Shown: positions 1 through 64,000 of the stretch, piece after piece | Layout: every line of letters starts with the position of its first letter | How positions within the stretch are numbered: position 1 is the first letter of the stretch | IMG/VR virus record: IMGVR_UViG_3300038412_000061 | Location: 1-64,000 of that record | Origin: a virus | DNA length: 64,000 nt | Strand: one strand, 5' to 3' | Program-made: the position numbers and the translations under genes | The notes under the pieces: generated by a model | What the model saw: only the letters and a program-made list of their open reading frames with translations | What the model was told of the DNA's origin: nothing | Database searches by the model: none

Positions 1-9
1 CAGGTGGCA

Positions 10-70
10 TTTATCAAATCACCTGCCCCGACACACATCGCGTGCGCGCGATCCGGGGAAATGTTAGACT
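10..70 (+). promoter_or_regulatory. Cassette repeat/promoter copy 1
   Basis: (TTTATC)AAATCAC ending at 22, N14, ATCGCGTGCGCGCGAT 37-52, N12, TAGACT 65-70 preceded by TGn. Confidence 0.85.
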
Positions 71-114
71 GGTGACATGAAGGACAAGACATACCAAGCG
101 TGGGAGGAACTACA

Positions 115-234
115 ATGGACGAGCAGGGACTCATCGAAGCCCAGGACGAGAACCGGAGCAAGACTGCTGAGGAACTGGAAGAGGAGTCGCGTCGATTTCT
201 GACGGACCACTTCGTCTTCCTTCAGGTCGGTTGA
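115..234 (+). CDS. 39-aa acidic hypothetical protein (MDEQGLIEAQDENRSKTAEELEEESRRF...)
   Basis: GGAGG RBS before ATG115, TGA at 232-234; directly behind repeat copy 1; below the ORF-track cut-off. Confidence 0.65.
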   Translation: MDEQGLIEAQDENRSKTAEELEEESRRFLTDHFVFLQVG

Positions 235-248
235 GCCGGTGGGGGTGA

Positions 249-309
249 GTGATTGAATCACCACCCTCCCAGCGCATCGCGCGCGCGCGATACTCCCATC
301 TGTTAGACT
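249..309 (+). promoter_or_regulatory. Cassette repeat/promoter copy 2
   Basis: GTGATTGAATCAC 249-261, N14, ATCGCGCGCGCGCGAT 276-291, N12, TAGACT 304-309. Confidence 0.9.
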
Positions 310-330
310 GTGTGTAACCAAGGAGGAGAA

Positions 331-585
331 ATGACGATTATACGTTTTGACGAGTATTACGTATGCGGTGAGTGCGCCCAAGTAGTCTGTAACGGGCTGG
401 GGGGTATGGACCTAGACCCTGAGCGCGAGGAGGAGATTATCGAGGGTTTGGGCCAGATAGAAGGTCACTGGGCGCCGAATTGGGACAGTGAGACGGGCGA
501 GGGTATGCTCGAATTCTCGTGGCGTCAGTGCGACGGATGCGGTACGAATCTCGGAGGGGAACGCTTAAGGATGGCGATTGTCTAG
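331..585 (+). CDS. Acidic hypothetical protein with two CxxC pairs (probable Zn binder)
   Basis: AAGGAGGAG RBS before ATG331; CGEC and FSWRQCDGCG motifs. Confidence 0.8.
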   Translation: MTIIRFDEYYVCGECAQVVCNGLGGMDLDPEREEEIIEGLGQIEGHWAPNWDSETGEGMLEFSWRQCDGCGTNLGGERLRMAIV

Positions 586-595
586 CCGAGGGTGC

Positions 596-656
596 GTGAT
601 TGAATCACGCGCCACCGCGTGTATCGCGCGCGCGCGATTCGCCAACCTGCTACACT
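596..656 (+). promoter_or_regulatory. Cassette repeat/promoter copy 3
   Basis: GTGATTGAATCAC 596-608, N14, CG palindrome 623-638, N12, TACACT 651-656. Confidence 0.9.
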
Positions 657-685
657 GGGGGAGAACCACAACCAAAGGAGTAGCA

Positions 686-820
686 ATGGCAATCAGCCGA
701 GGAGAGCAAGAGCAGAACGAGCGAATTCATGAGAATTTGCAGTATGCGGATTGGGGGAGCATGACTTTCGATGACTTCGAGGAGATGTTCGAGGACCGCG
801 ACCCCCTGGAGTTCCTCTAA
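686..820 (+). CDS. 44-aa acidic hypothetical protein
   Basis: AACCAAAGGAG RBS before ATG686; 3' part of track ORF 578..820. Confidence 0.75.
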   Translation: MAISRGEQEQNERIHENLQYADWGSMTFDDFEEMFEDRDPLEFL

Positions 821-921
821 TGGAGAACGACATTCCGAACCCTCCCCTTACGGAGGTCGAGTTGGAGATTTTCTACGGACTTTGGGACATTTTCTACCAG
901 CACGACTACGAGGGGGAGTAG
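820..921 (+). CDS. 33-aa acidic peptide (MENDIPNPPLTEVELEIFYGLWDIFYQHDYEGE)
   Basis: TAATG overlap with upstream stop; ends exactly at the next repeat. Confidence 0.55.
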   Translation: MENDIPNPPLTEVELEIFYGLWDIFYQHDYEGE

Positions 922-978
922 TCGAATCCGGGGAACCGGACAGAATCGCGCGTGCGCGATAAGGGAATCTAGTACGCT
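918..978 (+). promoter_or_regulatory. Cassette repeat/promoter copy 4
   Basis: Degenerate box GTAGTCGAATCCG 918-930, N14, ATCGCGCGTGCGCGAT 945-960, N12, TACGCT 973-978. Confidence 0.8.
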
Positions 979-1006
979 GATGGGACAACCAAACGAAGGA
1001 GCAACA

Positions 1007-1312
1007 ATGTCAACATTCACCCCGGTACGTCGAGCGTCACTCAGTGACGTTCCCGACCTCATCACCACATTCACACCGTTTCAGACATCGTCAATGTCTG
1101 GTGAACTCCGCGCCCAAACGGAGACCTCCGCGCCCAGGTACTCAGTGCGTTCGTACCAAACGACAATCTTCGTGGTGGACATGAACCGCTACCGGTACTG
1201 GTTTGACCAGAGTTTCTACTCATCGACCACGTCACAACACCAAGCGCGAATTCGTCAGGCCGTCAGGGAACTGGAAGACCACGGTTACAAGATGGTCCCC
1301 AGGTTCGACTGA
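1007..1312 (+). CDS. Hypothetical phage early protein (Y-x-V-x-SY-x-T...YSxTTSxHQ motif family)
   Basis: AACCAAACGAAGGAG leader before ATG1007; motif recurrent in phage early regions. Confidence 0.8.
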   Translation: MSTFTPVRRASLSDVPDLITTFTPFQTSSMSGELRAQTETSAPRYSVRSYQTTIFVVDMNRYRYWFDQSFYSSTTSQHQARIRQAVRELEDHGYKMVPRFD

Positions 1313-1369
1313 ATGAATCCCCGGAAGGGGGTGCAATCGCGCGCGCGCGATCAGCACACCTGCTAGGCT
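1309..1369 (+). promoter_or_regulatory. Cassette repeat/promoter copy 5
   Basis: CTGAATGAATCCC 1309-1321, N14, CG palindrome 1336-1351, N12, TAGGCT 1364-1369. Confidence 0.85.
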
Positions 1370-1402
1370 GGTTGCAAGCAACCAAACGAAGGAGATTCAC
1401 TC

Positions 1403-1711
1403 ATGAACTACTGGCCCGAATTCACCGCCGATGAGACCACCATCACCCTGTCGGACCACCCGTTTTACGACCTGGGATATGCCATCTACGTGACCGCGCG
1501 TCACTTTGAGAACAAGGACGATGAGTACCCCGCCTCGTTCGCCACTCACACCTTCGTCTACGCCACTCCCGAGGCCGCCGAGTACGCCTACAATGGAGCG
1601 CAGTACGTTCGCTCCCTGTTCAGCGCGCTTGCTGATGACTCCCTCACCGCGTATGTCAGCATAGAGGCCCACTTGGACAAAATGCCATACCGGGTAGAAA
1701 TTCCCGAATAG
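1403..1711 (+). CDS. Acidic hypothetical protein
   Basis: AACCAAACGAAGGAG leader; 102-aa ORF. Confidence 0.8.
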   Translation: MNYWPEFTADETTITLSDHPFYDLGYAIYVTARHFENKDDEYPASFATHTFVYATPEAAEYAYNGAQYVRSLFSALADDSLTAYVSIEAHLDKMPYRVEIPE

Positions 1712-1716
1712 GGAAC

Positions 1717-1867
1717 TACATCGAATCACGGCCTAGCAAGCCGTTCGTGTGCGCGATAATCGGTTACAAATCAAATCACCGCTCCGGCAGTCCATCGCGC
1801 GCGCGCGATGTAGTCGGGAAGGGCGTATGATTGAATCACGAGCCAGCCGAGGATTCATGCGCGCGAT
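1717..1867 (+). repeat. Three tandem empty copies of the cassette repeat (no -10 box, no gene)
   Basis: AATCAC ends at 1729, 1779 and 1839, each followed after 14 nt by a CG palindrome or its remnant (1744-1757, 1794-1809, 1854-1867). Confidence 0.85.
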
Positions 1868-1879
1868 AGAGCTCGCCCT

Positions 1880-2048
1880 ATTTCCTACTTCGTCACTGGG
1901 AATAGTGGGGATCTTGGGGGTGGGATGATCATTTCCTACAAAGTCGATAGAAATTGTCGGGAATTGCGACGATCTACGGACATTTCCTACTAATTCACTA
2001 GGAATAGGGGACAATGATCATTCTCTACTAATTCACTAGGAATTGTGG
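1880..2048. repeat. Four imperfect ~30-bp direct repeats ATTTCCTAC...CACTAGGAAT
   Basis: Copies near 1880, 1931, 1982 and 2020; the last two share CTACTAATTCACTAGGAAT. Confidence 0.7.
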
Positions 2049-2205
2049 ACCGGGGGAGATTGTGGGCTAGGACACTGACCAGGCAGAATGCCACGAGAGA
2101 CCCCTAGAATGACCTCTAAGGCCTGCTAGCCAAAAAGCGGACCTAACCCCCACCCTGACAATTTGCGGGGATATTCCCTGGTCAGAAAGGGTGAGACAAA
2201 TTTCT

Positions 2206-2214
2206 TGTGGATAA
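2206..2214 (-). promoter_or_regulatory. Consensus DnaA box
   Basis: TGTGGATAA on + equals TTATCCACA on -; single copy in a non-coding region. Confidence 0.35.
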
Positions 2215-2448
2215 CTTGTGTATTTGTCATTGAAACGTTCAAACGTCGCGCGAACATGATATTGTGGTCATTGTAGTTGATGTACCCCGGATGGGTCCGG
2301 TTTGCTAACCCCTGCACCTTCACATACTGGGCGGTTCACCTAGGGATAGGTAGACATACCATGCGCGACCACGCGCGACCCACATAACGACCAAAAACGC
2401 ATTACAACGCATTTTTAATCAATCAACCAAACGAAGGAGATGTTTACT

Positions 2449-3360
2449 ATGTCAAGAACTACTAACCTAACCGCGTCAGGTGTACCCACGACCGGTATGG
2501 CCTGCTCGAATTCTGGCGCACCGAGTCAGGTCTACAATTGGCAGTTAGAGGTTGTGTCAGCGCTAGACCTCCTGGTGTCTGCCAGAGTGAAGGAATACTT
2601 CACTGCCGACCGTATCGGCGCGACAGATACGGAGGTTCAGCAATTGGCCCTACGTTCAATCACCGGTACGCAACCGCGCCAAGACCTTAAGGGGAAATTG
2701 GCCACCCAAGTTACTATGTGGACAATCGCCGGATTCAACGTTGGCACCAGTCGCGCGCCGGTCATCGAGTATCACCTCACCGACCTATCCGCCGACATCG
2801 TCCTATCATCCGGAGGCCACGACGGGCGCGAGACCATGGCCAGCGCGGTAATGAAGGTGTCTCACCCCTACGAAACGGTATCGGTGCCAGAACAAACGCG
2901 CTATTTGCTGGTTAACCGGGGCGAGACGACCGCAACGGAGTATCTAGTATCCACAGGTGGCGACGCGCAAGACACCATCAACCGTGCCATTGCCAACGGT
3001 CGGGTTAAGGTGCGCCTAGTGGAGACGATACCGGCCCACGAAGTTCCGCGACAGTATCACCTGACGACGCCTAGTGAAGCGCCAGGATACACCAGGACTT
3101 GCGGTTGTGACGCCAAGTCACGAGGTCCCCTTACACGCACCGCGACCCTGGCGAATGCCCACAAGGGCGAGGCCTCAAACGCCAAGGGTCTGGCCCATTT
3201 GGTGGCGCGCGACTTGCTTACCATGGTCGAGACTAGGCGTGACGTGTTCGCCGGTGGCGTGCTCGCCAAGACGGGCGCGTCATACCAACTACAGCACTCC
3301 CCGGACCAGCGCCTAGTGGAAGGTATCCGCGCCAAGTACCTAGTAGGCACCACGCGATAG
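2449..3360 (+). CDS. Hypothetical protein (303 aa), no recognisable domain
   Basis: Same AACCAAACGAAGGAG leader as the cassette genes; long ORF followed by a terminator. Confidence 0.85.
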   Translation: MSRTTNLTASGVPTTGMACSNSGAPSQVYNWQLEVVSALDLLVSARVKEYFTADRIGATDTEVQQLALRSITGTQPRQDLKGKLATQVTMWTIAGFNVGTSRAPVIEYHLTDLSADIVLSSGGHDGRETMASAVMKVSHPYETVSVPEQTRYLLVNRGETTATEYLVSTGGDAQDTINRAIANGRVKVRLVETIPAHEVPRQYHLTTPSEAPGYTRTCGCDAKSRGPLTRTATLANAHKGEASNAKGLAHLVARDLLTMVETRRDVFAGGVLAKTGASYQLQHSPDQRLVEGIRAKYLVGTTR

Positions 3361-3371
3361 GCCACGACGAC

Positions 3372-3418
3372 GCCCACCCCTACGGGGGTGGGCATTGTCG
3401 CGTTCGGGTGACTTTTTA
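3372..3418 (+). terminator. Intrinsic terminator-like hairpin
   Basis: GCCCACCCC-TACG-GGGGTGGGC, with a T run about 20 nt downstream. Confidence 0.65.
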
Positions 3419-3788
3419 TGCAGTCATGGGGGGGTGGTGTCAAAATGCTCATTTATTCACGCCAGCGATTAAAAAGCCGTATTTCGAGTTTGCGAAGGCG
3501 GTACCCACGAAGATCTGATCAGCTAAATGGGGTATATGAACCGATGTTCATTGGAATGCGCCTATCCATTCTGATCAATCACTCTAGAATCCACGCATCG
3601 GGGCCTACGTTGGCAGGAGAGACGAGCAAAAGTGAAATAGATGGGGAGTACTTGATTTGATCTTCAGAGGCTTAGAAGTCAAATTAGCGCGTCTACTACA
3701 CCCTCAAAACCCTGGAAGTCCAAAAAAATCGATACCTCCGGTGGCCCCCCCAAAAAATTTCAGGGACCAAAATTCCCCCTATATGTAC

Positions 3789-3817
3789 TTGACAAACCCG
3801 TTGGACTGTGCTATACT
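3789..3817 (+). promoter_or_regulatory. SigA/sigma70-type promoter
   Basis: TTGACA-17-TATACT with TGn extension. Confidence 0.85.
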
Positions 3818-3823
3818 GCAATC

Positions 3824-3998
3824 GTCAGGAACCCACGGCGACTTGCGAACCGCCTACGGGCTGTGTAACCACCATTTGGGAGGCACATAAGCGAGCTGGC
3901 AGGATAGTGGCGCGTTTTTGGGTGCGGTGTGACGGAACCCATACTTAGGGGTAGCTCCCCACAAACCCTTCATCATCGCAAGCGTTGGAGGGCGTCCC
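3824..3998 (+). ncRNA. Candidate structured ncRNA (~175 nt)
   Basis: Follows a consensus promoter, no credible ORF; 5' CGGCG(A)CTTGCGA pairs with 3' TCGCAAGCGTTG; internal hairpins. Confidence 0.6.
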
Positions 3999-4095
3999 TA
4001 TGATAACTTACGAATATTCGTGATCAGCGACATAATGCGCTAAATTGTGAATATGAGCAAGTTCGACAACAGCGCCCCGGAAGATTCGTATAGGG

Positions 4096-4124
4096 TTGAC
4101 AATCCACGCTACATGTGTTAGACT
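4096..4124 (+). promoter_or_regulatory. SigA-type promoter, leaderless transcript
   Basis: TTGACA-17-TAGACT, ATG 6 nt downstream. Confidence 0.85.
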
Positions 4125-4130
4125 CGTGCC

Positions 4131-4433
4131 ATGACTATTAAAACGATAAGATGCCAACGTATCGACCCGCCGTCCGAGGCCGTATGGGTCACGGAGGAGA
4201 ACGTTGAGGAGGTCGCCGCCTGGGTGCGGTCCAAGAACCGCAACTTCCAAGCAGACGTTTACAGCAATGGAAAGCGTATCTGTCTGTGGAGCGATGATTC
4301 AGACTGGGTCAACTCCGTAGGGGTGAATAGCTACTTGATATACACGCCGGATGAGGAGTTCATTGACTCATGGGATTCCTTGGACTTCTACGATTTCGAA
4401 GGCGCCGAGTACTACAGGATTCTGGACAGGTGA
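4131..4433 (+). CDS. Hypothetical protein
   Basis: 100-aa leaderless ORF. Confidence 0.75.
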   Translation: MTIKTIRCQRIDPPSEAVWVTEENVEEVAAWVRSKNRNFQADVYSNGKRICLWSDDSDWVNSVGVNSYLIYTPDEEFIDSWDSLDFYDFEGAEYYRILDR

Positions 4434-4618
4434 CGACGACATCGCGGCTGAAAAAGATCGAGGAGCGCCTGGGCAAACTTGAGTGCGGTGAGCCCCGCGT
4501 CGTGTCAGGCTACCTGGAGGGTATGTACGTCAGACTGACCATCCCAGGCGAGTTGAAGCATATGCTCCATCGTGGCTCAACCATTGATCTCAACGTGACG
4601 GAGCTGGTTGGCAAGTAA
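4430..4618 (+). CDS. Hypothetical protein
   Basis: GTGA overlap with upstream gene; 3' part of track ORF 4370..4618. Confidence 0.6.
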   Translation: MTTTSRLKKIEERLGKLECGEPRVVSGYLEGMYVRLTIPGELKHMLHRGSTIDLNVTELVGK

Positions 4619-4815
4619 TGCTTCGGTGCGTCCACACCTGGCTAGGTCGGCACAGGGTATTTTTGGCGCGGGGAGTCCACCCCTTCATGGCCAGATTCAG
4701 TAATTGAATATTCTTACATTGGCACAATGTTTCAATATCCTGGCAAAAACTTCTTCATTTATGTTGAACACCCGTCAGGGTGCCCCGTTGAAAAAAATCG
4801 TTTGAAAGAGGGAAG

Positions 4816-4986
4816 ATGAGCGTTGAGCAGATGGTGATAGAGGCGTTGGCTAATATCGAAAAGAATTGTCCCCACGTTCAAAAATATGGACATGGAGAGT
4901 TTGTGATTGAAGAAACCTACGATCAAGGACGTTATGATACGTACCTTACCGTTCTAGAAGCGATCCGTTGTGCAGAAAGTAACTAA
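4816..4986 (+). CDS. 56-aa hypothetical protein (MSVEQMVIEALANIEK...)
   Basis: AAAGAGGGAAG before ATG; read manually. Confidence 0.5.
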   Translation: MSVEQMVIEALANIEKNCPHVQKYGHGEFVIEETYDQGRYDTYLTVLEAIRCAESN

Positions 4987-5006
4987 AACAGTGAGTTACT
5001 CCACAC

Positions 5007-5375
5007 TCAACTGGGATAGTAGCGACAGGGGATTCCGGCGAGCGCGAGGCGTGCTTCCATGTCCTTTGTCCCCTTGCCGCCTGAAAAGACTAAGGCGAAA
5101 TCAGCCCCAAGATCGCACATTAACTGGTTCCTTTGTGGTCCTGCCTGAGGGTTGTACGATCCGCCGATTTTCCAATTCGCTGGGTGAGCCTCGGTACGAA
5201 ACCCTAAGTAAGCAGCAGCTTGAGAACATATCGAGTCCGCCCCAGATGCAGCACCGTGGACCAGTACATCGCCTTCTTGCAAGTTGTCGCGCACTGCTCG
5301 GTAGATCAGGATGAAATCGTAGTTGTCGCGACCCCCAGTAACCAGAACTCTTCTACTCATCTTTAGCTCGATCAT
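5007..5375 (-). CDS. DUF2493 / YspA-like SLOG family protein
   Basis: RVLVTGGRD, LVHGAASGAD, AGPQRNQLM and GGKGT motifs. Confidence 0.85.
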   Translation of the reverse strand: MIELKMSRRVLVTGGRDNYDFILIYRAVRDNLQEGDVLVHGAASGADSICSQAAAYLGFRTEAHPANWKIGGSYNPQAGPQRNQLMCDLGADFALVFSGGKGTKDMEARLALAGIPCRYYPS

Positions 5376-5919
5376 TCAACCCTGCCTTATACGCTTGATC
5401 CTGCACCCGGCGAAGGAAAGAGGTTAAGAAGCCTCTGTCTACGGGCGGCTGTTCTTGCCCATACGGATAGTCATGGCGGCGTGGTGGGATAGGAGTGAGG
5501 CGCTTAGCCTTCTTTTTGACTCTCAGCGTTCCCGCGTCGTTCAGAACCATGAGCCCCCATCGCTCTGGGAGCTCGCCGTCCTTCACGAACGACGCATCTG
5601 ACACAACTAGATACCAATAGTCGCAATGCTTGATGAATTCAGCGCTCTTCTCGGGATCTTTTAACTCGCTCAGCCAATCAGCACGCGACACCTTGACTTC
5701 GTGTCCAGTGAATGCCAAGCCTTCTCCCCTGGAGTTGCAAGTGTCAAAGGCTATGAAATCGGCTGTTCTCTTTGAGTCCCACCCGGCGTCTGAACGCACA
5801 TGAGATGCGCAAACGTACTGTTGTACTACAGGGATTCCCCGCCATTGGGTCTTTCCCAGGGGGGAGTAACGTTGGAAAAGAGCCTCGATCACTTGAGACT
5901 CCGTATGCTTATTCGCCAC
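5353..5919 (-). CDS. MmcB-like PD-(D/E)xK nuclease-fold protein
   Basis: RTADFIA...GHEVKVSRADWLSELKDPEK...CDYWYLV...ELPERWGL; probable GTG start at 5919. Confidence 0.75.
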   Translation of the reverse strand: MANKHTESQVIEALFQRYSPLGKTQWRGIPVVQQYVCASHVRSDAGWDSKRTADFIAFDTCNSRGEGLAFTGHEVKVSRADWLSELKDPEKSAEFIKHCDYWYLVVSDASFVKDGELPERWGLMVLNDAGTLRVKKKAKRLTPIPPRRHDYPYGQEQPPVDRGFLTSFLRRVQDQAYKAGLNDRAKDE

Positions 5920-6202
5920 CGATCCCCCCCGTGTTCTCGGTGAGAATGGCGAGGGCAGATTCCAGGAATTCGTCATCTCTTCTGTCGGTTGAGTCAATCT
6001 CCTCTAATAGCTCCACCGCCTGCCCCACCCTCTTACGAAGTTCTTCTAGGGCGACGCGTAATAGGATAGCGTCGCAGGGGTAGGGGATTTGTTGCGCTTC
6101 AGGCCAATCGTCGTCATGGCAGAACGAACAAACCAACTCTCTCATGAGATTTGTTCGAGGCTGATGCTTCATCCGCATATCGGCTATCTGTTCAGCGTTC
6201 AC
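5909..6202 (-). CDS. Hypothetical protein (H...CxxC...YPC motif)
   Basis: ORF in an overlapping-gene operon. Confidence 0.7.
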   Translation of the reverse strand: MNAEQIADMRMKHQPRTNLMRELVCSFCHDDDWPEAQQIPYPCDAILLRVALEELRKRVGQAVELLEEIDSTDRRDDEFLESALAILTENTGGIGGE

Positions 6203-6555
6203 GAGTAGTAGAACTCCATGTAGTCGTGCCGCTGGTGGTCAACGGACTCCTTTATTGCCGCCATGAGGTCCCCCCATGCGCGGAACGAGAAACTTCCCAC
6301 CGTCCCATCCTCAAACAACGGGACGCCCTCGTCGCACTGTTGGTGACGCCCGCCGTCAATCCAGTGACCCCTTTCAATGACGCTCTCACGAATCGCCTCA
6401 AAGTACCCGTGCTTTTCTTCGGAGAAGGCATCAAGGAAGTCCTGCCACGTATCGTGACGTTCCCACCCGAACCACCCTCCCATTCCTCCAACGCTGTCGG
6501 GTCGGTCTCCAATGTCGTCGTAGGCAATCCACTCAACTACTTTGTGTTCAGCCAT
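6199..6555 (-). CDS. Hypothetical protein
   Basis: GGAGGAG RBS before MAEHKVV. Confidence 0.75.
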   Translation of the reverse strand: MAEHKVVEWIAYDDIGDRPDSVGGMGGWFGWERHDTWQDFLDAFSEEKHGYFEAIRESVIERGHWIDGGRHQQCDEGVPLFEDGTVGSFSFRAWGDLMAAIKESVDHQRHDYMEFYYS

Positions 6556-6880
6556 TCTCTCCTCCTTCAGACTGAGGGGCGCGAAAGGACCGGACAATGG
6601 CGATGGCGTCATCCGTGGCCGCTCGATAGGCACGAGACCAAGGTCCTACTCCACAGACTTCGCTCACAGAATCCTTTATGGCCGTCTCTATCTTGGCGAG
6701 GAGTTCGGCCACGGGGTCACTTTTTTCGATAATTGCAATGAGGCGTTCCCCCCACTTGATTGCTTCCTCAGAATCGAAAACTCCATCAGGCTTTGGGTTC
6801 CAACACAGCGACGCCGAACCCAAGGTCTGCATCACATCCTCGCTAAGCGTTGAACTACGGTCTTGAACTTCTTCCATCAC
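6548..6880 (-). CDS. Hypothetical protein
   Basis: GGAGGAGGA RBS; ORF track. Confidence 0.7.
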   Translation of the reverse strand: MMEEVQDRSSTLSEDVMQTLGSASLCWNPKPDGVFDSEEAIKWGERLIAIIEKSDPVAELLAKIETAIKDSVSEVCGVGPWSRAYRAATDDAIAIVRSFRAPQSEGGENG

Positions 6881-6919
6881 TCCTCCTCCATCTCTCGTCC
6901 TGCGCTCGCAGAAATCACG

Positions 6920-7246
6920 TCAGCCACCCCCAGGCATCCCAGGCATGTCGCCTTCGGTGGGGTTTCGCATTACCCACGTCACTGACGTTGAACCGTCGTA
7001 CTGGCTGACAAAAATGACCCTCGTGGGGGTGTAGACGTTGACCGCTTGGCATTCCGGCGCTCCATACTCGGTGGAATACTCGTAGTCCAGCATCGGCTTC
7101 GCGTCTTCAGTCGAGAGAACGGTCGCCTTACGCCACGGCGGTTTACCCTCACTGTTGTAGTCGCCCCAGCCCATATCACCGATTACCACGGCTTCCACCG
7201 ACTCATCGCCAACCACTTCCATCAGGTCATCCCAAAAGTTGCTCAT
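6920..7246 (-). CDS. Hypothetical protein
   Basis: AAAGGAG RBS; ATGA overlap. Confidence 0.75.
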   Translation of the reverse strand: MSNFWDDLMEVVGDESVEAVVIGDMGWGDYNSEGKPPWRKATVLSTEDAKPMLDYEYSTEYGAPECQAVNVYTPTRVIFVSQYDGSTSVTWVMRNPTEGDMPGMPGGG

Positions 7247-7539
7247 CTCTCTCCTTTGTCGGTGTCGGGCTGAGGGGGCGCCAACTCGTAGTTCTGCTCA
7301 AAGATGTCGGGCTTGCAGGGGTAGAACTCTCCTTGAACGCCTTTGATAATCCAGTCGCCGGGTCTGGCGGTAATCCAACCTTCGAGTGTCTGAATATCCC
7401 ATGAGGCTTTGGGATGGCACGCATCTTCGTGGTGTTCAACTCCCAGCCACCGTGCCAAGTCCTTGCACGATTCGCCGGGGACGTACCTCATCGCCTCGAC
7501 CACCACTGGCTTCTTGCGGTACTTCGTCGGTCGGCTCAC
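7243..7539 (-). CDS. Conserved phage protein, YRKKPV/PGDYG-like family
   Basis: KYRKKPVVVEA...TLEG...PGDWIIKGVQGEFYPCKPDIF. Confidence 0.85.
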   Translation of the reverse strand: MSRPTKYRKKPVVVEAMRYVPGESCKDLARWLGVEHHEDACHPKASWDIQTLEGWITARPGDWIIKGVQGEFYPCKPDIFEQNYELAPPQPDTDKGER

Positions 7540-7955
7540 GCTTCCCCCTCTGGGGCCGGGGTAATCAGGGAACAAAGAAGGTCGAAGTCCTCCATGGGGT
7601 CAAAATCGTAGGCCGTGACGTTCCAACCTCGTAAATCCAGTCCGTAGTTATCGGGGTTCTTCGTGGCGCTGTCGCCAATGACTTTCACTATCCGCTCCAA
7701 AGAATCGGCGCGGGTTTCCGCTCGTTCGGCACGCTCACGGAGGGCGACGGCTGGTGTGTACCCGTACAAGTCAGCGGCTACTTGCTCCATAATCGGTAGC
7801 AAGTCAATTAGTCCGTAGCCCAGCGCAATAACGTCTTGTTGTGAGTCGTTGACGTTGGCGATAGCAGAATATGAGGTCCGCAGGTTGTCAAACAATCGGC
7901 TTCGCTCCATCTGTGACAATCCGTCCAGCGCGATTTGTTTTCTCTCGTCGCTCAT
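7536..7955 (-). CDS. Hypothetical protein
   Basis: ORF with overlapping start and stop. Confidence 0.7.
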   Translation of the reverse strand: MSDERKQIALDGLSQMERSRLFDNLRTSYSAIANVNDSQQDVIALGYGLIDLLPIMEQVAADLYGYTPAVALRERAERAETRADSLERIVKVIGDSATKNPDNYGLDLRGWNVTAYDFDPMEDFDLLCSLITPAPEGEA

Positions 7956-8518
7956 TCCGCCTCCTTCCTAATGGCGTCGGCCAAAGCCAACATTGCCTTC
8001 TGCCACATTGCCTTTGATTCACTTAACGCAAAAAACTCTCCTTCACGACGACGTTCAGAGATAATCCCGTCAATCAACTCATCAAGTCTCTCGCGGGACA
8101 GGAGAGCCTCTAAGTGGGCGACGCGGTCTTGGGCGGTGGCGTACTTAACTCTAAATTCCTTAGAGTCGTTTAGAGCCTCTGCCCACTCGTCCTGCTCTTC
8201 TTCGAGCCTCTCGATCTCTGCTCGCAGGCTGTCGGCCCGTAGAACGTGCTCGCGGTTATCGGCCTCTACTGAGGCGAGACGGGTCAGGAGGTAAGGGATG
8301 TCGTCACGGGAGTGGGCGATGAATATCGAATCGTCCTCCTTGGTGAGAGTCTGATTCAACAAGCCAATCTTTACCCCCTGGTTGCTTGGACCCAGGGTTT
8401 TCCCGCTCGTCCTTCCATCGTACTCCGTGCATTGAACTCCTATATTCGACCAGAACACCCACGGTCCCGGCGTGGCCTTGTCCACTCGCTCTTTGATTTC
8501 TTCTATTCGGTCACTCAT
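7952..8518 (-). CDS. Ead/Ea22-like protein with coiled-coil C-terminus
   Basis: KATPGPW...FIAHSRDDIPYLL; start at MSDRIEE with AAAGGAG RBS. Confidence 0.7.
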   Translation of the reverse strand: MSDRIEEIKERVDKATPGPWVFWSNIGVQCTEYDGRTSGKTLGPSNQGVKIGLLNQTLTKEDDSIFIAHSRDDIPYLLTRLASVEADNREHVLRADSLRAEIERLEEEQDEWAEALNDSKEFRVKYATAQDRVAHLEALLSRERLDELIDGIISERRREGEFFALSESKAMWQKAMLALADAIRKEAE

Positions 8519-8735
8519 TCTCCCCACTCCTTTCACTGGCGACCCGCGACGCTCTGATTTCATCACGGTCTTTCTTCCCGCTGTGTTGCCAGCAGTATTC
8601 ACTCGGTGCTACGGCTAGGCGGTAGCACCATTCAGGCGGTGCTGTGTCTCCGTATTCGTAGGCAAGACACATTGCCGGGTAACGACGACGAGCCTCACGT
8701 GCCCTCGTCCAGTAATCATCACGCATCATCCCCAC
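8511..8735 (-). CDS. Hypothetical protein with Cys/His motif
   Basis: ORF track; operon packing. Confidence 0.55.
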   Translation of the reverse strand: MGMMRDDYWTRAREARRRYPAMCLAYEYGDTAPPEWCYRLAVAPSEYCWQHSGKKDRDEIRASRVASERSGENE

Positions 8736-8991
8736 TCCTTTCAGTAGAGAAGGACCGGACGATGGCGATGGAATCGTCCAAGTAAATCAAAGGGCGATTT
8801 GGGCGTGAACCGACATAACTTGGCAGTCCCCTCAACGCCCCTTCCACTATCGACAGTGCCTCTGCAACATGGTCACGTCCTTTGATTACGTCCTCTTTCG
8901 TGGGTGTTTCTACCCAGACTCTTACCCACTCGCCGCCGTCAGTGGGGTCACCGTCCCACTCCCATTCATATTTTCCTTTTTCGCCCATCAA
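8719..8991 (-). CDS. Hypothetical protein
   Basis: ORF track; shares C-terminal AIVRSF module with 6548..6880. Confidence 0.65.
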   Translation of the reverse strand: MMGEKGKYEWEWDGDPTDGGEWVRVWVETPTKEDVIKGRDHVAEALSIVEGALRGLPSYVGSRPNRPLIYLDDSIAIVRSFSTERSGDDA

Positions 8992-9428
8992 TCACCCCCA
9001 GAGGTCAGAGACGCGCCGCACCGAGGACAGTTGTTGTAATCCAGCCCTGCGTAGATGGTGCTGGCGTAACTATTTCCGTGAATGTCATTGTGCTGGCACT
9101 TCTCCGGTAGGGGGGAGAGGGACTCTTCGGAGGCTCTTCCATAGCCTGGAACTTCATAGAAAATCACCGGGCTTCCGACCTCTCGTATGCGGTCATTTTT
9201 AGGCTCATGCTTGAGTGTCACCCGGTCCCCCACCTTGAATCGAGGCACGAGTGCCCGTTCCAGTTGCGCCGTGAGGTCGTCAATCACCAGTTGCGCTTCG
9301 TCCTTGGCTTGCTCGGCGTGCTGGTCGGCGTAGCGTTGAATGAGGGGCAAAGACCTGCGCCAGTAACCGCCTTCCACTAGGGCTACCGCTCCGCGTATGT
9401 CCTCCATCGTGACTCTCTCAGTCATCAT
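8988..9428 (-). CDS. Hypothetical protein (FKVGDRV SH3-like motif, C-terminal CPRCG)
   Basis: ORF track; RBS. Confidence 0.7.
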   Translation of the reverse strand: MMTERVTMEDIRGAVALVEGGYWRRSLPLIQRYADQHAEQAKDEAQLVIDDLTAQLERALVPRFKVGDRVTLKHEPKNDRIREVGSPVIFYEVPGYGRASEESLSPLPEKCQHNDIHGNSYASTIYAGLDYNNCPRCGASLTSGGD

Positions 9429-9892
9429 TTCTCTCCTTGAATGTGAATGACGTGACCCGTAACACTAGGGTGTGCCATTTCTTCTAGTACATCCCTGATG
9501 CTCCGTAGGCCACTTTCAGTCTTGTACTCCAAGAGGCCGATTATGTGGCCAACGTCCTCAAGGGTTTTCGCAGCGCGAGCGTCAGCTGCCGTAGCAGCAA
9601 CAGATTGACCCACCATGATGATCGATAGAAGAACTAGTTGTAGGAAGGCAGTAGACAGCCACTGGACAAACCCAATTCCACCGGGTGCTAAGGCGGTAGG
9701 TAGGCCGGATAGGGCAAGCAACGCGAAAGCATAGGCGCAAGCCATAGTGCCAACTCCACTGGTGATGATGACAGCTAGCTTTGCGTTAAAGCCCTCCACC
9801 TTCTTTATGTCTGCCTTTATCCCACGCAAAGAAATTGCTTTCTTCATGTGGCTTACGGTGCTATGAAGAGGATCGTACTCCACCATGTTCAC
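9425..9892 (-). CDS. DUF1003-like membrane protein
   Basis: FNAKLAVIITSGVGTM...QWLSTAFLQLVLLSIIMVGQ; two TM segments. Confidence 0.7.
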   Translation of the reverse strand: MNMVEYDPLHSTVSHMKKAISLRGIKADIKKVEGFNAKLAVIITSGVGTMACAYAFALLALSGLPTALAPGGIGFVQWLSTAFLQLVLLSIIMVGQSVAATAADARAAKTLEDVGHIIGLLEYKTESGLRSIRDVLEEMAHPSVTGHVIHIQGEK

Positions 9893-10037
9893 TCACCTCT
9901 CCTGTTCATCAACGTTCTCCAAAGACCCCAATACAAGAACACCATGATTCCAAGTGAAAATCCAAATGCTGGATAGACAACAATCGCGCAAATGAGAAAA
10001 GGAATGATTATGAAAATAAATGCTATGAGCGCAAACA

Positions 10038-11222
10038 TCAGTGAGTCCCCTTGTAATTAAGGATCTGGTGAAGGACGTGGTCTATTCGAGTTAGCTCTTT
10101 CTGTCGGTCCATCACCTCTTCTATGGGCTTGTAGGCAGATGGTGACTCATCCAGGAGCTCCTCAGCGTTTCCGCTGTTCCAGGCCTTGCCCTCCATCTGC
10201 GCGTTAAGCATTTCAACGGTAAGCTCTTTTTTAGCACGTCCGCGCGAGAGCAAGCGGCCAGCGCCGTGTGAAGAAGAATTTAGAGAGGCCTCATTTCCAA
10301 GGCCGGTAGTGATGTAAGTCGCTGCACCCATGGAACCGGGTATGACTCCACGATCACCCTTGTCCGCCTTGATGGCACCCTTACGCGTTACCCATAAACG
10401 CTTGCCCCAATGGTTCTCCTGCTCAGTGAAATTATGGTGGCAGTTGATTTGTGCTTCAGAGATGACATCAGCCATTGGAAGGAAGTTGCGCACTGCTTCA
10501 TATGTCCCGCGCATCATTACTTCACGGTTCTGAAGAGCCCATGACTGAGCCCAGCGAAGGTCGTAAATGTAGTTGTCGAACAGCCTGTTCCCCTCCAAGA
10601 AGTAGGCCAAATCGGGGTCAGGCAAGGTTTCGCCACTCTGGTGCATCAACTCCTTAGCTATCTTGATGTGCTTGGTAGCCAGTTGGTTGCCAATACCGCG
10701 CGAACCAGAGTGCAGTACGATCCATACACGGTCCAACTCGTCAAGACACACTTCTACAAAGTGGTTTCCAGCTCCCAATGTTCCCATCTGCTCGGTGATA
10801 GTGTTCACCTGCTTATCGCTCAAACTTGACGGCCCCATGTAGGCAGGAACTTTTCGGGTGTGGCGCATACGATCCCAGTACGAGGCGAACTCGTGACCCT
10901 GACCAACACCAGAAGGAACCGCCTTTCTGATGAGGCTGTGGAGCGCGCTCAAATCATCAGGAAGATCGTTAGATGTGAGGTTAAGACGCATGGCTATCAT
11001 TCCGCATCCGATGTCAACGCCAACGGCGTACGGGATGATGGCACCCTCTGTTGCTATGACGGAGCCGACCGGGACCCCGTATCCTTGGTGTCCATCAGCC
11101 ATAACAGCAACTGGCTTCTGAACGAAAGGAAGCTTGGCAACGTTGGAGGCTTGCTGTACAGCTCCAGCCTCTAGGTTTGGGTCCCAGCTTAGTACGTCTG
11201 GTGTCAAAAGTTCCGGGATCAT
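10038..11222 (-). CDS. rtcB: RtcB RNA ligase
   Basis: DGHQGYG, GVDIGCGM, GTLGAGNHFVE, LHSGSRG, NCHHN, RKGA, PGSMG, SHGAGR, DESPSAYK motifs. Confidence 0.97.
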   Translation of the reverse strand: MIPELLTPDVLSWDPNLEAGAVQQASNVAKLPFVQKPVAVMADGHQGYGVPVGSVIATEGAIIPYAVGVDIGCGMIAMRLNLTSNDLPDDLSALHSLIRKAVPSGVGQGHEFASYWDRMRHTRKVPAYMGPSSLSDKQVNTITEQMGTLGAGNHFVEVCLDELDRVWIVLHSGSRGIGNQLATKHIKIAKELMHQSGETLPDPDLAYFLEGNRLFDNYIYDLRWAQSWALQNREVMMRGTYEAVRNFLPMADVISEAQINCHHNFTEQENHWGKRLWVTRKGAIKADKGDRGVIPGSMGAATYITTGLGNEASLNSSSHGAGRLLSRGRAKKELTVEMLNAQMEGKAWNSGNAEELLDESPSAYKPIEEVMDRQKELTRIDHVLHQILNYKGTH

Positions 11223-11224
11223 TG

Positions 11225-11512
11225 TTAGTTTCTCTCTGTTCTTTCCGGCTCTGGTAATAGAGTTGTTATGGTTGGTGCGTCTCCCAGGGCAGCCTGAAGA
11301 CCTCGCTGTATGCAGACATCGATTCCATCTCCGTAACGGTGCATGAACTCAACGTTTTCTTCACTGGCCCAATCGGCTCTAACTCCAATGGGTCCTTTGG
11401 AAACCAAGTAAACGTTTACGTCGTCCTCCTTGGTGCCTCCCAAAACTCGGCCAATGTGCCACGAGTGGATAGGCTTCTGGTTAACGTAAACCTCGATGTG
11501 TATTGGGCTCAC
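11225..11512 (-). CDS. Hypothetical protein
   Basis: ORF track. Confidence 0.7.
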   Translation of the reverse strand: MSPIHIEVYVNQKPIHSWHIGRVLGGTKEDDVNVYLVSKGPIGVRADWASEENVEFMHRYGDGIDVCIQRGLQAALGDAPTITTLLPEPERTERN

Positions 11513-11681
11513 CGCCTACGCTCCCTCATGACGCTCCTGACCCCTGCATCCATCACGAACATTCCAGAGACTGAAAGCGAAAGATAGATGATGCCGTTTA
11601 AAAAAGTGAATCGGCTGTCTCCCAAAAAATTACCCGCAGTGATTATGAGAAAAAATGACCCTAGCTTGTAGAAGAACGGCA

Positions 11682-12623
11682 TCAAAACTCAACTCCCTTT
11701 GTTTTTAGGTAGGCGACTGCCTGAAGAAACATTTCTTCAGGTGAGCCGTCATTCATGATCTCGAAGTCCTCAAGCCCAATTGACGCAGTCTCAGAGATGT
11801 GTCCATTCACCGGCCCTTTCCCCTCTCGTGTCACGCGGATCACACTACCTCCGCGCTCCTTGATAGCTGCAACCTCATTCTCAAAGCGTACATCGGAGAC
11901 TATCAGTTTAGCAGAGTTCGCCCGATTAAGCAACCCATCCACCCAAACATTCTCACCTAGGTGTTGGCGTCCACCTTCAGTACCTAGGCGCTGAAGAAGT
12001 TGGCGAATCTCAGGAACGTCCAACTTTGCCCTTTCCCAGCCGAACGCGTCAACGTAGTCGCTAATACGCACAACGCCGTTGTGTCCAAACCCATCGCCTA
12101 CAACAGCCCAATTGGGGTCGGGGAGGATAGGATTCATTGCGTAAAGCATACCACGCATACTGTCAGCGAAACCACCACGAGCAAAGCCAAGACGATTGAC
12201 GAACTGAGCCGCCAGGGTATCCTTGCCAGCTTGCGCAAACCCTGTAAGGCCGATTAGCAACTCCCTCTCCAGGTATGAGTTATCAGCGTCAACACGGTAC
12301 ATGTCCAACTTTAAGCGACCTGCGAAGGCGCGCTCTAAAGATGCACCCTTAGACCTCTCCCATCCTGGGATGAAAGCTATCGCTGAGCACTCAGTCAGCG
12401 CTTTGTAGTCTCGGACCATGGCAGCGTGATAGTCGTCAGCAGTGAACTCGCGACTAGCCCACTCAGGGTCGTTGGGGTCATGCCCTGCCTGCCGGTCAAG
12501 GTCAGCGGGGGAGATGGGGTCCCAGCCCTGCTCAGCCAAGAACCGAGCATTGCGGTCGAAAGACGGAAAGTTGAACTGGTCGATTCCAGTCATCGGGCCT
12601 GCTACATAGATCCTGCCTCCCAT
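11682..12623 (-). CDS. Fusion of DUF4406 (deoxyribosyltransferase-like) and deoxynucleoside monophosphate kinase
   Basis: N-term IYVAGPMTG..FNFPSF..PGWERSKGASLE; C-term IGLTGFAQAGKDT, RQLLQRLGTE, SDVRFENE, HISE. Confidence 0.9.
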   Translation of the reverse strand: MGGRIYVAGPMTGIDQFNFPSFDRNARFLAEQGWDPISPADLDRQAGHDPNDPEWASREFTADDYHAAMVRDYKALTECSAIAFIPGWERSKGASLERAFAGRLKLDMYRVDADNSYLERELLIGLTGFAQAGKDTLAAQFVNRLGFARGGFADSMRGMLYAMNPILPDPNWAVVGDGFGHNGVVRISDYVDAFGWERAKLDVPEIRQLLQRLGTEGGRQHLGENVWVDGLLNRANSAKLIVSDVRFENEVAAIKERGGSVIRVTREGKGPVNGHISETASIGLEDFEIMNDGSPEEMFLQAVAYLKTKGVEF

Positions 12624-13159
12624 TACAGGTACCCCCCAACAGTCAGGAACTCCTGCTCGCTGTGTTCTGCGGGACGAGGGGCCTTCACCTTGGGAGCCTT
12701 GATACCGTAGTGGTTGAGCGTGGAGAGATTGGCCTCAGCTACGGCCTTCCAATAAGCAATTTCTTGATTACGCCTCTTTGCTTGTTCGATGTGAAGCGTG
12801 ATTTGCTTTCGCTGCTCAGACACCCGAGAGCGCAGGTTCTTCAACTCGTCTCCATGATTATGTCCGAAAGCTGTGTGCACAGCATTCAACAGAAGCATGT
12901 TGTGACGGTCACCTTCCTCGTACCCCTCCAACGCTTCCTTGAGGGATACGATCTCCTCCTCAGCAGACTCAAGGCAATCAACAACCTTGTTGTGCTCCTT
13001 AGCTATGGCATCCCACTCCTCTGTAGTGAACACAATAGCGAACGACTTTCGAGTCTGGGGATCACAAACGAGAACGTTTGGTGCACCATGGTCTTCTAGG
13101 GCGCGCTTTATCCCATAGGCAGTGTTGATGTCTCTGGCTCGCTGGCCTATATCTGTCAT
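12623..13159 (-). CDS. Hypothetical coiled-coil protein
   Basis: GGAGG RBS before MTDIGQ. Confidence 0.75.
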   Translation of the reverse strand: MTDIGQRARDINTAYGIKRALEDHGAPNVLVCDPQTRKSFAIVFTTEEWDAIAKEHNKVVDCLESAEEEIVSLKEALEGYEEGDRHNMLLLNAVHTAFGHNHGDELKNLRSRVSEQRKQITLHIEQAKRRNQEIAYWKAVAEANLSTLNHYGIKAPKVKAPRPAEHSEQEFLTVGGYL

Positions 13160-13186
13160 TTGTTTTCCTCCGAGTAGACTACTCAA

Positions 13187-13215
13187 AGGTTACCACAGAC
13201 TTTACTGAATTGCAA
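13187..13215 (-). promoter_or_regulatory. SigA-type promoter for the accessory operon
   Basis: TTGCAA-17-TAACCT with TGn. Confidence 0.65.
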
Positions 13216-13242
13216 CAGAAATTTGCATAAATTGAAAATTAG

Positions 13243-13313
13243 TCCGGGCAGCACGAATCGGACATGCGGAGTCGAAGATATAAGCTTCGATTGGATAACC
13301 AATCCATACCCGG
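13243..13313 (-). tRNA. Non-canonical tRNA, anticodon TAT (Ile)
   Basis: CCGGGTA/TGCCCGG acceptor, 6-bp anticodon stem, loop CTTATAT, 5-nt D-loop, T-loop TCCGATT. Confidence 0.6.
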
Positions 13314-13314
13314 T

Positions 13315-13389
13315 TGGTCGAGGTACCCGGAGTCGAACCGAGAGCGCAAGGCTTAGAACACCTTTGGCAGTCCATCCGCCACTACCCCG
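13315..13389 (-). tRNA. Atypical tRNA-Arg(TCT), CCA encoded
   Basis: AAGGT-GTTCTAA-GCCTT anticodon arm, TTCGACT T-loop, G at positions 8 and 32. Confidence 0.7.
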
Positions 13390-13391
13390 TT

Positions 13392-13560
13392 GTAGGTCAC
13401 TTTACGGGTGACCAATCCCCCGAAGCAAGTGGTAACCAACCCTAGTCTCTTCGGCACAACTAACGTCAACCGCCATGAATATCCACTTTGGTTAGAGTGG
13501 CCCATCTGGTGTCTCCCCAGCGTTCTGTCCTCACACGGCTCAGGCGCGTTAATTGCGTTC
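13392..13560 (-). ncRNA. Candidate multi-domain pseudoknotted ncRNA (~170 nt)
   Basis: 11-bp closing helix with two G.U pairs specific to this strand, four further helices, 7-nt loop-loop complementarity; own promoter. Confidence 0.65.
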
Positions 13561-13566
13561 GAATAA

Positions 13567-13595
13567 AGTGTAGCACATGTTATAATTTGTGTCAA
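13567..13595 (-). promoter_or_regulatory. SigA-type promoter
   Basis: TTGACA-17-TACACT with TGn. Confidence 0.85.
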
Positions 13596-13599
13596 GTGC

Positions 13600-13651
13600 A
13601 AAAACAAAAAGTACCCCGGCAATGTGTTTTGACAGGGATTGCTCCGGAGTT
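13600..13651 (-). terminator. Terminator of the upstream tRNA transcript
   Basis: ACTCCGG(A)GCAAT...ATTGCCGGGGT followed by ACTTTTTGTTTTT. Confidence 0.65.
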
Positions 13652-13656
13652 TTAAG

Positions 13657-13730
13657 CTCTAGGAGATGGGGTCGAACCACCAAGTCTCTCGGTTCAGAGC
13701 CGAGTATTTTTCCGGTTAAACTATCCTAGA
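13657..13730 (-). tRNA. tRNA-Gln(CTG)
   Basis: Cloverleaf; loop CTCTGAA. Confidence 0.88.
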
Positions 13731-13748
13731 ATGTAAAAATGCAAAGCG

Positions 13749-13834
13749 CGGATAGAGTGAGATTTGAACTCACGCGGCTATGACACCCTAACGGTTTAGC
13801 AAACCGTCCCCTTAAACCACTTGGGTACCTATCC
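13749..13834 (-). tRNA. tRNA-Ser(GCT)
   Basis: Long variable arm; loop TTGCTAA. Confidence 0.92.
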
Positions 13835-13838
13835 ATTG

Positions 13839-13909
13839 CTCTGGGAACTGGACTCGAACCAATACCTTACGGGTTCAAAGCCCGCCGTCCTGCCTTAGAC
13901 TATCCCAGA
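13839..13909 (-). tRNA. tRNA-Gln(TTG)
   Basis: Cloverleaf; loop CTTTGAA. Confidence 0.92.
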
Positions 13910-14046
13910 TCGATCACTGCGTAATTCTTGATTCTTCTTCCGTGCCCTATTTCGCGTTTTAAACTTCTGTCGCGGGGACGACACCATTCGCAAGAATGGC
14001 CCTCAGGGCAAACTTTCCAAGCTTTATTTCTAACGGTCCTGCTCAA
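13900..14046 (-). CDS. 48-aa basic peptide (MSRTVRNKAWKVCPEGHSCEWCRPRDR...)
   Basis: GGAGG RBS, TTG start; stop overlaps the 5' end of tRNA-Gln(TTG). Confidence 0.5.
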   Translation of the reverse strand: MSRTVRNKAWKVCPEGHSCEWCRPRDRSLKREIGHGRRIKNYAVIDLG

Positions 14047-14188
14047 AACTCTTCCTCCACTCAACTTCTTCTGAGCGCCGTCGGATCTTATGACTAGGAG
14101 ATTCCAAGCCGTGATCCATGCAGTAACAAATTCCCCTACCGGGGATTTTGCATAAAGCGGTTTTCATCCTGCCCATCATTTTAGCCAT
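14030..14188 (-). CDS. 52-aa basic peptide (MAKMMGRMKTALCKIPGRGICYC...KIRRRSEEVEW)
   Basis: ATG shares its A with the CCA of tRNA-Leu(CAA); fills the spacer. Confidence 0.5.
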   Translation of the reverse strand: MAKMMGRMKTALCKIPGRGICYCMDHGLESPSHKIRRRSEEVEWRKSFEQDR

Positions 14189-14263
14189 GGTCCTGATCTA
14201 GGGAGTCGAACCCTAACTGTGACGCTTTTGAAACGCCTATCTCTGCCATTGGATTACATCAGG
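14188..14263 (-). tRNA. tRNA-Leu(CAA) with short variable arm, CCA encoded
   Basis: Loop TTCAAAA; ~5-nt variable region. Confidence 0.8.
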
Positions 14264-14325
14264 ATAACTCCCATCTACCCCTGCATCTCACTTAAGAAAT
14301 TTCGCATCGGGGGTAGTAGGGATAG

Positions 14326-14396
14326 AGGCGAGAACAGGATTTGAACCCGTGTAAGAGGTGTTGCAAGCCTCCACCTAACCGCTCGGACATCCCGCC
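14326..14396 (-). tRNA. tRNA-Cys(GCA)
   Basis: TTGCAAC loop, U73. Confidence 0.85.
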
Positions 14397-14411
14397 ATTG
14401 TTACTGCTTCG

Positions 14412-14493
14412 TACTCATGGGGAGACTTGAACTCCCACCCCTTTCGGGACTAGTTTCTAAAACTAGCGCGGTTGCCGATTACGCCACACGAGC
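14412..14493 (-). tRNA. tRNA-Leu(TAG)
   Basis: Long variable arm; loop TTTAGAA. Confidence 0.92.
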
Positions 14494-14506
14494 ATGTATT
14501 ACTTAG

Positions 14507-14588
14507 TTCGGAAGAGGAGACTCGAACTCCTACGCTTTTAAGCAAGGGGGTTTAAGCCCCTCGTGGCTACCGATTACACCACTTCCGA
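14507..14588 (-). tRNA. tRNA-Leu(TAA)
   Basis: Long variable arm; loop CTTAAAC. Confidence 0.92.
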
Positions 14589-14675
14589 ATAGAACAGTCC
14601 ACTCTCGGATACTGTCATCTGTCACGACCTCCGCTGTCGTTGCGTTCGGTTCATAAGCATAGCCGAATTGCTTCG

Positions 14676-14749
14676 TGGAGAGTAAGGGACTCGAACCCTT
14701 GGTATCTTCGGTGCAAGCGAAGCGCAGTTGCCGCTGTAGCCAACTCCCC
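14676..14749 (-). tRNA. tRNA-Ala(TGC)
   Basis: G3.U70; loop CTTGCAC. Confidence 0.9.
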
Positions 14750-14851
14750 ATATAAGGTACTTTTAAGTCATGCCCAGGACTGGGGCTAGCGAGTAGTCAG
14801 AGACTACCGTCAACCTCCACCAGTATGCTTTTTACTTCATCCCAAGAAGAG

Positions 14852-14924
14852 TGGAAACGGTGGGATTTGAACCCACGACCTCTAGTATGCCATACTAGCG
14901 CACTACCAACTGTGCTACATCCCC
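14852..14924 (-). tRNA. tRNA-Ala(GGC)
   Basis: G3.U70; loop ATGGCAT. Confidence 0.93.
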
Positions 14925-15000
14925 ATGTTCTCGTCTCTCCGAGATGTCACCACAGTTCGCTGCGGTTGCAAAGTAGAAGCCTCTAGAAGCCGCTACTTCG

Positions 15001-15072
15001 TGGTTCCCGAACGGTTCGAACGTTCTCCGCAAGGTTTTCAAGCTCGCGTGCCTCCAGGTACACCAGAGAACC
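15001..15072 (-). tRNA. tRNA-Phe(GAA)
   Basis: Loop TTGAAAA. Confidence 0.85.
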
Positions 15073-15154
15073 AAGTGAAGCAGCGGGTGGTTATCCCAAT
15101 TGGCAACTCAGTTACGCAGGCAACGACTCTGCCACCGTGCCCTAAACTACTTCG

Positions 15155-15228
15155 TACAGACTGAGGGAGTCGAACCCCCGAACCTTCTCCTTGTAAAAGA
15201 GACACTCTGGCCACTGAGTTAAGTCTGC
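15155..15228 (-). tRNA. tRNA-Val(TAC)
   Basis: Loop TTTACAA. Confidence 0.9.
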
Positions 15229-15276
15229 ATGTGTCGGTCTTTCCCGACTGTATAGAGAGGCGCTAGCCACCCATCG

Positions 15277-15349
15277 TCTCCCCACACCGACTCGAACGGT
15301 GATCGCTGGTTTCGTAGACCAGAATTTTAATCCATTAAACTACAAGGAG
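15277..15349 (-). tRNA. tRNA-Arg(ACG)
   Basis: Loop CTACGAA. Confidence 0.9.
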
Positions 15350-15414
15350 AAGCGGGCCTTTTAGTGACATGCCCAGGTACACCATTAAATGGGTACTGCG
15401 GGGAAGATCCCCAG

Positions 15415-15488
15415 TTGTGCAAGAGGGATTCGAACCCACGACCGACCGCGTATCAGACGGTTGCTCTACCAGACCGAGCTACTGCACA
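15415..15488 (-). tRNA. tRNA-Ile(GAT)
   Basis: Loop CTGATAC. Confidence 0.9.
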
Positions 15489-15502
15489 TCGTTTACTGCT
15501 AG

Positions 15503-15578
15503 TAGCGGCGGCGGGATTTGAACCCGCGATTCCTTGGTTATGAGCCAAGTGCCGTAGACCAGACTGGGCCACACCGCA
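15503..15578 (-). tRNA. tRNA-Met(CAT), initiator-like
   Basis: Loop CTCATAA; 1:72 mismatch. Confidence 0.88.
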
Positions 15579-15640
15579 TCGAACTACCGGCTTCTCCCCG
15601 GCAGGCTGTTCGGGCCTTAACGCGGGGGAGAAGCACTAGG

Positions 15641-15712
15641 GGTGAGCGAGGAGAATCGAACTCCCGCGACTTGGGTCACATCCAAGCGGTCTACCACTAA
15701 CCTACATCCACC
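15641..15712 (-). tRNA. tRNA-His(GTG)
   Basis: G-1:C73; loop ATGTGAC. Confidence 0.9.
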
Positions 15713-15803
15713 ATGTCTTCACTGGGCGGAACCTCACCCCCAGCGTTACCATCCCCGCTAACCCCCGGATGGCTTCCATACTGTTGGAACGAACTTCTTT
15801 CCA

Positions 15804-15832
15804 AGTGTAGCATAACTCCTGCCACTTGTCAA
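15804..15832 (-). promoter_or_regulatory. SigA-type promoter inside the tRNA array
   Basis: TTGACA-17-TACACT with TGn. Confidence 0.85.
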
Positions 15833-15843
15833 ATCTTTTTTCG

Positions 15844-15916
15844 CACGGGCGGAGAGAATCGAACTCCCAGTGGCAGGTTTTGGAGACCTGCTGACATTCC
15901 AATATGCCACACCCAT
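15844..15916 (-). tRNA. tRNA-Trp(CCA)
   Basis: Loop CTCCAAA, G73. Confidence 0.88.
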
Positions 15917-15984
15917 ATAGTCCCGTCTCTCCAGGATGCCACGTTTCTTGGGTCGATCAACTCCCAGGGAAAAACGTCCCCTCG

Positions 15985-16056
15985 TTGACCCCGTGGGAGT
16001 CGAACCCACATGAAACAGATTAAGAGTCTGCCGCATAACCGCTCTGCCAGAGATCA
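15985..16056 (-). tRNA. tRNA-Lys(CTT)
   Basis: Loop CTCTTAA. Confidence 0.9.
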
Positions 16057-16067
16057 ATGTTACTGCG

Positions 16068-16145
16068 TCGTAGATGAGGGAATCGAACCCCCTTGCCGAA
16101 GCCAGTGGTTTACAGCCACCTGCCGCCCATGCGAGCCTATCTACG
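16068..16145 (-). tRNA. tRNA-Tyr(GTA), C1:G72
   Basis: Loop CTGTAAA; variable arm GCTTCGGC. Confidence 0.85.
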
Positions 16146-16156
16146 TTGTTACTACG

Positions 16157-16229
16157 CTCCAGTTAATGGGTTCGAACCATTCTATCACGGTTAACAGCCG
16201 CGCACATTCGCCAAGATTGTTAAACTGGA
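16157..16229 (-). tRNA. tRNA-Asn(GTT)
   Basis: Loop CTGTTAA, G73. Confidence 0.88.
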
Positions 16230-16242
16230 ATGCTTTACTACG

Positions 16243-16314
16243 TTCTCCTAGGGAATTCTGCCATCCCGACCCTGGGCTTAAAAGGCCCCTGCTCTTCTTC
16301 TGAGCTACAGGAGA
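16243..16314 (-). tRNA. tRNA-Lys(TTT) with non-standard T-loop
   Basis: Loop CTTTTAA; T-loop GGCAGAA. Confidence 0.8.
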
Positions 16315-16325
16315 TCGATACTTCT

Positions 16326-16402
16326 TGGTCTAGTAGGAGGGATTTGAACCCCCAGCCTGATGGCCCCAAACCACCCGCTCTACCAAGTTGAGCCACTACT
16401 AG
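16326..16402 (-). tRNA. tRNA-Pro(TGG), CCA encoded
   Basis: Loop TTTGGGG. Confidence 0.92.
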
Positions 16403-16413
16403 ATGATACTGCG

Positions 16414-16516
16414 TACTTCTTACATGGGGGGCGCTCTGCCCACTTAAGCTACCCCAGGACTTATGCCTCCGAAGAGAATGCCCGTGGACGGGATTCGAAC
16501 CCGCACCTCCCCCTCG
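16414..16516 (-). ncRNA. Circularly permuted tRNA-like RNA (YrlA Y-RNA-type module)
   Basis: T-arm GCGGG-TTCGAAT-CCCGT precedes an acceptor-like helix capped by CTC-TTCG-GAG, then D-arm TAGCTTAAGTGGGCAGAGC; ends pair GGGGG/CCCCC. Confidence 0.8.
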
Positions 16517-16590
16517 CGCCAGTAGCGGGTTTCGATCCCAGCTGCCTTTCGATTGACAATCGAATGCTCTCCCGAGTGAGCTATACCGGC
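16517..16590 (-). tRNA. tRNA-Asp(GTC)
   Basis: Loop TTGTCAA, G73. Confidence 0.88.
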
Positions 16591-17087
16591 TTGTGTAATT
16601 CTAGGTAACCTTTTATTTCTTTGGAGTAAGTTTCAAACCACCCCAATCTCGTATTGCAATAAAGACAAAGTAGTCCTCTAACTTCCCCTGTCGCATGATC
16701 GTGATCAACGGCGAAGTGACTGTTCTTTCTTCCTGAACCTCTTTTGCATATAGAACATTTACCACCCTGCAACTCCAAAAGAGCATCATATCTTTCCGTA
16801 GTGATTCCTGAAGTGGCCTTCAGATATGAAGATCTAGTCTGTTTTTTAAGTCTTTCGTTGCTACAAGTATTACAATATTTCTGAGCGGTACCGGTAGCTT
16901 GAAATTCTTTACTGCATTCCGCGCACTTTATCACAGGAAGTTTTCTAGTAACGACGGTCCCCTTGCCGGAGCACACGTTAGAGCAAAACCTTCCAGTCCC
17001 ACTTTTGACTTGATAGGGATGACGGTAAAAAACTACCTCACAACCATCAAGCTCACACACAACATCGATGCCAGATCGTTTTCTCAT
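16581..17087 (-). CDS. Endonuclease VII-family HNH nuclease with N-terminal Cys-rich repeats (probable homing endonuclease)
   Basis: QGGKCSIC...AVDHDHATGEVRGLLCLYCNTRLG; low GC; inserted among tRNAs. Confidence 0.9.
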   Translation of the reverse strand: MRKRSGIDVVCELDGCEVVFYRHPYQVKSGTGRFCSNVCSGKGTVVTRKLPVIKCAECSKEFQATGTAQKYCNTCSNERLKKQTRSSYLKATSGITTERYDALLELQGGKCSICKRGSGRKNSHFAVDHDHATGEVRGLLCLYCNTRLGWFETYSKEIKGYLELHKPV

Positions 17088-17093
17088 ACTTCT

Positions 17094-17122
17094 ATGGTAT
17101 CACAAGAACATTTAGAAGTCAA
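17094..17122 (-). promoter_or_regulatory. SigA-type promoter, leaderless HNH transcript
   Basis: TTGACT-17-TACCAT with TGn, ATG 6 nt downstream. Confidence 0.7.
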
Positions 17123-17141
17123 GACTTTACTTCTTACTACG

Positions 17142-17225
17142 CGGAGCCCGGAGGTACTGCCCCCCTGGGATTGCTCCCCGATTCGCTTTCAAGGCGAGCC
17201 CCCGACTATCCGAGGTTCAGACTCC
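17142..17225 (-). tRNA. tRNA-Ser(TGA) with non-standard T-loop
   Basis: Loop CTTGAAA; long variable arm; T-loop GCAGTAC. Confidence 0.78.
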
Positions 17226-17291
17226 ATTGTTGGAGCGTCGGGCTGATTAGACCCGTTAAAAGCGACTTCTTATAATTCGCTTAACGCTTCG

Positions 17292-17362
17292 TACTGTTAC
17301 GGGGTCTCGATCCCCGTCTGCCGCCCTGAGAAAGCGGAGTGCTACCATCACACCCTAACAGC
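17292..17362 (-). tRNA. tRNA-Glu(CTC)
   Basis: Loop TTCTCAG. Confidence 0.87.
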
Positions 17363-17458
17363 AAGTAAAAGTGGAACGGCTGACTAGGCCTAAGGCTAGA
17401 ACGACCTCTCGGGCAAAATCGTCAATCTCGCCGTAGGAACATCTATCCAACCACTTCG

Positions 17459-17531
17459 CAGTCTGACGGAGACTCGAACTCCGGCTACGAGGGTGAAAAC
17501 CTCGCGTCCTAGGCCACTAGACGACCAGACC
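17459..17531 (-). tRNA. tRNA-Glu(TTC)
   Basis: Loop TTTTCAC. Confidence 0.93.
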
Positions 17532-17546
17532 ATGTTTTACTACTAG

Positions 17547-17618
17547 AGTCTCAGGCGGGGTACGATCCCGCGACCTCCTACTTGGCAAGCAGGCGTTCTT
17601 CCGCTGAACTACTAAGAC
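17547..17618 (-). tRNA. tRNA-Gly(GCC)
   Basis: Loop TTGCCAA, U73. Confidence 0.88.
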
Positions 17619-17630
17619 ATTGTTACTTCG

Positions 17631-17701
17631 ACCGTCATGCCGGATTCGAACCGGCGCCGCCTACTTGGAAGGAAGGAAGTCTACCACTAACCTAACAACG
17701 G
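17631..17701 (-). tRNA. tRNA-Gly(TCC)
   Basis: Loop CTTCCAA, U73. Confidence 0.88.
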
Positions 17702-17713
17702 ATTGTTACTGCG

Positions 17714-17785
17714 TGCCGAAATGAGGGAACGATCCTCATCCTCTTCGTTACCAACGAAGCGTGCTTCCTTTATCACTATTACGGC
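17714..17785 (-). tRNA. tRNA-Thr(GGT)
   Basis: Loop TTGGTAA. Confidence 0.85.
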
Positions 17786-17853
17786 ATGTGAAGTGTTCGG
17801 GTTAAGTCATTCCCGATGAAGATGCGCTGCCTTGGACCGCCCTCACCACCTCG

Positions 17854-17924
17854 TTCCCCCGGACGGATTCGAACCGCCGCATCTGAGTTACGAACTCAGA
17901 GTTCTCCCGCTAAACTACAAGGGA
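17854..17924 (-). tRNA. tRNA-Thr(CGT)
   Basis: Loop TTCGTAA. Confidence 0.88.
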
Positions 17925-17929
17925 ATGCG

Positions 17930-18002
17930 TGCCGCTAACAGGATTCGAACCCATGACCTGACGCTTACAAGGCGCCTGCTCTACCACCTGAGCTACAACG
18001 GC
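17930..18002 (-). tRNA. tRNA-Thr(TGT)
   Basis: Loop CTTGTAA. Confidence 0.93.
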
Positions 18003-18011
18003 ATGTTTACT

Positions 18012-18040
18012 ATTGTACTGCAAATTCTTTAGGATGTCAA
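18012..18040 (-). promoter_or_regulatory. SigA-type promoter of the tRNA array
   Basis: TTGACA-17-TACAAT. Confidence 0.85.
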
Positions 18041-18043
18041 GCA

Positions 18044-18111
18044 GAAAGAAAAAAAGAGCGCAACCCCAATAAACACTTTCCCTCCCGAAAGTACTTACCA
18101 GAGCTGCGCTC
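18044..18111 (-). terminator. Long hairpin terminator
   Basis: GAGCGCAGCTCTGGTAAGTACTTTC / GAAAGTGTTTATTGGGGTTGCGCTC followed by a T run. Confidence 0.8.
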
Positions 18112-18122
18112 CTCGAACCGCT

Positions 18123-18199
18123 TGGTGGCGGAGACTCGGAATCGAACCGAGGACATCTGGTTATGAGCCAGATCGGAGCACCAGCCCCAGCCTCCCGCT
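18123..18199 (-). tRNA. Atypical tRNA with CAT anticodon, CCA encoded
   Basis: Loop CTCATAA, TTCGATT T-loop; bulged and mismatched acceptor stem. Confidence 0.75.
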
Positions 18200-18205
18200 A
18201 GGACC

Positions 18206-18502
18206 TTACTTCAAATCTTTACTGCCTACTGCTGGTACTACAGGTGCCGGGGTCGGATTCGACTTCGGCTGGGGGAGCAAACCGAGCAACCACCCGAGCT
18301 TCGGATACTTCGCTTCAAGTGACAGAATCACTGCAAAGTAGATCGGTGAGCCAATTGCGGTGATCTCACCCCAGGCCGCACCATGAAAGTGACCAATCTT
18401 GACAGCGGCCCACGCCAGTAGTCCTGTGACGATTGTCGAAACCGCGCCTCGAAGGGCGGTTCGGACTACTGTAGTGTTGAGTGAGTTCAGTGGCGATGTC
18501 AT
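18206..18502 (-). CDS. Putative actinophage-type holin / 2-TM membrane protein
   Basis: VVRT...TGLLAWAA...YFAVILSLEAKYPKLGWLLG..QP pattern; leaderless start. Confidence 0.6.
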   Translation of the reverse strand: MTSPLNSLNTTVVRTALRGAVSTIVTGLLAWAAVKIGHFHGAAWGEITAIGSPIYFAVILSLEAKYPKLGWLLGLLPQPKSNPTPAPVVPAVGSKDLK

Positions 18503-18509
18503 GTGGTAG

Positions 18510-18538
18510 AGTGTAGCACACAAATTCTCTAATGTCAA
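18510..18538 (-). promoter_or_regulatory. SigA-type promoter, leaderless
   Basis: TTGACA-17-TACACT with TGn; ATG 7 nt downstream. Confidence 0.85.
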
Positions 18539-18556
18539 GTGTTTAGAACCAAATCC

Positions 18557-18585
18557 TTGATTTACGTTAAAAACTATGGTAGGGT
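18557..18585 (+). promoter_or_regulatory. Divergent SigA-type promoter, leaderless
   Basis: TTGATT-17-TAGGGT with TGn; ATG 6 nt downstream. Confidence 0.6.
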
Positions 18586-18591
18586 TTGAAC

Positions 18592-18984
18592 ATGCAAGAT
18601 TTCCTTAACAAATACAAGAAGGGCAACGTTGCCGTAACCCTTGCGTATTCTCCATCACCAAAGATGACCTTCATCGACATGGAAATACCTCACGTTGTGC
18701 CTCTGTATGCTGACTTCAATGTCAGCAAGACGATGGGCGCAGTGCGACTGGTGTCAAACAAGGATGGCATCTACGCCATGTTCGAACTTACCCCTGCAGT
18801 GCGTATGAGGTTCCGTGACACCATCTCCCGTGGAGAAATCCCCAATGTAGTGCTTGCCCTGAGCGGGGAGGAGCGCATTGTCAAGGATGGCGTAAATTTC
18901 GTTCGCGGGGGAACAATAACTGCAGCCAGCCTGCACGACCGTGGATTCCAAGAGACAGAGGAGGCAACTGATGAGCCCGCTTGA
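18592..18984 (+). CDS. Hypothetical protein
   Basis: ORF track; leaderless ATG18592. Confidence 0.7.
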   Translation: MQDFLNKYKKGNVAVTLAYSPSPKMTFIDMEIPHVVPLYADFNVSKTMGAVRLVSNKDGIYAMFELTPAVRMRFRDTISRGEIPNVVLALSGEERIVKDGVNFVRGGTITAASLHDRGFQETEEATDEPA

Positions 18985-19195
18985 GATTGTAATAGTAGTT
19001 TATGGGGTTGCTGTCCTTGCCCTCGTTTGGAGAAACACCGTATTGTGCAACCGAAAGCGTGCGGAGGTGCTAGTTTTGCGAGGGACAAAGCTGACATTCA
19101 CTTCGTTCATCCCCCTGATACTCAACGAGGCCTTTTTTTGGCCCGTACACATATTTTGGCGCGGGGCAAAGAAGTTCTTGGAGGAGCTCGAATGA
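18971..19195 (+). CDS. Small membrane protein
   Basis: GGAGG RBS; hydrophobic segments. Confidence 0.65.
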   Translation: MSPLEIVIVVYGVAVLALVWRNTVLCNRKRAEVLVLRGTKLTFTSFIPLILNEAFFWPVHIFWRGAKKFLEELE

Positions 19196-19554
19196 TGATG
19201 GATGAAGGTGAGCGTGCCATAGCAGCCATCTTGCAGAAGCGCATTGGTGTCGCTGGAGGTGCTGGGCTTTGGGCACTTCCTGCGCCCGTACCGCCGACCC
19301 CGACCCCCATAAGCTGTGAACGCTGCGGGGTTTTGTGGGACCCAATCGACACCATCTCCACATGGGAGTCCACCCTTGAGCCAGGTTCGCTACAGAGGAA
19401 CAAGCACATCACGCGCGCCCTCATAAAGATGGAAGCAACCTCAGATGGGATGTTCTACACCTGTGGTGTTTGTGGAAACGAGTGGCATGGTCCAGACCCA
19501 TTGACAGTCGCTCTTACCATTGACCCTTCTATAGATGAAAGTTCGAATGTCTAA
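19192..19554 (+). CDS. Hypothetical Zn-ribbon protein
   Basis: GGAGG RBS; CERCG and CGVCG. Confidence 0.7.
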   Translation: MMMDEGERAIAAILQKRIGVAGGAGLWALPAPVPPTPTPISCERCGVLWDPIDTISTWESTLEPGSLQRNKHITRALIKMEATSDGMFYTCGVCGNEWHGPDPLTVALTIDPSIDESSNV

Positions 19555-19897
19555 GTCTCGCGCTAAGGGTACGGCCTTCGAGACCGACCTGGTAAAATGG
19601 TTCCGGGAGAATGGCTGGCCAGACGTAGAGCGCTTGCCGTTCAGTTCACCCCTTGGCGACCTCGATGGCCTACCTATTACCGCAGAAGCGAAGAACCAGG
19701 CAGCCATGAAGCTACCTGAGTGGCTGGCGCAGGCGGAAAAGAGTGCTGCCAAGCGTGGACTCCCATTTTTCGTTTTCCACAAACGAGTCCGTAAGCCAAT
19801 CGGGAAGACCTATGTCACGACAGAACTTGAGCAGCTGGCGCCACTTCTTCTTGAGCTCGTAACCCTACGATCAGCAAGTTCTTGTACAAACACTTGA
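19547..19897 (+). CDS. Holliday junction resolvase (Hjc-like)
   Basis: SRAKGTAFE...GDLDG..AEAKNQ..EWLAQA...VFHKR. Confidence 0.85.
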   Translation: MSKSRAKGTAFETDLVKWFRENGWPDVERLPFSSPLGDLDGLPITAEAKNQAAMKLPEWLAQAEKSAAKRGLPFFVFHKRVRKPIGKTYVTTELEQLAPLLLELVTLRSASSCTNT

Positions 19898-19923
19898 CAT
19901 TGGCTATAACGATATGTTATAGT
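19894..19923 (+). promoter_or_regulatory. SigA-type promoter
   Basis: TTGACA-18-TATAGT with TGn. Confidence 0.7.
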
Positions 19924-19975
19924 TAGGACAAGCTTAAGAATCCTCTCCATTCTTACCAATGTTTGGAGACAATGA

Positions 19976-20572
19976 GTGGCACAAGGCCTTAACCAACGCG
20001 GCGTACAGCGCTTGAAGCGAGTGTCTGACAGTATAGACAACGTGAACAAGTCCATTGCGCTTTTGAGGGTCGATTATCTAGAGGAACTTTTCCGCCGAGA
20101 CCAAATCGGCGTTGACACGTATGCTGCGTCAGGCACGGGGTCCTCCATAGTAGCTTTCAACCGTGGCTCCAATCCAGAGCTTACTCCCACCGAGCGAGCC
20201 GCCGAGAACAGTGGCTTTAAGAAACGGCGCTCCGACCCCGTAAGGGAAGAGACGAAGAAGATCGAACGAGACATCTTCAAGGCAGAAGAGCACCTCAGGA
20301 TGGCTGTAGAGAGCCTAACCGAGCTCAGATCTGGGGTAGAAAGAAAGCGTGGTCGTGAGACGACGACGCCCTGTGAAGCGTGTGGGATTCTGCCCATTGT
20401 AAAAACAGGCTTTTGCAACGAGTGTTATCTCGATTGGTTAGATAACGGAAGCCCAGATCGCCAGCGTTGGGTTGCCTACAAGAACGGGACTCGCAACATC
20501 GAAGGAAGAATTTTGGTATCTGACAAACCTTCCCCTAGATACGCCGCTCAAACACTTGACATTCAGAAATAG
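19976..20572 (+). CDS. Hypothetical protein with CxxC/CxxC Zn finger (possible regulator)
   Basis: CEACG...CNECY.DW...GSPD. Confidence 0.75.
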   Translation: MAQGLNQRGVQRLKRVSDSIDNVNKSIALLRVDYLEELFRRDQIGVDTYAASGTGSSIVAFNRGSNPELTPTERAAENSGFKKRRSDPVREETKKIERDIFKAEEHLRMAVESLTELRSGVERKRGRETTTPCEACGILPIVKTGFCNECYLDWLDNGSPDRQRWVAYKNGTRNIEGRILVSDKPSPRYAAQTLDIQK

Positions 20573-20584
20573 TGTGGTAATCTT

Positions 20585-20785
20585 ATGTTAAAGATTTGCG
20601 ACTTTTGTCTTCAACCGGAACCTTGTGACTGCTCCCCCTCAGTGGAGGAGCTCCTTTATCTCGGTATGGAAGACTGGCAAGTATCTTCTCTCAAGCGACT
20701 CCCGCCCGACATCCAATGGGAAGGGAAGTCCATCTTCTTACGCTCCCTGATGTCCAACGACAGCACAGATCCTTTAGGATTCTAA
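20585..20785 (+). CDS. Hypothetical protein
   Basis: ORF track; TTGACA-16-TAATCT immediately upstream. Confidence 0.55.
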   Translation: MLKICDFCLQPEPCDCSPSVEELLYLGMEDWQVSSLKRLPPDIQWEGKSIFLRSLMSNDSTDPLGF

Positions 20786-21079
20786 ATGACTGACGAAAGA
20801 GACCAGGACTACTACGAAAAAGAGTTTCGAATCATAGCTGAGTCGAACGGCGTGCTCGTTGGACAACAAGAGATTCAATCTCGTTTGTTCCTTGGAGACG
20901 CTGAGTACGAGAAACTCAGAAACTTCAACGACGACAATGCCAATGCGAACCTAAGTCTGACCATTGCGCGCGTACAGCACGTTAATGCAGTGGCCGGTTT
21001 GCTAAACAGCGCAGCGTTTGCTGTTATGACCCTGCCAGTGCTAACGCTTCTTGGCGTGATTCTTTACTGGTTCCACTAA
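20786..21079 (+). CDS. Hypothetical protein with C-terminal TM helix
   Basis: ORF track; coupled to the terminase start. Confidence 0.65.
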   Translation: MTDERDQDYYEKEFRIIAESNGVLVGQQEIQSRLFLGDAEYEKLRNFNDDNANANLSLTIARVQHVNAVAGLLNSAAFAVMTLPVLTLLGVILYWFH

Positions 21080-22611
21080 TGGCTAATTTCGGCAATATAC
21101 TTTCTCAAAATGTCATGCCTGCGAAGGTTGACACATTCAAAATTCTAGGGTACACTCCTACTGAACGACAGGCTGTTTTCCACGAAGCCTCAATGGCCGA
21201 AGCCGAAATCTTCGGGATTCTCTACGGCGGAGCAGCTGGTGGCGGCAAGAGTTGCGCCTTCCTAATGGATGCTATTTACAACGCTGTTAATTATCCTAAA
21301 ATGCGCATCGGTTGCGTTCGTCGTACATACCCGGAACTGGAAGAATCATTCATAGCCCCCTTGCTCGCTAAGTGGGGTGGCGCGAAAGCGTTGGGTGGCC
21401 GATGGAACGGCACCAAAAAGATGCTTTCGTTTCCGAACGGCTCAGTGATCAACTTCGTTTATGCCGAGACCGTCCAAGATGTCACGAACATCCAGGGTGG
21501 TGAGTACCAGGCGTTCTATATTGACGAGGGGGCGTTGATGCCTCCTGCCGTAATCCAGCAGATTCAAGAGCGTTTGCGCTCGGCAGACAAACTCATCCCA
21601 GTTGTTGGAATGAGGATTGCTAGTAACCCTGGTGGGTCTGCCCACAAATATCTTAAAGATCGTTTCATCAACCCTACTAAAAAGGGAAAGTTGAAGACGG
21701 CCAAAGAACCTATCGGCAAAACAGGACGCTTCCGCAAGGTCGCATTCATCGAAGCCAAGGTTGACGACAATCCACACTTGAACGAAGACTACACAGACGT
21801 TCTGGACAGCATCGAAGATCCGCAGCGCCGTAAGGCTATGCGCGACGGTGACTGGGACGCGATGGTCGGCCAGTTCTTTATGCAGTGGTCTAGCAAGAGA
21901 CACTGCGTGCAATCGTTCGACATATCTCCTGAGTGGCAGCGCTACGCCGGTATCGACTACGGGACCCTTGACCCATTCGCTTGTGTTTGGGTAGCCCCCG
22001 ACCCCGATGGCAGGATGTGGGTGTACCGGGAAATCTCAGCTACCGGACTTCAGGCTCGCGACCAGGCAAGATACATTCTTGATGCTGAAAAGAGTGCCAA
22101 GGAAAGCTCAGTCATCCGAGTCGCTGACCCGTCTATGTGGGGCAACAACGGTACCCCTCTCTCAATTGCAGACTCTTATGGGCTTGAGGGATGTGGAATC
22201 TACAAGGCAGACCACGACCGTCAAAGTGGCTGGTCATTGTGCCACCAGTATCTTAACGAGGGACCAGCCTGTCCGCTTCATGCCTCTAAGGGATGGAAGA
22301 CTTGCCCGATGCTTCATGTATTCGAGGACAAGTGCCCAATGTTTGTTGAGCAGATCCCTGCCCTCACCCGCAACCCCCTGAAGCCAGAAGACGCCGCAAC
22401 CCTCAATGTTGAAGACCACATTGCGGACGCTTGGCGATACGTTTGCATGGCTGTCGGAACATTCGCCAGACCCGTTTTTTATGACACCCCCTCTACCGGC
22501 GACACTTCAACTGCAGAAGAGATCGAAGAAGACCAACCTATCAGACCGGCTAAGACCTACGACCAATTATTCGGCGGCAACTGGGACAGCCCCTTCAAAG
22601 AGAGATACTAA
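21079..22611 (+). CDS. terL: Terminase large subunit
   Basis: YGGAAGGGKS Walker A, YIDE Walker B, ASNPGG, GIDYG, DHIADAWRY. Confidence 0.96.
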   Translation: MANFGNILSQNVMPAKVDTFKILGYTPTERQAVFHEASMAEAEIFGILYGGAAGGGKSCAFLMDAIYNAVNYPKMRIGCVRRTYPELEESFIAPLLAKWGGAKALGGRWNGTKKMLSFPNGSVINFVYAETVQDVTNIQGGEYQAFYIDEGALMPPAVIQQIQERLRSADKLIPVVGMRIASNPGGSAHKYLKDRFINPTKKGKLKTAKEPIGKTGRFRKVAFIEAKVDDNPHLNEDYTDVLDSIEDPQRRKAMRDGDWDAMVGQFFMQWSSKRHCVQSFDISPEWQRYAGIDYGTLDPFACVWVAPDPDGRMWVYREISATGLQARDQARYILDAEKSAKESSVIRVADPSMWGNNGTPLSIADSYGLEGCGIYKADHDRQSGWSLCHQYLNEGPACPLHASKGWKTCPMLHVFEDKCPMFVEQIPALTRNPLKPEDAATLNVEDHIADAWRYVCMAVGTFARPVFYDTPSTGDTSTAEEIEEDQPIRPAKTYDQLFGGNWDSPFKERY

Positions 22612-24198
22612 ATGGCTGTCTCATCATTGATGCGTAGGTTCGAAGAGATCGATGGTAACTCCTCATCATTCTCAATATCTGAAGGACGTAAGAAGGCAGA
22701 GCCAAGCCGCTCTGGGTTCGCAACCGGAGTGCCCATTGGCGGCTCTACCGAGTACAACTCTGGTGAGTCCGGCGCCGATGGTCCGATGGACAGAGTCTCG
22801 TTCATGGAGTCATTGCTGCAGGCTTACATGACTTGCACTTGGGCATCGGCTGCAGTTGACACCATTGCTCGCACAGCAACTGCTGGTGGCCTAGATGTGG
22901 TCCCAGTCAGCGGTGTCTACTCTGATCTTGAACAGGTCCCAGCTACCCCAGAGGTAAAGCGAGTCCAAGGTCTTCTCGATTATGTGAACCCTTCACAGGA
23001 CATACGACAGCTCATGCGAGGTGTTGTTACCGACCTTCTGGTTTACGGAGACTCGTTCACAGAGATCGTGTGGTCAAGTATGGGGGAGCCAGTAGCTCTC
23101 TATCCATTAGACCCTTCTACAATGACGGTCCTTGCCGACGAGCACGGGATTGTTAAGGGGTACTACCAGAGAACTGCCACGAATCGTGAGGCTTGGTTCA
23201 GACCAAAAGAGGTCATCCACGTTCAGTTCGATTCACCTGGCAACCCTCTGTATGGCGTGTCTCCTACACAAAAGGCCATCCTCCCTATCACTACGTGGCT
23301 TTTCGCCTCTGCTCTTTTGAAGGAAACCTACAAGCGCGGAGACCCGATGCGAGCTTGGGTTGACTGGCCCATCGCGTTGCCTGAGTCTGAAATGAAGAAG
23401 TTCCAACAGCAGTACCACATTCGTAACCTTGGGGTTAAGAACATCGGAAACCTGTTCGAGACCAAGGGTGGCGCACAGGTCAAAGAGCTTGGAACAAACC
23501 AAATTTCTTTCTGGCACCAAACATTGCAAGAGCGTCGTGACGAAATACTTTCTGCCTATGGCGTTCCTCCTTCCAAGGTCGGTGTTATCGAGGCGGGAAA
23601 CATCGGCGGTGGCACCGGAACGTCACAAGACAAAATGTTCCGTGTCAACACCGTTGGGCCTCTGCAGGAACTCGTCCTAGAGAAGTTCTCTTTCGCCCTC
23701 ATGTACCAAGCCTACAAGATCAAGGATTGGACACTCAAGTTCGGTGTTGTTGACTGGCGTGATGACGAGACTATTGAAAAGATTCGTGACCTGCGTTTGC
23801 GTAACGGTACATGGACCTTGAACAGATCTCGTTCTGACGTTGGTGAGCCGCCTACCGAGGGTGGTAACAAGCCTGTGTTGGTTGACCGTCAGAACATGGT
23901 TCTATGGGAAGACCTTGACGCGCTGTCTAAGGCTAACCTTGCTGCCGCTGTTGCTCAGTCAGAGCCTAACGACGGCACTGGTGCCAAGCCCCTGACATCT
24001 GGTGGACCTGGAGTTAACGCTACAAAGGGTCCTGACACGACGCCATCTACCGTCACCAAGCGGAAGCCGGGACAGTCTGCCACCTCAGGGAAATCCCCAA
24101 ATTCCCCCAGCGGGTCAGAATCATTTCAAGAGGAAGACGATGACCAAGATGACGGAATCTGGGAGTACGAAGACAACGGATCTAGAAACCTCATCTAA
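22612..24198 (+). CDS. Portal protein (HK97-type)
   Basis: DLLVYGDSF, LYPLDP, EVIH, YGVSP, AYGVPP; follows terminase. Confidence 0.93.
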   Translation: MAVSSLMRRFEEIDGNSSSFSISEGRKKAEPSRSGFATGVPIGGSTEYNSGESGADGPMDRVSFMESLLQAYMTCTWASAAVDTIARTATAGGLDVVPVSGVYSDLEQVPATPEVKRVQGLLDYVNPSQDIRQLMRGVVTDLLVYGDSFTEIVWSSMGEPVALYPLDPSTMTVLADEHGIVKGYYQRTATNREAWFRPKEVIHVQFDSPGNPLYGVSPTQKAILPITTWLFASALLKETYKRGDPMRAWVDWPIALPESEMKKFQQQYHIRNLGVKNIGNLFETKGGAQVKELGTNQISFWHQTLQERRDEILSAYGVPPSKVGVIEAGNIGGGTGTSQDKMFRVNTVGPLQELVLEKFSFALMYQAYKIKDWTLKFGVVDWRDDETIEKIRDLRLRNGTWTLNRSRSDVGEPPTEGGNKPVLVDRQNMVLWEDLDALSKANLAAAVAQSEPNDGTGAKPLTSGGPGVNATKGPDTTPSTVTKRKPGQSATSGKSPNSPSGSESFQEEDDDQDDGIWEYEDNGSRNLI

Positions 24199-24310
24199 CG
24201 ATGAGCCGATGGATGCGGAGTTAATGGGTTCCCCAATTGGGACTCCATACACATTCACTGGCCTGACCGCAGCCGCCGCGTCTGCACTTGTAAGCAAATC
24301 GGTTGGATAA
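24140..24310 (+). CDS. Small hypothetical protein
   Basis: 3' part of track ORF 24002..24310; start uncertain. Confidence 0.35.
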   Translation: MTKMTESGSTKTTDLETSSNDEPMDAELMGSPIGTPYTFTGLTAAAASALVSKSVG

Positions 24311-24312
24311 GA

Positions 24313-24744
24313 ATGGCCACTAGGGACTACGCGCAATTGCTTGCTGCAAGGGCAAAGATTCAGGAGAAGCGTCTCGTCAACAAAGATGCTAAAGCCACAA
24401 AGTCCCGTGCAGAGGTGAAGACTGGGTATGCCACTCTAGCCCAGAAGATCCGCAGAGCCGATGACCGCGCGATGCGCGATGGTTACATCAATGCTGCTAG
24501 GGGTCACATCATCGGTGGCAAGTGGCTTCACTACGACGCCAAGCGTCCTCCGCATCTTCGCAAGTCCACCGGAATCGCGGTACCCTTCTCTGCCGAGATT
24601 TCTCCCGGCAACTACATGATGCGCACTGAGTGGCGTAAAGCGCGTCACAGTAGCGGGTTCCACAAGATTCTAAAGCCACGAAAGCATCGCCTAAAGCGTC
24701 AGACCCATTGGCGTGTAAGCGGCCACTTCATAGTCCCCAAATAA
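24313..24744 (+). CDS. Highly basic hypothetical protein (possible internal virion protein)
   Basis: K/R/H-rich ORF between portal and protease. Confidence 0.7.
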   Translation: MATRDYAQLLAARAKIQEKRLVNKDAKATKSRAEVKTGYATLAQKIRRADDRAMRDGYINAARGHIIGGKWLHYDAKRPPHLRKSTGIAVPFSAEISPGNYMMRTEWRKARHSSGFHKILKPRKHRLKRQTHWRVSGHFIVPK

Positions 24745-24760
24745 CTCAAGGAGAACGCGC

Positions 24761-26512
24761 GTGACCAAATCCGCGACTACAGCCGCCGTCGTTAGTGGCA
24801 CCTTTCTCCGCCCAGGTATATCCAAGAATAAGCGTCTCTACACCAAAGAGAACATTGGTAAGGCTGTGGCGCGAATGAACGAAGCCATCGAGAGTCCTTC
24901 TGGGCTCCCGATCACAATGGCCACCAGCCACGCTGCCGCATACGGAGATGACGCTAACGCTACAGTTGGCCGCGTCACAAAGGTTATGCAGCGCCCTGAC
25001 GGTTCGGCCTACTTTGAAGCAGACATCGCCAACACCACTAATGGTCGAGATGTGGCTGTCGGCACTGTAGGCAAGTTCGTAAAGGGCATTTCGATCCGTG
25101 GTGGTTGGATGAGTCAGCCACGCTATGCAGAAGACGCAGAGTCGGGAGTGGTAACTGCCGATGATATGGCAGTTGTCGGGATCGACTTCACTTCACGCCC
25201 CGGCGTTGAAGGCGCACAGATCGAAAGTGCCAACTTTGTTGAGTCTTACGATGGCGGAATGTCATCAGTATTCTTCGAGTCCGTTGACGAGGCCGAGATC
25301 AAGGAGCTCTTCAATGAGGAGTCTCAAGAAGAAATCGACGGCAGACGCATTAGGGAGGCCGTTGAGACCGCCCTCAACATCGTCCTGGAAAAGGACAAGG
25401 AGCCTTACGGAGACGTTAAGTACGCCGACCCTGGGTATCAGAAGGACGGCAAGAAGCGCTACCCGATTAACACCGCCGCACACGTCCGCGCAGCATGGGC
25501 CTACATCAACGTAGCCTCGAATGCTTCTGCTTACAGCTCGGCACAGCTGAGCCGTATCAAGTCTCGTATCAAGAGTGCGGCAAAGAAGTTCGACATCTCT
25601 GTGACCGAAGAGTTCAACTCAATGGTTGACGACATCAAGACATTGATCGAAGATTACGCATCGATGAACATCTACAACGGGGCCGGAAGCGTAAGCATCT
25701 CTGGTTCCACTGATGACGCCGGAAAGCTCGTTGCAGTAGCGCAGCGTGTAGCCGCTTCCGCGATCATCGCCCTTAACGCTCTTGACCCCGACGCCGATGG
25801 AGACATTGATCTCGCTGGCGGAGACTCAAGTGACAGTGACAGTGAGAGTACGTCAGATTCTGGCGACAACTCCCAGTGTCTCCTATGTGACGGTCCCCTA
25901 GGGGACGGAAACCTGTATTGCCCCACTTGTGGAGCACCCGTACCATCGGCTGAGTCAAACGACGAAGCCCTTATCCAGACCAACAAGGAGGAAGCCATGA
26001 CGGCTCCCATCGAAAAGACCGCCGAAGAGTTGGCTGCGGAGAGTGCTGCCACTGAGTCAGTCGCTACCGCTGCTGCCCCCAAGGCAGAAGACATCAACAA
26101 GATCGTTGCAGAGGCTGTTGCCGCTGCACTAGCAGCCGAGAAGGCTGCCGTGGCTGAAGCCGCTGCTACTGAAGCCGCTGCAGCTGCCGCTGCCGCCGCT
26201 ACCGTGGCGGAGGCCGCTGCACCGCAGACGTTCACTCTAGAAGAGGCTATCGCCATGGCGACTGCTGCTTCGAAGACCGCTGTTACCGAGGCTCAGGCAG
26301 CTGCCAGAGCCGAGTACGAAGCCGCTCCTACTCGCAAGGGTATGTCCGGTTCCAGCAACGGAATCACCCTCACTCGTGACGACACGCTCGAAGAGTCGGA
26401 GCTAGCCAAGCTAGACGCGACAACCTTCCGTCGAGTTGCTGGTGCGGCTTGGAGCCTCCAGCCCAACTGGAACAGAAAACTAGCCGCTGCTGACGCCGCG
26501 AACGGTTACTAG
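24761..26512 (+). CDS. Prohead protease fused to a DUF6582-like domain, Zn ribbon and Ala-rich scaffold
   Basis: PGISKNKRLY, SH, GISIRG, IDFTSRPGV; YADPGYQ..KKRYPI..AHVRAAWAYIN; position before capsid. Confidence 0.85.
   Translation: MTKSATTAAVVSGTFLRPGISKNKRLYTKENIGKAVARMNEAIESPSGLPITMATSHAAAYGDDANATVGRVTKVMQRPDGSAYFEADIANTTNGRDVAVGTVGKFVKGISIRGGWMSQPRYAEDAESGVVTADDMAVVGIDFTSRPGVEGAQIESANFVESYDGGMSSVFFESVDEAEIKELFNEESQEEIDGRRIREAVETALNIVLEKDKEPYGDVKYADPGYQKDGKKRYPINTAAHVRAAWAYINVASNASAYSSAQLSRIKSRIKSAAKKFDISVTEEFNSMVDDIKTLIEDYASMNIYNGAGSVSISGSTDDAGKLVAVAQRVAASAIIALNALDPDADGDIDLAGGDSSDSDSESTSDSGDNSQCLLCDGPLGDGNLYCPTCGAPVPSAESNDEALIQTNKEEAMTAPIEKTAEELAAESAATESVATAAAPKAEDINKIVAEAVAAALAAEKAAVAEAAATEAAAAAAAAATVAEAAAPQTFTLEEAIAMATAASKTAVTEAQAAARAEYEAAPTRKGMSGSSNGITLTRDDTLEESELAKLDATTFRRVAGAAWSLQPNWNRKLAAADAANGY
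25997..26512 (+). CDS. Nested in-frame scaffolding protein
   Basis: AAGGAGG RBS 5 nt before in-frame ATG25997; A/E-rich helical sequence. Confidence 0.7.
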   Translation: MTAPIEKTAEELAAESAATESVATAAAPKAEDINKIVAEAVAAALAAEKAAVAEAAATEAAAAAAAAATVAEAAAPQTFTLEEAIAMATAASKTAVTEAQAAARAEYEAAPTRKGMSGSSNGITLTRDDTLEESELAKLDATTFRRVAGAAWSLQPNWNRKLAAADAANGY

Positions 26513-26553
26513 AAGTACTCGATCCTAACAATTTCTAACAAGGATAGCCTATA

Positions 26554-28068
26554 ATGACTACTGAACTACAAGAAGCCTTAACAGCCGCAGGCGCAGCCGC
26601 CCTCGTTGCTAAGCAAATCGACCCCGTATTGCTTGAGTACCAGCGCCGTTACGCGCCGTTGGTCCGTGCACTGCCTTCCGAGAAGTGGGACTCAACGGTC
26701 TACTACTTCAACAAGCGTACCGTTCTACCTAACGGTGGTTTCGTGACTGACGGTGGCGCACGCCCTGTCACCACTTCGACCTACGTGCAGGAGAACTTCC
26801 AGATGAAGCAGCTCCAGAGCGTTGGTGCTGTCACTGGTTACGCCCAGGCTGTTACATCCAAGACCATCGGTGACATCCGTGCCGCCGAAATCGAGGGTGC
26901 GGCGACTGGACTGTACTGGGACATCGAGACGGCCCTCCTTTGGGGTGCCGCTGCGCCTACCGTCAATGGAGCTGCTCCGCAGTTCGACGGTCTTGACGTA
27001 ATCTGCTCGTCGTTCTCTTCTTCTTCTTCCGGTGGTCCCAACCAGGGCGTCGGCGGTGGTGGAATCGACAACTACGGTGGTGCCACCACCTGGGGTGCGC
27101 CTACATTCAGCCCTTGGGTTGACAGCATCGACCAGAACGTTATCGATGGTGGCGGAAGCTACTTGTCGTACGGTCTGATGGACCTGTCAATCGACTTGGT
27201 TGAGCAGAACGCTGCACAGCCTATCATGGGCGACCAGTGGATGTTCGTTGCTTCGCCTACGGCAATAGCGCGTCTTGCACAGCTGTCGCTGATCAACCAG
27301 CGCTTCGTGAGCACGATGGAAATCTCTCCCGGACTCGTTTGTGACACCTACAAGGGTATCCCTCTTGTCAAGTCAACATTCCTGTCTGCCCGTAGCAATG
27401 TCATGGGAACGGTCGTGGCAACTGCCGCAGGTACCGGTACCCTGACGGGTGCGCACTACTACCAGATCGCCCCGGTGATCTCCCGCTTCGGTGAGATCCA
27501 GCCTTCTGCTGAGTCAACTGCCAGCCCTACGGCGACTGCAATCACGCTGACGTTCTCGACGCCTACTGGCCCCGACGCGGCGCAGCCTACGCACTACAAG
27601 GTTTACCGTAGCACGTCTACTGGTACCGAGACGTTGCTTGGCTACGTGGACGCGACCTTCCTGGACTCTTCTGGCGTACAGTGGAACACCACAAAGATCG
27701 TTGACACGGGTTCTACACTCGTTGCTTACAACGGCACCAACGTCCAGGCCTCGCCGCCTGCCACGTACGTGTACACCAACTCGGGTCTTAAGCCGCTTGC
27801 GGCTGGGGTAGAGAACATCTACTTGATCTCTCGTGATGCCAACAACATCGTTCGTCCTTACGTCCGCGAGATGCGTACGCTGGACCTGTACCCGACCACT
27901 TCATCGCCTGACAGCTTGCCGTTCGCCTTCGTGACGGACTGCACCCTGGCTGTTCGCGCCACCAAGTGGATTGGCCGTATCGCCAACGTCATTTGCGCCC
28001 TGGACAAGACTGCTGGAGCGGGCTACAACCCAACCCAGGCTTGGTCGCCCAGCTACGTAACTGTCTAG
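26554..28068 (+). CDS. Major capsid protein with inserted Ig/FN3-like domain
   Basis: Position; ETALLWG, QFDGLD, TYKGIPLV; insertion YYQIAPV...HYKVYRST. Confidence 0.9.
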   Translation: MTTELQEALTAAGAAALVAKQIDPVLLEYQRRYAPLVRALPSEKWDSTVYYFNKRTVLPNGGFVTDGGARPVTTSTYVQENFQMKQLQSVGAVTGYAQAVTSKTIGDIRAAEIEGAATGLYWDIETALLWGAAAPTVNGAAPQFDGLDVICSSFSSSSSGGPNQGVGGGGIDNYGGATTWGAPTFSPWVDSIDQNVIDGGGSYLSYGLMDLSIDLVEQNAAQPIMGDQWMFVASPTAIARLAQLSLINQRFVSTMEISPGLVCDTYKGIPLVKSTFLSARSNVMGTVVATAAGTGTLTGAHYYQIAPVISRFGEIQPSAESTASPTATAITLTFSTPTGPDAAQPTHYKVYRSTSTGTETLLGYVDATFLDSSGVQWNTTKIVDTGSTLVAYNGTNVQASPPATYVYTNSGLKPLAAGVENIYLISRDANNIVRPYVREMRTLDLYPTTSSPDSLPFAFVTDCTLAVRATKWIGRIANVICALDKTAGAGYNPTQAWSPSYVTV

Positions 28069-28084
28069 TAGGCATTCACATTCT

Positions 28085-28133
28085 AAAGCTGGCGGAGGGT
28101 CACCCATTCCTCCACCCTCCGCCAGCTTTGGTT
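28085..28133 (+). terminator. Terminator after capsid gene
   Basis: AAAGCTGGCGGAGGGT...ACCCTCCGCCAGCTTT perfect 16-bp stem. Confidence 0.85.
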
Positions 28134-28153
28134 TAGACACGAAAGAGGAATAA

Positions 28154-28465
28154 ATGTCTCAAACTGTACTTTTGGCCAAAGAGATCCCTGGTGGGGTTGC
28201 TGGCCTTGAATGGACTGTAGGCGGCGAAGACGGCGCCATTGAAGTAAACGCTGCTTACGCAGAACACCTGATGCTCATCCCCGAAAGCGACTTCTTTATT
28301 GTAGCGCGAGGTGATGAGAGTGAGAAGCCAGCAGAAAAGGTGACGAAGAAGGCTGTGGAGAAGAAGGCCAAGGCCACGGAATCCGCTCCCCTCACCGACA
28401 CTGAAGATGATTTGACGGCGGCTCTGAAGGTTGCCAGCAGCACCTCGGTAACAGCCAAGGAATAG
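28154..28465 (+). CDS. Hypothetical virion-associated protein
   Basis: RBS; position. Confidence 0.75.
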   Translation: MSQTVLLAKEIPGGVAGLEWTVGGEDGAIEVNAAYAEHLMLIPESDFFIVARGDESEKPAEKVTKKAVEKKAKATESAPLTDTEDDLTAALKVASSTSVTAKE

Positions 28466-28472
28466 GTAAACA

Positions 28473-29141
28473 ATGGCCACAGTTCAGGCTACTTTGGCCA
28501 CTGTAGAACAGCTGCAGACTCGCTACCCGGAGATAGTTAGGGACATTGACCCTCAGGTTCTCCAGGAAACCCTCGAAGAGGCAACACGCCACATCGAGAG
28601 TCGCGTGGGTCGCAGGCTTGCACCATTTGTAGGTCACGTTTACCAAGACAGACTCTTTGGGATTGACCCAGACGAATTTGGTGCAGACGCCAACACCCCC
28701 CTCAGCTGGGGAGGTTCCCTTGGTAGGAGCCAAGCTCAAGCGTATGGAGCTGACACCCTTGTACGCCACCTTTGGCTAGACCAATTCGCTCCGTTGTATC
28801 CAGAGCTCTGGACGTACAACGTTCAATCAATGCAGATTTACCGATCATTCGGTGACACGCAGCCCATCATGTTTAACGATGGTGGAATCCTGGGACCAGA
28901 CTCAACTGATGGACACGTTTGGTTTCGACTTGGGACCTTCATCCCCGAAGGAACCCGTATACAAGTGATCTATGATGGTGGCTACACCGTCAGCATCCCG
29001 TCCGACCTTCGCCGCGCCTGCTTGTACCAGGCCATCAAGTTCGTGATTCTTGACATCGAACCTCAGTTGAGAAAGGACCTGAACTTGACTGAGATCGATC
29101 AAGAGATCAGTCTTATTTTGGGCGGTTGGGTAAGGGGCTAG
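28473..29141 (+). CDS. Head-tail adaptor
   Basis: EEATRHIESRVGR...IQVIYDGGY..IPSDLRRAC. Confidence 0.8.
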   Translation: MATVQATLATVEQLQTRYPEIVRDIDPQVLQETLEEATRHIESRVGRRLAPFVGHVYQDRLFGIDPDEFGADANTPLSWGGSLGRSQAQAYGADTLVRHLWLDQFAPLYPELWTYNVQSMQIYRSFGDTQPIMFNDGGILGPDSTDGHVWFRLGTFIPEGTRIQVIYDGGYTVSIPSDLRRACLYQAIKFVILDIEPQLRKDLNLTEIDQEISLILGGWVRG

Positions 29142-29142
29142 A

Positions 29143-30015
29143 ATGGCCAGGGCAACTGGTGGCGTCTACACAGACGGCCTAGACCAACTCATTGCAAAGT
29201 TTGGTTTAGTGCGCGAGCGCGTACTTGAGCCAGGTCCTGTCCTTCAGGATATAGCATTACTCTTCGAAACCATGGAGGCCCAGGTCTTTGCGGGCCAGGG
29301 AAGCGCTCCTGAGTTCGGTATCACTACCCAGTGGAAGCCATGGAGCGAGGCCACTGTCAAACGCCACAGGTATGCAAACTCTGGAGGCCAAGGTGCCAGC
29401 ACTCTCGTAGCGTTCGGATACCTTCGTGCAGCAGCAATCAATCCGAAGTACGGATCGATAGACCTGTATGCAAAGCAGATGACCCTGGATATTGACCCTC
29501 ACAACAAAGGGTACACCCGTGGGCAAGCCAACTATGCGGCTATCAACAACCTCACGAGGCCCTTCGTTCAGATAAGCCCTACCTTTAGGGCGATGGCAAA
29601 CGAAATAGCTGCGAACTACATTCTTGAACCCTTAAAGAAGGGGAATGCTATCCCTGTCAAGTACGGGAAGCAAAGCCCACCAACAGTTCGTGGTGGTTAC
29701 AGGGCAAGTGACCATAGGCACCAGCGTAGTTTCACTGATGTGAGTCGTGCGGCGAACCCAAAGGATTACGCCAACTTCCGTCACATGCAGACAAATGGAA
29801 CATACCTGGACCATCGTACTACGGCATCACGAAATCTTCAGCAAGAATACAATGCGGTCATGGCCGGAGATGTTTCCAAGTTCGCCAGCACAGCAGCGTA
29901 CAACGCAGCAGCCAAGAACGTTGCTAGATTTCACGTTTCTCATTTCAACTCTGTGACCACAGGTGGCCTATCACAGTCGTACTTCATAAAGGCTAACAAC
30001 TCTGTAGGAGGGTAG
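29143..30015 (+). CDS. Neck / virion morphogenesis protein
   Basis: WKPWSEATVKR..TLVAFGYLR..YAAI..RPF; position. Confidence 0.65.
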   Translation: MARATGGVYTDGLDQLIAKFGLVRERVLEPGPVLQDIALLFETMEAQVFAGQGSAPEFGITTQWKPWSEATVKRHRYANSGGQGASTLVAFGYLRAAAINPKYGSIDLYAKQMTLDIDPHNKGYTRGQANYAAINNLTRPFVQISPTFRAMANEIAANYILEPLKKGNAIPVKYGKQSPPTVRGGYRASDHRHQRSFTDVSRAANPKDYANFRHMQTNGTYLDHRTTASRNLQQEYNAVMAGDVSKFASTAAYNAAAKNVARFHVSHFNSVTTGGLSQSYFIKANNSVGG

Positions 30016-30017
30016 GA

Positions 30018-30698
30018 ATGGCATCTGATCCAGTAAGCCCTTGGTGGTATGATTGGAATCTGAGCTATGCCGACAGTGCCATGGGTCCTATGTACGGTGG
30101 TGGCTCTGTTCAAGAGGCATTCTACCAGACCCTTCAAAAATGGTTTCCCACCTATGTTGCGGAGATGAACCGCAAGATAGGCTCAGAGGTACTCACGGCT
30201 TCTCCAGAATATCGGTTGGAGCCCAACTATCGAACATTGAGCAAGGACGTTGTCGCAAGCATCCTCGTTAATGTCCCCCACACAGTGGGAAAGCCAGAGA
30301 CGTTCACGAAGGGCGTTCGAGCCCAGTGGCAAGTCAACGTCATGGTATTCGTATACGGCTCGAAAGACTGGCAAGAGACCCAGGCTCTTACGTATGCGTA
30401 TGCAACTTGCGTTCGTGCACTGATTCTCCAGCAGCGTGGTCTTGGCGGCCTTGCCTCCACAACAACGTGGGACGGCGATGAGTACTTGGAGGGTGAGCAC
30501 ACCTCTGGTCGAACCACGGGCATCGCTCACATAACCTTCACGGTCACTGTAGAGAACGTAGGAGAGCCATTCGGCGGACCTCCTACTGCTCAGTTCTCGC
30601 CACCTGGTTCTATCACCGGCCCTACACTGCAGCCATTGCTCGAACAGCCGAGTGTGTCCGCATCAAACATAACTATCACACAGGAAAGTCTACCATAA
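30018..30698 (+). CDS. Tail terminator-like protein
   Basis: Position upstream of sheath; size. Confidence 0.6.
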   Translation: MASDPVSPWWYDWNLSYADSAMGPMYGGGSVQEAFYQTLQKWFPTYVAEMNRKIGSEVLTASPEYRLEPNYRTLSKDVVASILVNVPHTVGKPETFTKGVRAQWQVNVMVFVYGSKDWQETQALTYAYATCVRALILQQRGLGGLASTTTWDGDEYLEGEHTSGRTTGIAHITFTVTVENVGEPFGGPPTAQFSPPGSITGPTLQPLLEQPSVSASNITITQESLP

Positions 30699-30952
30699 TG
30701 GCAATAATCAAAATCCATGTCAGTGGACCCCACCCAATTTTTGACGGCGACGGAAAGTCAATGTCCCCAGGTTTTGAGTACTCCGTAAAAGATACTCCCC
30801 TCATTCAGAATTACGCTTCAGAGGGACGCGTACTAATCCTAGAGCCTGAGAAGGACTCTTCGGACAAGACCGATAAGAAGCTCAACACAAAAACTTTAAC
30901 AGACCAGACCGCTGGTTCTGACAAGACCTTCGAGGAGAACTCTAATGGCTAA
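30698..30952 (+). CDS. Small hypothetical protein upstream of sheath
   Basis: Overlapping start and stop. Confidence 0.7.
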   Translation: MAIIKIHVSGPHPIFDGDGKSMSPGFEYSVKDTPLIQNYASEGRVLILEPEKDSSDKTDKKLNTKTLTDQTAGSDKTFEENSNG

Positions 30953-32495
30953 CCAAGCCCCAGGCGTTACTATCAATGTTTCTGCTTCTGCTACGACTCC
31001 CGCCAACCCAACTTCCACCAGCAACTGGTTTGTGGCAGGAATGGCCGCTGGACCCGCTGGAGTAGCAGTTCCTATCAAGTCAATGAGCGACTTCAACAAC
31101 TACTTCGGTCAGATCATTTCTGGAGGCCTTACGGGTCGCTACACGCTCAACGCTAACGTTGATTCAACGCTGCTTTACGACTCGCTGGACGTGTTCTTCC
31201 GTGAGGGTGGATCTGCTGCGTGGGTTTCTCGTGTGCAGCCAACTTCAACCGGTGTTGCGGCAACCTCCACGACAACTGGTGGACTGTTTCTTCTGACGGC
31301 AACCGGTAAGGGTACCTGGGCAAACTCCTCAAGCTCAAGCGCCGCTGGACTAATCCTGACCATCACCGCGTCAACCGTGAACTCTGCAACCGTGTATGCG
31401 ACTTCGATAGCTTACAACGGCGTTGTTCTTGCTACGGCTGTTGGTCTTGGCTCAAACGCCGACATCATCAACTGGGTAAACTCACTTCCTGCCTACCAGT
31501 CTATGTGCACTGCCTCATCGCAGTCTGGTACCACCGTCCTTCCTGCATCCGGTTCTTCGGTTTCCGTCTACATGACGGGTGGAACTGACGTTGCTGTTGC
31601 GGACGCAGACACTCCGGCTGCTCTTGCTGTCTTCACCGACATCCTGGGTCCTGGACAGGTTTCGTTCCCCGGCAACACCTCGGTGACGACGCAGGGCTAC
31701 CTGGCAAACCACGCTCTTGCGTTCAACCGTGTTGCGCTTCTGGACGCTCAGAACACTCCGACTGCTGCCACAATCGTCACACAGGCAAGCACTGTTCAGT
31801 CTGCCGTGACAGACCCGTCATACGCAGCTATGTTCGCGCCATGGGTCATCGTTCCAGGTCTGGTGAACACCAACCCTGCAGTTCCAACAAGCACCGTGTT
31901 CAACCGTACTGTGCCGCCAGTAGCGCTAGCCGCTGCTTTGATGGCCCGCAACGATGCGCACAACGATGCCAATGTACCTGCTTCTGGTACCACTGCTGGT
32001 CTTTCGACTTACTCAACCGCAGTATCACAGACCTACAGCGCCTCCGACCGTGGCAACCTCAACTCTGCTGGAGTCAATGTTATCCGACTGGTCCCGAACA
32101 TCAATGTAATCGCAATGTACGGCAACCGTAGTCTTTCGTTCGCTCCTGCATTCCAGGGCCTTAACAACGTCCGATTCCGTATGCAGATCACGCGCGACCT
32201 CGACTCAATCGGTGAGTCGTTCGTCTTCGATGAGATCGACGGAAAGGGCCAGCTGTTCAGCTTCTTCAATGGAGCCATAACCGGCCAGCTGAATGACTAC
32301 TGGTCACGCGGCTCCCTATACGGGCTGAGCGCCGATGAGGCATTCTTCGTGGACACTGGTGAGTCTGTCAACACGCCAAGCACGATTGCCAACGGACAGA
32401 TCATCGCCAGCGTTGGCGTGAAGATGTCTCCGCAGGCAGAATTCGTAACAATCAACATCACCAAGTACTCGGTTGCTGCCAACCTTCCGGCTTAA
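30945..32495 (+). CDS. Tail sheath protein
   Basis: PGVTI, FFREGG, RVALLD, YAAMFAPW, LNSAGVNVI, YGNRSL, PQAEFV. Confidence 0.95.
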   Translation: MANQAPGVTINVSASATTPANPTSTSNWFVAGMAAGPAGVAVPIKSMSDFNNYFGQIISGGLTGRYTLNANVDSTLLYDSLDVFFREGGSAAWVSRVQPTSTGVAATSTTTGGLFLLTATGKGTWANSSSSSAAGLILTITASTVNSATVYATSIAYNGVVLATAVGLGSNADIINWVNSLPAYQSMCTASSQSGTTVLPASGSSVSVYMTGGTDVAVADADTPAALAVFTDILGPGQVSFPGNTSVTTQGYLANHALAFNRVALLDAQNTPTAATIVTQASTVQSAVTDPSYAAMFAPWVIVPGLVNTNPAVPTSTVFNRTVPPVALAAALMARNDAHNDANVPASGTTAGLSTYSTAVSQTYSASDRGNLNSAGVNVIRLVPNINVIAMYGNRSLSFAPAFQGLNNVRFRMQITRDLDSIGESFVFDEIDGKGQLFSFFNGAITGQLNDYWSRGSLYGLSADEAFFVDTGESVNTPSTIANGQIIASVGVKMSPQAEFVTINITKYSVAANLPA

Positions 32496-32535
32496 TCGAT
32501 CCCAACAACACTTTCTAAATTCATAGGAGAATTCA

Positions 32536-32997
32536 ATGGCTGATAACCTATTCAGTGCTTACGGATCTGAGCAGCAGTGGATTCCACATCTTACGGTGAT
32601 CTCGCCGTTCAAGACTGGTATCACGGCAGGCAAGACCTACAAAGTACAGTTCGACAAGTTCTCAGGTGGCGACGTTACAGCGAACCCGCCTAAGCACCGC
32701 CCTTCTGGCATGGGAGACGAAATCTCGTACGCCGCACTTCCTGTCTACTCTGACGTTATGGTGACAAAGGCGTTCGAACAGGCTGACCTAGCAACACAGA
32801 CGGCATTGCGCCTTCTCGCTGGGCGAGCTCAAGCAATCGTCACACTTGTACCTCTCGATGACACTGGTGTCGCGTGGGGCAACAACCGTGTGTACACAGG
32901 CCGACTTGCTGTAGTCAAGGACGGAGTCACGGACTCGAATTCGAGCGCTGTTCGAACTTGGGACGTTTCTATCTCAGTGGAAACCATCAGCGGTTAA
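32536..32997 (+). CDS. Tail tube protein
   Basis: 153 aa directly after sheath; FDKFSGG. Confidence 0.8.
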   Translation: MADNLFSAYGSEQQWIPHLTVISPFKTGITAGKTYKVQFDKFSGGDVTANPPKHRPSGMGDEISYAALPVYSDVMVTKAFEQADLATQTALRLLAGRAQAIVTLVPLDDTGVAWGNNRVYTGRLAVVKDGVTDSNSSAVRTWDVSISVETISG

Positions 32998-33025
32998 TCC
33001 ACAAACCTAAAACCATTGGAGGAAT

Positions 33026-33583
33026 ATGGTTGATTTCAATATTGAGGGTAACGACACGTCTTTGGACGAGAGCAAAGATGTTGTGTTCGAAGCGTCCGCT
33101 CCAGCTGTGGACAAGAGCACACCTCTGTTCTCGCTGAAGAACCGCCGTGCCGAGATTCTCAAGACTCTCTACATCGATCTTCGCGTTCCGCGCTACGACG
33201 AGCCTGAGGTATGGGTTCGATTCAAGCCTGTCAACACCGTTCACATGAACGCTGTTCTGGAAAAGCGTCGTAAGTCCAAGGAACCCGACTGGGGCCTGAA
33301 AGCAAACGCAGAAGTTCTTATCAACTCTTGCATCGGCATCTACGCAATGTTCCCAGAGGACACCAATGCGAAGTACTCTTTGCGCGAGGGAGACCCTCTG
33401 GGGGAGTGGACCAAGTTCGATACCGCACTGGCAAAGGCTCTGGACATCACACCCGATGACCATGACTCCGCTACATCTGTGGTTCGTTCATTCTACATGG
33501 CCGATGGTGACCTTGTGGACACTACCGAACGTCTTTTGAAGTGGTCCAACATCTCCAACAACGAGGCCGACACAGTTTTTTAG
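33026..33583 (+). CDS. Tail assembly chaperone
   Basis: Between tube and tape measure; ends in GTT TTT TAG. Confidence 0.8.
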   Translation: MVDFNIEGNDTSLDESKDVVFEASAPAVDKSTPLFSLKNRRAEILKTLYIDLRVPRYDEPEVWVRFKPVNTVHMNAVLEKRRKSKEPDWGLKANAEVLINSCIGIYAMFPEDTNAKYSLREGDPLGEWTKFDTALAKALDITPDDHDSATSVVRSFYMADGDLVDTTERLLKWSNISNNEADTVF

Positions 33584-33807
33584 AAGCCCTGAGCAAGGAA
33601 CCATACGTTGAGCAAGCGGCTTACGCACTCATGGCGGGTATGGACCCACTTCAGCTTCTAGACCAGGGCGTAGAAGAACACTTAATCAGCATAGCGATCC
33701 TAAACAAGTCGCTCGAAATCGGAAGCAAGAACAAGGTTGAGGAGTTCAAAATACTTTCTCAATTGACTGCCTACGAGCTGGCTAAGATACTCGTTAAAAT
33801 ACTCTAA
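33575..33807 (+). CDS. -1 frameshift extension of the tail chaperone
   Basis: T6 run 33576-33581; the -1 frame stays open to 33807. Confidence 0.7.
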
Positions 33808-33843
33808 CCCAATACCGTCTTAATATCCATAGGCGGCGAGAGA

Positions 33844-33877
33844 CCGCTACCCTTCGGGGTGGCGGCTTTCTTGTTTA
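33844..33877 (+). terminator. Terminator/attenuator before tape measure
   Basis: CCGCTACCC-TTCG-GGGTGGCGG then CTTTCTTGTTT. Confidence 0.75.
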
Positions 33878-33886
33878 AGGAACAAA

Positions 33887-36800
33887 ATGTCAAACGTAGG
33901 GCCAGATGGCGTTGTAGTACCAATTGTAGTGGATACAGGTGATTCTGCGCAGCAGATCACCACCACCGATGACGCCATCAAGGGCTTGGCGGACAGCGCC
34001 AAGGGTGCCGATGCTGCCCTCATAGGACTCGCAGATGCCAACGACATAGTCGTAATCTCAACCGACAGAGTAACAAAGGCACTCCTTCGAAAGAGGGCAG
34101 CTGCTGGGGAGGACGTTAGCGAAGCGAAAGCTCAGGTAGCGGCACAGGAAGACGTTGCAGCCGCGACCGACGCTGCAGCCGCGTCTGCAGACAGAAATGT
34201 CGCTGCTCTAGACGCTGAGGCTGCCGCATACGCTCGTACTGAGGCTGCGGCTATGACGATGGCTGCCACCCAGGAAGAGGTTGCTGCCAATGTGGCAGCT
34301 GCCAATGCTGCTCTTGGGTCTACGTATGCCGGAATGAGCAAGCTAGAGATGCTCGGCACACCAGCACTGATGAAGGCAGCTACGTGGTCGGTTTTGGGTG
34401 TCGGTGGCATCGCTTACGAAGGCATCAAGCAGTACATGAACTTCAACAAGCTGATTACCCAGACTATCACCCAGGCCGGACAGCCAGCCAGCAACATGGG
34501 ATACCTGACCAACATGACCGAGAGCATCTCCAAGATGACTGGTGTTGGCCTTACGGATGTAGCTAACAACCTGTACCGTGTAGCTTCCGGTACCGCCTCA
34601 TGGAACAACGGTCTCGGCGCAACCAAAAAGCAGCTCGCGGACATCGTGACATCTGTGACTAAGCTGCAGGTTCTTGGGAACGTGCCAGCCGGTGCAGCAT
34701 CAGAGCAGGCCGCTCGTGTTATCACCGCTCTTGTCAACTCCAACATCGTCGGTGTGGGTAGAAACCCCGATAAAGCTGCTGCTCTAATCAACGCTGCCGT
34801 TGGTTCTGGTGACATGCGCCTTAATGACTTGGTTCCTGGTATCGGACGTGGCGTTCTGCAATCTGCCAAGGCTAACGGCTTGAGCGCCCAGGACATGCTT
34901 TCGTGGATTGCCCTCCAGACGTCTATGGGTACTACAGCCAACGTTGCTGGTAACTACGTTAAGACAGGTATAAACCTTTTGGCCAACCCGTCTGCGCAGG
35001 GAGTTCTGGCAGAAGCGATGATTGGTATCAAGCCTGGTGAAATGCAGGGCATCATGTCAGGCCCCGGTGGCCTACAACAAGCCGTGGAGGTGTTCGACAA
35101 CGCCATCAAGCACTTTGCTCCAGCATCCGGCATGGTGTCGTACCGAACTCCCGAAGGTTTTCCTCGACCACAGTCCCCAGGAATCATTGGTGCCATCAAC
35201 AAACTGCAGACATGGATGGTCGGGGAGATGAACCCCACCGTTTTGAAGCAGTGGGAGCATGGTGGAAGCGCGGCCTCTGGTGGGCTTACCGCCAAGAACC
35301 TTCAATGGGTGCAGGACTTGATCATGACCAAGGCGTTTGGTGGGTCAAAGCAGTTCGCCACCCTTGCTGCTATTTTGAAGAACCCTCAGCTTCTTTCTGG
35401 TATCGAGTCATCAATCCAAAACAAATCATCTCTTTCGTATTTCAACTCATCGTACGGAATCGCAGCAATGACTCCTTCTCAGCGCTTCCACAAGGACCTA
35501 GCGTCAATTGAGGTTGACCTTGTAAAGGCTGGACAGGCTCTTTACCCAATTACTATCAAGCTAGTTGACGGGTTCACTTGGTTCGTTGGAAAGCTTGTTT
35601 CCTGGAAGCCAGCTCTATTCGAGATCGGCGCCGCCATGCTAGCCATTGTAGGGTTCGCCGCATTGGTAAAGGCGGCGTCTATTGGGAAAAGTGCCATGGC
35701 GCTTTACGGTGGAATACTGACGAAGTTCGACCCTCAGGGCACGAACATGATGCACTTCAGAAATGCCTACCAGTACCAGTCCGTTGGGACGATGGCAGAC
35801 ATAGGGGAGCAGGTCAGAAAGGCTGGCATCGCCACCCAAGAACAAATAAAGGTTGAGGGAACGGGTATCGAGGCAGCCGTTCGAGATGTTGGCACCGCCG
35901 AGGTTACTGCTCTGAATGAAGTGCGTGACATGATCGCTGCAGGGTCTGGCCTCAAGGGTGGCACTCCTGGTGGTGGCTCATTGATCAACCGTACCGCAGC
36001 TGGGGGCTCTTCGACAGAGTCAACTATAGTGGCAGGAGAGGCGGCGTCCGCGTCCAGAACGACACTTCTTCGTGACCCGGTAACGGGAAGGATGATGAGC
36101 GCAGAGGCTAGTGCAGCCGCCATGTCTCAGGAGGCCAATGCCGCCAGTCTAGCGGCTTACTATGGTTACAATGATCGACGTTTTCAGGCAGTTAACCCGG
36201 TAACTGGTGCTTTTATGGGAGACGCGCAGGTAAGCGCCCGTGCATCTAGAATTGCAGAAATAAGCAATCTTGAGGCCATGGGGGCTGCGCAGAACGCTTC
36301 CATCAACAGTTCAATGGCGAGCATAGCTGCGAGAGGAGCTGGCCGTAGCACTGGGTACCCAGGTTACAGTGGTCCGATGCCTTACGTGCTCCCTTCTGAC
36401 GGATGGTCTGGTGCAGCAAAAGAGATGTCATCCGTTGTGCCTACCGTGGCTTCAGACGTATCAAAGGTCGGCATCCTGTCTAGGATAGGGTCGCTTGGAG
36501 CGAGCGCGCTCGATCTGGTCGGCGGTCCCGTTGGAATAGCAATGCTTGTGGCCACTGTGATGCCGCTTGCAATGCCATACATGATCCATGGGATAAGCGC
36601 TCTTGGTGGTGTCATAGGGAGATGGCTTTCTGGCTCATCAACCCCGCAAGTCTTGAAGGTGCCAACCGTAGATGCATATTCACGTACTCAGTCTCAATTA
36701 AGCTCTTCAATCTCCTCTTACCAAAAGCAGATAGCAACCATGAATAAGGGGGGATTCAACTACGCAACCGCGACCCCAGACCAGCTGGCACGTTACTTTA

Positions 36801-37756
36801 ATCTCCACGGCGCCCTAAGCTCAACTGAGATGGCATTGAAGAACCTCTCTCCAGCCGCTCAGATGAAGGAGTTCAAGGCGGCCTGGTCAAGGTCCAACGA
36901 CCCACAGATGAATGCTCTGATGGGGCTTACTTCTACTGGGTCGTCCTTGTTCAGCGAACTTGGGACTTCATCTAACCTTTCAACTGCGTGGTTGCCAAAT
37001 GGTGGTTCATCAAGACTGATAAGTGCCTTCAGGGGATACAATGGGCCAGGAGCCGCCGTCATACACGCCATGCTAGCCGGTACCAGGGGGCTGAACAAGA
37101 AGTACAGCTACTTGCAGAATGCTTCTCCACGCCAAGTTGACACATTGATAAATTCCACGCTGTCCGGAATCTTCTCTGGAGCTCAAAGAGAACTGTCAAC
37201 ACCAGAGGCCGTCGCCGCACTCCAGGGCAACAAGATCATCCCTGACTTCGCCGGATACATGGCTGCTGAGGGGAAGATAAGATCCCAGGCAAACTACGGA
37301 AACCTAGCCCAGTCTCTCACTCTCAAGGGTCTGACGACAAAGAACTACAAGCAGCGCTATGGCTCAGCTGAAGGAATTTCGGCAGCTCTGTCAGGAATCG
37401 CAGTGTCCGACATGATAAGAAGCAAGGCCCCCGGCACCAGCTCCGCAACCGCAGAACTTTACAGGGCTGCTTCTAAGAGAGCCCTTGAAGAGGCGCAAGC
37501 CTTCGATGTGCTGAGGAACGAGATGGCCAACAAGCTAAATGGCCAGAAGCTCGATAAGGGGAGCATGAAGGACCTTGCCACAGAGATCACCAACCAGCAG
37601 AGAGACCTGTACAAGGCTCTTGGAATAAGCGCTGTTGACTTTGGCAAGGCATTTGCCAGTGCTCTTTCAAGCCAGTCGAGCACGCTAGCTTCAATGATAA
37701 ACGCAGCCAACTCCCGTGTTAATGGGACTGGCGCCAAGCCACCAGCGCACAGATAA
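33887..37756 (+). CDS. Tape measure protein
   Basis: 1289 aa, A/G-rich, TP901-like core (LYRVASG, AVGSGDM, LLANPS). Confidence 0.93.
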   Translation: MSNVGPDGVVVPIVVDTGDSAQQITTTDDAIKGLADSAKGADAALIGLADANDIVVISTDRVTKALLRKRAAAGEDVSEAKAQVAAQEDVAAATDAAAASADRNVAALDAEAAAYARTEAAAMTMAATQEEVAANVAAANAALGSTYAGMSKLEMLGTPALMKAATWSVLGVGGIAYEGIKQYMNFNKLITQTITQAGQPASNMGYLTNMTESISKMTGVGLTDVANNLYRVASGTASWNNGLGATKKQLADIVTSVTKLQVLGNVPAGAASEQAARVITALVNSNIVGVGRNPDKAAALINAAVGSGDMRLNDLVPGIGRGVLQSAKANGLSAQDMLSWIALQTSMGTTANVAGNYVKTGINLLANPSAQGVLAEAMIGIKPGEMQGIMSGPGGLQQAVEVFDNAIKHFAPASGMVSYRTPEGFPRPQSPGIIGAINKLQTWMVGEMNPTVLKQWEHGGSAASGGLTAKNLQWVQDLIMTKAFGGSKQFATLAAILKNPQLLSGIESSIQNKSSLSYFNSSYGIAAMTPSQRFHKDLASIEVDLVKAGQALYPITIKLVDGFTWFVGKLVSWKPALFEIGAAMLAIVGFAALVKAASIGKSAMALYGGILTKFDPQGTNMMHFRNAYQYQSVGTMADIGEQVRKAGIATQEQIKVEGTGIEAAVRDVGTAEVTALNEVRDMIAAGSGLKGGTPGGGSLINRTAAGGSSTESTIVAGEAASASRTTLLRDPVTGRMMSAEASAAAMSQEANAASLAAYYGYNDRRFQAVNPVTGAFMGDAQVSARASRIAEISNLEAMGAAQNASINSSMASIAARGAGRSTGYPGYSGPMPYVLPSDGWSGAAKEMSSVVPTVASDVSKVGILSRIGSLGASALDLVGGPVGIAMLVATVMPLAMPYMIHGISALGGVIGRWLSGSSTPQVLKVPTVDAYSRTQSQLSSSISSYQKQIATMNKGGFNYATATPDQLARYFNLHGALSSTEMALKNLSPAAQMKEFKAAWSRSNDPQMNALMGLTSTGSSLFSELGTSSNLSTAWLPNGGSSRLISAFRGYNGPGAAVIHAMLAGTRGLNKKYSYLQNASPRQVDTLINSTLSGIFSGAQRELSTPEAVAALQGNKIIPDFAGYMAAEGKIRSQANYGNLAQSLTLKGLTTKNYKQRYGSAEGISAALSGIAVSDMIRSKAPGTSSATAELYRAASKRALEEAQAFDVLRNEMANKLNGQKLDKGSMKDLATEITNQQRDLYKALGISAVDFGKAFASALSSQSSTLASMINAANSRVNGTGAKPPAHR

Positions 37757-37765
37757 GGATCACTG

Positions 37766-38530
37766 ATGGTATTCTCAGGCGGAACCCCCAACCCAACATA
37801 CGTGCCACCGGCGATACAGCCGCCGTCGCGCAACCTAGTCCTCATCCCGTACTCCCCGAACAAGACGTACAAGCCAGTCTCAATTGGCATCGCGGGAATC
37901 GTTCCTCTTACACAGGTGACCGGGTCTGGGGGTTGGCAAATAGTGGACAGGCCAAGACGGGTTTCTGCGACTCAGTGGTACGACCGATCTCCATTCGAAC
38001 TTGTCATACCTGGCATTCTCGATCAGTCTGTGACTAACTCTGCTACTTCTCCCTCTGAGGATGTAGCGCAGATGATTTCATGGATGGACGCCCCAGATGT
38101 GAATGCCACAGTGATACAGCCGCCAACTATAACGGTGCGTGGCCCTATCCTAGGAACCGAACTGACGTGGGTGGTATATTCGCTCAACATCAAGGACGCA
38201 CTGAGGGACAAGTCCACGGGCGAGATAATCCAGCAGATGGTGGACATAACGCTGTATGAGTACAACCCTCCTTTCCCATCGCTTCAGAGGAAGAGCCCAA
38301 CGCAGACAGCCTCCAAGCTGAACAAGAGCTCATCGACAAAGAACTATGTAGTCAAGGCTGGGGACACTTTGGCCAAGATAGCTACGCAGCAGATGAAGGG
38401 CGTGGCGCTTTCGACAGCGGAATCGAAGATCATTGATGCTAACAGGAACGACCCTGCTCTGAATATGAGAAGTCCTAACCAAATACTAACATCCCTTTTA
38501 GGTAAGACTATTAAGATACCGAGCAGCTAA
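37766..38530 (+). CDS. Tail tube initiator with LysM domain
   Basis: YVVKAGDTLAKIA...IIDAN..PNQI..GKTIKIP. Confidence 0.85.
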   Translation: MVFSGGTPNPTYVPPAIQPPSRNLVLIPYSPNKTYKPVSIGIAGIVPLTQVTGSGGWQIVDRPRRVSATQWYDRSPFELVIPGILDQSVTNSATSPSEDVAQMISWMDAPDVNATVIQPPTITVRGPILGTELTWVVYSLNIKDALRDKSTGEIIQQMVDITLYEYNPPFPSLQRKSPTQTASKLNKSSSTKNYVVKAGDTLAKIATQQMKGVALSTAESKIIDANRNDPALNMRSPNQILTSLLGKTIKIPSS

Positions 38531-38532
38531 GA

Positions 38533-39669
38533 ATGGCATCCACGAAGTCAATACCCGCTACCAACAATTCCGCAAAGTCTTCAACAGGTGCGGCGCCACC
38601 GTCGCAGTCTTCTGTAACCGCACCCAACCCAAACGCGCTTCTATCCACGATAGGGTTTGGGGCTCTTGACCTCAGCAACATAAAGTTCGTTGACCCATCT
38701 ACGCACGTCTCTTCATCTGTGCCGGATGCTTACATAGATGCCATCACCGACATCATCTATGAGAAGAATATGAACGGTGTAACGACGGTCACCATGCAGA
38801 TGAACGACCCGACACGAGAGCTGTTGCGAACACTCGTCAAGAATGGCACCGTTCTAACGTTAGTCGATGCTGGCAGAGAGGTGTCATTCGCCTTCACACA
38901 ACAGACCAAGGCAGCTGATCAGCTTCAGCTAGCCTTCGAATCTATGACGGTACACCGCCTGTCAGGCCAGCGTAATCCTCCTGGTACCACCACGACTTAC
39001 ACCAGCACAGCTGTCACCGAGTTCATGGCCTCCCTGGTCCACGCGCTTAATTACAGCGGTTCCCCGTACCCTACGGTCAACTTTGTGGCGCCCGACTATG
39101 CGACTACGTGGTCAGAGATCCGTGGCTTTCTGGGCTCCAAGCCGCTAGCGGTTGGGCTTGGGCGTGGAACAACGGTAGACCCGTTCGAGGACTCGTGGAC
39201 ATGTATGTCTCGCATTGCATCCACCATCGGCTGGCGTTTGTGGGAGAACAACAACACCGTTTATTTTGGGCCAGATGAGTACTGGCTCGGAATCCTCAAC
39301 AAGACTCCGCAGGGTATAGCACAACCCCCAGTGAATGTAGCCCTTGGGACAACTGGCGTCAACATACCAATCATAGAAGAGTTCGGTGATGAGATAATGC
39401 TCGTTGACTTCGACTGGGACGTTAACAAGCCATACGCACAGGCCACCGTTACGTGCATGTTGGACAAGTGGTCATATGACATCGGTGAGATAGTGCAAAC
39501 GAAGAATCTTGGACAAGGAGATGGGTACTGGATGGTGTACGACATGCAGCGAGACCTGTACAACCCTCAGGCCACAATGACGCTTCAGGTTCCGACACCT
39601 CATGCGCAACTGTACGAGCCAACCTCCCTCCCACTCCCCGGATTCCCCCTATCAGCGAAGTTGGTCTAA
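38533..39669 (+). CDS. Baseplate hub protein
   Basis: EDSWTCMSRIASTIGW; position. Confidence 0.7.
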   Translation: MASTKSIPATNNSAKSSTGAAPPSQSSVTAPNPNALLSTIGFGALDLSNIKFVDPSTHVSSSVPDAYIDAITDIIYEKNMNGVTTVTMQMNDPTRELLRTLVKNGTVLTLVDAGREVSFAFTQQTKAADQLQLAFESMTVHRLSGQRNPPGTTTTYTSTAVTEFMASLVHALNYSGSPYPTVNFVAPDYATTWSEIRGFLGSKPLAVGLGRGTTVDPFEDSWTCMSRIASTIGWRLWENNNTVYFGPDEYWLGILNKTPQGIAQPPVNVALGTTGVNIPIIEEFGDEIMLVDFDWDVNKPYAQATVTCMLDKWSYDIGEIVQTKNLGQGDGYWMVYDMQRDLYNPQATMTLQVPTPHAQLYEPTSLPLPGFPLSAKLV

Positions 39670-40086
39670 ATGGGCAGAAGTAATTCTTCATCCACGCTAC
39701 TGCAGCATAACCTTAAATCGATGTTTGGCGTTTTGTCAGACGCTCCTCAGATTAACGGCATTTACTACGGTACCGTTCTGCAGACACACGTTTCCATTGG
39801 TCTCGGGGCATCCTCGCCAATACCCGCTGGAATGATGACTGTCAACATTCCCACCCTTGGCGTTAACTACGTGTCAGACCCAGTTCCATACCCTGGGACG
39901 GTTGCACCGGCACCTGGCACCCAGGTTGCGGTTGGGTTCGACGCCGCCTCCAACCCAGTGGTCCTGGCCATGTACAACAACCCGCCTGGAGTTAGTGGGA
40001 CGGTTACATTGGCATCACTGGGCACTCACGCTGGTTCACTAACCTTTGTGGATGGCATCATAACCGCGTTCACAGCACCCGCCTAA
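39670..40086 (+). CDS. Baseplate spike (gpV-like)
   Basis: IYYGTV..VNIPTL..PAPGTQVAVGF OB-fold pattern; LTFVDGII tip. Confidence 0.7.
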   Translation: MGRSNSSSTLLQHNLKSMFGVLSDAPQINGIYYGTVLQTHVSIGLGASSPIPAGMMTVNIPTLGVNYVSDPVPYPGTVAPAPGTQVAVGFDAASNPVVLAMYNNPPGVSGTVTLASLGTHAGSLTFVDGIITAFTAPA

Positions 40087-40090
40087 ACAC

Positions 40091-40119
40091 TTGCTTTTTT
40101 GACAATCGTATGGTAAGAT
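40091..40119 (+). promoter_or_regulatory. Internal SigA-type promoter
   Basis: TTGCTT-17-TAAGAT with TGn in an intergenic gap. Confidence 0.55.
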
Positions 40120-40145
40120 CATAAGAAGACTGGACCTTTACGCCC

Positions 40146-40856
40146 ATGGCGCAACCCATCACAAATCTAACTGCTGACTGGATGCCGTCCATGGGGATTC
40201 TACTCCAGTGGACAGCGGCCACAGACGCTACCAATGAGTCTGTTTACGAGATTTACGTCCTCCAAGACGTGCTGTCTCACTCGCCATCGTGGAACCTTGT
40301 CGGACAAGGGCTTCCGTACGTCGTGCCATCCACGTCCCCCGGCACTTCCGCACCCGTCTTCCTTACGGTTGTAGCCCCTGCGACAGACTTCACTTTTTCC
40401 CAGTCTTCCATCGACGCCATAATGGGACCTGGATCAACTGTAGCTCCAGACTCTTTGGCTTTTTCGATCATACACGTTGACGCCACTGGCGCTTCAAGCA
40501 CCGCACTGAGTGTTTCGGCATTCAAGCCTTCACAGAATGTCACCTACGGAGTACCTCACTTCAAGAACGAGGTGTCACTTGATTCGTTTGGGCAATTCCG
40601 CGTCAACCCACAAGACTCGTACGGTGATATTGCGTCCAACGCCGAGATGTTTCTTGGGACTCTACCTGGCCAGAGAGACATGGTCCCTGACTACGGAGTT
40701 CCTGATTTGCCCTTCAGCGAGTTGGACATCATCAAGATAACAAACGATTTGAACTTTTACGATGACAGAGCGAACGCCATCATCTCTGTGCAGGTAGACG
40801 ATTATGACAACGCAACCTTGAGCGTCAAGGTTCAGGGTGGACAGGGCGGAGTGTAA
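40146..40856 (+). CDS. Baseplate wedge gp25/gpW-like protein with N-terminal FN3-like domain
   Basis: TLPGQRDMVPDYGVPD; LQWTAATD...YEIY. Confidence 0.75.
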   Translation: MAQPITNLTADWMPSMGILLQWTAATDATNESVYEIYVLQDVLSHSPSWNLVGQGLPYVVPSTSPGTSAPVFLTVVAPATDFTFSQSSIDAIMGPGSTVAPDSLAFSIIHVDATGASSTALSVSAFKPSQNVTYGVPHFKNEVSLDSFGQFRVNPQDSYGDIASNAEMFLGTLPGQRDMVPDYGVPDLPFSELDIIKITNDLNFYDDRANAIISVQVDDYDNATLSVKVQGGQGGV

Positions 40857-40858
40857 AG

Positions 40859-43558
40859 ATGCCAACAAATTACATATCGTTGCCCGTAGTCACAGACAGC
40901 GATGTCATTGTCCAGCAGGCTCTTGCAAACATTTCAAAATCTCTGCCGGGATGGGTCGCGCGCGAAGGCAACCTAGAGGTGCTTATTCTTGAGCAGATGG
41001 CTGTCGCTGCCGCCGAGGCAGCTACCGTCGCTTCTGACGTTCCGGCGAACATCTTCACTTCATTCGGCGCCATGGTTGGTATCACGCCAATGCCAGGAAC
41101 TTATGAGACGATTCAGGTGACTCTGAACCTTGCCAACCCAGCGTCTGGGAGCCCAGGTTACCAGATTCCATCAGGGACTCAGATGGGTTTCTACTTCTCT
41201 GGGGCGTCCTACGTTTTCCAAACAACTGCAGATGCCCTTATCCCCACAGGGCAGTCAAGCATTTCTCTAACGGTTCAGGCAGTGGCCACAGGTTCTATCT
41301 ACGACCTTGATGCCCTAGCTTTGACGAGCGGTCTGAATCTGTCAAGTCAGTACCTGCAGTATGTCTCTTCAGACCCTTTGGTCTCAAACATCATCATCAC
41401 TTCAACGCCGGGAACGAACTCCGCGCTGGTTTTGGGAACTGACCCAGAGACTACCACATCATTCTTGAATCGCCTTTCTGCTGAATTGCAGCTTCTGGCT
41501 CCCCGTCCCATCACATCTTCGGACTATTCTCTGTTCTCACAGAACGTTGCCGGGATCTACCGCGCCTTGTCAATTGACGGCATCAATCCGTTCAGCAACT
41601 TGATGTCTGCGGCTAACGCCAACATGACCATAGCTCCAACTTCTTCCAGCGCACCAGCTGGATGGATCGGAGTAGGTGACGGCGGTACCAATGTAGCGGC
41701 AGTTACGACCCCTGGCACCGCACCGTCAAACTACGCTTTAGTAACCACAGCTGCATCTGCCCTCGTGTCTGGTGCGGCGCTTCAGGCGGCCAGCGTTGTT
41801 GGCGCAACATCCCTCACGGTAGTCGTGGGAACCGGCCCAACGTTCAGCACCTCCACGAGCCCTAGCAACCCTTCGATCATCATCATCGATGACGCTACCA
41901 ATGGAAACGAAGCCGCCGTCGTCATAGGAGCAGCTGCAGCCACCGGTACCGGTGGAACAACGCAGCAAGTCATAACCCTTAGCTCTCCCCTGCACTACGC
42001 TCATGGTACATCAGCTACCGTTTCGGCAGGCCAGGGTGTTCAGCTTCCTCTTGTCGGAGGTGCACCAGGGAACGCAGGCGTCACTGCAGCCAACTCAAAG
42101 TACTATCAGGCGTCTGCTGTAGTGGAGTGCGGGTCGGATACAACGGCCACGGCAAAGCCCGCCATAGTAGCAGTGGCTACATACCTCGATGGGTCTACAT
42201 CGGTATTCTCTAACGAGCCACAGTACACGAGCCGACTGTTCGATTACACTTCAGCGCCGAAGACGATTTACTGCAACATTCCCGTGACGAACTCTGGGAC
42301 TACCAACAACATTGCTGGATCGGCCAACTCTCCCTACAACACACTGAAGCCTTCACTTGTTTCAGTCCAAACATACGTTGTGTGGACACTGGCTGGAGCA
42401 TCAAAGACGCACTACATCTACTACGACAGCGTTTCGGCTTCGCCATACCGTTTTGACGGAGACGACAACCCAACGGTATCAACAAGTTACTGGAACTTCA
42501 TTCCCGACTCCAACCTAGCGAGCTATTATTTTGCCAACTCTGCCGTGGGTTCGTGGACCATTCCAGCTGGCGTAACTGTTCTACCAGGATTTGGGATGCA
42601 GTGTCTCGGAACGGGGAGTGCTTTGGGAAGTGCCCTCACCGCAGTGTCTCAGATTTTCAACCTGTCGAACGTAGCCTCTGACATAGGACCGGGCACCACC
42701 TCAAGAACGTATACGGCATTTGCGACAATTGACTCATCTTACACGGGATCTACTTATGGAGACATAGCCCTAGAGGTATGGGACATGTCAACCGGTACCG
42801 CGTTGGCGTCTGTTTCACCGGCCTCCGCGAGTTTGTCAACGGTGGTGCTGCCGTTCACAATCACTACAGCAAAAGATGTCGAAATCAGGATTGTGTTCGG
42901 TGCTGGTCTTGACGTACCGCTTAACTCAAGCGTGGTTGTTTCAGAGATCGGAGTGATGAGCGGAAGCCAGAACTCCAATTACTGCCTGACGCACAACGAC
43001 GTTGGTTATTCATGGACTCCTGGAGGCCTGTACTCGACCCAGACCTTCAACTACCCACGAATGGTATCGATCTGTCCACTTGATGTTGATGGGCTTGGGG
43101 CCATCGACGGCACAAATGACAACTTGATTCAGTACTTGTCTTCGCGCCGTGAGGTAAACTTCGTCACCAACGTCTTGCAACCTAGCTACTTTCCAATCGA
43201 TGTTCAATGGACTGCATTCATAGATCCGGGTTACGACGCGTCAACAATACAGGCAAACGTCAATGCCGCCATCCGAGCTTTCCTCAACCCAGCCACATGG
43301 GCGAACGGCAACAACAACCCACCATTGTGGGACGGCTCTCAAACTACTATTCGCATCTTCGACATCGCCTCAGCAATGAGCGCGGTGCAGGGGCTGGGAA
43401 GTATCACCTCTGTTACAACCAGAGTGTCATACCCAATCTCTGGATCGTACGGAACGTCTGACATCACTATGGTTGGCATTGCTGGCTTGCCGATTGCCAA
43501 TAACATAATCGGTTCAGTCATCGACCCACGAAATGTCGCATACAGCGGTCTGACCTAG
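40859..43558 (+). CDS. Baseplate J-like protein with large internal insertion
   Basis: GTDPET..FLNRL..PITSSDY; C-terminal IRAFLNP. Confidence 0.88.
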   Translation: MPTNYISLPVVTDSDVIVQQALANISKSLPGWVAREGNLEVLILEQMAVAAAEAATVASDVPANIFTSFGAMVGITPMPGTYETIQVTLNLANPASGSPGYQIPSGTQMGFYFSGASYVFQTTADALIPTGQSSISLTVQAVATGSIYDLDALALTSGLNLSSQYLQYVSSDPLVSNIIITSTPGTNSALVLGTDPETTTSFLNRLSAELQLLAPRPITSSDYSLFSQNVAGIYRALSIDGINPFSNLMSAANANMTIAPTSSSAPAGWIGVGDGGTNVAAVTTPGTAPSNYALVTTAASALVSGAALQAASVVGATSLTVVVGTGPTFSTSTSPSNPSIIIIDDATNGNEAAVVIGAAAATGTGGTTQQVITLSSPLHYAHGTSATVSAGQGVQLPLVGGAPGNAGVTAANSKYYQASAVVECGSDTTATAKPAIVAVATYLDGSTSVFSNEPQYTSRLFDYTSAPKTIYCNIPVTNSGTTNNIAGSANSPYNTLKPSLVSVQTYVVWTLAGASKTHYIYYDSVSASPYRFDGDDNPTVSTSYWNFIPDSNLASYYFANSAVGSWTIPAGVTVLPGFGMQCLGTGSALGSALTAVSQIFNLSNVASDIGPGTTSRTYTAFATIDSSYTGSTYGDIALEVWDMSTGTALASVSPASASLSTVVLPFTITTAKDVEIRIVFGAGLDVPLNSSVVVSEIGVMSGSQNSNYCLTHNDVGYSWTPGGLYSTQTFNYPRMVSICPLDVDGLGAIDGTNDNLIQYLSSRREVNFVTNVLQPSYFPIDVQWTAFIDPGYDASTIQANVNAAIRAFLNPATWANGNNNPPLWDGSQTTIRIFDIASAMSAVQGLGSITSVTTRVSYPISGSYGTSDITMVGIAGLPIANNIIGSVIDPRNVAYSGLT

Positions 43559-43559
43559 C

Positions 43560-44834
43560 ATGACTACCACTCTGCCAAACTCTTACACAACGAACCAGAT
43601 CTATCAGGCCTTCCCCCAGTTCGTGCAAGATCAAGACGCCCAGAACAATTACGCATTGTGGTGGTGGGTCTATGGAGTGTGCCAGAACTTGGACACCATA
43701 GACACGCTAATGTTCGACAATGTCGGGGCCGGTGTCACCGTCACACCAACACAGGTCGGCGCAACACCGATCACTCAAGCAAAGTTGTCCGCTTCGATTG
43801 GTCCATCAGACACTTCGATAACAGTGTTTAACACAGACTCTACATGGAACCAGGTAAACACGTCGGCCAGTTTCACCGCCATGATAGAAGACGAGGAAGT
43901 GCTGATCCCGTCAGGCACTTACAACTGGCTCCTTCCGTCTTTGACTATTAGTGGGCTTACGCGAGGTTACAACGGAACTACCGCAGCGTCACACAGCGCC
44001 AGCGCTGGTGCTGACGGCACCATTGACCTAGACAGATACGCCAGTGCCCCTGGTTGGTCTCAAATTGTGGACATAGATCGATGCCCGGAATACGCACTTC
44101 CATGGTTGGCACAATTCGTCGGGGCAGCTATACCACAGAATAACACTCTCACCTACGAGCAGACCATTCAAAAGATTAAGTCGCGTTCAGGGTTTCAGCG
44201 TTCTACTCCTGCCTCGATTCAAGCAGAGATGGCTGCGGCCATCAACTCTGGTAACGTTTCTAGCCCCATACTTCCGTCTCAGGTAATCTTGTTGGAGAAC
44301 ACCGCTCTTCTCGCCCCGCGAGGAGCAAATCTTAATGCTGCTCTCAGCAACTCCGCAACATCCCTGACACTGCTCAACACTGATTCTTCATGGGGAAGCC
44401 TTGGATCGAACAGCAATTTCGTTCTAGAGATCGACACCGAAAAGATCCTGGTACCCCAAGGATCATACGCCTGGAGCTCATCCCCAGTAACCCTAACGGG
44501 AGTAACGCGCGGGTATGACAGCACTTCTGCAGCAGCGCACCTCGATGGAGCGAACGTCTCGTTGGCTGGCGGAAATAACATTTACGGCTACGACGAATAT
44601 GCGATGACGGTCTTGATCCCCGCTATCTACTACGGCCTCTACACCTATTCAAGCCTTGTAACGGCGGCTGGTGGCGCAGGAACGTACGCAGCTGTCAATA
44701 GTTTCATCGGTACCCTGGGCGGCCTATATGGGGACCTTTCCGCGTCGCCATTTCCAATTTCTGATTCACAATTTACGAGCTTCATTTACCGCTACCGACC
44801 AGCGGGAATACAAGTCTTCGTTGGAGGATACTAG
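43560..44834 (+). CDS. Baseplate/tail protein I-like
   Basis: DRCPEYALPWLAQFVG; two TRGYxxTxAAxH repeats; YRPAGI. Confidence 0.8.
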   Translation: MTTTLPNSYTTNQIYQAFPQFVQDQDAQNNYALWWWVYGVCQNLDTIDTLMFDNVGAGVTVTPTQVGATPITQAKLSASIGPSDTSITVFNTDSTWNQVNTSASFTAMIEDEEVLIPSGTYNWLLPSLTISGLTRGYNGTTAASHSASAGADGTIDLDRYASAPGWSQIVDIDRCPEYALPWLAQFVGAAIPQNNTLTYEQTIQKIKSRSGFQRSTPASIQAEMAAAINSGNVSSPILPSQVILLENTALLAPRGANLNAALSNSATSLTLLNTDSSWGSLGSNSNFVLEIDTEKILVPQGSYAWSSSPVTLTGVTRGYDSTSAAAHLDGANVSLAGGNNIYGYDEYAMTVLIPAIYYGLYTYSSLVTAAGGAGTYAAVNSFIGTLGGLYGDLSASPFPISDSQFTSFIYRYRPAGIQVFVGGY

Positions 44835-44836
44835 AC

Positions 44837-45556
44837 ATGTCAACAGGACTGACCTCTAGACTGGGGTTTCCGTACCCAGTCAACACAGACACAGCTGCCA
44901 TAGCCAGCGACATGCAGGGGATGGCTGACTTCTGCGACACTTACTTCATACCCTACAGCCAGTCTGCGTCGGCTACACCGCCAACGACAACAATCTCTGG
45001 GTCTTTCTGGTGGTGCACTAATTCCGGTTCAACGTATTATGGTTTGAACTACTATGACGGAAGCTCCTGGCACCTCGTCTCCTCCGGCCAGACCGCGTTC
45101 TCAGGAATCGCTTCTGCGCGTTCGACCGTCATCCCTTCACCTGTAATAGGGAACTTCTACTGGGCGACCGACACGTCGGTGCTTACCTTCTACACTGGAA
45201 GTGCATGGATCACTGTAGGAAGCAACGTAGTAAACGGGCAAGACATCGCTATCGCCACCATCAACACATGGCAGTCGGTGGCCACCCTAACGCCGCCCGT
45301 TAACGGACTCTACCAGGTCGTAGTATGTTTCGACGTTGCCTCTGGAACTCCTACAGTTGGTGCACAGGCTCTGTTTGCGGACGCCAACGGCGCCCAGACA
45401 ATAACTCTAACACCGACCGGGTCTAGCCTGTCCGTTGGCCCGTGGTCTTCTCTCTCAGCGCTTATTTCGGCGCACACAGGAACGGCAATCAGCCTTCAGG
45501 TGCAGGCGTCAACCACGACTGGCATAACAGCTAGCGGATTCATAGAGGCGGTCTAA
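44837..45556 (+). CDS. Tail fibre-type protein
   Basis: TSRLGFPYP N-terminus; YYDGSSW / FYTGSAW motifs. Confidence 0.7.
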   Translation: MSTGLTSRLGFPYPVNTDTAAIASDMQGMADFCDTYFIPYSQSASATPPTTTISGSFWWCTNSGSTYYGLNYYDGSSWHLVSSGQTAFSGIASARSTVIPSPVIGNFYWATDTSVLTFYTGSAWITVGSNVVNGQDIAIATINTWQSVATLTPPVNGLYQVVVCFDVASGTPTVGAQALFADANGAQTITLTPTGSSLSVGPWSSLSALISAHTGTAISLQVQASTTTGITASGFIEAV

Positions 45557-46614
45557 TGAGTGGCGGAATCATTCTTCCAGGTACGGCTACTGCGTCTGAC
45601 GTAAGAAGTGGAAAGACGTTCTCAAGTTCTAGCGGGTTCAACATCACAGGCACTAAGGGTTTGATGCTTCCATCTGGGGTGTTTGGAATTTTTCCGTCCA
45701 GCGGGGGCACGGCGAACCCCATGCAAAATATGGTTTCACTCGGTAACGACCTTTACTACACCGTAAGCAACCTAGCGACGATCTACAAGGTTGACATAAC
45801 GACATTGTCGGTCAGCACGTTTACGAACCCCCATGGATTGATGCTTGGTTCCTGCGTGGGTCCAGACGGAAACATTTGGTTTACTTCTCCCGGCACCACC
45901 GCAGGGAATGGTTACATTGTAAAAATGACACCTGCGGGCGTATTCACCTCATACCAGATCCCAACGGTTTCATACCCGTATGCGACTAGGATTGTCGCGG
46001 GGCCAGACGGAAGGCTGTGGTTTTCCCTTTCATTCTTCGGTACTTACTATGGTGCAGTAACAACGTCAGGCGTCTTTAGTATGTACACCAGTTCCTCGAA
46101 CTCGTTTTCCCAAAATGGAAATCTAGCGGTTGATGGCACATATATCTATTTTACGGGTGGAACGTTAGCTAGTGTTTATGCAATAGACATGTCAGGAAGC
46201 ATTGCTTACACATATCCCGTAAGCTCTTCATTCTCTTCCCAGGGTGGCATGGTGTATGACAACGCTGGATACGTGTGGGGGCGCGGGAGCTCGTATCTGC
46301 ATAAGTTCACCCCAGGGAGCAGCACTGTTACGACTGTGTCCTCGTCACTAACGACCGCATACCAGCAGACATCCGGCGTTCTAGCCAACGATGGAAACAT
46401 CTACTTTTCGTACATGTCAAACACAACACCATATCCGACGAATGTTGAAAAACTCGTCCCCTCAACGTCCACGATCACCTTGGAAGGCATGACCGGTGCA
46501 ACCAACAATTCAGTTGGTTACAGTTCATACAATTTGACCTGTCTTGGAAGTGATGGAAACATATACTTTGGATTGCCAATATTGTCCTCCATCGGTGTTC
46601 TCGCCCTAAGTTAA
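45556..46614 (+). CDS. Receptor-binding candidate, Vgb-like beta-propeller
   Basis: GTATASDVRSGKTF anchor; GPDGNIWFT / GPDGRLWF / DGNIYF repeats; lower GC. Confidence 0.75.
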   Translation: MSGGIILPGTATASDVRSGKTFSSSSGFNITGTKGLMLPSGVFGIFPSSGGTANPMQNMVSLGNDLYYTVSNLATIYKVDITTLSVSTFTNPHGLMLGSCVGPDGNIWFTSPGTTAGNGYIVKMTPAGVFTSYQIPTVSYPYATRIVAGPDGRLWFSLSFFGTYYGAVTTSGVFSMYTSSSNSFSQNGNLAVDGTYIYFTGGTLASVYAIDMSGSIAYTYPVSSSFSSQGGMVYDNAGYVWGRGSSYLHKFTPGSSTVTTVSSSLTTAYQQTSGVLANDGNIYFSYMSNTTPYPTNVEKLVPSTSTITLEGMTGATNNSVGYSSYNLTCLGSDGNIYFGLPILSSIGVLALS

Positions 46615-46672
46615 CAGAAAAGTCAAGTACGTCAGTGTCACGACTAGCGACCTACATTTCATTGGAGACAAG

Positions 46673-47380
46673 ATGACAATAGAAATGCTCGATTCAATCG
46701 ACATCGCCAACATACCCAAGACAGCCACGATGGTGGCTGGGTACGTCAACGGAAACTGGCCAACGTATGACGCGCTTGTGAAGGCGTTCCCACATGCACA
46801 CCACGTTTCGATTGACGTGAACGGTAGCGGAGTTGCCGACGTTTTGGATGTGGAGCGCGGAGATGCAACTCCCGCACAGGCACCGGCATGGGCCAAGAGG
46901 ATGCGTGCACTCAAGCGCACTGCAATCATCTACTGTTCAGCTGGCATAATCCCCACTGTGAAGGCTGCCTTCGCCGCTGCTAAGGAACCTGAGCCGTTGT
47001 TCTGGGCAGCCGACTGGACGAACAAGCCGCACTTGTATCCAGGATCTATAGCCACCCAGTGGGCTGACGGAACTCCTACCTACCCTGGTATCGCTCTGCA
47101 CTGCGACTCCTCGCTCGTGTCGCCGTCGTGGCCAGGTCTTCAGCCCCCCGCCCCAAAGAAGACCGCAAACCCAACTGCTGCGCAACTTGCAGCACATGGG
47201 TACGTATTGATGGCCAACCCTTCAGAGGCTTTGATCGCCTGCAAGAATGGATGGCAGTTGTTTGTATGGAATGGAATCGGATTTAGCAATGCTGCAGTCA
47301 ATCTTCCCGCTGGTACTCACGAGTACGCCTCTAAGAACTACAAGACTCACAATCCAGCAGTGAAGGTTGGAGAAGAGTAA
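46673..47380 (+). CDS. Endolysin, GH25-like muramidase
   Basis: VAGYVNG, VLDVERGDATP, IIYCS, FWAADW, ATQW, CDSS. Confidence 0.75.
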   Translation: MTIEMLDSIDIANIPKTATMVAGYVNGNWPTYDALVKAFPHAHHVSIDVNGSGVADVLDVERGDATPAQAPAWAKRMRALKRTAIIYCSAGIIPTVKAAFAAAKEPEPLFWAADWTNKPHLYPGSIATQWADGTPTYPGIALHCDSSLVSPSWPGLQPPAPKKTANPTAAQLAAHGYVLMANPSEALIACKNGWQLFVWNGIGFSNAAVNLPAGTHEYASKNYKTHNPAVKVGEE

Positions 47381-47932
47381 ATGTTCATGGTAATCCATTT
47401 CTTCTCCGGCTCATTCGCAGTTCTAAACTACATAACAGATCTGGTGATTGTAGCTGGCGCGTTCTTTTCCGGCTACCGGTGGTATGACAGGCGTCAGAAA
47501 AACAGACAAGCAAAAGAGGACGCTGCAGAGCAGACACGCATCGACACAATAGTTAAGGCTTCTGTCGATGCAAGCATACTGAGGGTTATGACTAACGTTG
47601 ACACGTTGGTGGAGAAGAGCGTTAAAGACGAATTGTCAAACGTCAATGACAGAATGAACAAGCAAGATGCTGTTCTCGCCGTCCTTGAACACGAAGTGAC
47701 ATTTAACGATGGGTCTTCAATGAAGGACTCGCAAAAGAGAACTGAGAACGCAATCAACCTTGCGGCGACTGCACTTGAGGGATTGCGCGAAAGCATGATC
47801 TCGCAGAAGGAGATTATGCACGGGCAGTCGGTGATCATTGAAAAGATAGAGATGCGCCAGAACGATTTGGCAAACACCATGGCGTCGCACATAGGTGCCC
47901 ACAGCGGGCTGCCAGATTCGGGGAAGAATTAG
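47381..47932 (+). CDS. Single-TM coiled-coil lysis-cassette protein
   Basis: N-terminal TM; HEVTFNDGSSMKD motif. Confidence 0.65.
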   Translation: MFMVIHFFSGSFAVLNYITDLVIVAGAFFSGYRWYDRRQKNRQAKEDAAEQTRIDTIVKASVDASILRVMTNVDTLVEKSVKDELSNVNDRMNKQDAVLAVLEHEVTFNDGSSMKDSQKRTENAINLAATALEGLRESMISQKEIMHGQSVIIEKIEMRQNDLANTMASHIGAHSGLPDSGKN

Positions 47933-48279
47933 TGCTTTACCTAGTAGCCCTGATTGCGGCAATCGCAATGGCCGTCCAGGACATCCTGGGCATTATCCTT
48001 TTGATGGCAGCGACAAGAAACCGTGGCTCACTGGCTGGCATCATGGACAGCCTCCAGTGGTTGGTCGGGATGACCACAACCACCATCTCGGTGAGCATCT
48101 TCCAGGGTCACTCCCTGTATTCGAAGGTTATCGTGGTCGCATTTGTCAGCCTAGCAAACTACTTCGGTACCCTTTGGGGGGAGAAGCTTGGTAGCAGGTT
48201 CGTCAAAGACCGCGCAGTGACAAACGAACAAAGAATTACAGCATTAGAGCAGTACATAGCCAATGATAACCATAGTTAA
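47932..48279 (+). CDS. 3-TM membrane protein (holin candidate)
   Basis: Three hydrophobic segments, charged C-terminus. Confidence 0.6.
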   Translation: MLYLVALIAAIAMAVQDILGIILLMAATRNRGSLAGIMDSLQWLVGMTTTTISVSIFQGHSLYSKVIVVAFVSLANYFGTLWGEKLGSRFVKDRAVTNEQRITALEQYIANDNHS

Positions 48280-48289
48280 GGGGAATTAG

Positions 48290-49030
48290 ATGAGTGAGAA
48301 CACAGACGTGCGCAAGGCCGGTAAGAGGGGCAAGCTTCCTGCCAAGCCATTGCTCACTACCACGCTCCGTGACTACATGAAGGGTGGCCTTCCTAGCGCC
48401 CCAACAACGGTTGACTACGCGCCACGAGTGTCGAACTTCCCAATGGCGCTGAACGACAAGGAGGGTGACTGCACAATCGCTGGCATCATCCACCTTCTCC
48501 AGCTCCAGTACGCCGAGATTGGTGAGACCTTCACATACCCCGGAGACGCCGAGACACAGTCCACATACTACAGCTTCACTGGCGGACAGGACACCGGCTG
48601 TGTAGAGACCGACGTGTTGTCTAAGTGGGCTGGAGACGGTCTATTCGGCACAAAGGCCGCTGCCTGGGTCCCTGTTAACCCGCGCGACGAAGCCGAGATG
48701 AAAGCCGCTATCTACCTCTTTGGCGGCCTGTACCTGGGTGTAGAACTTCCAGGGAACGCTGAGCAGCAGTTCGAGAACCACGAGCCATGGCACCTAACGA
48801 TTCCTAAGGCATCTCCGGTTGGCGGTCACTGCATCGTTGCATCTGGCTACAATCGCCAGGGAATGGACATCATTACTTGGGGTCAAGAGACATCGGCTAC
48901 ATGGGACTGGAGCGACTACTACTGCTCTGAGGCTTACGCAGTCATTCCCCAGGCGTTTGTCGAAGCTGACCATGGCCCTGTCTACAAGATCGACATTCTT
49001 CAACTTCAGGCAGACCTTAAGTTGGTCTAG
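48290..49030 (+). CDS. Papain-like (C1-related) cysteine peptidase
   Basis: NDKEGDCTIAG...GGHCIVASGY...IITWG. Confidence 0.75.
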   Translation: MSENTDVRKAGKRGKLPAKPLLTTTLRDYMKGGLPSAPTTVDYAPRVSNFPMALNDKEGDCTIAGIIHLLQLQYAEIGETFTYPGDAETQSTYYSFTGGQDTGCVETDVLSKWAGDGLFGTKAAAWVPVNPRDEAEMKAAIYLFGGLYLGVELPGNAEQQFENHEPWHLTIPKASPVGGHCIVASGYNRQGMDIITWGQETSATWDWSDYYCSEAYAVIPQAFVEADHGPVYKIDILQLQADLKLV

Positions 49031-49578
49031 TGACATCACTTTACCAGCCAAAACCTGGAGATGCCGTATTCGCGCGCACTACCACTAATTATGGAAGACT
49101 GATCCGTTTCGGCCAAGCACTCCGTTGGTGGAAGGGGCGTGACTGGAACCACATGGCTATTGTTGTGAAGATCGACCCTGACGGCACAGTGTGGTGCCTG
49201 CAGATGGTCAAACACTGCAGCCTCGTGCGACTACAGGACATCACCCCCCTTGGCGAAATAGTTGTCGTGCCTTGCCCAGATGGGGTTGACCGCGACAAAT
49301 CCGTGATGTTTGCCAACCTACAACTTGGCGTTGATTACGGGGACCTAGATATTGTAAGCATCGCAATCAACATCTGCTTGCCATCTGTGCTTGGGTTTGA
49401 CGTGCACAAGAACGACACCCTCATCTGCTCTGCTCTAGTAGCACGAAGCTGGGAGCACGGTGGCTACACGCTCCCAAGAGGAATAGACCCATTCACCATA
49501 ACACCAGGACAGTTCTACCTCGTATTGGGGGTGGCTGGCTACAGCCTCAAAGAAACCATCTTACACAAAGGATCTTAA
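49030..49578 (+). CDS. Permuted papain-like amidase (YiiX/YebB type)
   Basis: PGD..F, WNHMAIV, Y, LICSALVA, TPG in His-before-Cys order. Confidence 0.8.
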   Translation: MTSLYQPKPGDAVFARTTTNYGRLIRFGQALRWWKGRDWNHMAIVVKIDPDGTVWCLQMVKHCSLVRLQDITPLGEIVVVPCPDGVDRDKSVMFANLQLGVDYGDLDIVSIAINICLPSVLGFDVHKNDTLICSALVARSWEHGGYTLPRGIDPFTITPGQFYLVLGVAGYSLKETILHKGS

Positions 49579-50063
49579 TGACCAATTCAGCACCAGACGT
49601 AGCGGCACATGCTCAGAGCAGAGACCTCAAGGAAACGATTTTCTACCCAGATCATGTAAAGCGCGGTGCAGAGAGCCACGAGTTTGAAGAGGACAAGAAG
49701 GAACTAGAGGCTAGCGGTGGCGGGTGCTTCATTTGTGGCAAGACGCAAGCAGACCTTGGACCCAGCGTGCGCATGGAGGGACACCACTACAACGTTGAGT
49801 GGTCCCTAATCAACTCGTTGGATCTGGCAAAAGTCCAGAGGTATTTCCCCGACGTGACGAGCCTAGAAGAGTTCCTGGACTCTAAAGAGAATCTGATTCT
49901 TCTTTGCCCCAAGCACCACCGTTCCCCCCTCTACGGAGTCCACATGGTGTCAATGCCAGCGTGGGTCGCACAGAGGTTACAGAAGGATGGCTGGGACCTT
50001 GCCAAGGGCGAAAACGCAGCGGCAGAGATAGAGGACCTGTCAACGTATTACCCGGAGCACTAA
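49578..50063 (+). CDS. HNH-like Zn-binding protein
   Basis: CFICG..EGHH..NLILLCPKHH..GVH. Confidence 0.65.
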   Translation: MTNSAPDVAAHAQSRDLKETIFYPDHVKRGAESHEFEEDKKELEASGGGCFICGKTQADLGPSVRMEGHHYNVEWSLINSLDLAKVQRYFPDVTSLEEFLDSKENLILLCPKHHRSPLYGVHMVSMPAWVAQRLQKDGWDLAKGENAAAEIEDLSTYYPEH

Positions 50064-50121
50064 GTATTAACGACAAGATACCTGGCGTCGTGATGATGCC
50101 AACAATCACAAGGAGCATCTC

Positions 50122-50511
50122 ATGGCAGATGGAGCAGCAGTAGGAATAGTCAACGCATGGTTGGCGTCAGTACTCAACGGAACAGCGCCGACCACATTCT
50201 CAGCACCCTATGTTCAGTTGCACGTCGGTCTCCCCGGCGCGGCAGGAACGGCAAACATAGCTGGTGAGTCAACACGCCAGCAGGCGACTGGCACATTCGT
50301 CATCTCTGGCGGATCAACGACAAACCCAACGGCAATTAACTGGACTTCAGTGACGACCGCAGAGACATACACGAACATAACCCTATGGTCTGCAGCAACC
50401 GGTGGGACATTCATCGCATCAGGAACTATAACGGCCAATGCCGTCTCAGTGGGTGACAACTTCTCAATTCCCGTGGGGTCCGCTACAATCTCAATGCCTG
50501 TAGCGAGCTAG
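50122..50511 (+). CDS. Virion fibre-associated small beta protein
   Basis: YVQLHVGLPGAAGTAN...LWSAATGGTF motif typical of phage appendage modules. Confidence 0.7.
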   Translation: MADGAAVGIVNAWLASVLNGTAPTTFSAPYVQLHVGLPGAAGTANIAGESTRQQATGTFVISGGSTTNPTAINWTSVTTAETYTNITLWSAATGGTFIASGTITANAVSVGDNFSIPVGSATISMPVAS

Positions 50512-50548
50512 CACACAGCCGTATGGCTGTCCGTTCGGGGATTGACCC

Positions 50549-53500
50549 TTGACTCTTTCACTAGGTTCCGCAGTCACAACTAGCTACGGGGTTGGCGTTG
50601 GCTCAATGAGCATAACGCCAACCCATGTTGGCGATTGTGTTGTTTTTTGTACTTCCGTCAATACGACGGGTATATCCTGCACCGGTCTAAGCTCCAGCAA
50701 TGTGGCGTGGGACTCAACACCAATTGTGACGCTCACGGCTAATGGGTATACCATACAGGGTTGGAAGGGCGTGGCCACGTCAACAAGCGCTGCAACGGTT
50801 ACAGCCTCGTGGTCGGCGTCAATTTCTTCGAACAACACAGAGCTAGCGTCCTGGGGGGTCCACTCCTCTGTCTCTTGCACGTGGAAGTTACTTTCTGGTC
50901 AAGCCGGGTCTACTTACGGAAGCGGAACGTCATACAACTTTCCATCGCTTACATCTGGGAGCGGTGATCTTGGCGAATTCTATGGTGGCTTCGTCGTCGC
51001 TGGCAATACTGCGAGTGCTGGCTCGACCACTGGTTTCACCTACAGCCCAGACGGCAATGGGAACATGGAGATTTATGACCTCGCGCTCGCATCGTCTACG
51101 GTTTACGCACCGGGTGGAACAGAGAGCCCGTCAGGTAACTATTCCACAATAGGATTCATAGTTCAAGCCGTTGCGCCTGTACTTTCTCTAGGCTCTGCCC
51201 CTTCAATCCAGCCAGGTATAGGGCCTCAGACACTCACCGTCACTCCCGCACACGTAGGCGACTGCGTGATCTTCGTCACTCAGACGAGCAGCTCACCCAC
51301 GATCTCTTCGACGGCACTAAGTTCAACGAACGTCACGTGGGACTCAGCGCCGATGTTCTCCTATGTTTCGGGCTATCTGAACATTCAGATTTGGAAGGGT
51401 GTGGCGACCTCCACCTCCTCTGCTGTCGTCACACCTACATGGTCTGCTTCCGTCACTGGAGTGCACATCGAACTTATGTCAATGGGCGTTCACTCGTCAG
51501 TAGCGTGTGACTGGAAGCTTCTGCCAGGAGCCAGCGGAGGAACTTCCGGGACCACCGCATCGTCTGCGCTTGTTAGTGCAGCGTCACTCACATCTGGTTC
51601 AGGTGACCTGGGCGAGTTCTACTTCGGGTACATGTACTCGTCACCCGGAGCTGCAGCAGGTACGACACCAGGGTTCACGTACTACATAGACGCCTACGGG
51701 AATGGTGAGTTCTACGATTTAGTTCTGGCGCCATCGACGGCCTACACGCCAAACATCACCAACTCTGGCTCTGGCGCGTGGGACATTGCATCAGTAATCG
51801 TTCAGGCCGTCACACCATATGATGCTTACCTTGAATCCCTGTCACCGGTAGGGTGGTGGAAGCTGGCAGATGCAGTTGGTGCATCGTCCGCCATAGACTC
51901 ATCTGGCAACTCGTTCAATCTTACAAAGAACGGGACCATCACATTTGGTCAAACGACACCGTCTCAGATCAGCCCCGAAACGGGAGCTCTGTTCGATGGT
52001 ACATCAGGGTATCTGATCGGGACGATGACCTCGACGCAGGCCGCTGTCTTCAGTGGCTCTTTCACCGTCGCTGCATGGGTGAATACGTCTAACTGGAGTC
52101 CCACCTCTGACGTTGAATTCTTCGGAGCGGGCGGCACATCTTACGCAACCGATCATCTGTTCCAACTCTTCATCGACGGAAATAACTACTCTGGCGGTGG
52201 TCTCGCTATAGGCTTCTATGGAGATGACTGGGGAAGTGGCTTCCACCCGTCAGCTGGATGGCATTTCGTCGTTGCAACGGTAAGTCGTGGCGCATCAACT
52301 AGTGTTCGAACACTCTATGTGGACGGAGTGTCAAAGGGTAGCAATACGTCCACCGGCAACCTAACGGTGTCATCTGGAAACTTTCTGGAGATCGGACGAG
52401 AGCCAGCTGTAGGTAACTACTGGCCCGGTGACATTGCCCAAGTCGCTATCTTCAACAGCGTTTTGACTTCCACAGAGATCAGTACACTTTACTCTGGTGG
52501 GGTTGCCTCCTACACCGTCACCTTCAATGCCAATGGTGGTTCGGGGACGATGTCGCCCGAGACGGCAAGTTCCGCAACCGCTCTGACCCTGAACACGTTC
52601 ACTCGCACAGGCTACGCGTTTAATGGCTGGAACACGGCTGCTGATGGCTCAGGAACGTCTTACGCTGACGGGGCAAGCTACCCATTCACATCTAGCATCA
52701 CCCTTTATGCTCAATGGGCTGTTGTAATATATCATCCAACTGGGTTCCCACTTTCCACTGGATCAGACTCAGCTGCGTGTCCGGCGCCAACCTCTTACAC
52801 AATGCCGCATGCCTATGGGGCCATTGGTGACTTAGCGATATTCGCCCCTGCTTATTTCGGCACAGTAAACCCTACAATCTCGTCCATTACCGGAACACAG
52901 AGTGGCACCTGGACCCTGCGCGAGAGACTCCTTGGGTATGCCTCAGAAAACTTGGACATATGGACCGCGCCAGTCACGGCTACGGCCAGTGCCGATGTTC
53001 TCAGCATCACCTACGCTGGGTCAACGGCTGGCGGCTGCGGTGACTTTTGGGGAGATTCACTGAGCTCAGGGTTCGGTGCCTCCACCGTGTGGTCGTTCCC
53101 GGCATCAGGCTCAACAGAGGTAGCCAAAAGTACCACGTTCTCCTATCCAGCTCTACTTAGTGCTACCACTTCTGATCCTCAGGCTTATTGGGGTCACGGC
53201 GTTCCATCAGGAGTAGCCAGCGGAGGCACGACCCCTGGGTTCTCCTATCTTGAAGGTGGAGGATTCGGACAGGAACAGATATATGATCTATCTATTGCCT
53301 CCAATACGACCTACACACCCACATCTACAGCTACTTCGAGTGGCGGAAGCAACAATGCGAACGACCTCACTGTGGGCATCATTATTAGGGCGTCTTCTGA
53401 GGTCACCGGTGTCGCTTCCGTTACTGCCGGTGCGCTAAGCGTCTCCTCTTCTTCTAAAAAGACAGTTAAAGGAACTGCCAGCGTAGGGGCCGGAGGTCTT

Positions 53501-55204
53501 AGCATAGCTTCAACTGGCAAGGTGACCGTTAAGGGCACCGCGTCAGTGAGTGCGGGTAGTGTATCCCTATCATCAACCTCAAAAAGGTCAACGTTCGCAA
53601 CTGCGAGCGTAGCCTTAGGGGCTGTTAGCGTTCACTCGAATTCTGTTGACGCAGTCTCTGGCCACGCATCTGTCACCGCAGGGACTTTGACGATTGCCTC
53701 TTCGTCTAAAAGGACCGTCAAGGGAAGTGCCAGTGTTGGTTCTGGTGCCCTTAACCTCTCTGCCGCGAGCAAGAAAACCGTCTCATCGACAGCTTCAGTA
53801 ACCCTAGGTTCTGTCTCGTTTAGCTCCAATGGAACCACCACAGTTCTCGGAGTCGCAAGTGCGCCTCTAGGAACATTGACAATCGCTTCTTCTTCAAAGC
53901 GAACCGTTAAGGGAACCTCGTCTCTTTCTGTGGGTAACCTATCACTGACGGCCTCAAGCGGTGCGTATGCCACGGTGCGCATTGGTTCGCTGACCGTTGC
54001 CGCAACTGGCAAGCGCACCGAATTGTCTGCGGCATCTATCCCTATTGGTGGACTGTCTGTGGCCTCCACAGGACAAGACACCGTTAGAGGGACAGCCTCA
54101 GTAGGCGTAGGGGGCCTAAGTCTAACCTCCGCTGGGAAGCGTACCGTAAACGGTACCACACACGTTTCTGCAGGAAACCTATCACTATCATCAACGTCTA
54201 AGAGATCAACGTTTGCCACCTCCAACATTTCAGTTGGATCTCTTTCGCTGCACTCCAACTCTCTAGACGCCGTGTCAGGCTACGCTTCCGTGGCGGTTGG
54301 AAGCCTGTCAATTGCTAGCAGCTCGAAGACAACCGTAACCGGCACGGCATCAGTACCGTATCGTAGTCTTTCCATCACATCTTCGTCTAAGAAGGTTGTG
54401 TTCGGGTCTGCGCTTTACGCTATCAGTGCACTTTCAGTTCACGCAAGCAGTTCTGGTGCTAAGAACGGCACGGCCAACGTCTCTGTCGGAAACCTTGGGC
54501 TTGCATCAACGTCAAAGGTCACGGTTCGAGGAGTAGTCTCGGCAGTGCTCGGTGCGCTTAGACTTGCGTTCTCCGGCGCCGCGCCAAAAACTGGTGTATC
54601 CTCTGTACTCATCGGTGCCCTTTCTGCCGCAGCGTTCGGCAAGACCACAGCACTAGGATCTACTTCCATAGGTGTCGGTGGGGTCTCGCTGTCATCGTCT
54701 TCGCGCCGAACTGTGATTGGAACTGCTGACACAACCATCGGCGCTGCGAGTGTTGAGTTAACCTCAAAGCGCACTGCCACAGGGAGACCCTCAATCGTCC
54801 TTGGGCCTCTTGACTTGGCATCTCGCGGGGGAAGAGTAGTCGCAGGAGCTTCAGCGCTGCAATTCGGCAACGTGACAATCTCGTCCTCTTCGAAGCGAAG
54901 TGTATTTTCAAGGTCTGCAGCTTCGATGGGTCCAACTTATTTGACTGCCACTGGGCAGAGGGTAGCGACTGGGTACCCACAGGTAACCTTGAGCGGCCTT
55001 GAGCTATCTTCGCTGTCCGTAGTGACAAGCACCTCTCCGTTCACGCATCCTGGCGCCGTCGAATTCGGAATCCTGCAGCCGAAAACGTCTTTGTTGAGTC
55101 GAGCAAACAAGATAGAGATCCATACCCAATCACCCTCAGTCAGCGCAGGATTCATAGCAACACAATTGGAAGCTTCAGTATCCAGACCATCAGTTAGGAC
55201 TTAA
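50549..55204 (+). CDS. Large Ser/Thr-rich adhesin-like virion protein (repeated beta domains, LamG, Listeria-Bacteroides repeat, repetitive stalk)
   Basis: PVGWWKL..FDGTSGY..FTVAAWV..WHFVV..LYVDG; YTVTFNANGG..FNGWNT.ADGSG..TLYAQW. Confidence 0.85.
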   Translation: MTLSLGSAVTTSYGVGVGSMSITPTHVGDCVVFCTSVNTTGISCTGLSSSNVAWDSTPIVTLTANGYTIQGWKGVATSTSAATVTASWSASISSNNTELASWGVHSSVSCTWKLLSGQAGSTYGSGTSYNFPSLTSGSGDLGEFYGGFVVAGNTASAGSTTGFTYSPDGNGNMEIYDLALASSTVYAPGGTESPSGNYSTIGFIVQAVAPVLSLGSAPSIQPGIGPQTLTVTPAHVGDCVIFVTQTSSSPTISSTALSSTNVTWDSAPMFSYVSGYLNIQIWKGVATSTSSAVVTPTWSASVTGVHIELMSMGVHSSVACDWKLLPGASGGTSGTTASSALVSAASLTSGSGDLGEFYFGYMYSSPGAAAGTTPGFTYYIDAYGNGEFYDLVLAPSTAYTPNITNSGSGAWDIASVIVQAVTPYDAYLESLSPVGWWKLADAVGASSAIDSSGNSFNLTKNGTITFGQTTPSQISPETGALFDGTSGYLIGTMTSTQAAVFSGSFTVAAWVNTSNWSPTSDVEFFGAGGTSYATDHLFQLFIDGNNYSGGGLAIGFYGDDWGSGFHPSAGWHFVVATVSRGASTSVRTLYVDGVSKGSNTSTGNLTVSSGNFLEIGREPAVGNYWPGDIAQVAIFNSVLTSTEISTLYSGGVASYTVTFNANGGSGTMSPETASSATALTLNTFTRTGYAFNGWNTAADGSGTSYADGASYPFTSSITLYAQWAVVIYHPTGFPLSTGSDSAACPAPTSYTMPHAYGAIGDLAIFAPAYFGTVNPTISSITGTQSGTWTLRERLLGYASENLDIWTAPVTATASADVLSITYAGSTAGGCGDFWGDSLSSGFGASTVWSFPASGSTEVAKSTTFSYPALLSATTSDPQAYWGHGVPSGVASGGTTPGFSYLEGGGFGQEQIYDLSIASNTTYTPTSTATSSGGSNNANDLTVGIIIRASSEVTGVASVTAGALSVSSSSKKTVKGTASVGAGGLSIASTGKVTVKGTASVSAGSVSLSSTSKRSTFATASVALGAVSVHSNSVDAVSGHASVTAGTLTIASSSKRTVKGSASVGSGALNLSAASKKTVSSTASVTLGSVSFSSNGTTTVLGVASAPLGTLTIASSSKRTVKGTSSLSVGNLSLTASSGAYATVRIGSLTVAATGKRTELSAASIPIGGLSVASTGQDTVRGTASVGVGGLSLTSAGKRTVNGTTHVSAGNLSLSSTSKRSTFATSNISVGSLSLHSNSLDAVSGYASVAVGSLSIASSSKTTVTGTASVPYRSLSITSSSKKVVFGSALYAISALSVHASSSGAKNGTANVSVGNLGLASTSKVTVRGVVSAVLGALRLAFSGAAPKTGVSSVLIGALSAAAFGKTTALGSTSIGVGGVSLSSSSRRTVIGTADTTIGAASVELTSKRTATGRPSIVLGPLDLASRGGRVVAGASALQFGNVTISSSSKRSVFSRSAASMGPTYLTATGQRVATGYPQVTLSGLELSSLSVVTSTSPFTHPGAVEFGILQPKTSLLSRANKIEIHTQSPSVSAGFIATQLEASVSRPSVRT

Positions 55205-55207
55205 CAA

Positions 55208-55813
55208 ATGGCAAGCAATCCCACAATCACTACAGTCCAGTATGGATCTGTCTTTAGGTTCATCAACGATATGGATGGACCGTTCACTTCTCTCGACGGA
55301 GTAGTGGTGGACCCCGACATCGTCAGCATCACCTTCACACCGACCGCTTCCCCGAACTCTACCCCAACTCCGGTGACCTTCACATACACCAACGGTGCGA
55401 TTCCACCAGACCCAAGCTATATGGTGAACAGATTCGAACTGCCCATAGCCTCCGTGACCCCAAGTTATCCGGTGCCTGGACAGGTCGGGTACACCACGAC
55501 GGGGAACAACAACTTCATCGTAGGACAGACCGTTACGATTGCAGGCATCTCCACTGCAGGGTACAATGGGACGTTCACAGTCGCGGCTGTTCAGAGCGAT
55601 GGGGGTTTCTCCGTGATCAACTCCACAACCACGACCCCCACGGTCTCATCGCCTACCGTGACCGCCAACGGGATTTACTACATGGACGTGGACACTACCG
55701 CCTACACCACTGGTGTGTGGGAGTACTACATTTCAGGCGAACCAGGTCCCAGCGGTATCGACCTCACGAAGACAAAGGTGCGCTCGCAAATTTACAGTCT
55801 TCTTGTCGAATAA
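55208..55813 (+). CDS. Hypothetical Thr-rich virion protein
   Basis: VGQTVTIAG...YNGTFTV motif. Confidence 0.7.
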   Translation: MASNPTITTVQYGSVFRFINDMDGPFTSLDGVVVDPDIVSITFTPTASPNSTPTPVTFTYTNGAIPPDPSYMVNRFELPIASVTPSYPVPGQVGYTTTGNNNFIVGQTVTIAGISTAGYNGTFTVAAVQSDGGFSVINSTTTTPTVSSPTVTANGIYYMDVDTTAYTTGVWEYYISGEPGPSGIDLTKTKVRSQIYSLLVE

Positions 55814-55830
55814 TTCGAACCAAGAAATAC

Positions 55831-55859
55831 TTGCAAAGTCCCTCGTTTCCTGCTATAAT
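55831..55859 (+). promoter_or_regulatory. SigA-type promoter
   Basis: TTGCAA-17-TATAAT with TGn. Confidence 0.85.
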
Positions 55860-55879
55860 GGTGGTGAAAGCGAGGGATT

Positions 55880-56137
55880 TTGTCTGTACCGAACATAGAC
55901 GTTTTCAGAAAAAAGACTGGGTGCATTATCTCCACCCTCCCCTTCTCCGCCGAACAAAGAGCGGCGTTTGATGCTGTCATGGACGCAGATCAAGAAGAGT
56001 ACCCTAACGTCCAGATTCAAGAAGTAGTCAGCAAAGAGTGGGGCATTGCCTTGAAAAAGACAGCGCTTTCCGCTCATCGACGCAAGAAGTGCTTGTGCTT
56101 CGAGGGCAACATCGCCCGTAATATGGAGAACAAATGA
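55880..56137 (+). CDS. Hypothetical protein (HRRxxCxC motif)
   Basis: ATGA overlap with the phosphoesterase gene. Confidence 0.7.
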   Translation: MSVPNIDVFRKKTGCIISTLPFSAEQRAAFDAVMDADQEEYPNVQIQEVVSKEWGIALKKTALSAHRRKKCLCFEGNIARNMENK

Positions 56138-57357
56138 CCGAAATCATTTCGCAGTTTCGCCGCACTCCCCGTCAGAAGTTTGACCACCCTAAGGGGTTCG
56201 AGCCAGGAGTTCAGTGGGAACCCGGCAAGGGTGGACACCTAACAGTGATCGCTGATTCTGAACCAGACTCTTCGATTTGGCTAAACCTTATTGAGGACTG
56301 GGACTTGAACCCGGCTCAAGTAGAGGTAGTCCCAGGAACGGTGCAAGTTCGTGCATGGGACGCCAACATGGGGGACGGAGAGGTAAAGCGTTTTAAGTAC
56401 TACCGCGCCACACTCCGGCCAAAGACTGGAATCACCAGCGCAGAACATCAGGCGGACGTAGAAGAACTGATGAAGTTCGTGAAGGGACGCAAGCCGGTAA
56501 AGGTCACCACCTCAGAGGTGGTTGACACAACACTCTTGGTCCTTCTTGCTGACTGGCAGGTTGGCAACGGAGAGGCCGGTGGAACTGACAAGATCATCGA
56601 GCAGATCCTTGCCTCTCGTGATCGAGCTGTTGCCCGTGCAAAGACGTTGCGCAAGCTCGGCAAGATAGGTGACACTGTGTGTTTGGCGGGTTTGGGCGAC
56701 CTGGCTGAGGGGTGCCTAGGCTGGTACCCAATGCAATGCTATTCTACTGACCGCAACATCCGTGAGCAGGACCGCATTGTGCGACACTTGATCATCGAAT
56801 GGATCGATGGATTCGTGGCAGAGGGCTTTAAGGTCACCGTTTTTGGTGTAGGAGGTAACCACGGCGAGCAGCGTGTTGATGGGAAAGCGTACACCTCGTT
56901 TGACGACAACAGAGACGTTCAGGCGTTTGAAATCGTTGCGGAGATTCTTGCTGACAACCCGCGCTATGAAAATGTGTCGTTCCCAATGGGAATCCTAGAC
57001 GAGTACGACCTTAGCGCCACCCTGGACATCTCTGGCGTGCCTTGCACGTTTGTGCACGGACACCAGTTTGGTGCAGGAGGCCAGGGCAACAAAGTCAACG
57101 TCATTGAAAAGTGGTTCACCAACCAGGTTATGGGCCGACGCCCAGTTTCTGATGCGGAGATACTGTTTAGCGGGCACTTCCACCACTTCATTGCCTCAGA
57201 GGCGAGTGGCCGTCAGGTCTTTCAGGCACCGGCCTCAGACACTGGTTCTGCATGGTTTACGAACAGCACTGGCAAGTCGTCGCACCCAGGAGTTCTGACC
57301 CTCGTTATCGGGGATGACGCTGGCTTCCGTGGATGGAACGACCTAGCGATCCTCTAA
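56134..57357 (+). CDS. Calcineurin-like metallophosphoesterase (Mre11/SbcD-like)
   Basis: ADWQVG, LGDLAEG, GGNHG, VHGHQ, SGHFHH. Confidence 0.88.
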   Translation: MTEIISQFRRTPRQKFDHPKGFEPGVQWEPGKGGHLTVIADSEPDSSIWLNLIEDWDLNPAQVEVVPGTVQVRAWDANMGDGEVKRFKYYRATLRPKTGITSAEHQADVEELMKFVKGRKPVKVTTSEVVDTTLLVLLADWQVGNGEAGGTDKIIEQILASRDRAVARAKTLRKLGKIGDTVCLAGLGDLAEGCLGWYPMQCYSTDRNIREQDRIVRHLIIEWIDGFVAEGFKVTVFGVGGNHGEQRVDGKAYTSFDDNRDVQAFEIVAEILADNPRYENVSFPMGILDEYDLSATLDISGVPCTFVHGHQFGAGGQGNKVNVIEKWFTNQVMGRRPVSDAEILFSGHFHHFIASEASGRQVFQAPASDTGSAWFTNSTGKSSHPGVLTLVIGDDAGFRGWNDLAIL

Positions 57358-57632
57358 TGGCTAGAGACAAGCTTGACGAGACGCGGAAGGTACAAAAGCC
57401 TCCGCCCGATGACGTTCTGTCTGTGCAGAAGAAGCGCGAATGGCTGCCTTGGGAGCAAGGTGATGTCCCGTGCGAGATATGCGGCCTTCTGTGCCCACTC
57501 AACTGTTACGAAGGATTTGAGACCGTTCACATTACCTGCACCTACACGGTGAGTGGCAAGAGATGGGTCAAGGCACGCAATGCTGCGAAGAAGAAGGCCC
57601 TTCTAGCTAGCACCAAGCCCGAACTGTTCTGA
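57357..57632 (+). CDS. Hypothetical Cys-rich protein
   Basis: TAATG coupling. Confidence 0.6.
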   Translation: MARDKLDETRKVQKPPPDDVLSVQKKREWLPWEQGDVPCEICGLLCPLNCYEGFETVHITCTYTVSGKRWVKARNAAKKKALLASTKPELF

Positions 57633-57962
57633 GCACAGGAGTTCTTCGAACGCATCATCAGGGTCAGTACCCTCCGAGATCCACACTGCCCGGTCGTCGG
57701 GACGGCTTCCCCACACTCCTTGGTCGTCTTTGTTCTCCAGAGCAAACGTGAAGCACTCCCTGCGCACTGGGCATCTTTTGCAAATGTCGAGTCCCCTCTG
57801 CATGTACGCAGCTTGCCCCTGCCCTGGGAAGAAGAACTCTTGAGGCTCGCCAATACACAGAGCGTCGTGGACCCATGGCGGACGCTGACGTTGTAGCATG
57901 GATATGAACTGAGCTATCTCCCAGTCAGAAAACGAAATGACTGGATGTTCCCTACTTGTCAC
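57603..57962 (-). CDS. whiB: WhiB-family transcription factor
   Basis: W..ALC...FFP...ICKRCPVRREC..AL...GVWG; probable GTG start at 57962. Confidence 0.92.
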   Translation of the reverse strand: MTSREHPVISFSDWEIAQFISMLQRQRPPWVHDALCIGEPQEFFFPGQGQAAYMQRGLDICKRCPVRRECFTFALENKDDQGVWGSRPDDRAVWISEGTDPDDAFEELLCSEQFGLGAS

Positions 57963-58113
57963 GCAGCCCCAATTCGTTGTAAATGTGGAGGTGCGCAGAC
58001 GCATGGGCCATAGGACTATTGTCCTCAACACCAAGGTTCGATCCACAGGAGCACTTTACTCTGAGCTTGCCCTTTTCGGGAGTGATTTCTACGTAATGCG
58101 TGGTATTGCTCAT
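57952..58113 (-). CDS. Small Zn-finger-like protein (CSCG...H..H)
   Basis: Start MSNTTH overlapping upstream stop. Confidence 0.55.
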   Translation of the reverse strand: MSNTTHYVEITPEKGKLRVKCSCGSNLGVEDNSPMAHASAHLHIYNELGLRDK

Positions 58114-58538
58114 TTCACAAATCCCTTTTCTTTCGCCTCTTGATCTCTGATAGTAATCAGTGTGTGGCACGAACGGCACACAGCACGAAAGTTTGAGTCG
58201 TCGTCCCCAACTGGGACAAGGGCGCCCCCTTGCGAGCGCAACTTTATCTCGTCTACGTCCACTGACTCTCCACCGCACCCACGTAGCCTAGCTTCGCAGG
58301 TCGGATGTTCGCTCAGGAACTTTACGACAAAGGGGATTCTTTCCTCTTCATAAAACTTAGCCATCTTCTCTGACCGGGCTCGGATCTTCTTACGGGATCT
58401 GAGCCCGGTCTTGGCTTTAGAGAGGCCCGAGGTACTGTTCGAGCTGCTCTTGGTAAATGGTGTTCGCGCGAGCGAGACGTGCGATTTCAAGGTCCCTTTT
58501 TTCAATTTGGTGCTCCGCCTCGAATAGCTGCATCTCAA
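58110..58538 (-). CDS. HNH endonuclease-like protein (start uncertain)
   Basis: CEARL.GC..SVDVDE..RSQGG..NFRAVCRSCH. Confidence 0.8.
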   Translation of the reverse strand: MRCSYSRRSTKLKKGTLKSHVSLARTPFTKSSSNSTSGLSKAKTGLRSRKKIRARSEKMAKFYEEERIPFVVKFLSEHPTCEARLRGCGGESVDVDEIKLRSQGGALVPVGDDDSNFRAVCRSCHTLITIRDQEAKEKGFVK

Positions 58539-58572
58539 GCTCGTGTATGTAGTCTAGTGTCTCTTCGTCCAT

Positions 58573-58947
58573 CTATGAGCCTCCAGTAACGGTTCGGTAG
58601 TTGCTGTTCAAACTCTGTAAAGCCCCGATCTCTTCGCGTATGGAGAGAAGTGCTTGCCTGTGTGCGTCCCTTTTCGCTGCAGTAGCTTCCATTTCGAAAC
58701 GTTCATCTTCTGTCTCGATGGTGGCTATGTCATCTGCCGCATCTCCACTAATCTTCACTCCATTGACGACCCCAAGAACTCGCGCATTAAAACGCTCCTT
58801 GGCAAACCTCGTTTTGAACAGCGTCTCGGCTCTTCCAGCGGCTTCGATTACATCAAGGTACCCACTAGTCAGTTCGTTCTGACGGTTGATGGCGTCTCTT
58901 AAGCGGTTCTCGATGGCGCCAATAGAAAGGGGACCACGTTCGGACAT
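58573..58947 (-). CDS. Helical hypothetical protein (possible recombination mediator)
   Basis: Coiled-coil; ends ALQSLNSN. Confidence 0.7.
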   Translation of the reverse strand: MSERGPLSIGAIENRLRDAINRQNELTSGYLDVIEAAGRAETLFKTRFAKERFNARVLGVVNGVKISGDAADDIATIETEDERFEMEATAAKRDAHRQALLSIREEIGALQSLNSNYRTVTGGS

Positions 58948-59276
58948 CAGGCTGAGTGTGTTCCTTCGACTTGACGGGCTTCACGACTGACAGTTCGGGA
59001 GTTGAGAGAATCAAGTGCTGCGTTTAGATGCGAGATGGCTTCAGCGTTCTCTTCGCAGAAGAACTTACCGTTGCTAGCCGCCTGGTAGAACTCTATCCGC
59101 TGCTTGGCTGCAGCTATCACGGTCTCCACAAACGCGCCGTTCGGTTCCAAACGATCCTCTCCGCGCCCCAGTGGGCCGTCCTGCCAGGAAATGACGAGTC
59201 CAACACCAACGACGGTACCGCCAGTCGGGTTGCCGTTCTTGTCAATCTTGTTCTCGGCTTCAAATTTTGCTAGCAT
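58947..59276 (-). CDS. Tad1-like nucleotide-signal sponge (anti-Thoeris/CBASS family)
   Basis: WQDGP..NG..R..YQ..F.CEENA.A..HL..AL..L..R..R..R.VEGT matches the Tad1 pattern. Confidence 0.75.
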   Translation of the reverse strand: MLAKFEAENKIDKNGNPTGGTVVGVGLVISWQDGPLGRGEDRLEPNGAFVETVIAAAKQRIEFYQAASNGKFFCEENAEAISHLNAALDSLNSRTVSREARQVEGTHSA

Positions 59277-59277
59277 T

Positions 59278-59430
59278 TCACTCTCCTAACACGTACTCTT
59301 CGAACTGTTCCGCGATGCTCACGGTGCTCATTGAATGGTCAACACCCTGCTGTTTGATAGCTAGCTCTAGAAGCTGAACTCGGAGGTCGATCAGCTCGCC
59401 CGTGCTGATTTCGGTAACTGCCTGTATCAC
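59278..59430 (-). CDS. 50-aa hypothetical protein
   Basis: GGAGG RBS, GTGA overlap; read manually. Confidence 0.55.
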   Translation of the reverse strand: MIQAVTEISTGELIDLRVQLLELAIKQQGVDHSMSTVSIAEQFEEYVLGE

Positions 59431-59672
59431 TGTTGTCCTCCCCTGGCCTTGTTGGGCGTCAGCGCCGCCCTAACGACTCTGGCGGCTTGCCATCCTATAC
59501 CCGCTAGGAAGAACCACCAAAAGCTGTGCGTGTGTGCGGCAACAAACCACCAGACCGCGCCCGTGAATAGTCCAGACAGAGCAATGAGAAGCGCCGCTAC
59601 CAAGAAGATCCCGAATGCTACGACGTACAGGTTACCTTTGCTCAAATCGTTTAGGTCAGGTGCTTTTATCAT
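59427..59672 (-). CDS. Small membrane protein
   Basis: Two hydrophobic segments. Confidence 0.65.
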   Translation of the reverse strand: MIKAPDLNDLSKGNLYVVAFGIFLVAALLIALSGLFTGAVWWFVAAHTHSFWWFFLAGIGWQAARVVRAALTPNKARGGQQ

Positions 59673-60010
59673 CTTGCGTTTACCCGTGCTTCCTCTTCTG
59701 TCGCCCCTAGTCCCACGCCGCCAGTTCTAAGGTTTGTAACCCTGAACATCATGTTCGGCGGACGAGAAGCATCCTTGAACTCTTGGACTTCCCAAGCGTC
59801 TTTTACGAGTTCCTGCAAACTCACAATGTCAGCGAGCTTAGCGAACGGGTGGGTGGGCGTAGTATTCCATCCTACCACATCCCAATGCGACCTTTGGGCA
59901 GCAAGATTCTTTGGAATGAAACCTAGACTATCACAAAGATCATCAAAAGCCTCGTTGGACCTGTTCAGTGCACGTTCAAGCCGATCTACACGGCGCCTCA
60001 ACCTTGACAT
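59669..60010 (-). CDS. Hypothetical protein
   Basis: Coupled to ssb. Confidence 0.7.
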   Translation of the reverse strand: MSRLRRRVDRLERALNRSNEAFDDLCDSLGFIPKNLAAQRSHWDVVGWNTTPTHPFAKLADIVSLQELVKDAWEVQEFKDASRPPNMMFRVTNLRTGGVGLGATEEEARVNAR

Positions 60011-60432
60011 TAGAAAGGCTCTTCGTCAAAGGTGTACGCGGTCGGTGCTACCTTCGTAGAGTACCCCTCAGACTTTGGGGTGCGTACCACGACTGCTGTA
60101 GCCCACTTCAAAGAAGGGGCAATCTCGTCCGCAACGATCTCAAACGCCTGACGCTTTTCCCCGGAATCAGTTTCCCAGGTACGCTGCTCCATCCGACCGG
60201 TGACTACGACTCGTGCGCCTCGCTCGATAGAAGAAGCAGTGTTCTCAGCTAGAGGCCCGTAAGAGGAAACATCGAAGAATGAAACCTTCTCCTCCCACTC
60301 CTGGGTCTGACGGTTCTGCCAGCGACGGTTGACGGCGATGCCCATTTGCAGACTCGCCTGTCCAGAGTTCAAGAACTTGAGTTCTGGCGCTCTCGTCACA
60401 TTTCCTACGACTGTGATTGTGTTGTCACTCAT
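60010..60432 (-). CDS. ssb: Single-stranded DNA-binding protein
   Basis: ITVVGNVTRAPELKF..VVVTGRMEQR..DEIAPSL; acidic DEEPF tail. Confidence 0.95.
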   Translation of the reverse strand: MSDNTITVVGNVTRAPELKFLNSGQASLQMGIAVNRRWQNRQTQEWEEKVSFFDVSSYGPLAENTASSIERGARVVVTGRMEQRTWETDSGEKRQAFEIVADEIAPSLKWATAVVVRTPKSEGYSTKVAPTAYTFDEEPF

Positions 60433-60472
60433 TAGTGTCCTTTTCTATATTCGTGAACTTTTGCGACCACTG

Positions 60473-60682
60473 TTACGCCTCGGTGAAGTCAACATAGTAG
60501 TCTTGGCCAACAATAAGACTAGCACTGGTCTCATCTTTTTTGACAGTTATGGTAATCAGCCCGCTTGGCGTCGTTCGGAAGAAGTCTTCGTTCTCGGCGG
60601 ACCCCGAAATAACAGGGGTCAACTTGTAGGTGCGTGAGTAAAGACTCCACTCTGCAGATTGGCACGTAAACTTTGCTCTCAC
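60473..60682 (-). CDS. Conserved small phage protein (RAKF...EN..F..TPSG...YYVDFT)
   Basis: Recognisable motif family, function unknown to me. Confidence 0.8.
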   Translation of the reverse strand: MRAKFTCQSAEWSLYSRTYKLTPVISGSAENEDFFRTTPSGLITITVKKDETSASLIVGQDYYVDFTEA

Positions 60683-60687
60683 TTTTC

Positions 60688-61491
60688 CTACTTCTTCGCC
60701 GGTGGGGTGTAGTTGGGATGAGCCTCAAGCTTGGCCTTTACCTTCTTGAACTCCGTAACGGTCAACTCGTCGTTGTCATCGATGTGCCGACCGATCACCT
60801 GGTCAACATAGTCGCGCATAGTGGGTTCATCCATGCCGATGTTCTTCACACACACTGCCCAAATCAATTGGGCCTGAGGCTTGGTGACCAGATTACCAGC
60901 AGGCGCAGGAGAAGACCCAGCTGTATTGGCAATCTTCTCATTCATACCGGTCGTCGGCGCAGGTGAGCTCGACTGCTGCTGGGAGGGCTGACGTGTGGTT
61001 ACAGGAGCGGCCCCAGATGGTTGTGTGATGTCGCGCACCTTTGTCCCTACGGTGTCAGGGTCAGGGTCGCCGGTAACAATCTTGAAAGTCTCCTTGTAGA
61101 AGTACTTTTCTGCCAGCGACAGGGCAGCACTCATAGACTTGTCGTTATCATTCTCCGACTCGCCCACCATCGTTGCCACCTCCTGCGAACCATCAGGGCC
61201 GGTCATCTTGTAATTAACGATGACTTGAGCCCAGTGTTGGTTGCCGACTACGGCGCCCTGCTGATTGTAGATTTCCTTGTCCCACGATTTAGCGGATGAC
61301 ACTGCTGGTACAATAGACAGCGACTCCTGAACAAGGATTGGCTGTACGGCCTCGATAATCTGTTCGATACCCATGACCCTATAGTCACGGCCACCACCGA
61401 TTCCAGCTACCTCAACCCCCTTAGGAATTTTGCCGATTGCGTCGGTGACGGCAAGGATTGCCTCATGTACGCTCTTCGATCCTACGGCCAT
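60688..61491 (-). CDS. ERF-family ssDNA annealing protein
   Basis: GPDGS..VGES..DKSMSAALSLAEKY..F.I.TGD.DPD; GGAGG RBS at MAVGSK. Confidence 0.85.
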   Translation of the reverse strand: MAVGSKSVHEAILAVTDAIGKIPKGVEVAGIGGGRDYRVMGIEQIIEAVQPILVQESLSIVPAVSSAKSWDKEIYNQQGAVVGNQHWAQVIVNYKMTGPDGSQEVATMVGESENDNDKSMSAALSLAEKYFYKETFKIVTGDPDPDTVGTKVRDITQPSGAAPVTTRQPSQQQSSSPAPTTGMNEKIANTAGSSPAPAGNLVTKPQAQLIWAVCVKNIGMDEPTMRDYVDQVIGRHIDDNDELTVTEFKKVKAKLEAHPNYTPPAKK

Positions 61492-61518
61492 TGCGTTCCT
61501 CCATTTAAGTTCGTTCCC

Positions 61519-61547
61519 AGTATAGCACCTTGCCACTGGATTGTCAA
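61519..61547 (-). promoter_or_regulatory. SigA-type promoter
   Basis: TTGACA-17-TATACT with TGn. Confidence 0.85.
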
Positions 61548-61563
61548 CACGTAATTCACTTTT

Positions 61564-61791
61564 CTACGAATTCATGACATCAAGGATAAACTCATACTCT
61601 GCGTCAGACCCTATGAAGACAAATGGATCTTTTGGCTGAATTTTGAATATACCCTGAGCAGGGTTTATCGTGTACATATTTGCCAGGGCAATCTCTGGCG
61701 GATTTTCCATCGTTGGATCTATCTCTACCGTTATCACGTCTGATTCTGGCGGCAGCGACCTTAAATGGGAAATCAATTGTATCACATTCAT
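61564..61791 (-). CDS. Hypothetical protein
   Basis: MNVIQLISHLRSLPPES N-terminal motif. Confidence 0.7.
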   Translation of the reverse strand: MNVIQLISHLRSLPPESDVITVEIDPTMENPPEIALANMYTINPAQGIFKIQPKDPFVFIGSDAEYEFILDVMNS

Positions 61792-61792
61792 G

Positions 61793-62848
61793 TCACTTTA
61801 CCAGCAGCGTTCGAGACCCTGGGGACGATTTCAGATACTTCTCGTACACATCTGGCTCCAACGCCTCCAGAGCCTTGGCATCGAAGGTTACCCTGTCTTG
61901 ACCCGACTTGAAGGTCAGGACCAAATCTCCACTGTACACAGCTGCCTCAGAGTCACCAAGACGTGAGACGATCTTGGTGCGTAGTGCCTTCTCACGTTCG
62001 GTGGCGCGCTTGGTTTCCTCTTTCGCTGCGACAAAGTTGAGGACCATGAGGTAGTCTTCCTCGTCCATCTCCAATACCTTGTCTGGTGTGCTGCGAGGGT
62101 GACGAGCGGAGACAATCTCCTCCGTGGTATCTGACCCGTCAATCTCTGGCTCAATGTCGTACACGACGTTAGACCAGAATGCGGCCTCAGCAATGCAGAT
62201 GTCCATCGCCGTCTTGTCATCCCAAATCAAGTCATCGTCAGGTCGTTTTCCAAGTTTTCGAACCACCAAACCCTGACCGGCCACTAGTGCAACAAACGTC
62301 ACATGGAACAGGGGAACACCTATTGTCTCCAGAACCGTTCCGTAGTGGTATCCCTGTACCAGATATGTCTCTGGTACCTTTCCCTTGGCCCATTTGTTAG
62401 CCGAGCCCATCGTGGCGATACCAGTGGTTTTGCACTCCACGATGTCAATGATTCCTGGCGGAATCTCGGTGCTGTGCCAGACAGTCACTTCCCCCGCTGG
62501 GAACTGATCTGATGGCTCAACTTCGACATAGTCCAGGTTGACGAACATGAACGGATAGTCGGGGGACAAGGACCAAATAAGGACGGGCCACTCGACCAGT
62601 GCCTTGTTGAAACGCTTGGCGTACATCGCCCCAATGACTGGCTCAAGAGCATGTCCCCACTCGGTCGCCTCGTTGCCATGAAAGGTGCGCTCGGTTTTGC
62701 CAGCCTTCTCGCTCCAGAGTTGAAAGGCTGAGTTGAAGGTGTTGACGCCAACAATGGTGCCAGCGTCACTACCGCCAATGCCGCGAGAGCGTTCCGCCAA
62801 CCACTCATCTTCCGTCATGTCCCATACGGGAATGATTGTCTCTGTCAT
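61793..62848 (-). CDS. YqaJ-like viral recombinase exonuclease
   Basis: WLAERSRGIGGSD, WGHALEP, NLD, ECKT, VPETYLVQ. Confidence 0.93.
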   Translation of the reverse strand: MTETIIPVWDMTEDEWLAERSRGIGGSDAGTIVGVNTFNSAFQLWSEKAGKTERTFHGNEATEWGHALEPVIGAMYAKRFNKALVEWPVLIWSLSPDYPFMFVNLDYVEVEPSDQFPAGEVTVWHSTEIPPGIIDIVECKTTGIATMGSANKWAKGKVPETYLVQGYHYGTVLETIGVPLFHVTFVALVAGQGLVVRKLGKRPDDDLIWDDKTAMDICIAEAAFWSNVVYDIEPEIDGSDTTEEIVSARHPRSTPDKVLEMDEEDYLMVLNFVAAKEETKRATEREKALRTKIVSRLGDSEAAVYSGDLVLTFKSGQDRVTFDAKALEALEPDVYEKYLKSSPGSRTLLVK

Positions 62849-63189
62849 ACCAGCTTCCCTCCATGACGCCACGGGCGCTTGGCGTTGTAGGCCATCTTCT
62901 TCTCGAACTCTTCTTCCAAGTCGAAACCGTGAGGGGCAACGAACTGGTCCCAAGTGGAGAACAGGCGAATCAAAACGTCCGCCAGCTCGCAAGCTACGCC
63001 CTCTGGCTTCGGCTGATCATCCGGCTCGGAAAACCCCCACAGGCGGAAGGCCTCAAGCGCCTCACTAATCTCTGATGTCAAAAGGGCAAGGGAAGTTCCG
63101 AACTGATTATCGTTGGGCCTCCACCCTTTGCTATGCTCAAAGGCTACGACCTCTGCCATCATTTCGTTTAGCGTCTTGCTCAATTCCAT
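62845..63189 (-). CDS. MazG-like NTP pyrophosphohydrolase
   Basis: LLTSEISEALEA..ELADVLIR..KMAYNAKRP..HG. Confidence 0.88.
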   Translation of the reverse strand: MELSKTLNEMMAEVVAFEHSKGWRPNDNQFGTSLALLTSEISEALEAFRLWGFSEPDDQPKPEGVACELADVLIRLFSTWDQFVAPHGFDLEEEFEKKMAYNAKRPWRHGGKLV

Positions 63190-63461
63190 TCCTCCACTAA
63201 TTCGTATGTTGCTGCGAATATTTCTGGCTTACAGGGGTAGAACTCTCCAGCCACCCCCCTGATAACGAAGTCACCTGGCTGGACGGTCATGTCTCCCTCC
63301 AGGGTAGGTATGACCATGGAGACAAAGTCACATGTTGACATCCCGAGGGGGTAAAGCTTTCCCGTTTCCATCCAGCAAGTAATTCTTCCCACGTCAGTTG
63401 ACGATCCGTTGAATTTGACAGCCTCTACCTCTACGGGTCTCTTACGGTACTTAGCCATCAC
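63180..63461 (-). CDS. Conserved phage protein, YRKKPV/PGDYG-like family (paralog of 7243..7539)
   Basis: KYRKRPVEVEA..TLEGDM..PGDFVIRGVAGEFYPCKPEIF. Confidence 0.85.
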   Translation of the reverse strand: MMAKYRKRPVEVEAVKFNGSSTDVGRITCWMETGKLYPLGMSTCDFVSMVIPTLEGDMTVQPGDFVIRGVAGEFYPCKPEIFAATYELVEEWN

Positions 63462-63685
63462 TTCCCTTTCTTTGCCAACCGGATGCTGCGAGCAACATTC
63501 TCTACCAGGGTGATTTTACCACTGTCGTGTAACACCGCGCAAGTCGAGTGGACGTTCCCGAGTGAAATACCGGTCATCTGCTGCAAGTCCCTGTAGGAGG
63601 GGCCATGGTCAAATTCCTTGTACCACTGCTTGATGGCGGCGAGCACAGCCTTTTCATTGTCCTGCCTACGGTCGATAACCGTCAC
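63458..63685 (-). CDS. Stand-alone LexA-type winged-HTH DNA-binding protein
   Basis: GPSYRDL..TGIS..VH..L..SGKI..ARSIRL; no peptidase domain. Confidence 0.8.
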   Translation of the reverse strand: MTVIDRRQDNEKAVLAAIKQWYKEFDHGPSYRDLQQMTGISLGNVHSTCAVLHDSGKITLVENVARSIRLAKKGK

Positions 63686-63873
63686 TCGTCCTCCTCATAG
63701 TAATCGTTGTCCCAATCCTCTGGAGATCCGAGGCGCACCACGTGAACGCAGAAATCGCCGTTGTCGTCATTCATCTCTTTGTCAGAAAGTGGTACTCCAC
63801 AATGCGTCATGCACACCTGACCGGAGCAATAGCCGTTTCTTTCCCCGTATCGTAGCCATTCGTTAAAGTCCAT
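63682..63873 (-). CDS. Hypothetical protein
   Basis: GGAGGAG RBS; C/H motif. Confidence 0.7.
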   Translation of the reverse strand: MDFNEWLRYGERNGYCSGQVCMTHCGVPLSDKEMNDDNGDFCVHVVRLGSPEDWDNDYYEEDE

Positions 63874-64000
63874 TTGACTCCTCCTGGATTACCTTGTCAA
63901 CAGCTTCCTTGATCATAGCATAGGTGTCTGGCTCGTCTGTCATTCGTTGTTTTCCCTTGACCTTTCCATTGGAGAACTGCTCGCCTTCGAAGTATACCCA

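Follow-up and report, generated by a model that had tools for sequence, protein, structure and literature searches.

A cassette array of small genes, each headed by a composite repeat, lies at the start of the window (the whole 64,000-nt stretch analysed, positions 1 to 64,000 of the viral record IMGVR_UViG_3300038412_000061). Each repeat probably acts as a combined attenuator, operator and promoter and so insulates a single unit of small genes of early type, and judged from its sequence the array is a system like the PeSLs of T4-type phages, with a palindrome at the -35 position as a new feature. A unit follows the stop codon of the upstream gene and comprises a [GA]AATC box (box A) with a variable hairpin, a 13-15 nt spacer and the palindrome ATCGCGCGYGCGCGAT; exactly 12 nt beyond the palindrome stands TGnTAnnnT, followed 7 nt later by a conserved A and, after that, by either a ribosome site or a leaderless ATG. 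The same layout was found in more than 100 units on related metagenome contigs.

The eight copies described in the initial annotation were all recovered (16-1867), but they form the tail of a larger array whose size had been understated. The record represents a circular map, cut at a point inside the array. Because its last 247 bp repeat the first 247 bp with 1 mismatch, the array can be followed continuously from 83,284 across the junction to 1,867, giving approximately 30 copies over approximately 14.3 kb; 26 of the units bear a promoter and 4 do not. Six palindromes (at most 1 mismatch) occur in 1.9 kb, against 0.25 expected by chance in the entire 64-kb window. The phage itself is uncultured and comes from a mine-drainage sample, with a genome of 96 kb in a record rated 100% complete. 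It belongs to a myovirus lineage, shares only 32% identity with Arthrobacter phages in its large terminase, and its host is probably an actinobacterium. The array cargo consists of small ORFans with almost no family matches, together with an ArdA-like anti-restriction protein (phrog_2059, E = 1.9e-9). This cargo is evidence for early timing and suggests that the array genes are of early type.

All units and cassettes of the window lie on the plus strand. Unit 1 (16-70) has box A AAATCAC at 16-22, a 14-nt spacer, the palindrome ATCGCGTGCGCGCGAT at 37-52 and, 12 nt on, the -10 hexamer TAGACT (65-70) with TG at 62-63 and a predicted start at A77; an identical copy is present at record positions 95,718-95,772. 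It leads into cassette W1 (77-234), in which a leaderless ORF (77-202, ATG 6 nt past the -10) overlaps an ORF with its own ribosome site (115-234); in relatives both parts are fused into a single leaderless ORF of approximately 51 codons. Unit 2 (249-309) carries the hairpin GTGATTGAATCAC at 249-261 (box A 255-261), the palindrome at 276-291, TG at 301-302 and TAGACT at 304-309 with a predicted start at A316, followed by W2 (331-585), an 84-aa Cys-rich ORFan. Unit 3 (596-656) is built likewise from a hairpin at 596-608 (box A 602-608), a palindrome at 623-638, TG at 648-649 and TACACT at 651-656, and precedes the two tiny ORFs of W3 (686-921; 686-820 and 820-921). In unit 4 (924-978), box A GAATCCG (924-930) merges into the hairpin CCGGggaaCCGG, the palindrome reads ATCGCGCGTGCGCGAT (945-960), and the -10 TACGCT (973-978; predicted start A985) is without TG; its cassette, W4 (1007-1312), encodes a 101-aa ORFan. 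Unit 5 (1315-1369) again has a box A, GAATCCC (1315-1321), merging into a hairpin, CCCCGgaaGGGGG, with the palindrome at 1336-1351, TG at 1361-1362, TAGGCT at 1364-1369 and a predicted start at A1376, and is followed by the 102-aa ORFan W5 (1403-1711).

The remaining three units are promoter-less. Unit 6 (1723-1757) has box A at 1723-1729 and, after 14 nt, a palindrome one CG step short (TTCGTGTGCGCGAT, 1744-1757). Unit 7 (1773-1809) combines AAATCAC (1773-1779), 14 nt and a perfect palindrome (1794-1809) with no -10 at +12. Unit 8 (1827-1867), the final unit of the array, contains the hairpin ATGATTGAATCAC (1827-1839, box A 1833-1839), 14 nt and the shortened palindrome TTCATGCGCGCGAT (1854-1867). 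The arrays of relatives likewise end in promoter-less and shortened copies.

This inventory agrees with the initial annotation in the 14 nt between box A and palindrome, exact in 8/8 window copies, and in the shortening of the 16-bp palindrome to 14-mers in two of them (1744-1757 and 1854-1867). The 13-bp inverted repeat that had been assigned to all eight copies is complete, as GTGATTGAATCAC, in only three; its conserved part is the box [GA]AATC[AC]C. The box is strand-specific: 28/33 plus-strand copies in the genome fall inside the array, as compared to 0/19 minus-strand copies. A CRP/FNR-like reading of GTGATTGAATCAC was rejected on account of the wrong spacing and the presence of the full repeat in three units only. 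An Rfam search of window positions 1-2600 found no family.

Promoter geometry was assessed on 121 palindromes from this phage and its relatives. The distance from palindrome to TGnTAnnnT is exactly 12 nt in 98/121, and TAnnnT without TG is found at the same distance in 9 more, so that the spacing is exactly 12 nt in 107/121 overall (13 nt in one), with variable bases in the spacer. An A is placed 7 nt after the -10 in 90/109 units, and in 18/108 units a leaderless ATG, opening ORFs of 41-142 codons from six gene families, stands at the predicted start. The TG is located at -15/-14, giving an extended -10 in 92% of array promoters. The palindrome covers about -40 to -25, and its GCGCGC fills the -35 position with 0-1/6 matches to TTGACA. 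The arrangement first noticed in copies 1-5, where TAnnnT follows the palindrome by exactly 12 nt, ahead of a ribosome site with one or two small ORFs, thus holds in the window, and every cassette unit has its own -10 and ribosome site. Elsewhere in the genome 11 TTGAC[AT]-17-TGnTAnnnT sites bear out the remark that the other promoters are TTGACA-type; this second class shares the -10 and differs in its upstream element. The proposal of a dedicated promoter class is supported in silico by the invariant 12 nt, the TG, the conserved A and the 18 leaderless ORFs. Extended -10 promoters need no -35 contact, and the sequence strongly supports the prediction that the sigma-A host polymerase starts from the array promoters at an extended -10.

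A dimeric regulator is the most likely ligand of the palindrome, and for its predicted effect we favour shut-off of the array. Conservation within the palindrome is asymmetric. The half near the promoter is almost invariant and the distal half variable; A-C mismatches occur in the left arm, with no compensatory change in the invariant right arm, and the GAT flanking the core is invariant. This asymmetry and the strict 12-nt spacing together mean that a polymerase-contacting activator would fit at least as well as a plain repressor, and perhaps better. A T9 variant of the palindrome dominates in this genome only, and T5 in the first half of a relative's array, a pattern that we count in favour of concerted evolution.

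Activation of this kind would make the array promoters sigma-appropriation promoters, on which a phage activator reads the palindrome, chiefly its invariant promoter-proximal half GCGCGCGAT, and replaces sigma region 4 at the -35, with WhiB perhaps acting in the manner of AsiA; on this view the array genes would form a delayed class that comes on later than the TTGACA-class genes. We regard this as possible, although we doubt it. The exact spacing agrees with the distance of 12 +/- 1 bp from the MotA box of T4 to its -10 (PMC2988021), and the skew of conservation towards the polymerase-side half, the two promoter classes with identical -10 and a phage with no sigma factor of its own point the same way. 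However, the palindrome is a perfect dyad and MotA a monomer on an asymmetric box, the extended -10 of 92% of the promoters has no need of a -35 contact, the anti-restriction gene among the array cargo points to immediate expression, and the array end has conserved copies that lack a promoter.

Candidate regulators are few. A comparison of approximately 70 proteins with Pfam or PHROGs returned WhiB, a single weak winged helix, an HNH nuclease and nothing else, leaving the first two as the only recognisable transcription factors; sigma region 2, sigma region 4, HTH_3 and HTH_17 had no match in the whole record, and no MotA or AsiA homologue was recognised in the phage. WhiB family proteins bind sigma-A region 4. 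The gene for the WhiB-like protein (57603-58046; PF02467, 56 bits) closes a TTGACA-driven operon and is conserved in the close relative G001, which favours the activator reading, but the C-terminus of the protein is acidic and has no DNA-binding tail, which speaks against it. The winged-helix candidate (63458-63685, 75 aa) scores 18.4 bits in Pfam, below the cut-off, and E = 0.003 against phrog_362; a PDB sequence search with it gave nothing useful. The wider claim that the CG palindrome is the recognition element of an actinobacterial counterpart of T4 sigma appropriation, in which a phage factor, possibly with WhiB docked on sigma-A region 4, would redirect the host polymerase from TTGACA to palindrome promoters, seems to us unlikely. 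If it were true, the phage clade would possess a private promoter code by which approximately 26 genes are switched together.

A reading without any dedicated protein, in which the palindrome acts through its structure, was also weighed. It could form the second RNA hairpin (AUCGCG-CGCG-CGCGAU) of a two-hairpin terminator, or its (CG)6 could adopt Z-DNA or a cruciform and make the promoters supercoiling-sensitive. The predicted RNA of each unit does fold as two hairpins in tandem, and the array end retains copies that lack a promoter or are shortened by a CG step. Variation in the CG core is nearly all transitions (10/12 transition types seen vs 4/24 transversion types), which preserve purine/pyrimidine alternation, yet this bias could be mere CpG deamination. 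A literature search with the palindrome string gave only Z-DNA oligonucleotide work and unrelated papers, the former being counted in favour of this reading. Since the palindrome arms show no covariation, the RNA-hairpin form was down-weighted; moreover, no U-tract follows the palindrome, and neither a hairpin nor Z-DNA needs the invariant GAT flank or the exact 12-nt register. Taken together, a purely structural role appears improbable.

The hairpin upstream of the palindrome reaches a folding energy of -5 kcal/mol or lower in 81/109 units versus 35% of shuffles, 41/99 loops are GNRA, and the stems covary (CCCC/GGGG, CCGC/GCGG, CCTC/GAGG, CACGGG/CCCGT). Roughly one unit in five is without a hairpin right after box A. 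U-tracts are absent from these hairpins, and true termination is therefore doubtful.

The unit was not found as a repeated element in 185,579 prokaryote genomes. The palindrome with its -10 gave 0 matches there, and box A with the palindrome gave 68 single matches in unrelated phyla and zero multi-copy genomes; on this ground a host regulon or prophage was rejected as the source. Megablast of window positions 1-4000 against phage records and a strict motif scan of viral contigs gave no match, and a loose scan of the viral contigs retrieved only G001 and L013, the latter a chance match within a gene. Since the G001 contig stops 250 bp past its first unit and resumes in the gene beyond the array, it is unusable for cassette order. 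Assemblies break at array units; the entire array is missing from the nearest relative, despite a completeness rating of 100%.

Among the other relatives, the suggestion that the genes are exchangeable cassettes is supported by unit-bounded gains, losses and transpositions, including within the coordinates 10-1867; in the proposed comparison of cassette content and order, gene cluster orders differ and indels are bounded by repeats. L027 is without W2, W3 and W5, the window cassettes 276-945 and 1336-1711 being missing with junctions inside units. W2 homologues occupy another array position in L017, L025, L026 and L032, a homologue of W3a precedes W1 in L019, and W4 is the conserved last or near-last array gene (86% aa identity in L027); related contigs contain no W5 homologue. 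Of 370 internal homology ends, 190 fall within 60 bp of a palindrome vs 17% expected, counts inflated by overlapping contigs and by alignments running into shared palindromes. One single-gene indel of 275 bp has its junction within the palindrome, and homology junctions in general are scattered across the unit.

The further suggestion that the repeats are recombination sites, which with a dedicated recombinase would make the array integron-like or another site-specific cassette system, fared poorly. A palindromic repeat does bound the genes, and cassette content and order do vary among relatives. Nevertheless, the whole record, rated 100% complete, has no match to PF00589 (tyrosine recombinase, including the IntI type) or PF00239 (serine recombinase), each cassette has its own promoter in place of a single common one, junctions spread over the unit instead of meeting at one point, and an Erf-like and a RecE-like gene are present as a general recombination pair. 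A site-specific cassette system is thus very improbable and close to refuted. With no integrase or resolvase, homologous recombination is the likely route of exchange, and given the Erf/RecE-type pair the units are best read as homology patches, as in PeSLs. Among sequencing runs, one DNA run, which may itself be the source, and no RNA run was listed. Breaks and loose ends at units and one back-joint with 260 unplaced letters, in contigs of this DNA run, were taken as repeat ambiguity and not as circles; no usable circle joints were seen in the contigs of that run.

On the preferred reading, in which each repeat combines attenuator, operator and promoter, the upstream gene ends at the [GA]AATC box or immediately ahead of it, and the GC hairpin would attenuate read-through or stabilise the RNA end. 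Sigma-A polymerase would then start 7 nt past TGnTAnnnT, onto a ribosome-site leader or a leaderless ATG. A predicted dimeric regulator on the palindromes would govern all 26 promoters jointly: these may fire unaided right after infection, and a phage protein from TTGACA-class operons, for which the 75-aa winged-helix protein at 63458-63685 is the candidate, may later bind the palindromes, silence the array and halt read-through at the promoter-less terminal copies. Erf/RecE-type recombination is the putative means by which whole units are deleted, inserted and moved, the outcome being seen in relatives. Because every unit is flanked by one shared core of approximately 55 bp, whole-unit exchange would leave expression intact.

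Together with the arrays of its relatives, the array offers an unusually clean promoter class, with more than 100 natural variants, a strict register of 16-bp dyad and extended -10, and a consensus class with the same -10 beside it. The reader of the dyad, once found, would show the timing of host-takeover and anti-defence genes and could yield a tightly switchable promoter for actinobacteria.

Several known systems share parts of this design. The stoperators of cluster A and the SAS/ESAS of cluster K likewise place one regulatory word in many copies across a gene block (general background and PMC7302621). However, stoperators are asymmetric 13-14-bp immunity-repressor sites of temperate phages, SAS lie at the ribosome site, and neither keeps a fixed register to a -10; here the word is a perfect dyad, and neither an integrase nor an HTH_3 or HTH_17 repressor was found in the record. 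The likeness to cluster K drawn in the initial annotation is not apt, those motifs being at the start codon and the palindrome here at the -35. Closer in form are the dyads of two groups of lytic-looking actinophages, cluster O (17-bp TGTTCGGNNNCCGAACA, PMC4351075) and cluster EG (18-bp GATCAACCNNGGTTGATC, PMC7302621), where tens of copies of one short palindrome occupy intergenic gaps and presumably bind a dimeric protein. Cluster O sites are mostly away from promoters and have no part in rearrangements (PMC4351075), and cluster EG sites lie 14-22 bp ahead of start codons (PMC7302621), whereas the palindrome here is fixed at the promoter -35 and marks rearrangement junctions. T4 middle promoters, which combine a MotA box with AsiA, resemble the array in their host -10, often with TGn, in a phage element that replaces the -35 at 12 bp from the -10, and in sharing their genome with promoters of a consensus -35/-10 class, but the MotA box is 9 bp and asymmetric (PMC2988021) as opposed to a perfect 16-bp dyad.

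The nearest counterpart is the PeSL of T4-type phages (Arbiol et al., 2010, PMC2839356; Comeau et al., 2014, PMC4122927), which also joins a GC stem-loop to a strong host-type early promoter and a ribosome site, occurs in many copies between small ORFans in a plastic region, and separates relatives that differ by whole units with crossovers within the element and no dedicated recombinase. About three quarters of the units here have the intergenic stem-loop upstream of a promoter, between stop and start, and their indels and replacements have crossovers inside the element. For PeSLs, mini-circles that arise by recombination between flanking elements are known, as is measured promoter and terminator activity. 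The present array differs in its unrelated phage lineage and probably actinobacterial host, in the additional conserved [GA]AATC box, in forming one contiguous 14-kb array instead of several hyperplastic regions, and in its promoter, where the AT-rich upstream region and -35 box of a PeSL give way to a 16-bp CG palindrome in strict register, alongside a -10 with TGn. The array would extend the PeSL principle, by which units insulate small genes and act as crossover points, to an unrelated clade of probably actinobacterial phages, beyond the T4-type phages of Gram-negative hosts.

The eight copies of a tripartite repeat that the initial annotation placed at window positions 10-1867 were all present when window 1-3000 was read. 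Allowing a single mismatch, a pattern search recovered six palindromes at window 37-1809, where 0.25 would be expected in the whole window, and nothing comparable in the rest of the window. The full record is 95,949 bp long, the window being its first 64 kb, and its ends (window 1-247 and record 95,703-95,949) duplicate each other over 247 bases, so that the map is a circle of ~95.7 kb cut inside the array. IMG/VR lists the record as linear, but its map is circular or else terminally redundant. The single mismatch between the ends (G/A at window 128) suggests population heterogeneity. Followed across this junction, the array is enlarged to ~14.3 kb, from 83,284 through to 1,867. A -10 box is present in 26 of its units and missing from four, of which one lies at 91,570 and the other three close the array (1723-1867). 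The 13-bp inverted repeat GTGATTGAATCAC of the initial annotation occurs in full form only three times; conserved in every copy instead is a shorter, strand-specific box A ([GA]AATC[AC]C), with 28 of its 33 plus-strand copies in the genome, and none of its 19 minus-strand copies, falling within the array.

When 109 distinct units, pooled from this phage and relatives, were aligned on the palindrome, they gave the order: a stop-codon region rich in T (TRATY), box A ([GA]AATC), 13-15 nt usually occupied by a GC hairpin, ATCGCGCGCGCGCGAT, 12 free nucleotides with TGn at their end, and TAnnnT, followed by a G-rich stretch. Box A lies 14 nt from the palindrome in 76 units, 13 nt in 24 and 15 nt in 15. 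Counted over 121 palindromes without presupposing the spacing, TGnTAnnnT was found at exactly 12 nt in 98 and TAnnnT without TG at 12 nt in nine more and at 13 nt in one; about a dozen had no -10 at all. The seventh base after the hexamer is A in 90/109 units, giving predicted starts in the window at A77 (leaderless ORF 77-202), A316, ~663, A985 and A1376. In 18 of 108 units the predicted start coincides exactly with an ATG that opens an ORF of 41-142 codons (chance expectation well under one), the ORFs belonging to six gene families. The alignments thus establish, at the level of sequence, a strict promoter layout with leaderless starts at the predicted +1. Together with a WhiB gene (PF02467), these leaderless genes point to an actinobacterial host.

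Other array genes carry leaders. A 15-base leader, AACCAAACGAAGGAG, occurs in identical form at window 987, 1380 and 2425, each time ahead of a start codon; one of these start codons is that of the gene at 2449, where a palindrome unit is lacking. Looser forms (CAACCAA..GGAG) stand before a further seven genes of the array, and every case is on the plus strand. In relatives, the first small-gene cassette of the window (W1, 77-234) reads as a single leaderless ORF of ~51 codons (MKDLTYQAWE...). Here and in L027, a related metagenome contig locus, its N-terminal part (77-202) and conserved C-terminal part (115-234), the latter with its own GGGAGG site, lie in different frames, reflecting either a frameshift or the replacement of a leaderless start by one with a ribosome site.

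The stretch from box A to the palindrome has a folding energy of -5 kcal/mol or lower in 81/109 units, compared to 35% of shuffles, and GNRA tetraloops are found on the transcribed strand in 41 of 99 loops. Stem sequences change while pairing is kept (CCCC/GGGG, CCGC/GCGG, CCTC/GAGG, CCTGC/GCGGG, CACGGG/CCCGT), so that the hairpins covary. Box A is itself enclosed by the stem in certain units (2, 3 and 8 among those of the window), where the stem corresponds to the 13-bp repeat. Because no U-tract follows, the hairpin is read as an attenuator or RNA-end stabiliser and not as a proven terminator. The arms of the palindrome itself show no compensatory change, which leaves an RNA hairpin unsupported as its selected feature.

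The palindrome covers about -40 to -25, with its centre near -32.5 and GCGCGC in the position of the -35 hexamer. Another class of promoters, close to consensus (TTGAC[AT]-17-TGnTAnnnT), has 11 perfect sites in the genome, among them window 3789, 4096, 13595(-), 15832(-), 18538(-) and 61547(-) and record 72006(-), 77565, 81276 and 83270(-), and precedes tRNAs, small RNAs and recombination and replication operons. The two classes have the -10 in common and nothing upstream of it. The 83270(-) promoter and the first array unit are arranged back to back. We infer that host sigma-A polymerase would use the extended -10 unaided, and that a dimeric protein binding the dyad would turn the array off after the TTGACA-class genes come on. 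Conserved promoter-less terminal copies (window 1723-1867, with counterparts in five related contig loci, L025, L027, L017, L019 and L020) would act as a stop. Repression is favored by the fact that the dyad is perfect and centred near -32.5, by a TGn frequency of 92% and by the anti-restriction cargo. A rival reading is that a MotA-like activator reads the palindrome. The exact 12-nt register favors it, the T4 MotA box lying 12 +/- 1 bp from the -10 (PMC2988021), as do the tighter constraint on the half of the palindrome nearest the promoter and the presence in the phage of WhiB, a sigma region 4 binder. Positions 10-16 (GCGCGAT), adjoining the -10, are almost invariant, while positions 1, 4, 5, 6 and 7 vary, nearly all changes in the CG core being transitions. 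T predominates at position 9 in this phage only and at position 5 in the first half of one relative's array; such homogenisation within genomes indicates that the units either undergo gene conversion with one another or have co-evolved with a reader.

For this reader, under repression or activation, about 70 proteins were searched against Pfam or PHROGs, and sigma region 2, sigma region 4, HTH_3 and HTH_17 had no match in the whole record. The candidates are a WhiB-like protein with an acidic tail (57603-58046) and a 75-aa winged-helix protein (63458-63685; HTH_24 below the Pfam cut-off, phrog_3502 1e-8, phrog_362 'transcriptional repressor' 0.003), both encoded in leftward operons under TTGACA promoters and kept in the nearest relative. 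A small HNH endonuclease gene (phrog_144, 1.8e-7; window 58110-58505, minus strand) adjoins the WhiB-like gene. Host regulon or prophage origin is unlikely, given that the palindrome with its -10 register had no match in 185,579 prokaryote genomes and box A with the palindrome gave only single, scattered, chance-level matches.

Right after the last unit, an inverted repeat of ~24 bp, ATTTCCTAC-N8-TAGGAAT, occurs four times in window 1880-2043 (at 1880, 1931, 1982 and 2020; spacing 51, 51 and 38), followed by ~400 bp of non-coding DNA before the gene at 2449. These repeats also follow the array end in the five related loci with terminal copies. They resemble iterons, or operators for a dimeric protein other than that of the palindrome, and may be an origin or a control region.

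Cassette proteins are nearly all without a family match. One of them is an ArdA-like protein (record 93,310-93,681; locus L006 13310-13681) matching phrog_2059 'anti-restriction' at 1.9e-9; its Pfam ArdA score, 24.2 bits, falls just short of the cut-off (27). Such predicted cargo fits an early host-takeover or anti-defence block.

The phage has no close cultured relative; its large terminase is 32% identical to those of Arthrobacter phages. The nearest viral contig, G001 (IMGVR_UViG_3300050120_000115; capsid 89% identical), stops 250 bp past the first unit and resumes inside the gene beyond the array (L011 19680-19953; L012 1-400). Its 88,953-bp record is rated 100% complete, yet the array is unassembled: assembly failed at the repeated units, leaving out roughly 7-14 kb. 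A motif scan of metagenome contigs recovered 18 loci with 102 further units of identical layout. Between units, the order of gene-body clusters is partly conserved, with gains, losses and transpositions, and internal homology ends within 60 bp of a palindrome in 190 of 370 cases against 17% expected, although these are not independent events because contigs overlap. A 275-bp one-gene unit of L019 is missing from L025, with the junction in the shared palindrome ATCGTGCGCGCGCGAT-GAAA. L027, 93% identical to window 98-234, has the order W1, one unit, a homologue of the fourth cassette (W4) and array end, which makes the second and third cassettes (W2 and W3, 276-945) and the fifth (W5, 1336-1711) unit-bounded insertions relative to it; homologues of W2 and W3 occupy other positions in other arrays. 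These comparisons demonstrate, as far as sequence can, unit-bounded gene flux. The initial annotation had proposed a dedicated promoter class read through a phage activator or repressor, and/or recombination sites making each gene an exchangeable cassette. This interpretation is supported in part, and the exchange reading stands, since relatives differ in gene order and carry repeat-bounded indels. Erf-like and RecE-like genes are present in the phage, and no integrase or resolvase was found in it. In tandem unit pairs with no gene between them (record 91,570-91,650; L019 746-816; L025 1919-1990), the -10 region of the first unit merges with the box A that follows; such pairs resemble the empty cassettes that inter-unit deletions would leave behind.

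Among known systems, an integron and a stoperator array were rejected. Cluster O and Cluster EG actinophages likewise carry many copies of one palindrome, but their dyads are not locked to a -10 (PMC4351075, PMC7302621), and those of Cluster O are not at rearrangement points (PMC4351075). The closest known system is the promoter-early stem-loop (PeSL) cassette of T4-type phages, which has in common with our units the architecture and the roles of transcriptional insulator and crossover linker (PMC2839356, PMC4122927), but the -35 feature of PeSLs is absent from the units here, and the phage lineage is unrelated.

Follow-up and report, generated by a model that had tools for sequence, protein, structure and literature searches.

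Whether the segment at positions 3789–3998 encodes a stand-alone structured RNA, and what such an RNA might do for the phage that carries it, is the question raised by this locus. The original prediction described a structured RNA under a near-consensus promoter and proposed a phage ncRNA, possibly a decoy, antitoxin mimic or scaffold. The window analyzed here (64 kb) is the first part of a 95,949-bp IMG/VR phage record (G000) whose sample appears to be a mine-drainage metagenome. We know of few phage-encoded ncRNAs, mostly with no function known to us, and of almost none from actinobacterial phages. The G000 host is probably actinobacterial, as suggested by several features taken together: 31 tRNA genes (ARAGORN), an RtcB ligase gene, a large terminase (510 aa) with ~32% identity to Arthrobacter phage terminases, an Rpf-type transglycosylase domain from a family found only in Corynebacterium among 14 control genomes, and several promoters at leaderless distance from a start codon. 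Just 4 of the 31 tRNA genes (window 13242–18198) encode the CCA end, and the host must supply CCA post-transcriptionally.

Promoters and coding content

Promoter P1 (Table 1) matches 11 of 12 consensus bases, with an additional TG before the −10 (promoter scan), which confirms the near-consensus promoter originally described; promoter-like sites number 3 in 12 kb versus 7.7 expected from shuffles. P1 is one of ~20 TTGACA-17-TAnnnT promoters genome-wide in G000, many of which carry TG before the −10 and 6 of which have a start codon 6–7 nt past the −10. The predicted P1 start site, at ~3823–3825, has no start codon. The A-tracts upstream of the −35 are possibly an UP element of P1. The sole close relative in IMG/VR, G001 (IMGVR_UViG_3300050120_000115; 88,953 bp; loci L002 and L007), has an identical −35, TGTGC and −10 at the syntenic site (L002 885–913), followed by ~150 nt without an ORF and then by its own P2.

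The next gene of the window does have its own promoter, as had been claimed: 6 nt separate the end of the P2 −10 from ATG 4131 of a 100-aa gene, which is leaderless spacing. In G001, the same 6-nt distance separates the −10 of P2 (1104–1132) from the start codon, ATG, of an 87-aa gene (layout L007 1104–1141), and we found no homology between the 100-aa and 87-aa proteins. In all three phages compared here (window 4096–4133, L007 1104–1141 and L012 6436–6473), the promoter of the first small early gene ends 6–7 nt before the start codon, and leaderless mRNAs are therefore expected; GGAGG ribosome-binding sites are used by other genes of G000.

ORFs overlapping the RNA region are limited to frames of 24–46 aa. 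These frames could in principle provide a small protein or leader peptide; however, the 46-aa frame begins inside the −10 box, the predicted start site offers no start codon, and no ORF is conserved between the window and G001, where short peptide matches switch frame and track conserved nucleotide blocks. A peptide product is thus highly improbable, in agreement with the earlier claim that the segment holds no credible ORF.

Table 1. Features of the P1 locus and its surroundings (window coordinates)
Feature	Position	Strand	Details
Conserved non-coding region upstream of P1	3400..3788	.	three-way alignment (window, L002 410–885, L012 5880–6435)
A-tracts upstream of P1 −35 (CAAAAAATTT, CAAAATT)	3752..3778	+	CCAAAAAT block kept in 3/3 phages
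P1 promoter	3789..3817	+	TTGACA-17-TATACT; spacer ends TGTGC (extended −10 TG)
Structured RNA body	3823..3998	+	~176 nt; terminal helix closing a multi-helix junction (MFE folds)
P1b 5′ strand CGGCG	3836..3840	+	pairs with CGUUG 3983–3987; two G.U pairs
P1a 5′ strand CUUGCGA	3842..3848	+	7 bp with UCGCAAG 3976–3982; pair probability ~1.0
H1 GCC-UACG-GGC	3852..3861	+	UNCG-type tetraloop; pair probability 0.89
H2 UGUGU..CCA-loop-UGG..GCACA	3862..3887	+	followed by conserved UAAG 3888–3891
H4 UGGGU-13 nt-ACCCA	3919..3941	+	preceded by variable stretch 3892–3918
H5 GGGG-UAGCU-CCCC	3948..3960	+	sequence conserved
C/A-rich linker ACAAACCCUUCAUCA, 15 nt	3961..3975	+	contains CCCUUC 3966–3971
SD-like GGAGG and ATG	3987..4002	+	GGAGG 3987–3991, 8-nt spacer, ATG 4000–4002, 7-codon frame
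P2 promoter and leaderless ATG 4131	4096..4133	+	TTGACA-17-TAGACT with TG, site 4096–4124

Fold, conservation and transcript ends

The (+) strand MFE fold of the window contains every end pairing and hairpin listed in the original prediction, including the GGA/UCC and CCC/GGG extensions of the terminal helix. The preference for the (+) strand noted earlier was also recovered, with folding energies of −61.1 versus −55.4 kcal/mol in the window and −54.3 versus −47.9 in the G001 homologue, and with the G.U pairs falling on the (+) strand. The MFE in the window is no better than that of shuffles (z = 0.24 and 0.07), and the G001 RNA has a z-score of −1.66. The first 30 bases form 18 pairs with the last 30 in the window, a value reached by 18 of 500 shuffles, and 16 in G001, reached by 28 of 500. 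Support for the RNA beyond chance comes from the promoter and fold kept in a second phage and not from folding energy.

Folded separately, the window and G001 RNAs gave the same helix order and plan, in which a three-segment terminal helix encloses four or five hairpins. H1 comes right after its 5′ strand; next are a long H2 with AUAAG behind it, a middle that varies (one hairpin in G001 versus two in the window), H5, the linker and the 3′ strand of the terminal helix. The RNA is single copy in each of the two genomes. Among 35 pairs compared, none was broken, 9 had both bases replaced and 4 a single base, in an alignment of two sequences only whose register we set ourselves. The safest compensatory cases are P1a (CUUGAGA/UCUCAAG in G001, with one C-G pair replaced by A-U on both sides) and H2 (UAUCC..GGAUA, with two both-side changes and one single-side change), which is anchored by the same AUAAG directly after it. 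P1b reads CUACG/CGUAG in G001, with one both-side and one single-side change, in a register that hinges on a bulge of 1 nt versus 5 nt; the structure guided our choice of register for H1, P1b and H3/H4, which therefore weigh less. At the H1 position, G001 has UGCGG-AAU-CCGUA; its H4 region holds a single UGGACC-GAGAUA-GGUUCA hairpin, and its H5 reads GGGGGG-UUGC-UCCCCC.

A covariance model (R1) whose only input was the window sequence with the proposed structure recovered G001 922–1071 from end to end (17.9 bits, E = 0.0026 in 92.5 kb), whereas the same model without base pairs (R2) had no match to G001 at E up to 10, indicating that the detectable homology signal is carried largely by structure. 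The best conserved bases lie in helices without covariation (H5 GGGG/CCCC, the 3′ strand of the terminal helix and the GGCGUCC tail), and the unpaired stretches have only words of 4–5 nt in common (UAAG, AAACC). Judged from the two sequences, the segment is a conserved, well-delimited non-coding RNA module that forms a new two-member family, and we think it likely that it is a functional structured RNA of some sort.

The linker and tail of the RNA offer a second pairing. Specifically, CCCUUC in the linker can pair with GGAGGG (3987–3992), forming an alternative (Alt) helix that competes with P1b and P0 and cannot coexist with the outer portion of the terminal helix. The corresponding pairing in G001 is CCACCC/GGGUGG, with two both-side changes and one single-side change relative to the window. 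The Alt helix has a probability of 0.48 in G001 and 0.00 in the window, so that the closed and Alt forms are predicted to be about equally populated in the former, with the closed form dominant in the latter. Compensatory changes are seen in this linker–tail pairing too, and the RNA may therefore alternate between closed and open forms. Formation of Alt together with P1a as a pseudoknot looks unfavorable, the 4-nt linkers being apparently too short by general pseudoknot geometry.

No intrinsic terminator was found by scanning the (+) strand from P1 to the end of the small downstream operon, nor after the G001 RNA. In one RNA run of a mine-drainage metatranscriptome, contigs cover 3955–4178, 4158–4401 and 4434–4584 (depth 2–5, strand unknown, filtered); such contigs cannot show RNA ends. 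The first of them extends from the 3′ part of the RNA across P2 into the beginning of the next gene, a hint of read-through from P1. No contig covers the RNA body at 3824–3954, which at such low depth is not evidence of silence, and small structured RNAs are often lost from metatranscriptome libraries. A stand-alone RNA would have to acquire its 3′ end by processing or at a U-less hairpin, and U-less hairpins do lie downstream of the RNA in both phages. Thus, the ncRNA reading itself stood, with a conserved promoter and fold and no conserved ORF, but its stand-alone part can be no more than putative, given the missing terminator and the bridging contig.

Relatives and the upstream conserved region

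Among 5.8 billion proteins, the 306-aa protein encoded upstream has a single relative, P0002, through which the G001 and L012 loci were reached. The 306-aa protein (window 2440–3360) has two invariant motifs, SSGGHDGRE and TRTCGC, and carries an insertion of 63 aa that P0002 lacks; the 243/306-aa protein belongs to no family in Pfam or PHROGs, and its AlphaFold model was unusable (pLDDT 32). L012 (Ga0208357_1005443; 6.8 kb) lacks the RNA, although the non-coding region upstream is kept and a promoter occupies the P1 position; this promoter lies 7 nt before a start codon and drives a leaderless ORF directly. The spacer of the L012 promoter resembles that of the G001 P2, and in G001, P1 and P2 share TTGACAACTGC. 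Because L012 retains the region and the promoter without the RNA, the RNA with one promoter copy behaves, as far as these three loci indicate, as a dispensable module gained or lost between repeated promoters. The flanking proteins are 37–51% identical between the phages.

The conserved non-coding region, ~390 bp long, separates P1 from the terminator of the 306-aa gene and is kept block-wise in 3/3 phages. The blocks include GCGGTACCCACG (3498–3509) followed, after exactly 26 nt, by the palindrome ATGAAC-CGAT-GTTCAT (3536–3551), as well as AAAGTGAAATAG, AGAGGCTNAGA and ATCGATACCTCCGGTGG; the upstream-region motif can be written as GCGGTACNCANG-N26-ATGAAC-N4-GTTCAT. GATC sites are clustered in the region. 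RNAalifold on the three-way alignment gave a covariation term of +2.12, which supports no conserved RNA fold; the region thus seems to act at the DNA level, as regulator sites or as an origin. Where this region begins, L012 (5915–5975) carries four GGGATGGTC-type direct repeats (iteron-like), of which there are fewer in the window.

Further copies of the RNA were sought in several collections. Blastn of 3400–4500 against the cultured phages of INPHARED returned no match, and neither did IMG/VR searched with the flanking proteins or with an exact 21-mer. A loose RNA pattern hit nine loci in IMG/VR, of which L007 alone is real and the rest are coding sequence; a scan for the upstream-region pattern found only L007. 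In genome contigs, the pattern scan gave 14 chance matches, and the most similar, L017 (an Acidimicrobiaceae MAG), sits inside a 370-aa ORF. Distant phages reached through a conserved 117-aa neighbor gene (L030–L038) showed no R1 match and no synteny.

Two further observations were made on the surroundings of the RNA. A piece of 78–85 nt at window 4007–4091 recurs, with 7 differences, in 157-nt DNA contigs of the source metagenome that have quite different flanks; it contains the palindrome ACGAATATTCGT, folds as a long imperfect hairpin, is absent from G001 and could represent a short mobile or mosaic element. In addition, RtcB has 727 aa in the related phage (L007 2196–4379, − strand) versus 394 aa in the window, and the additional central portion resembles an endonuclease-containing intein.

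Known families and possible roles

The earlier failure to assign a known family was upheld by an Rfam check: at gathering thresholds, Rfam 15 (4,227 models) found only tRNAs in the whole window and nothing in L012 or L007, and at E up to 10 the best scores were 8–15 bits versus cut-offs of 34–59, with no family common to both homologues. A literature search returned general background only (phage transcriptomes and leaderless mRNAs).

Several known RNAs resemble this one in part. Y RNA/YrlA is similar in its terminal helix formed from both ends and its branched body, and G000 also has RtcB and many tRNAs; however, it was excluded because we found no Ro60/Rsr (TROVE, PF05731) match in G000, although Deinococcus and Bacteroides controls responded, no tRNA-like module (T-arm, D-arm) at 3789–3998 by ARAGORN, and no tRNA/YrlA by Rfam. 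A retron msr-msd was rejected for want of a reverse transcriptase match (PF00078) in G000, and a tRNA or tmRNA because none of the 31 ARAGORN tRNAs lies at the RNA site and no tmRNA was found. The phi29 pRNA is ~174 nt long, contains no ORF, is transcribed from a strong early host-type promoter near the genome end and has paired ends closing a junction. The likeness lies in size, early promoter, position and paired ends, but G000 is a 96-kb phage, not a phi29-like podovirus, has an ordinary large terminase and gave no RF00044 match, and the RNA cannot be an essential part of packaging, since the close relative L012 lacks it. The actinobacterial 6C sRNA has C-rich loops that could pair with G-rich sites, and our RNA shares with it a probable actinobacterial setting and an exposed C-rich strand able to pair with G-rich sites; our RNA differs in having no Rfam match and in that its C-rich strand shows covariation with the tail of the same molecule and not with a fixed external SD. 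An antitoxin mimic, one of the roles first suggested, gained no support, as we saw neither repeats nor a toxin partner.

The closest counterparts are small stable phage RNAs of unassigned function, among them rnaC and rnaD of T4 (species 1 and 2). These are structured ncRNAs of 100–200 nt, made early by the host polymerase and without an assigned function; lacking a terminator of their own, they need processing, and they sit in the tRNA cluster and are cut from tRNA precursors. The window RNA differs in lying 9 kb from the tRNA array and having its own promoter, and it has no sequence or model similarity to them.

Our preferred reading, held tentatively and a little short of an even chance, is a stable, early, trans-acting and probably protein-binding ncRNA that serves as an accessory gene of the early region. 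On this model, the host RNA polymerase holoenzyme would transcribe the RNA from P1 immediately after infection, the read-through tail of the terminator-less transcript would be trimmed off, and the paired ends would shield the RNA from exonucleases so that it accumulates stably. Acting in trans, the RNA would most likely bind protein, as a scaffold or decoy, and not serve as an antisense RNA; protein binding is preferred because the conserved bases sit in non-covarying helices and the unpaired stretches share nothing beyond short words. Several points weigh against a trans-acting RNA: the comparison has two sequences only and structure-guided registers for H1, P1b and H3/H4, the MFE z-scores are ordinary, no terminator follows the RNA, and the contigs (3955–4584) run into the next gene and skip 3824–3954, unlike what an abundant discrete RNA would give.

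The main rival, which we regard as unlikely although far from negligible, holds that the segment is a cis-acting 5′ leader of the P1 mRNA, in which an SD masked by the terminal or the Alt helix controls the ATG 7–8 nt on. The usual riboswitch layout is a junction closed by a terminal helix with an expression signal directly after it, and the locus resembles a translational riboswitch or SD-masking leader in its helix-closed junction, its C-rich/SD-like alternative helix and the nearby ATG. Specifically, the window has GGAGG-8 nt-ATG 4000 and the L007 counterpart GGTGG-7 nt-ATG 1073, which opens a frame running into the P2 gene; this ATG is invariant in the window/G001 alignment, the Alt helix has two both-side changes and takes up about half of the L007 ensemble, and both the lack of a terminator before the next gene and the contig bridging 3955–4178 fit a leader. 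Set against this, the Alt changes and the SD-like word followed by ATG come from two sequences only, and the window ATG opens just 7 codons. Moreover, G001 has U in place of the central A of GGAGG, with the Alt partner changed too, which points to selection for the helix and not for ribosome binding, and the SD-like bases are paired in both conformers, leaving no evident ON state. A conserved downstream gene of the same function without an intervening promoter, as expected for a riboswitch, was not found: P2, a leaderless promoter, lies between, and the downstream proteins are unrelated. No known aptamer class, and no Rfam riboswitch, matched the RNA.

We consider it rather improbable that the RNA has no function and that the segment is a decayed cassette left by shuffling between repeated early promoters or a DNA-level element; what would then matter is strong transcription away from the conserved upstream region, e.g., for activation of an origin or regulatory site. 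Such a view would account for L012, which has the upstream region and promoter without the RNA, and for the TTGACAACTGC common to P1 and P2 in L007, between which recombination could create or remove the segment; the block-wise conservation of the upstream 390 bp in three phages without RNA covariation and the ordinary folding energy agree with it as well. However, a neutral remnant would not keep its helices by compensatory changes while the flanking proteins are only 37–51% identical, and the homologue is detected by the structured model but missed by the sequence-only one.

The trans-acting reading can be carried a step further, although we rate this extension as speculative and improbable: the RNA may belong to a new family of phage RNAs that act early and in trans, binding and neutralizing a host protein (e.g., an RNA-binding defense or RNA-repair factor), carried as a gain-and-loss cassette, in the way that anti-defense genes are carried, with closed and open forms gating binding.

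The RNA is thus a well-delimited candidate for in vitro synthesis and probing, rather than the discovery of a mechanism. Its presence and absence among relatives mark an accessory early function, the class that holds host-takeover and counter-defense factors. If the RNA does bind a host factor or switch between forms, it would add an RNA-based tool to the early strategy of the phage.

Follow-up and report, generated by a model that had tools for sequence, protein, structure and literature searches.

A putative separately promoted, structured non-coding RNA at the end of a phage tRNA gene array

On the basis of sequence comparison, the phage DNA examined in this study is predicted to encode a structured non-coding RNA of approximately 170 nt, which would be expressed from a promoter of its own within a large array of tRNA genes and which appears to be both strand-specific and lineage-specific. 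The window, i.e. the entire 64,000-nt stretch that was analysed, represents the first 64 kb of a 95,949-bp IMG/VR virus record that is rated complete. A protein-guided search identified one further record carrying the RNA (IMGVR_UViG_3300050120_000115; 88,953 bp, rated complete), and comparison of the two copies revealed that the hairpins of the second part of the molecule, and those enclosed in the first, are maintained through compensatory base changes.

Employing ARAGORN, 31 tRNA genes were called on the minus strand of the window, from position 18198 to position 13242, of which 24 exceed the gathering score of the Rfam tRNA model; at the gathering threshold, a search of the whole window against Rfam returned tRNAs only. 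The final genes of this array are tRNA-Arg(UCU) and tRNA-Ile(UAU), and it is directly upstream of these two genes that the structured RNA is located. Three genes are found 3' of the array on the same strand, among them that of an RtcB RNA ligase 2 kb downstream of the structured RNA (Table 1), with the terminase, portal and capsid genes following on the plus strand. The terminase exhibits at most approximately 32% identity to that of any deposited phage. The nearest relatives identified by protein search (P0003, P0004, P0005 and P0007; 69-77% identity) are located on contigs that lay outside the RNA search. A mine-drainage metagenome run containing this phage DNA may represent its source; in the one metatranscriptome containing the phage, likewise from mine drainage, the matching contigs cover the downstream ORF only (12721-12920 and 12995-13188).

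The array itself displays a number of additional features. An ORF specifying an HNH/endonuclease VII-like protein of 168 aa (16581-17087, minus strand) is positioned within it, in a manner that resembles the placement of the SegB homing endonuclease in the T4 tRNA cluster. Judging from the 3' flanks of the tRNA genes (13242-18198, minus strand), CCA is encoded by only about five of the 31; most array tRNAs terminate in N-C and are trailed by a recurrent sequence, for instance GAAGUA or G/U-AGUAACA (examples being Leu-tag, Ala-tgc, Phe, Val, both Glu, Gly-tcc, Thr-ggt, Asn and Tyr), which looks like a common 3'-processing signal. The sequence C-CGAAG is also present directly 3' of P1 in the structured RNA.

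The promoter proposed in a preliminary description of this DNA, TTGACA-17-TACACT, was indeed located upstream of the RNA, where TTGACA (13595-13590) and TACACT (13572-13567) are separated by 17 nt and accompanied by an extended -10 TG (13575-13574). The homolog has identical hexamers at the same 17-nt distance, the spacer sequence itself having diverged. Three near-consensus promoters occur in the tRNA array, the other two being positioned at 18040-18012 and 15832-15804; since promoter-like sites are not enriched (five identified by the promoter scan versus 3.6 expected), the promoter motif alone proves little. The terminator claimed to precede the promoter is present as a hairpin with a U run, yet it is weak and was not called by the terminator scan; the fold of 13596-13660 amounts to -13.7 kcal/mol (z -0.74), and the hairpin is poorly conserved at the homolog locus (L002). 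The promoter at 15832-15804 (within 15712-15832, minus strand) possesses hexamers and spacing identical to those of the promoter under study, TTGACA-17-TACACT, and would drive a G-rich leader of approximately 85 nt before tRNA-His; a stretch like this promoter recurs in the homolog genome.

Table 1. Features of the structured RNA locus (positions are those of the window) and state of each helix in the homolog
Feature	Position	Strand	Basis or context	Homolog
Weak terminator-like hairpin and U run (TTTTTGTTTTT)	13600-13653	-	3' of tRNA-Gln(CTG)	
Sigma-70-type promoter TTGACA-17-TACACT with extended -10 TG	13595-13567	-	Promoter scan, 10/12 matches	
Structured non-coding RNA, ~171 nt	13390-13560	-	CM R1, 204.6 bits; both ends putative	
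Domain 1: P1, P1b and P2 enclosing hairpins P3 and P4	13455-13557	-		
P1	13557-13547/13465-13455	-		6/11 pairs kept; 1 double change, 1 G-U to A-U
P1b	13544-13543/13471-13470	-		Invariant
P2	13539-13534/13477-13472	-		Invariant
P3 hairpin CTGG/CCAG	13520-13517/13509-13506	-		CTAG/CTAG; 1 double substitution, pairing kept; loop 11 nt vs 7 nt in window
P4 hairpin CCACT/AGTGG, conserved loop CUAACCA(A)	13500-13496/13487-13483	-		TCTTC/GAAGA; double substitutions in 4/5 pairs, all pairing
P5 CCGAAG/CTTCGG	13454-13449/13425-13420	-		3 double substitutions, pairing kept
P5a (GGT/ACC, loop UGGUU), inner hairpin of P5	Within 13420-13454	-		1 double and 1 single substitution, pairing kept; loop core UGGU invariant
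P6 hairpin GGTCAC/GTGACC, loop CCGUAAA	13413-13408/13400-13395	-		1 double substitution, pairing kept; loop pattern CCGNAAA conserved
tRNA-Arg(UCU), encoded CCA	13315-13389	-	ARAGORN	
Compact tRNA-like gene, anticodon UAU (Ile)	13242-13313	-	ARAGORN	
Unknown protein	12623-13159	-	3' of tRNA array	
Nucleoside deoxyribosyltransferase/dNMP kinase fusion	11682-12623	-	3' of tRNA array	
RtcB RNA ligase	10038-11222	-	2 kb downstream of structured RNA	

Transcription from this promoter would start at G13560 or A13559, which places the 5' end of the RNA 2-3 nt from P1. The RNA would end at A13390, 5 nt beyond P6, C13389 being the first base of tRNA-Arg(UCU), and in both phages carrying it the RNA adjoins the first base of this tRNA. 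All six helices claimed in the preliminary description were found at the places given for them, and together they make up most of the MFE fold. The junctions of domain 1, UGAGGNCAGA and AUAUUC, are conserved, and so are three further single-stranded blocks, namely CUAACCA, UGGU and CCGNAAA. The folding energy of the RNA as a whole is similar to that of shuffled sequence (z = -0.52), the P6 hairpin alone reaching z -3.25. Three other readings of the region were rejected: inspection by eye for a K-turn at the P2 junction found an opposing strand without GA; a cloverleaf for domain 1 cannot be drawn with a T arm, although the C-CGAAG trailer after P1 is tRNA-like; and an 89-aa ORF spanning the RNA (13353-13622) is absent from the homolog.

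The homologous RNA is positioned at L002 4773-4945, between tRNA-Gln(CUG) and tRNA-Arg(UCU), and shares with the window copy the promoter hexamers and their spacing, the length of the RNA and the two downstream tRNAs; it was scored at 187.1 bits by CM R1. Both copies are 173 nt in length and are identical at 112 of 169 aligned positions, in an alignment in which one gap was moved so that the P4 hairpin of the homolog itself pairs. As the helices had been proposed from the window alone, pairing in the homolog represents an independent test. All 32 base pairs of P1b to P6 are retained through ten double substitutions and one single substitution, whereas randomisations in which the changed columns received random new bases yielded a mean of 25.8 pairs and did not reach 32 in any of 20,000 trials. 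The covariation sought for the helices was thereby observed in P3 to P6, in one homolog, and the hairpins are real and beyond chance within this comparison of two sequences, in which P2 never varies. About half of P1, the long-range closing helix, has been lost in the homolog. Here, too, the folding energy is close to that of shuffled sequence (z -0.29), and the shared architecture lies 11 kcal/mol above the MFE of the homolog. Since G-U pairs, such as the conserved one in P2, would become C-A on the other strand, the minus strand is indicated to be the functional one. The homolog locus also harbours an insertion of approximately 300 bp between tRNA-Gln(CUG) and the RNA promoter, which holds an ORF for a 60-aa hydrophobic protein on the opposite strand (L002 4470-4652, minus strand).

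The preliminary description had furthermore postulated a 7-bp loop-loop pseudoknot between TAACCAA (13494-13488) and TTGGTTA (13439-13433; both minus strand), and this element of the model was not supported by the comparison. As the outer U and A of UUGGUUA constitute the closing pair of P5a, with which the outermost loop-loop pair would compete, the loop itself accommodates five pairs only. The corresponding loops of the homolog are CUAACCA and UGGUA, leaving an invariant 4-bp ACCA/UGGU core with four flanking changes, all of which are uncompensated, such that the covariation sought for this pair was not found in the homolog. The loop-loop duplex energies are -4.4 and -3.5 kcal/mol, and we estimate that about one 7-nt complement would be expected by chance somewhere within 173 nt. 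The heptamer TTGGTTA is, as previously claimed, also present in the D arm of the TAT tRNA; UGGU is an ordinary D-loop sequence, which occurs in 11 of the 31 tRNAs of the array. Between the L4 loop and the D arm of the UAU tRNA, 7 bp can form in the window and five contiguous pairs in the homolog.

The two downstream tRNAs, which are separated from each other by one base, had both been described as abnormal. This designation holds for the UAU tRNA, for which no Rfam tRNA match was obtained in either phage and all four stems of which change in a compensatory manner between the two phages, but not for tRNA-Arg(UCU), which falls below the Rfam tRNA threshold in the window and is canonical (55.3 bits) in the homolog. 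The D loop of the UAU tRNA measures 5 nt, and its T loop is odd (UCCGAUU in the window, AUCAUUC in the homolog). With regard to the question of whether homologs always precede similar tRNAs, both copies of the RNA adjoin Arg(UCU)/Ile(UAU), and in either phage the RNA would share its transcript with these two tRNAs. The reverse does not apply: the related phage record G002 contains Gln(CUG)-Arg(UCU), then 77 nt, then Ile(UAU) without a structured-RNA leader, and a soil-metagenome contig carries a near-identical UAU tRNA (three differences) with unrelated flanks. Together with the canonical tRNA-Arg of the homolog, these tRNAs without the RNA indicate that the unit proposed with two odd tRNAs is not an obligate one. 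An additional element of approximately 118 nt, absent from the window, is located 3' of the UAU tRNA in the homolog (L002 ~5098-5215, plus strand); it begins like a D arm, contains a GGTTCAAATCC T-arm as well as a large insert, and has a paired 3' end that includes CCA, but was called by neither ARAGORN nor Rfam.

The distribution of the RNA is restricted. No homolog was detected by blastn against 50,697 phage records, and motif scans of IMG/VR, JGI metagenomes and GTDB genomes recovered the copy in the homolog record and chance matches only, the latter being rejected by CM R1 (35 motif-scan loci) or by eye. When applied to 80 loci surrounding homologs of the nearby kinase gene, to the entire sequences of three related records (G002-G004) and to 32 terminase relatives, including a complete one, CM R1 identified nothing further, nor did it detect a second copy in the genome of the phage itself. 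Altogether, the RNA is absent from 35 further related phage records. This absence from related records argues that the RNA is dispensable in this phage group and was gained recently by a single small lineage.

In agreement with the earlier statement that no family could be recognised, Rfam 15 returned nothing for either copy at E<=10, and across 13150-13750 and L002 4700-5260 the same threshold yielded tRNA matches and noise below 20 bits only. A tRNA or tmRNA is not a suitable assignment, as ARAGORN called nothing in 13390-13562 and the tRNA clan produced no match there at E<=10. The T-box resembles the present RNA in being a leader RNA with an exposed UGGU able to pair with the ACCA end of a tRNA, and the P5a region of the homolog, GGGUGGUAC, bears a resemblance to the T-box core (the window reads GGGUUGGUUAC, with two extra bases). 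However, UGGU resides in a 5-nt hairpin loop here, being a hairpin loop in both copies, as opposed to the 7-nt bulge of a T-box; the RNA lacks both a terminator/antiterminator switch and a Stem I specifier loop; and it precedes tRNAs rather than an aminoacyl-tRNA synthetase or amino-acid gene. RF00230 produced no match at E<=10 in either phage, the control genomes being matched. P6 is followed by UACAA and then by the tRNA, the terminator scan called no terminator downstream of the RNA, and neither a terminator/antiterminator nor a sequestrator alternative was found after it, leading us to reject a T-box switch.

A small structured RNA near RtcB and tRNA-like genes is also reminiscent of the YrlA/YrlB Y RNAs of the rsr-rtcB neighbourhood. 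Bacterial Y RNAs carry the 5' motif GNCGAA(N)G (PMC4201824), which the 5' UCGAAC of the present RNA resembles in part, the first G of the motif being missing in both copies. Unlike bacterial Y RNAs, the RNA does not contain a T-arm-like module and the phage does not encode Ro60, no Ro60/TROVE protein (PF05731) having been detected at E<=1 in the complete 95.9-kb record. The YrlA model (RF02553) did not match at 13390-13562, its best matches in the genome being at 15463-15529 and 16400-16535. The latter (minus strand), in the spacer between tRNA-Asp and tRNA-Pro, is a weak full-length match covering model positions 1-114, with 24.4 bits (E 2.9e-4), far under the 69-bit cut-off.

Regarding its context only, the RNA is comparable to rnaC (species 1, 139 nt) and rnaD (species 2, 119 nt), which are annotated in T4 as small stable RNAs: in T4 as here, a small RNA encoded on the same strand as the tRNAs neighbours tRNA-Arg at the distal end of the tRNA cluster, and rnaC and rnaD are accordingly produced together with the T4 tRNAs. 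In contrast to T4, where rnaC and rnaD come after tRNA-Arg, the present RNA is placed before it and has its own promoter; moreover, rnaC has a GGUUCGAAUCC T-arm-like hairpin, of which there is no equivalent here. Homology to rnaC/rnaD was rejected, the best score of CM R1 in the T4 tRNA region with filters off being 4.2 bits.

With modest confidence, we favour the interpretation that the element is an independent, stable small RNA. According to this model, the promoter inside the tRNA array would start a transcript whose first ~171 nt fold in two parts, the P1/P2-closed domain with P3 and P4 followed by the P5/P5a and P6 hairpins, and which would continue directly into tRNA-Arg(UCU) and then tRNA-Ile(UAU). 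As RNase P represents the universal route of tRNA 5' maturation, its cut at the 5' end of tRNA-Arg would be expected to detach the leader and thereby yield a small RNA of its own, both ends of which lie near helices, by the same production route as T4 rnaC/rnaD; we infer the transcription start, release by RNase P, stability and any action in trans. The conserved single-stranded blocks suggest that the RNA adopts a specific tertiary structure or binds a partner, and is not simply a stabilising stem. A cis-acting leader, which would protect the 5' end from decay or aid the folding or RNase P processing of the two tRNAs and would then be degraded, is possible though doubtful. Its 5' end is nearly flush with P1, it is always fused to tRNA-Arg, L4 can pair with the D arm of the UAU tRNA in both phages and the array promoter at 15832-15804 likewise has a leader, all of which would suit such a role; six helices with conserved junctions and loops would nevertheless be unneeded for simple protection, the first promoter of the array feeds its tRNA with almost no leader, and Arg(UCU)/Ile(UAU) in G002 as well as the UAU tRNA of the soil contig occur without this one. 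As to the function of an independent small RNA, our first guess, based on the ACCA/UGGU loops and the tRNA/RtcB setting, is that a tRNA-related role is the most likely. It is unlikely, however, that the RNA represents a new class of phage tRNA-binding RNA whose invariant UGGU and ACCA loops contact tRNAs at their 3' ACCA end and D loop, or mimic this contact intramolecularly, and which acts with the tRNA array and RtcB, for example in sensing, chaperoning or shielding tRNAs under attack by host tRNA nucleases.

A T-box-like sensor or binder, in which UGGU pairs with the ACCA end of a tRNA (discriminator A) or the ACCA loop binds D loops, so that the state of the tRNA pool would influence how two rare-codon tRNAs are produced or processed, is decidedly unlikely. 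The invariant loop cores, the discriminator A of both downstream tRNAs and the resemblance of the P5a region in the homolog to the T-box core are compatible with a sensor, as are the triplets AGA and AUA, which correspond to the codons of these tRNAs and occur in the conserved junctions CAGA and AUAUUC; such triplets or 4-mers would, however, arise by chance at an estimated few per cent to 20 per cent, the indels of the window fall within the supposed T-box core, P6 is not followed by a U run, and both the T-box model and the search for a switch alternative gave nothing, as described above. The suggestion of a ribozyme or riboswitch was likewise not upheld. New ribozymes have previously been found in phage settings, and a multi-helix junction with conserved unpaired nucleotides in such a setting might accommodate a new class of self-cleaving ribozyme or small-molecule riboswitch; we consider this very improbable given that no Rfam ribozyme or riboswitch matched either copy at E<=10, no terminator or sequestrator follows the RNA, an expression platform is lacking, and formation of its 3' end is already explained by RNase P. 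There is equally little to be expected of a decaying remnant of eroded tRNA genes or of an inserted spacer with fortuitous hairpins, a reading that covariation has largely refuted. The length, approximately that of two tRNAs plus spacers, the absence from relatives, the unremarkable folding energy and the eroded P1 would be in keeping with decay, but the ten compensatory double substitutions without a broken pair in P1b to P6, the conserved promoter, the identical length of both copies and the lack of any tRNA-model signal at E<=10 are not.

Large phage tRNA arrays are now viewed as counter-measures to host defences that cleave tRNAs, and, to our knowledge, conserved structured non-tRNA RNAs within such arrays have hardly been studied. 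The locus described here represents a compact element with a defined promoter, tractable hairpins backed by covariation and two conserved loops that may contact tRNA. Should the RNA prove to bind tRNA or a factor of the host, the module by which tRNAs are replaced and repaired would gain an RNA component, while if it is a leader only, it would still illustrate how phages build internal transcription units within their tRNA arrays.
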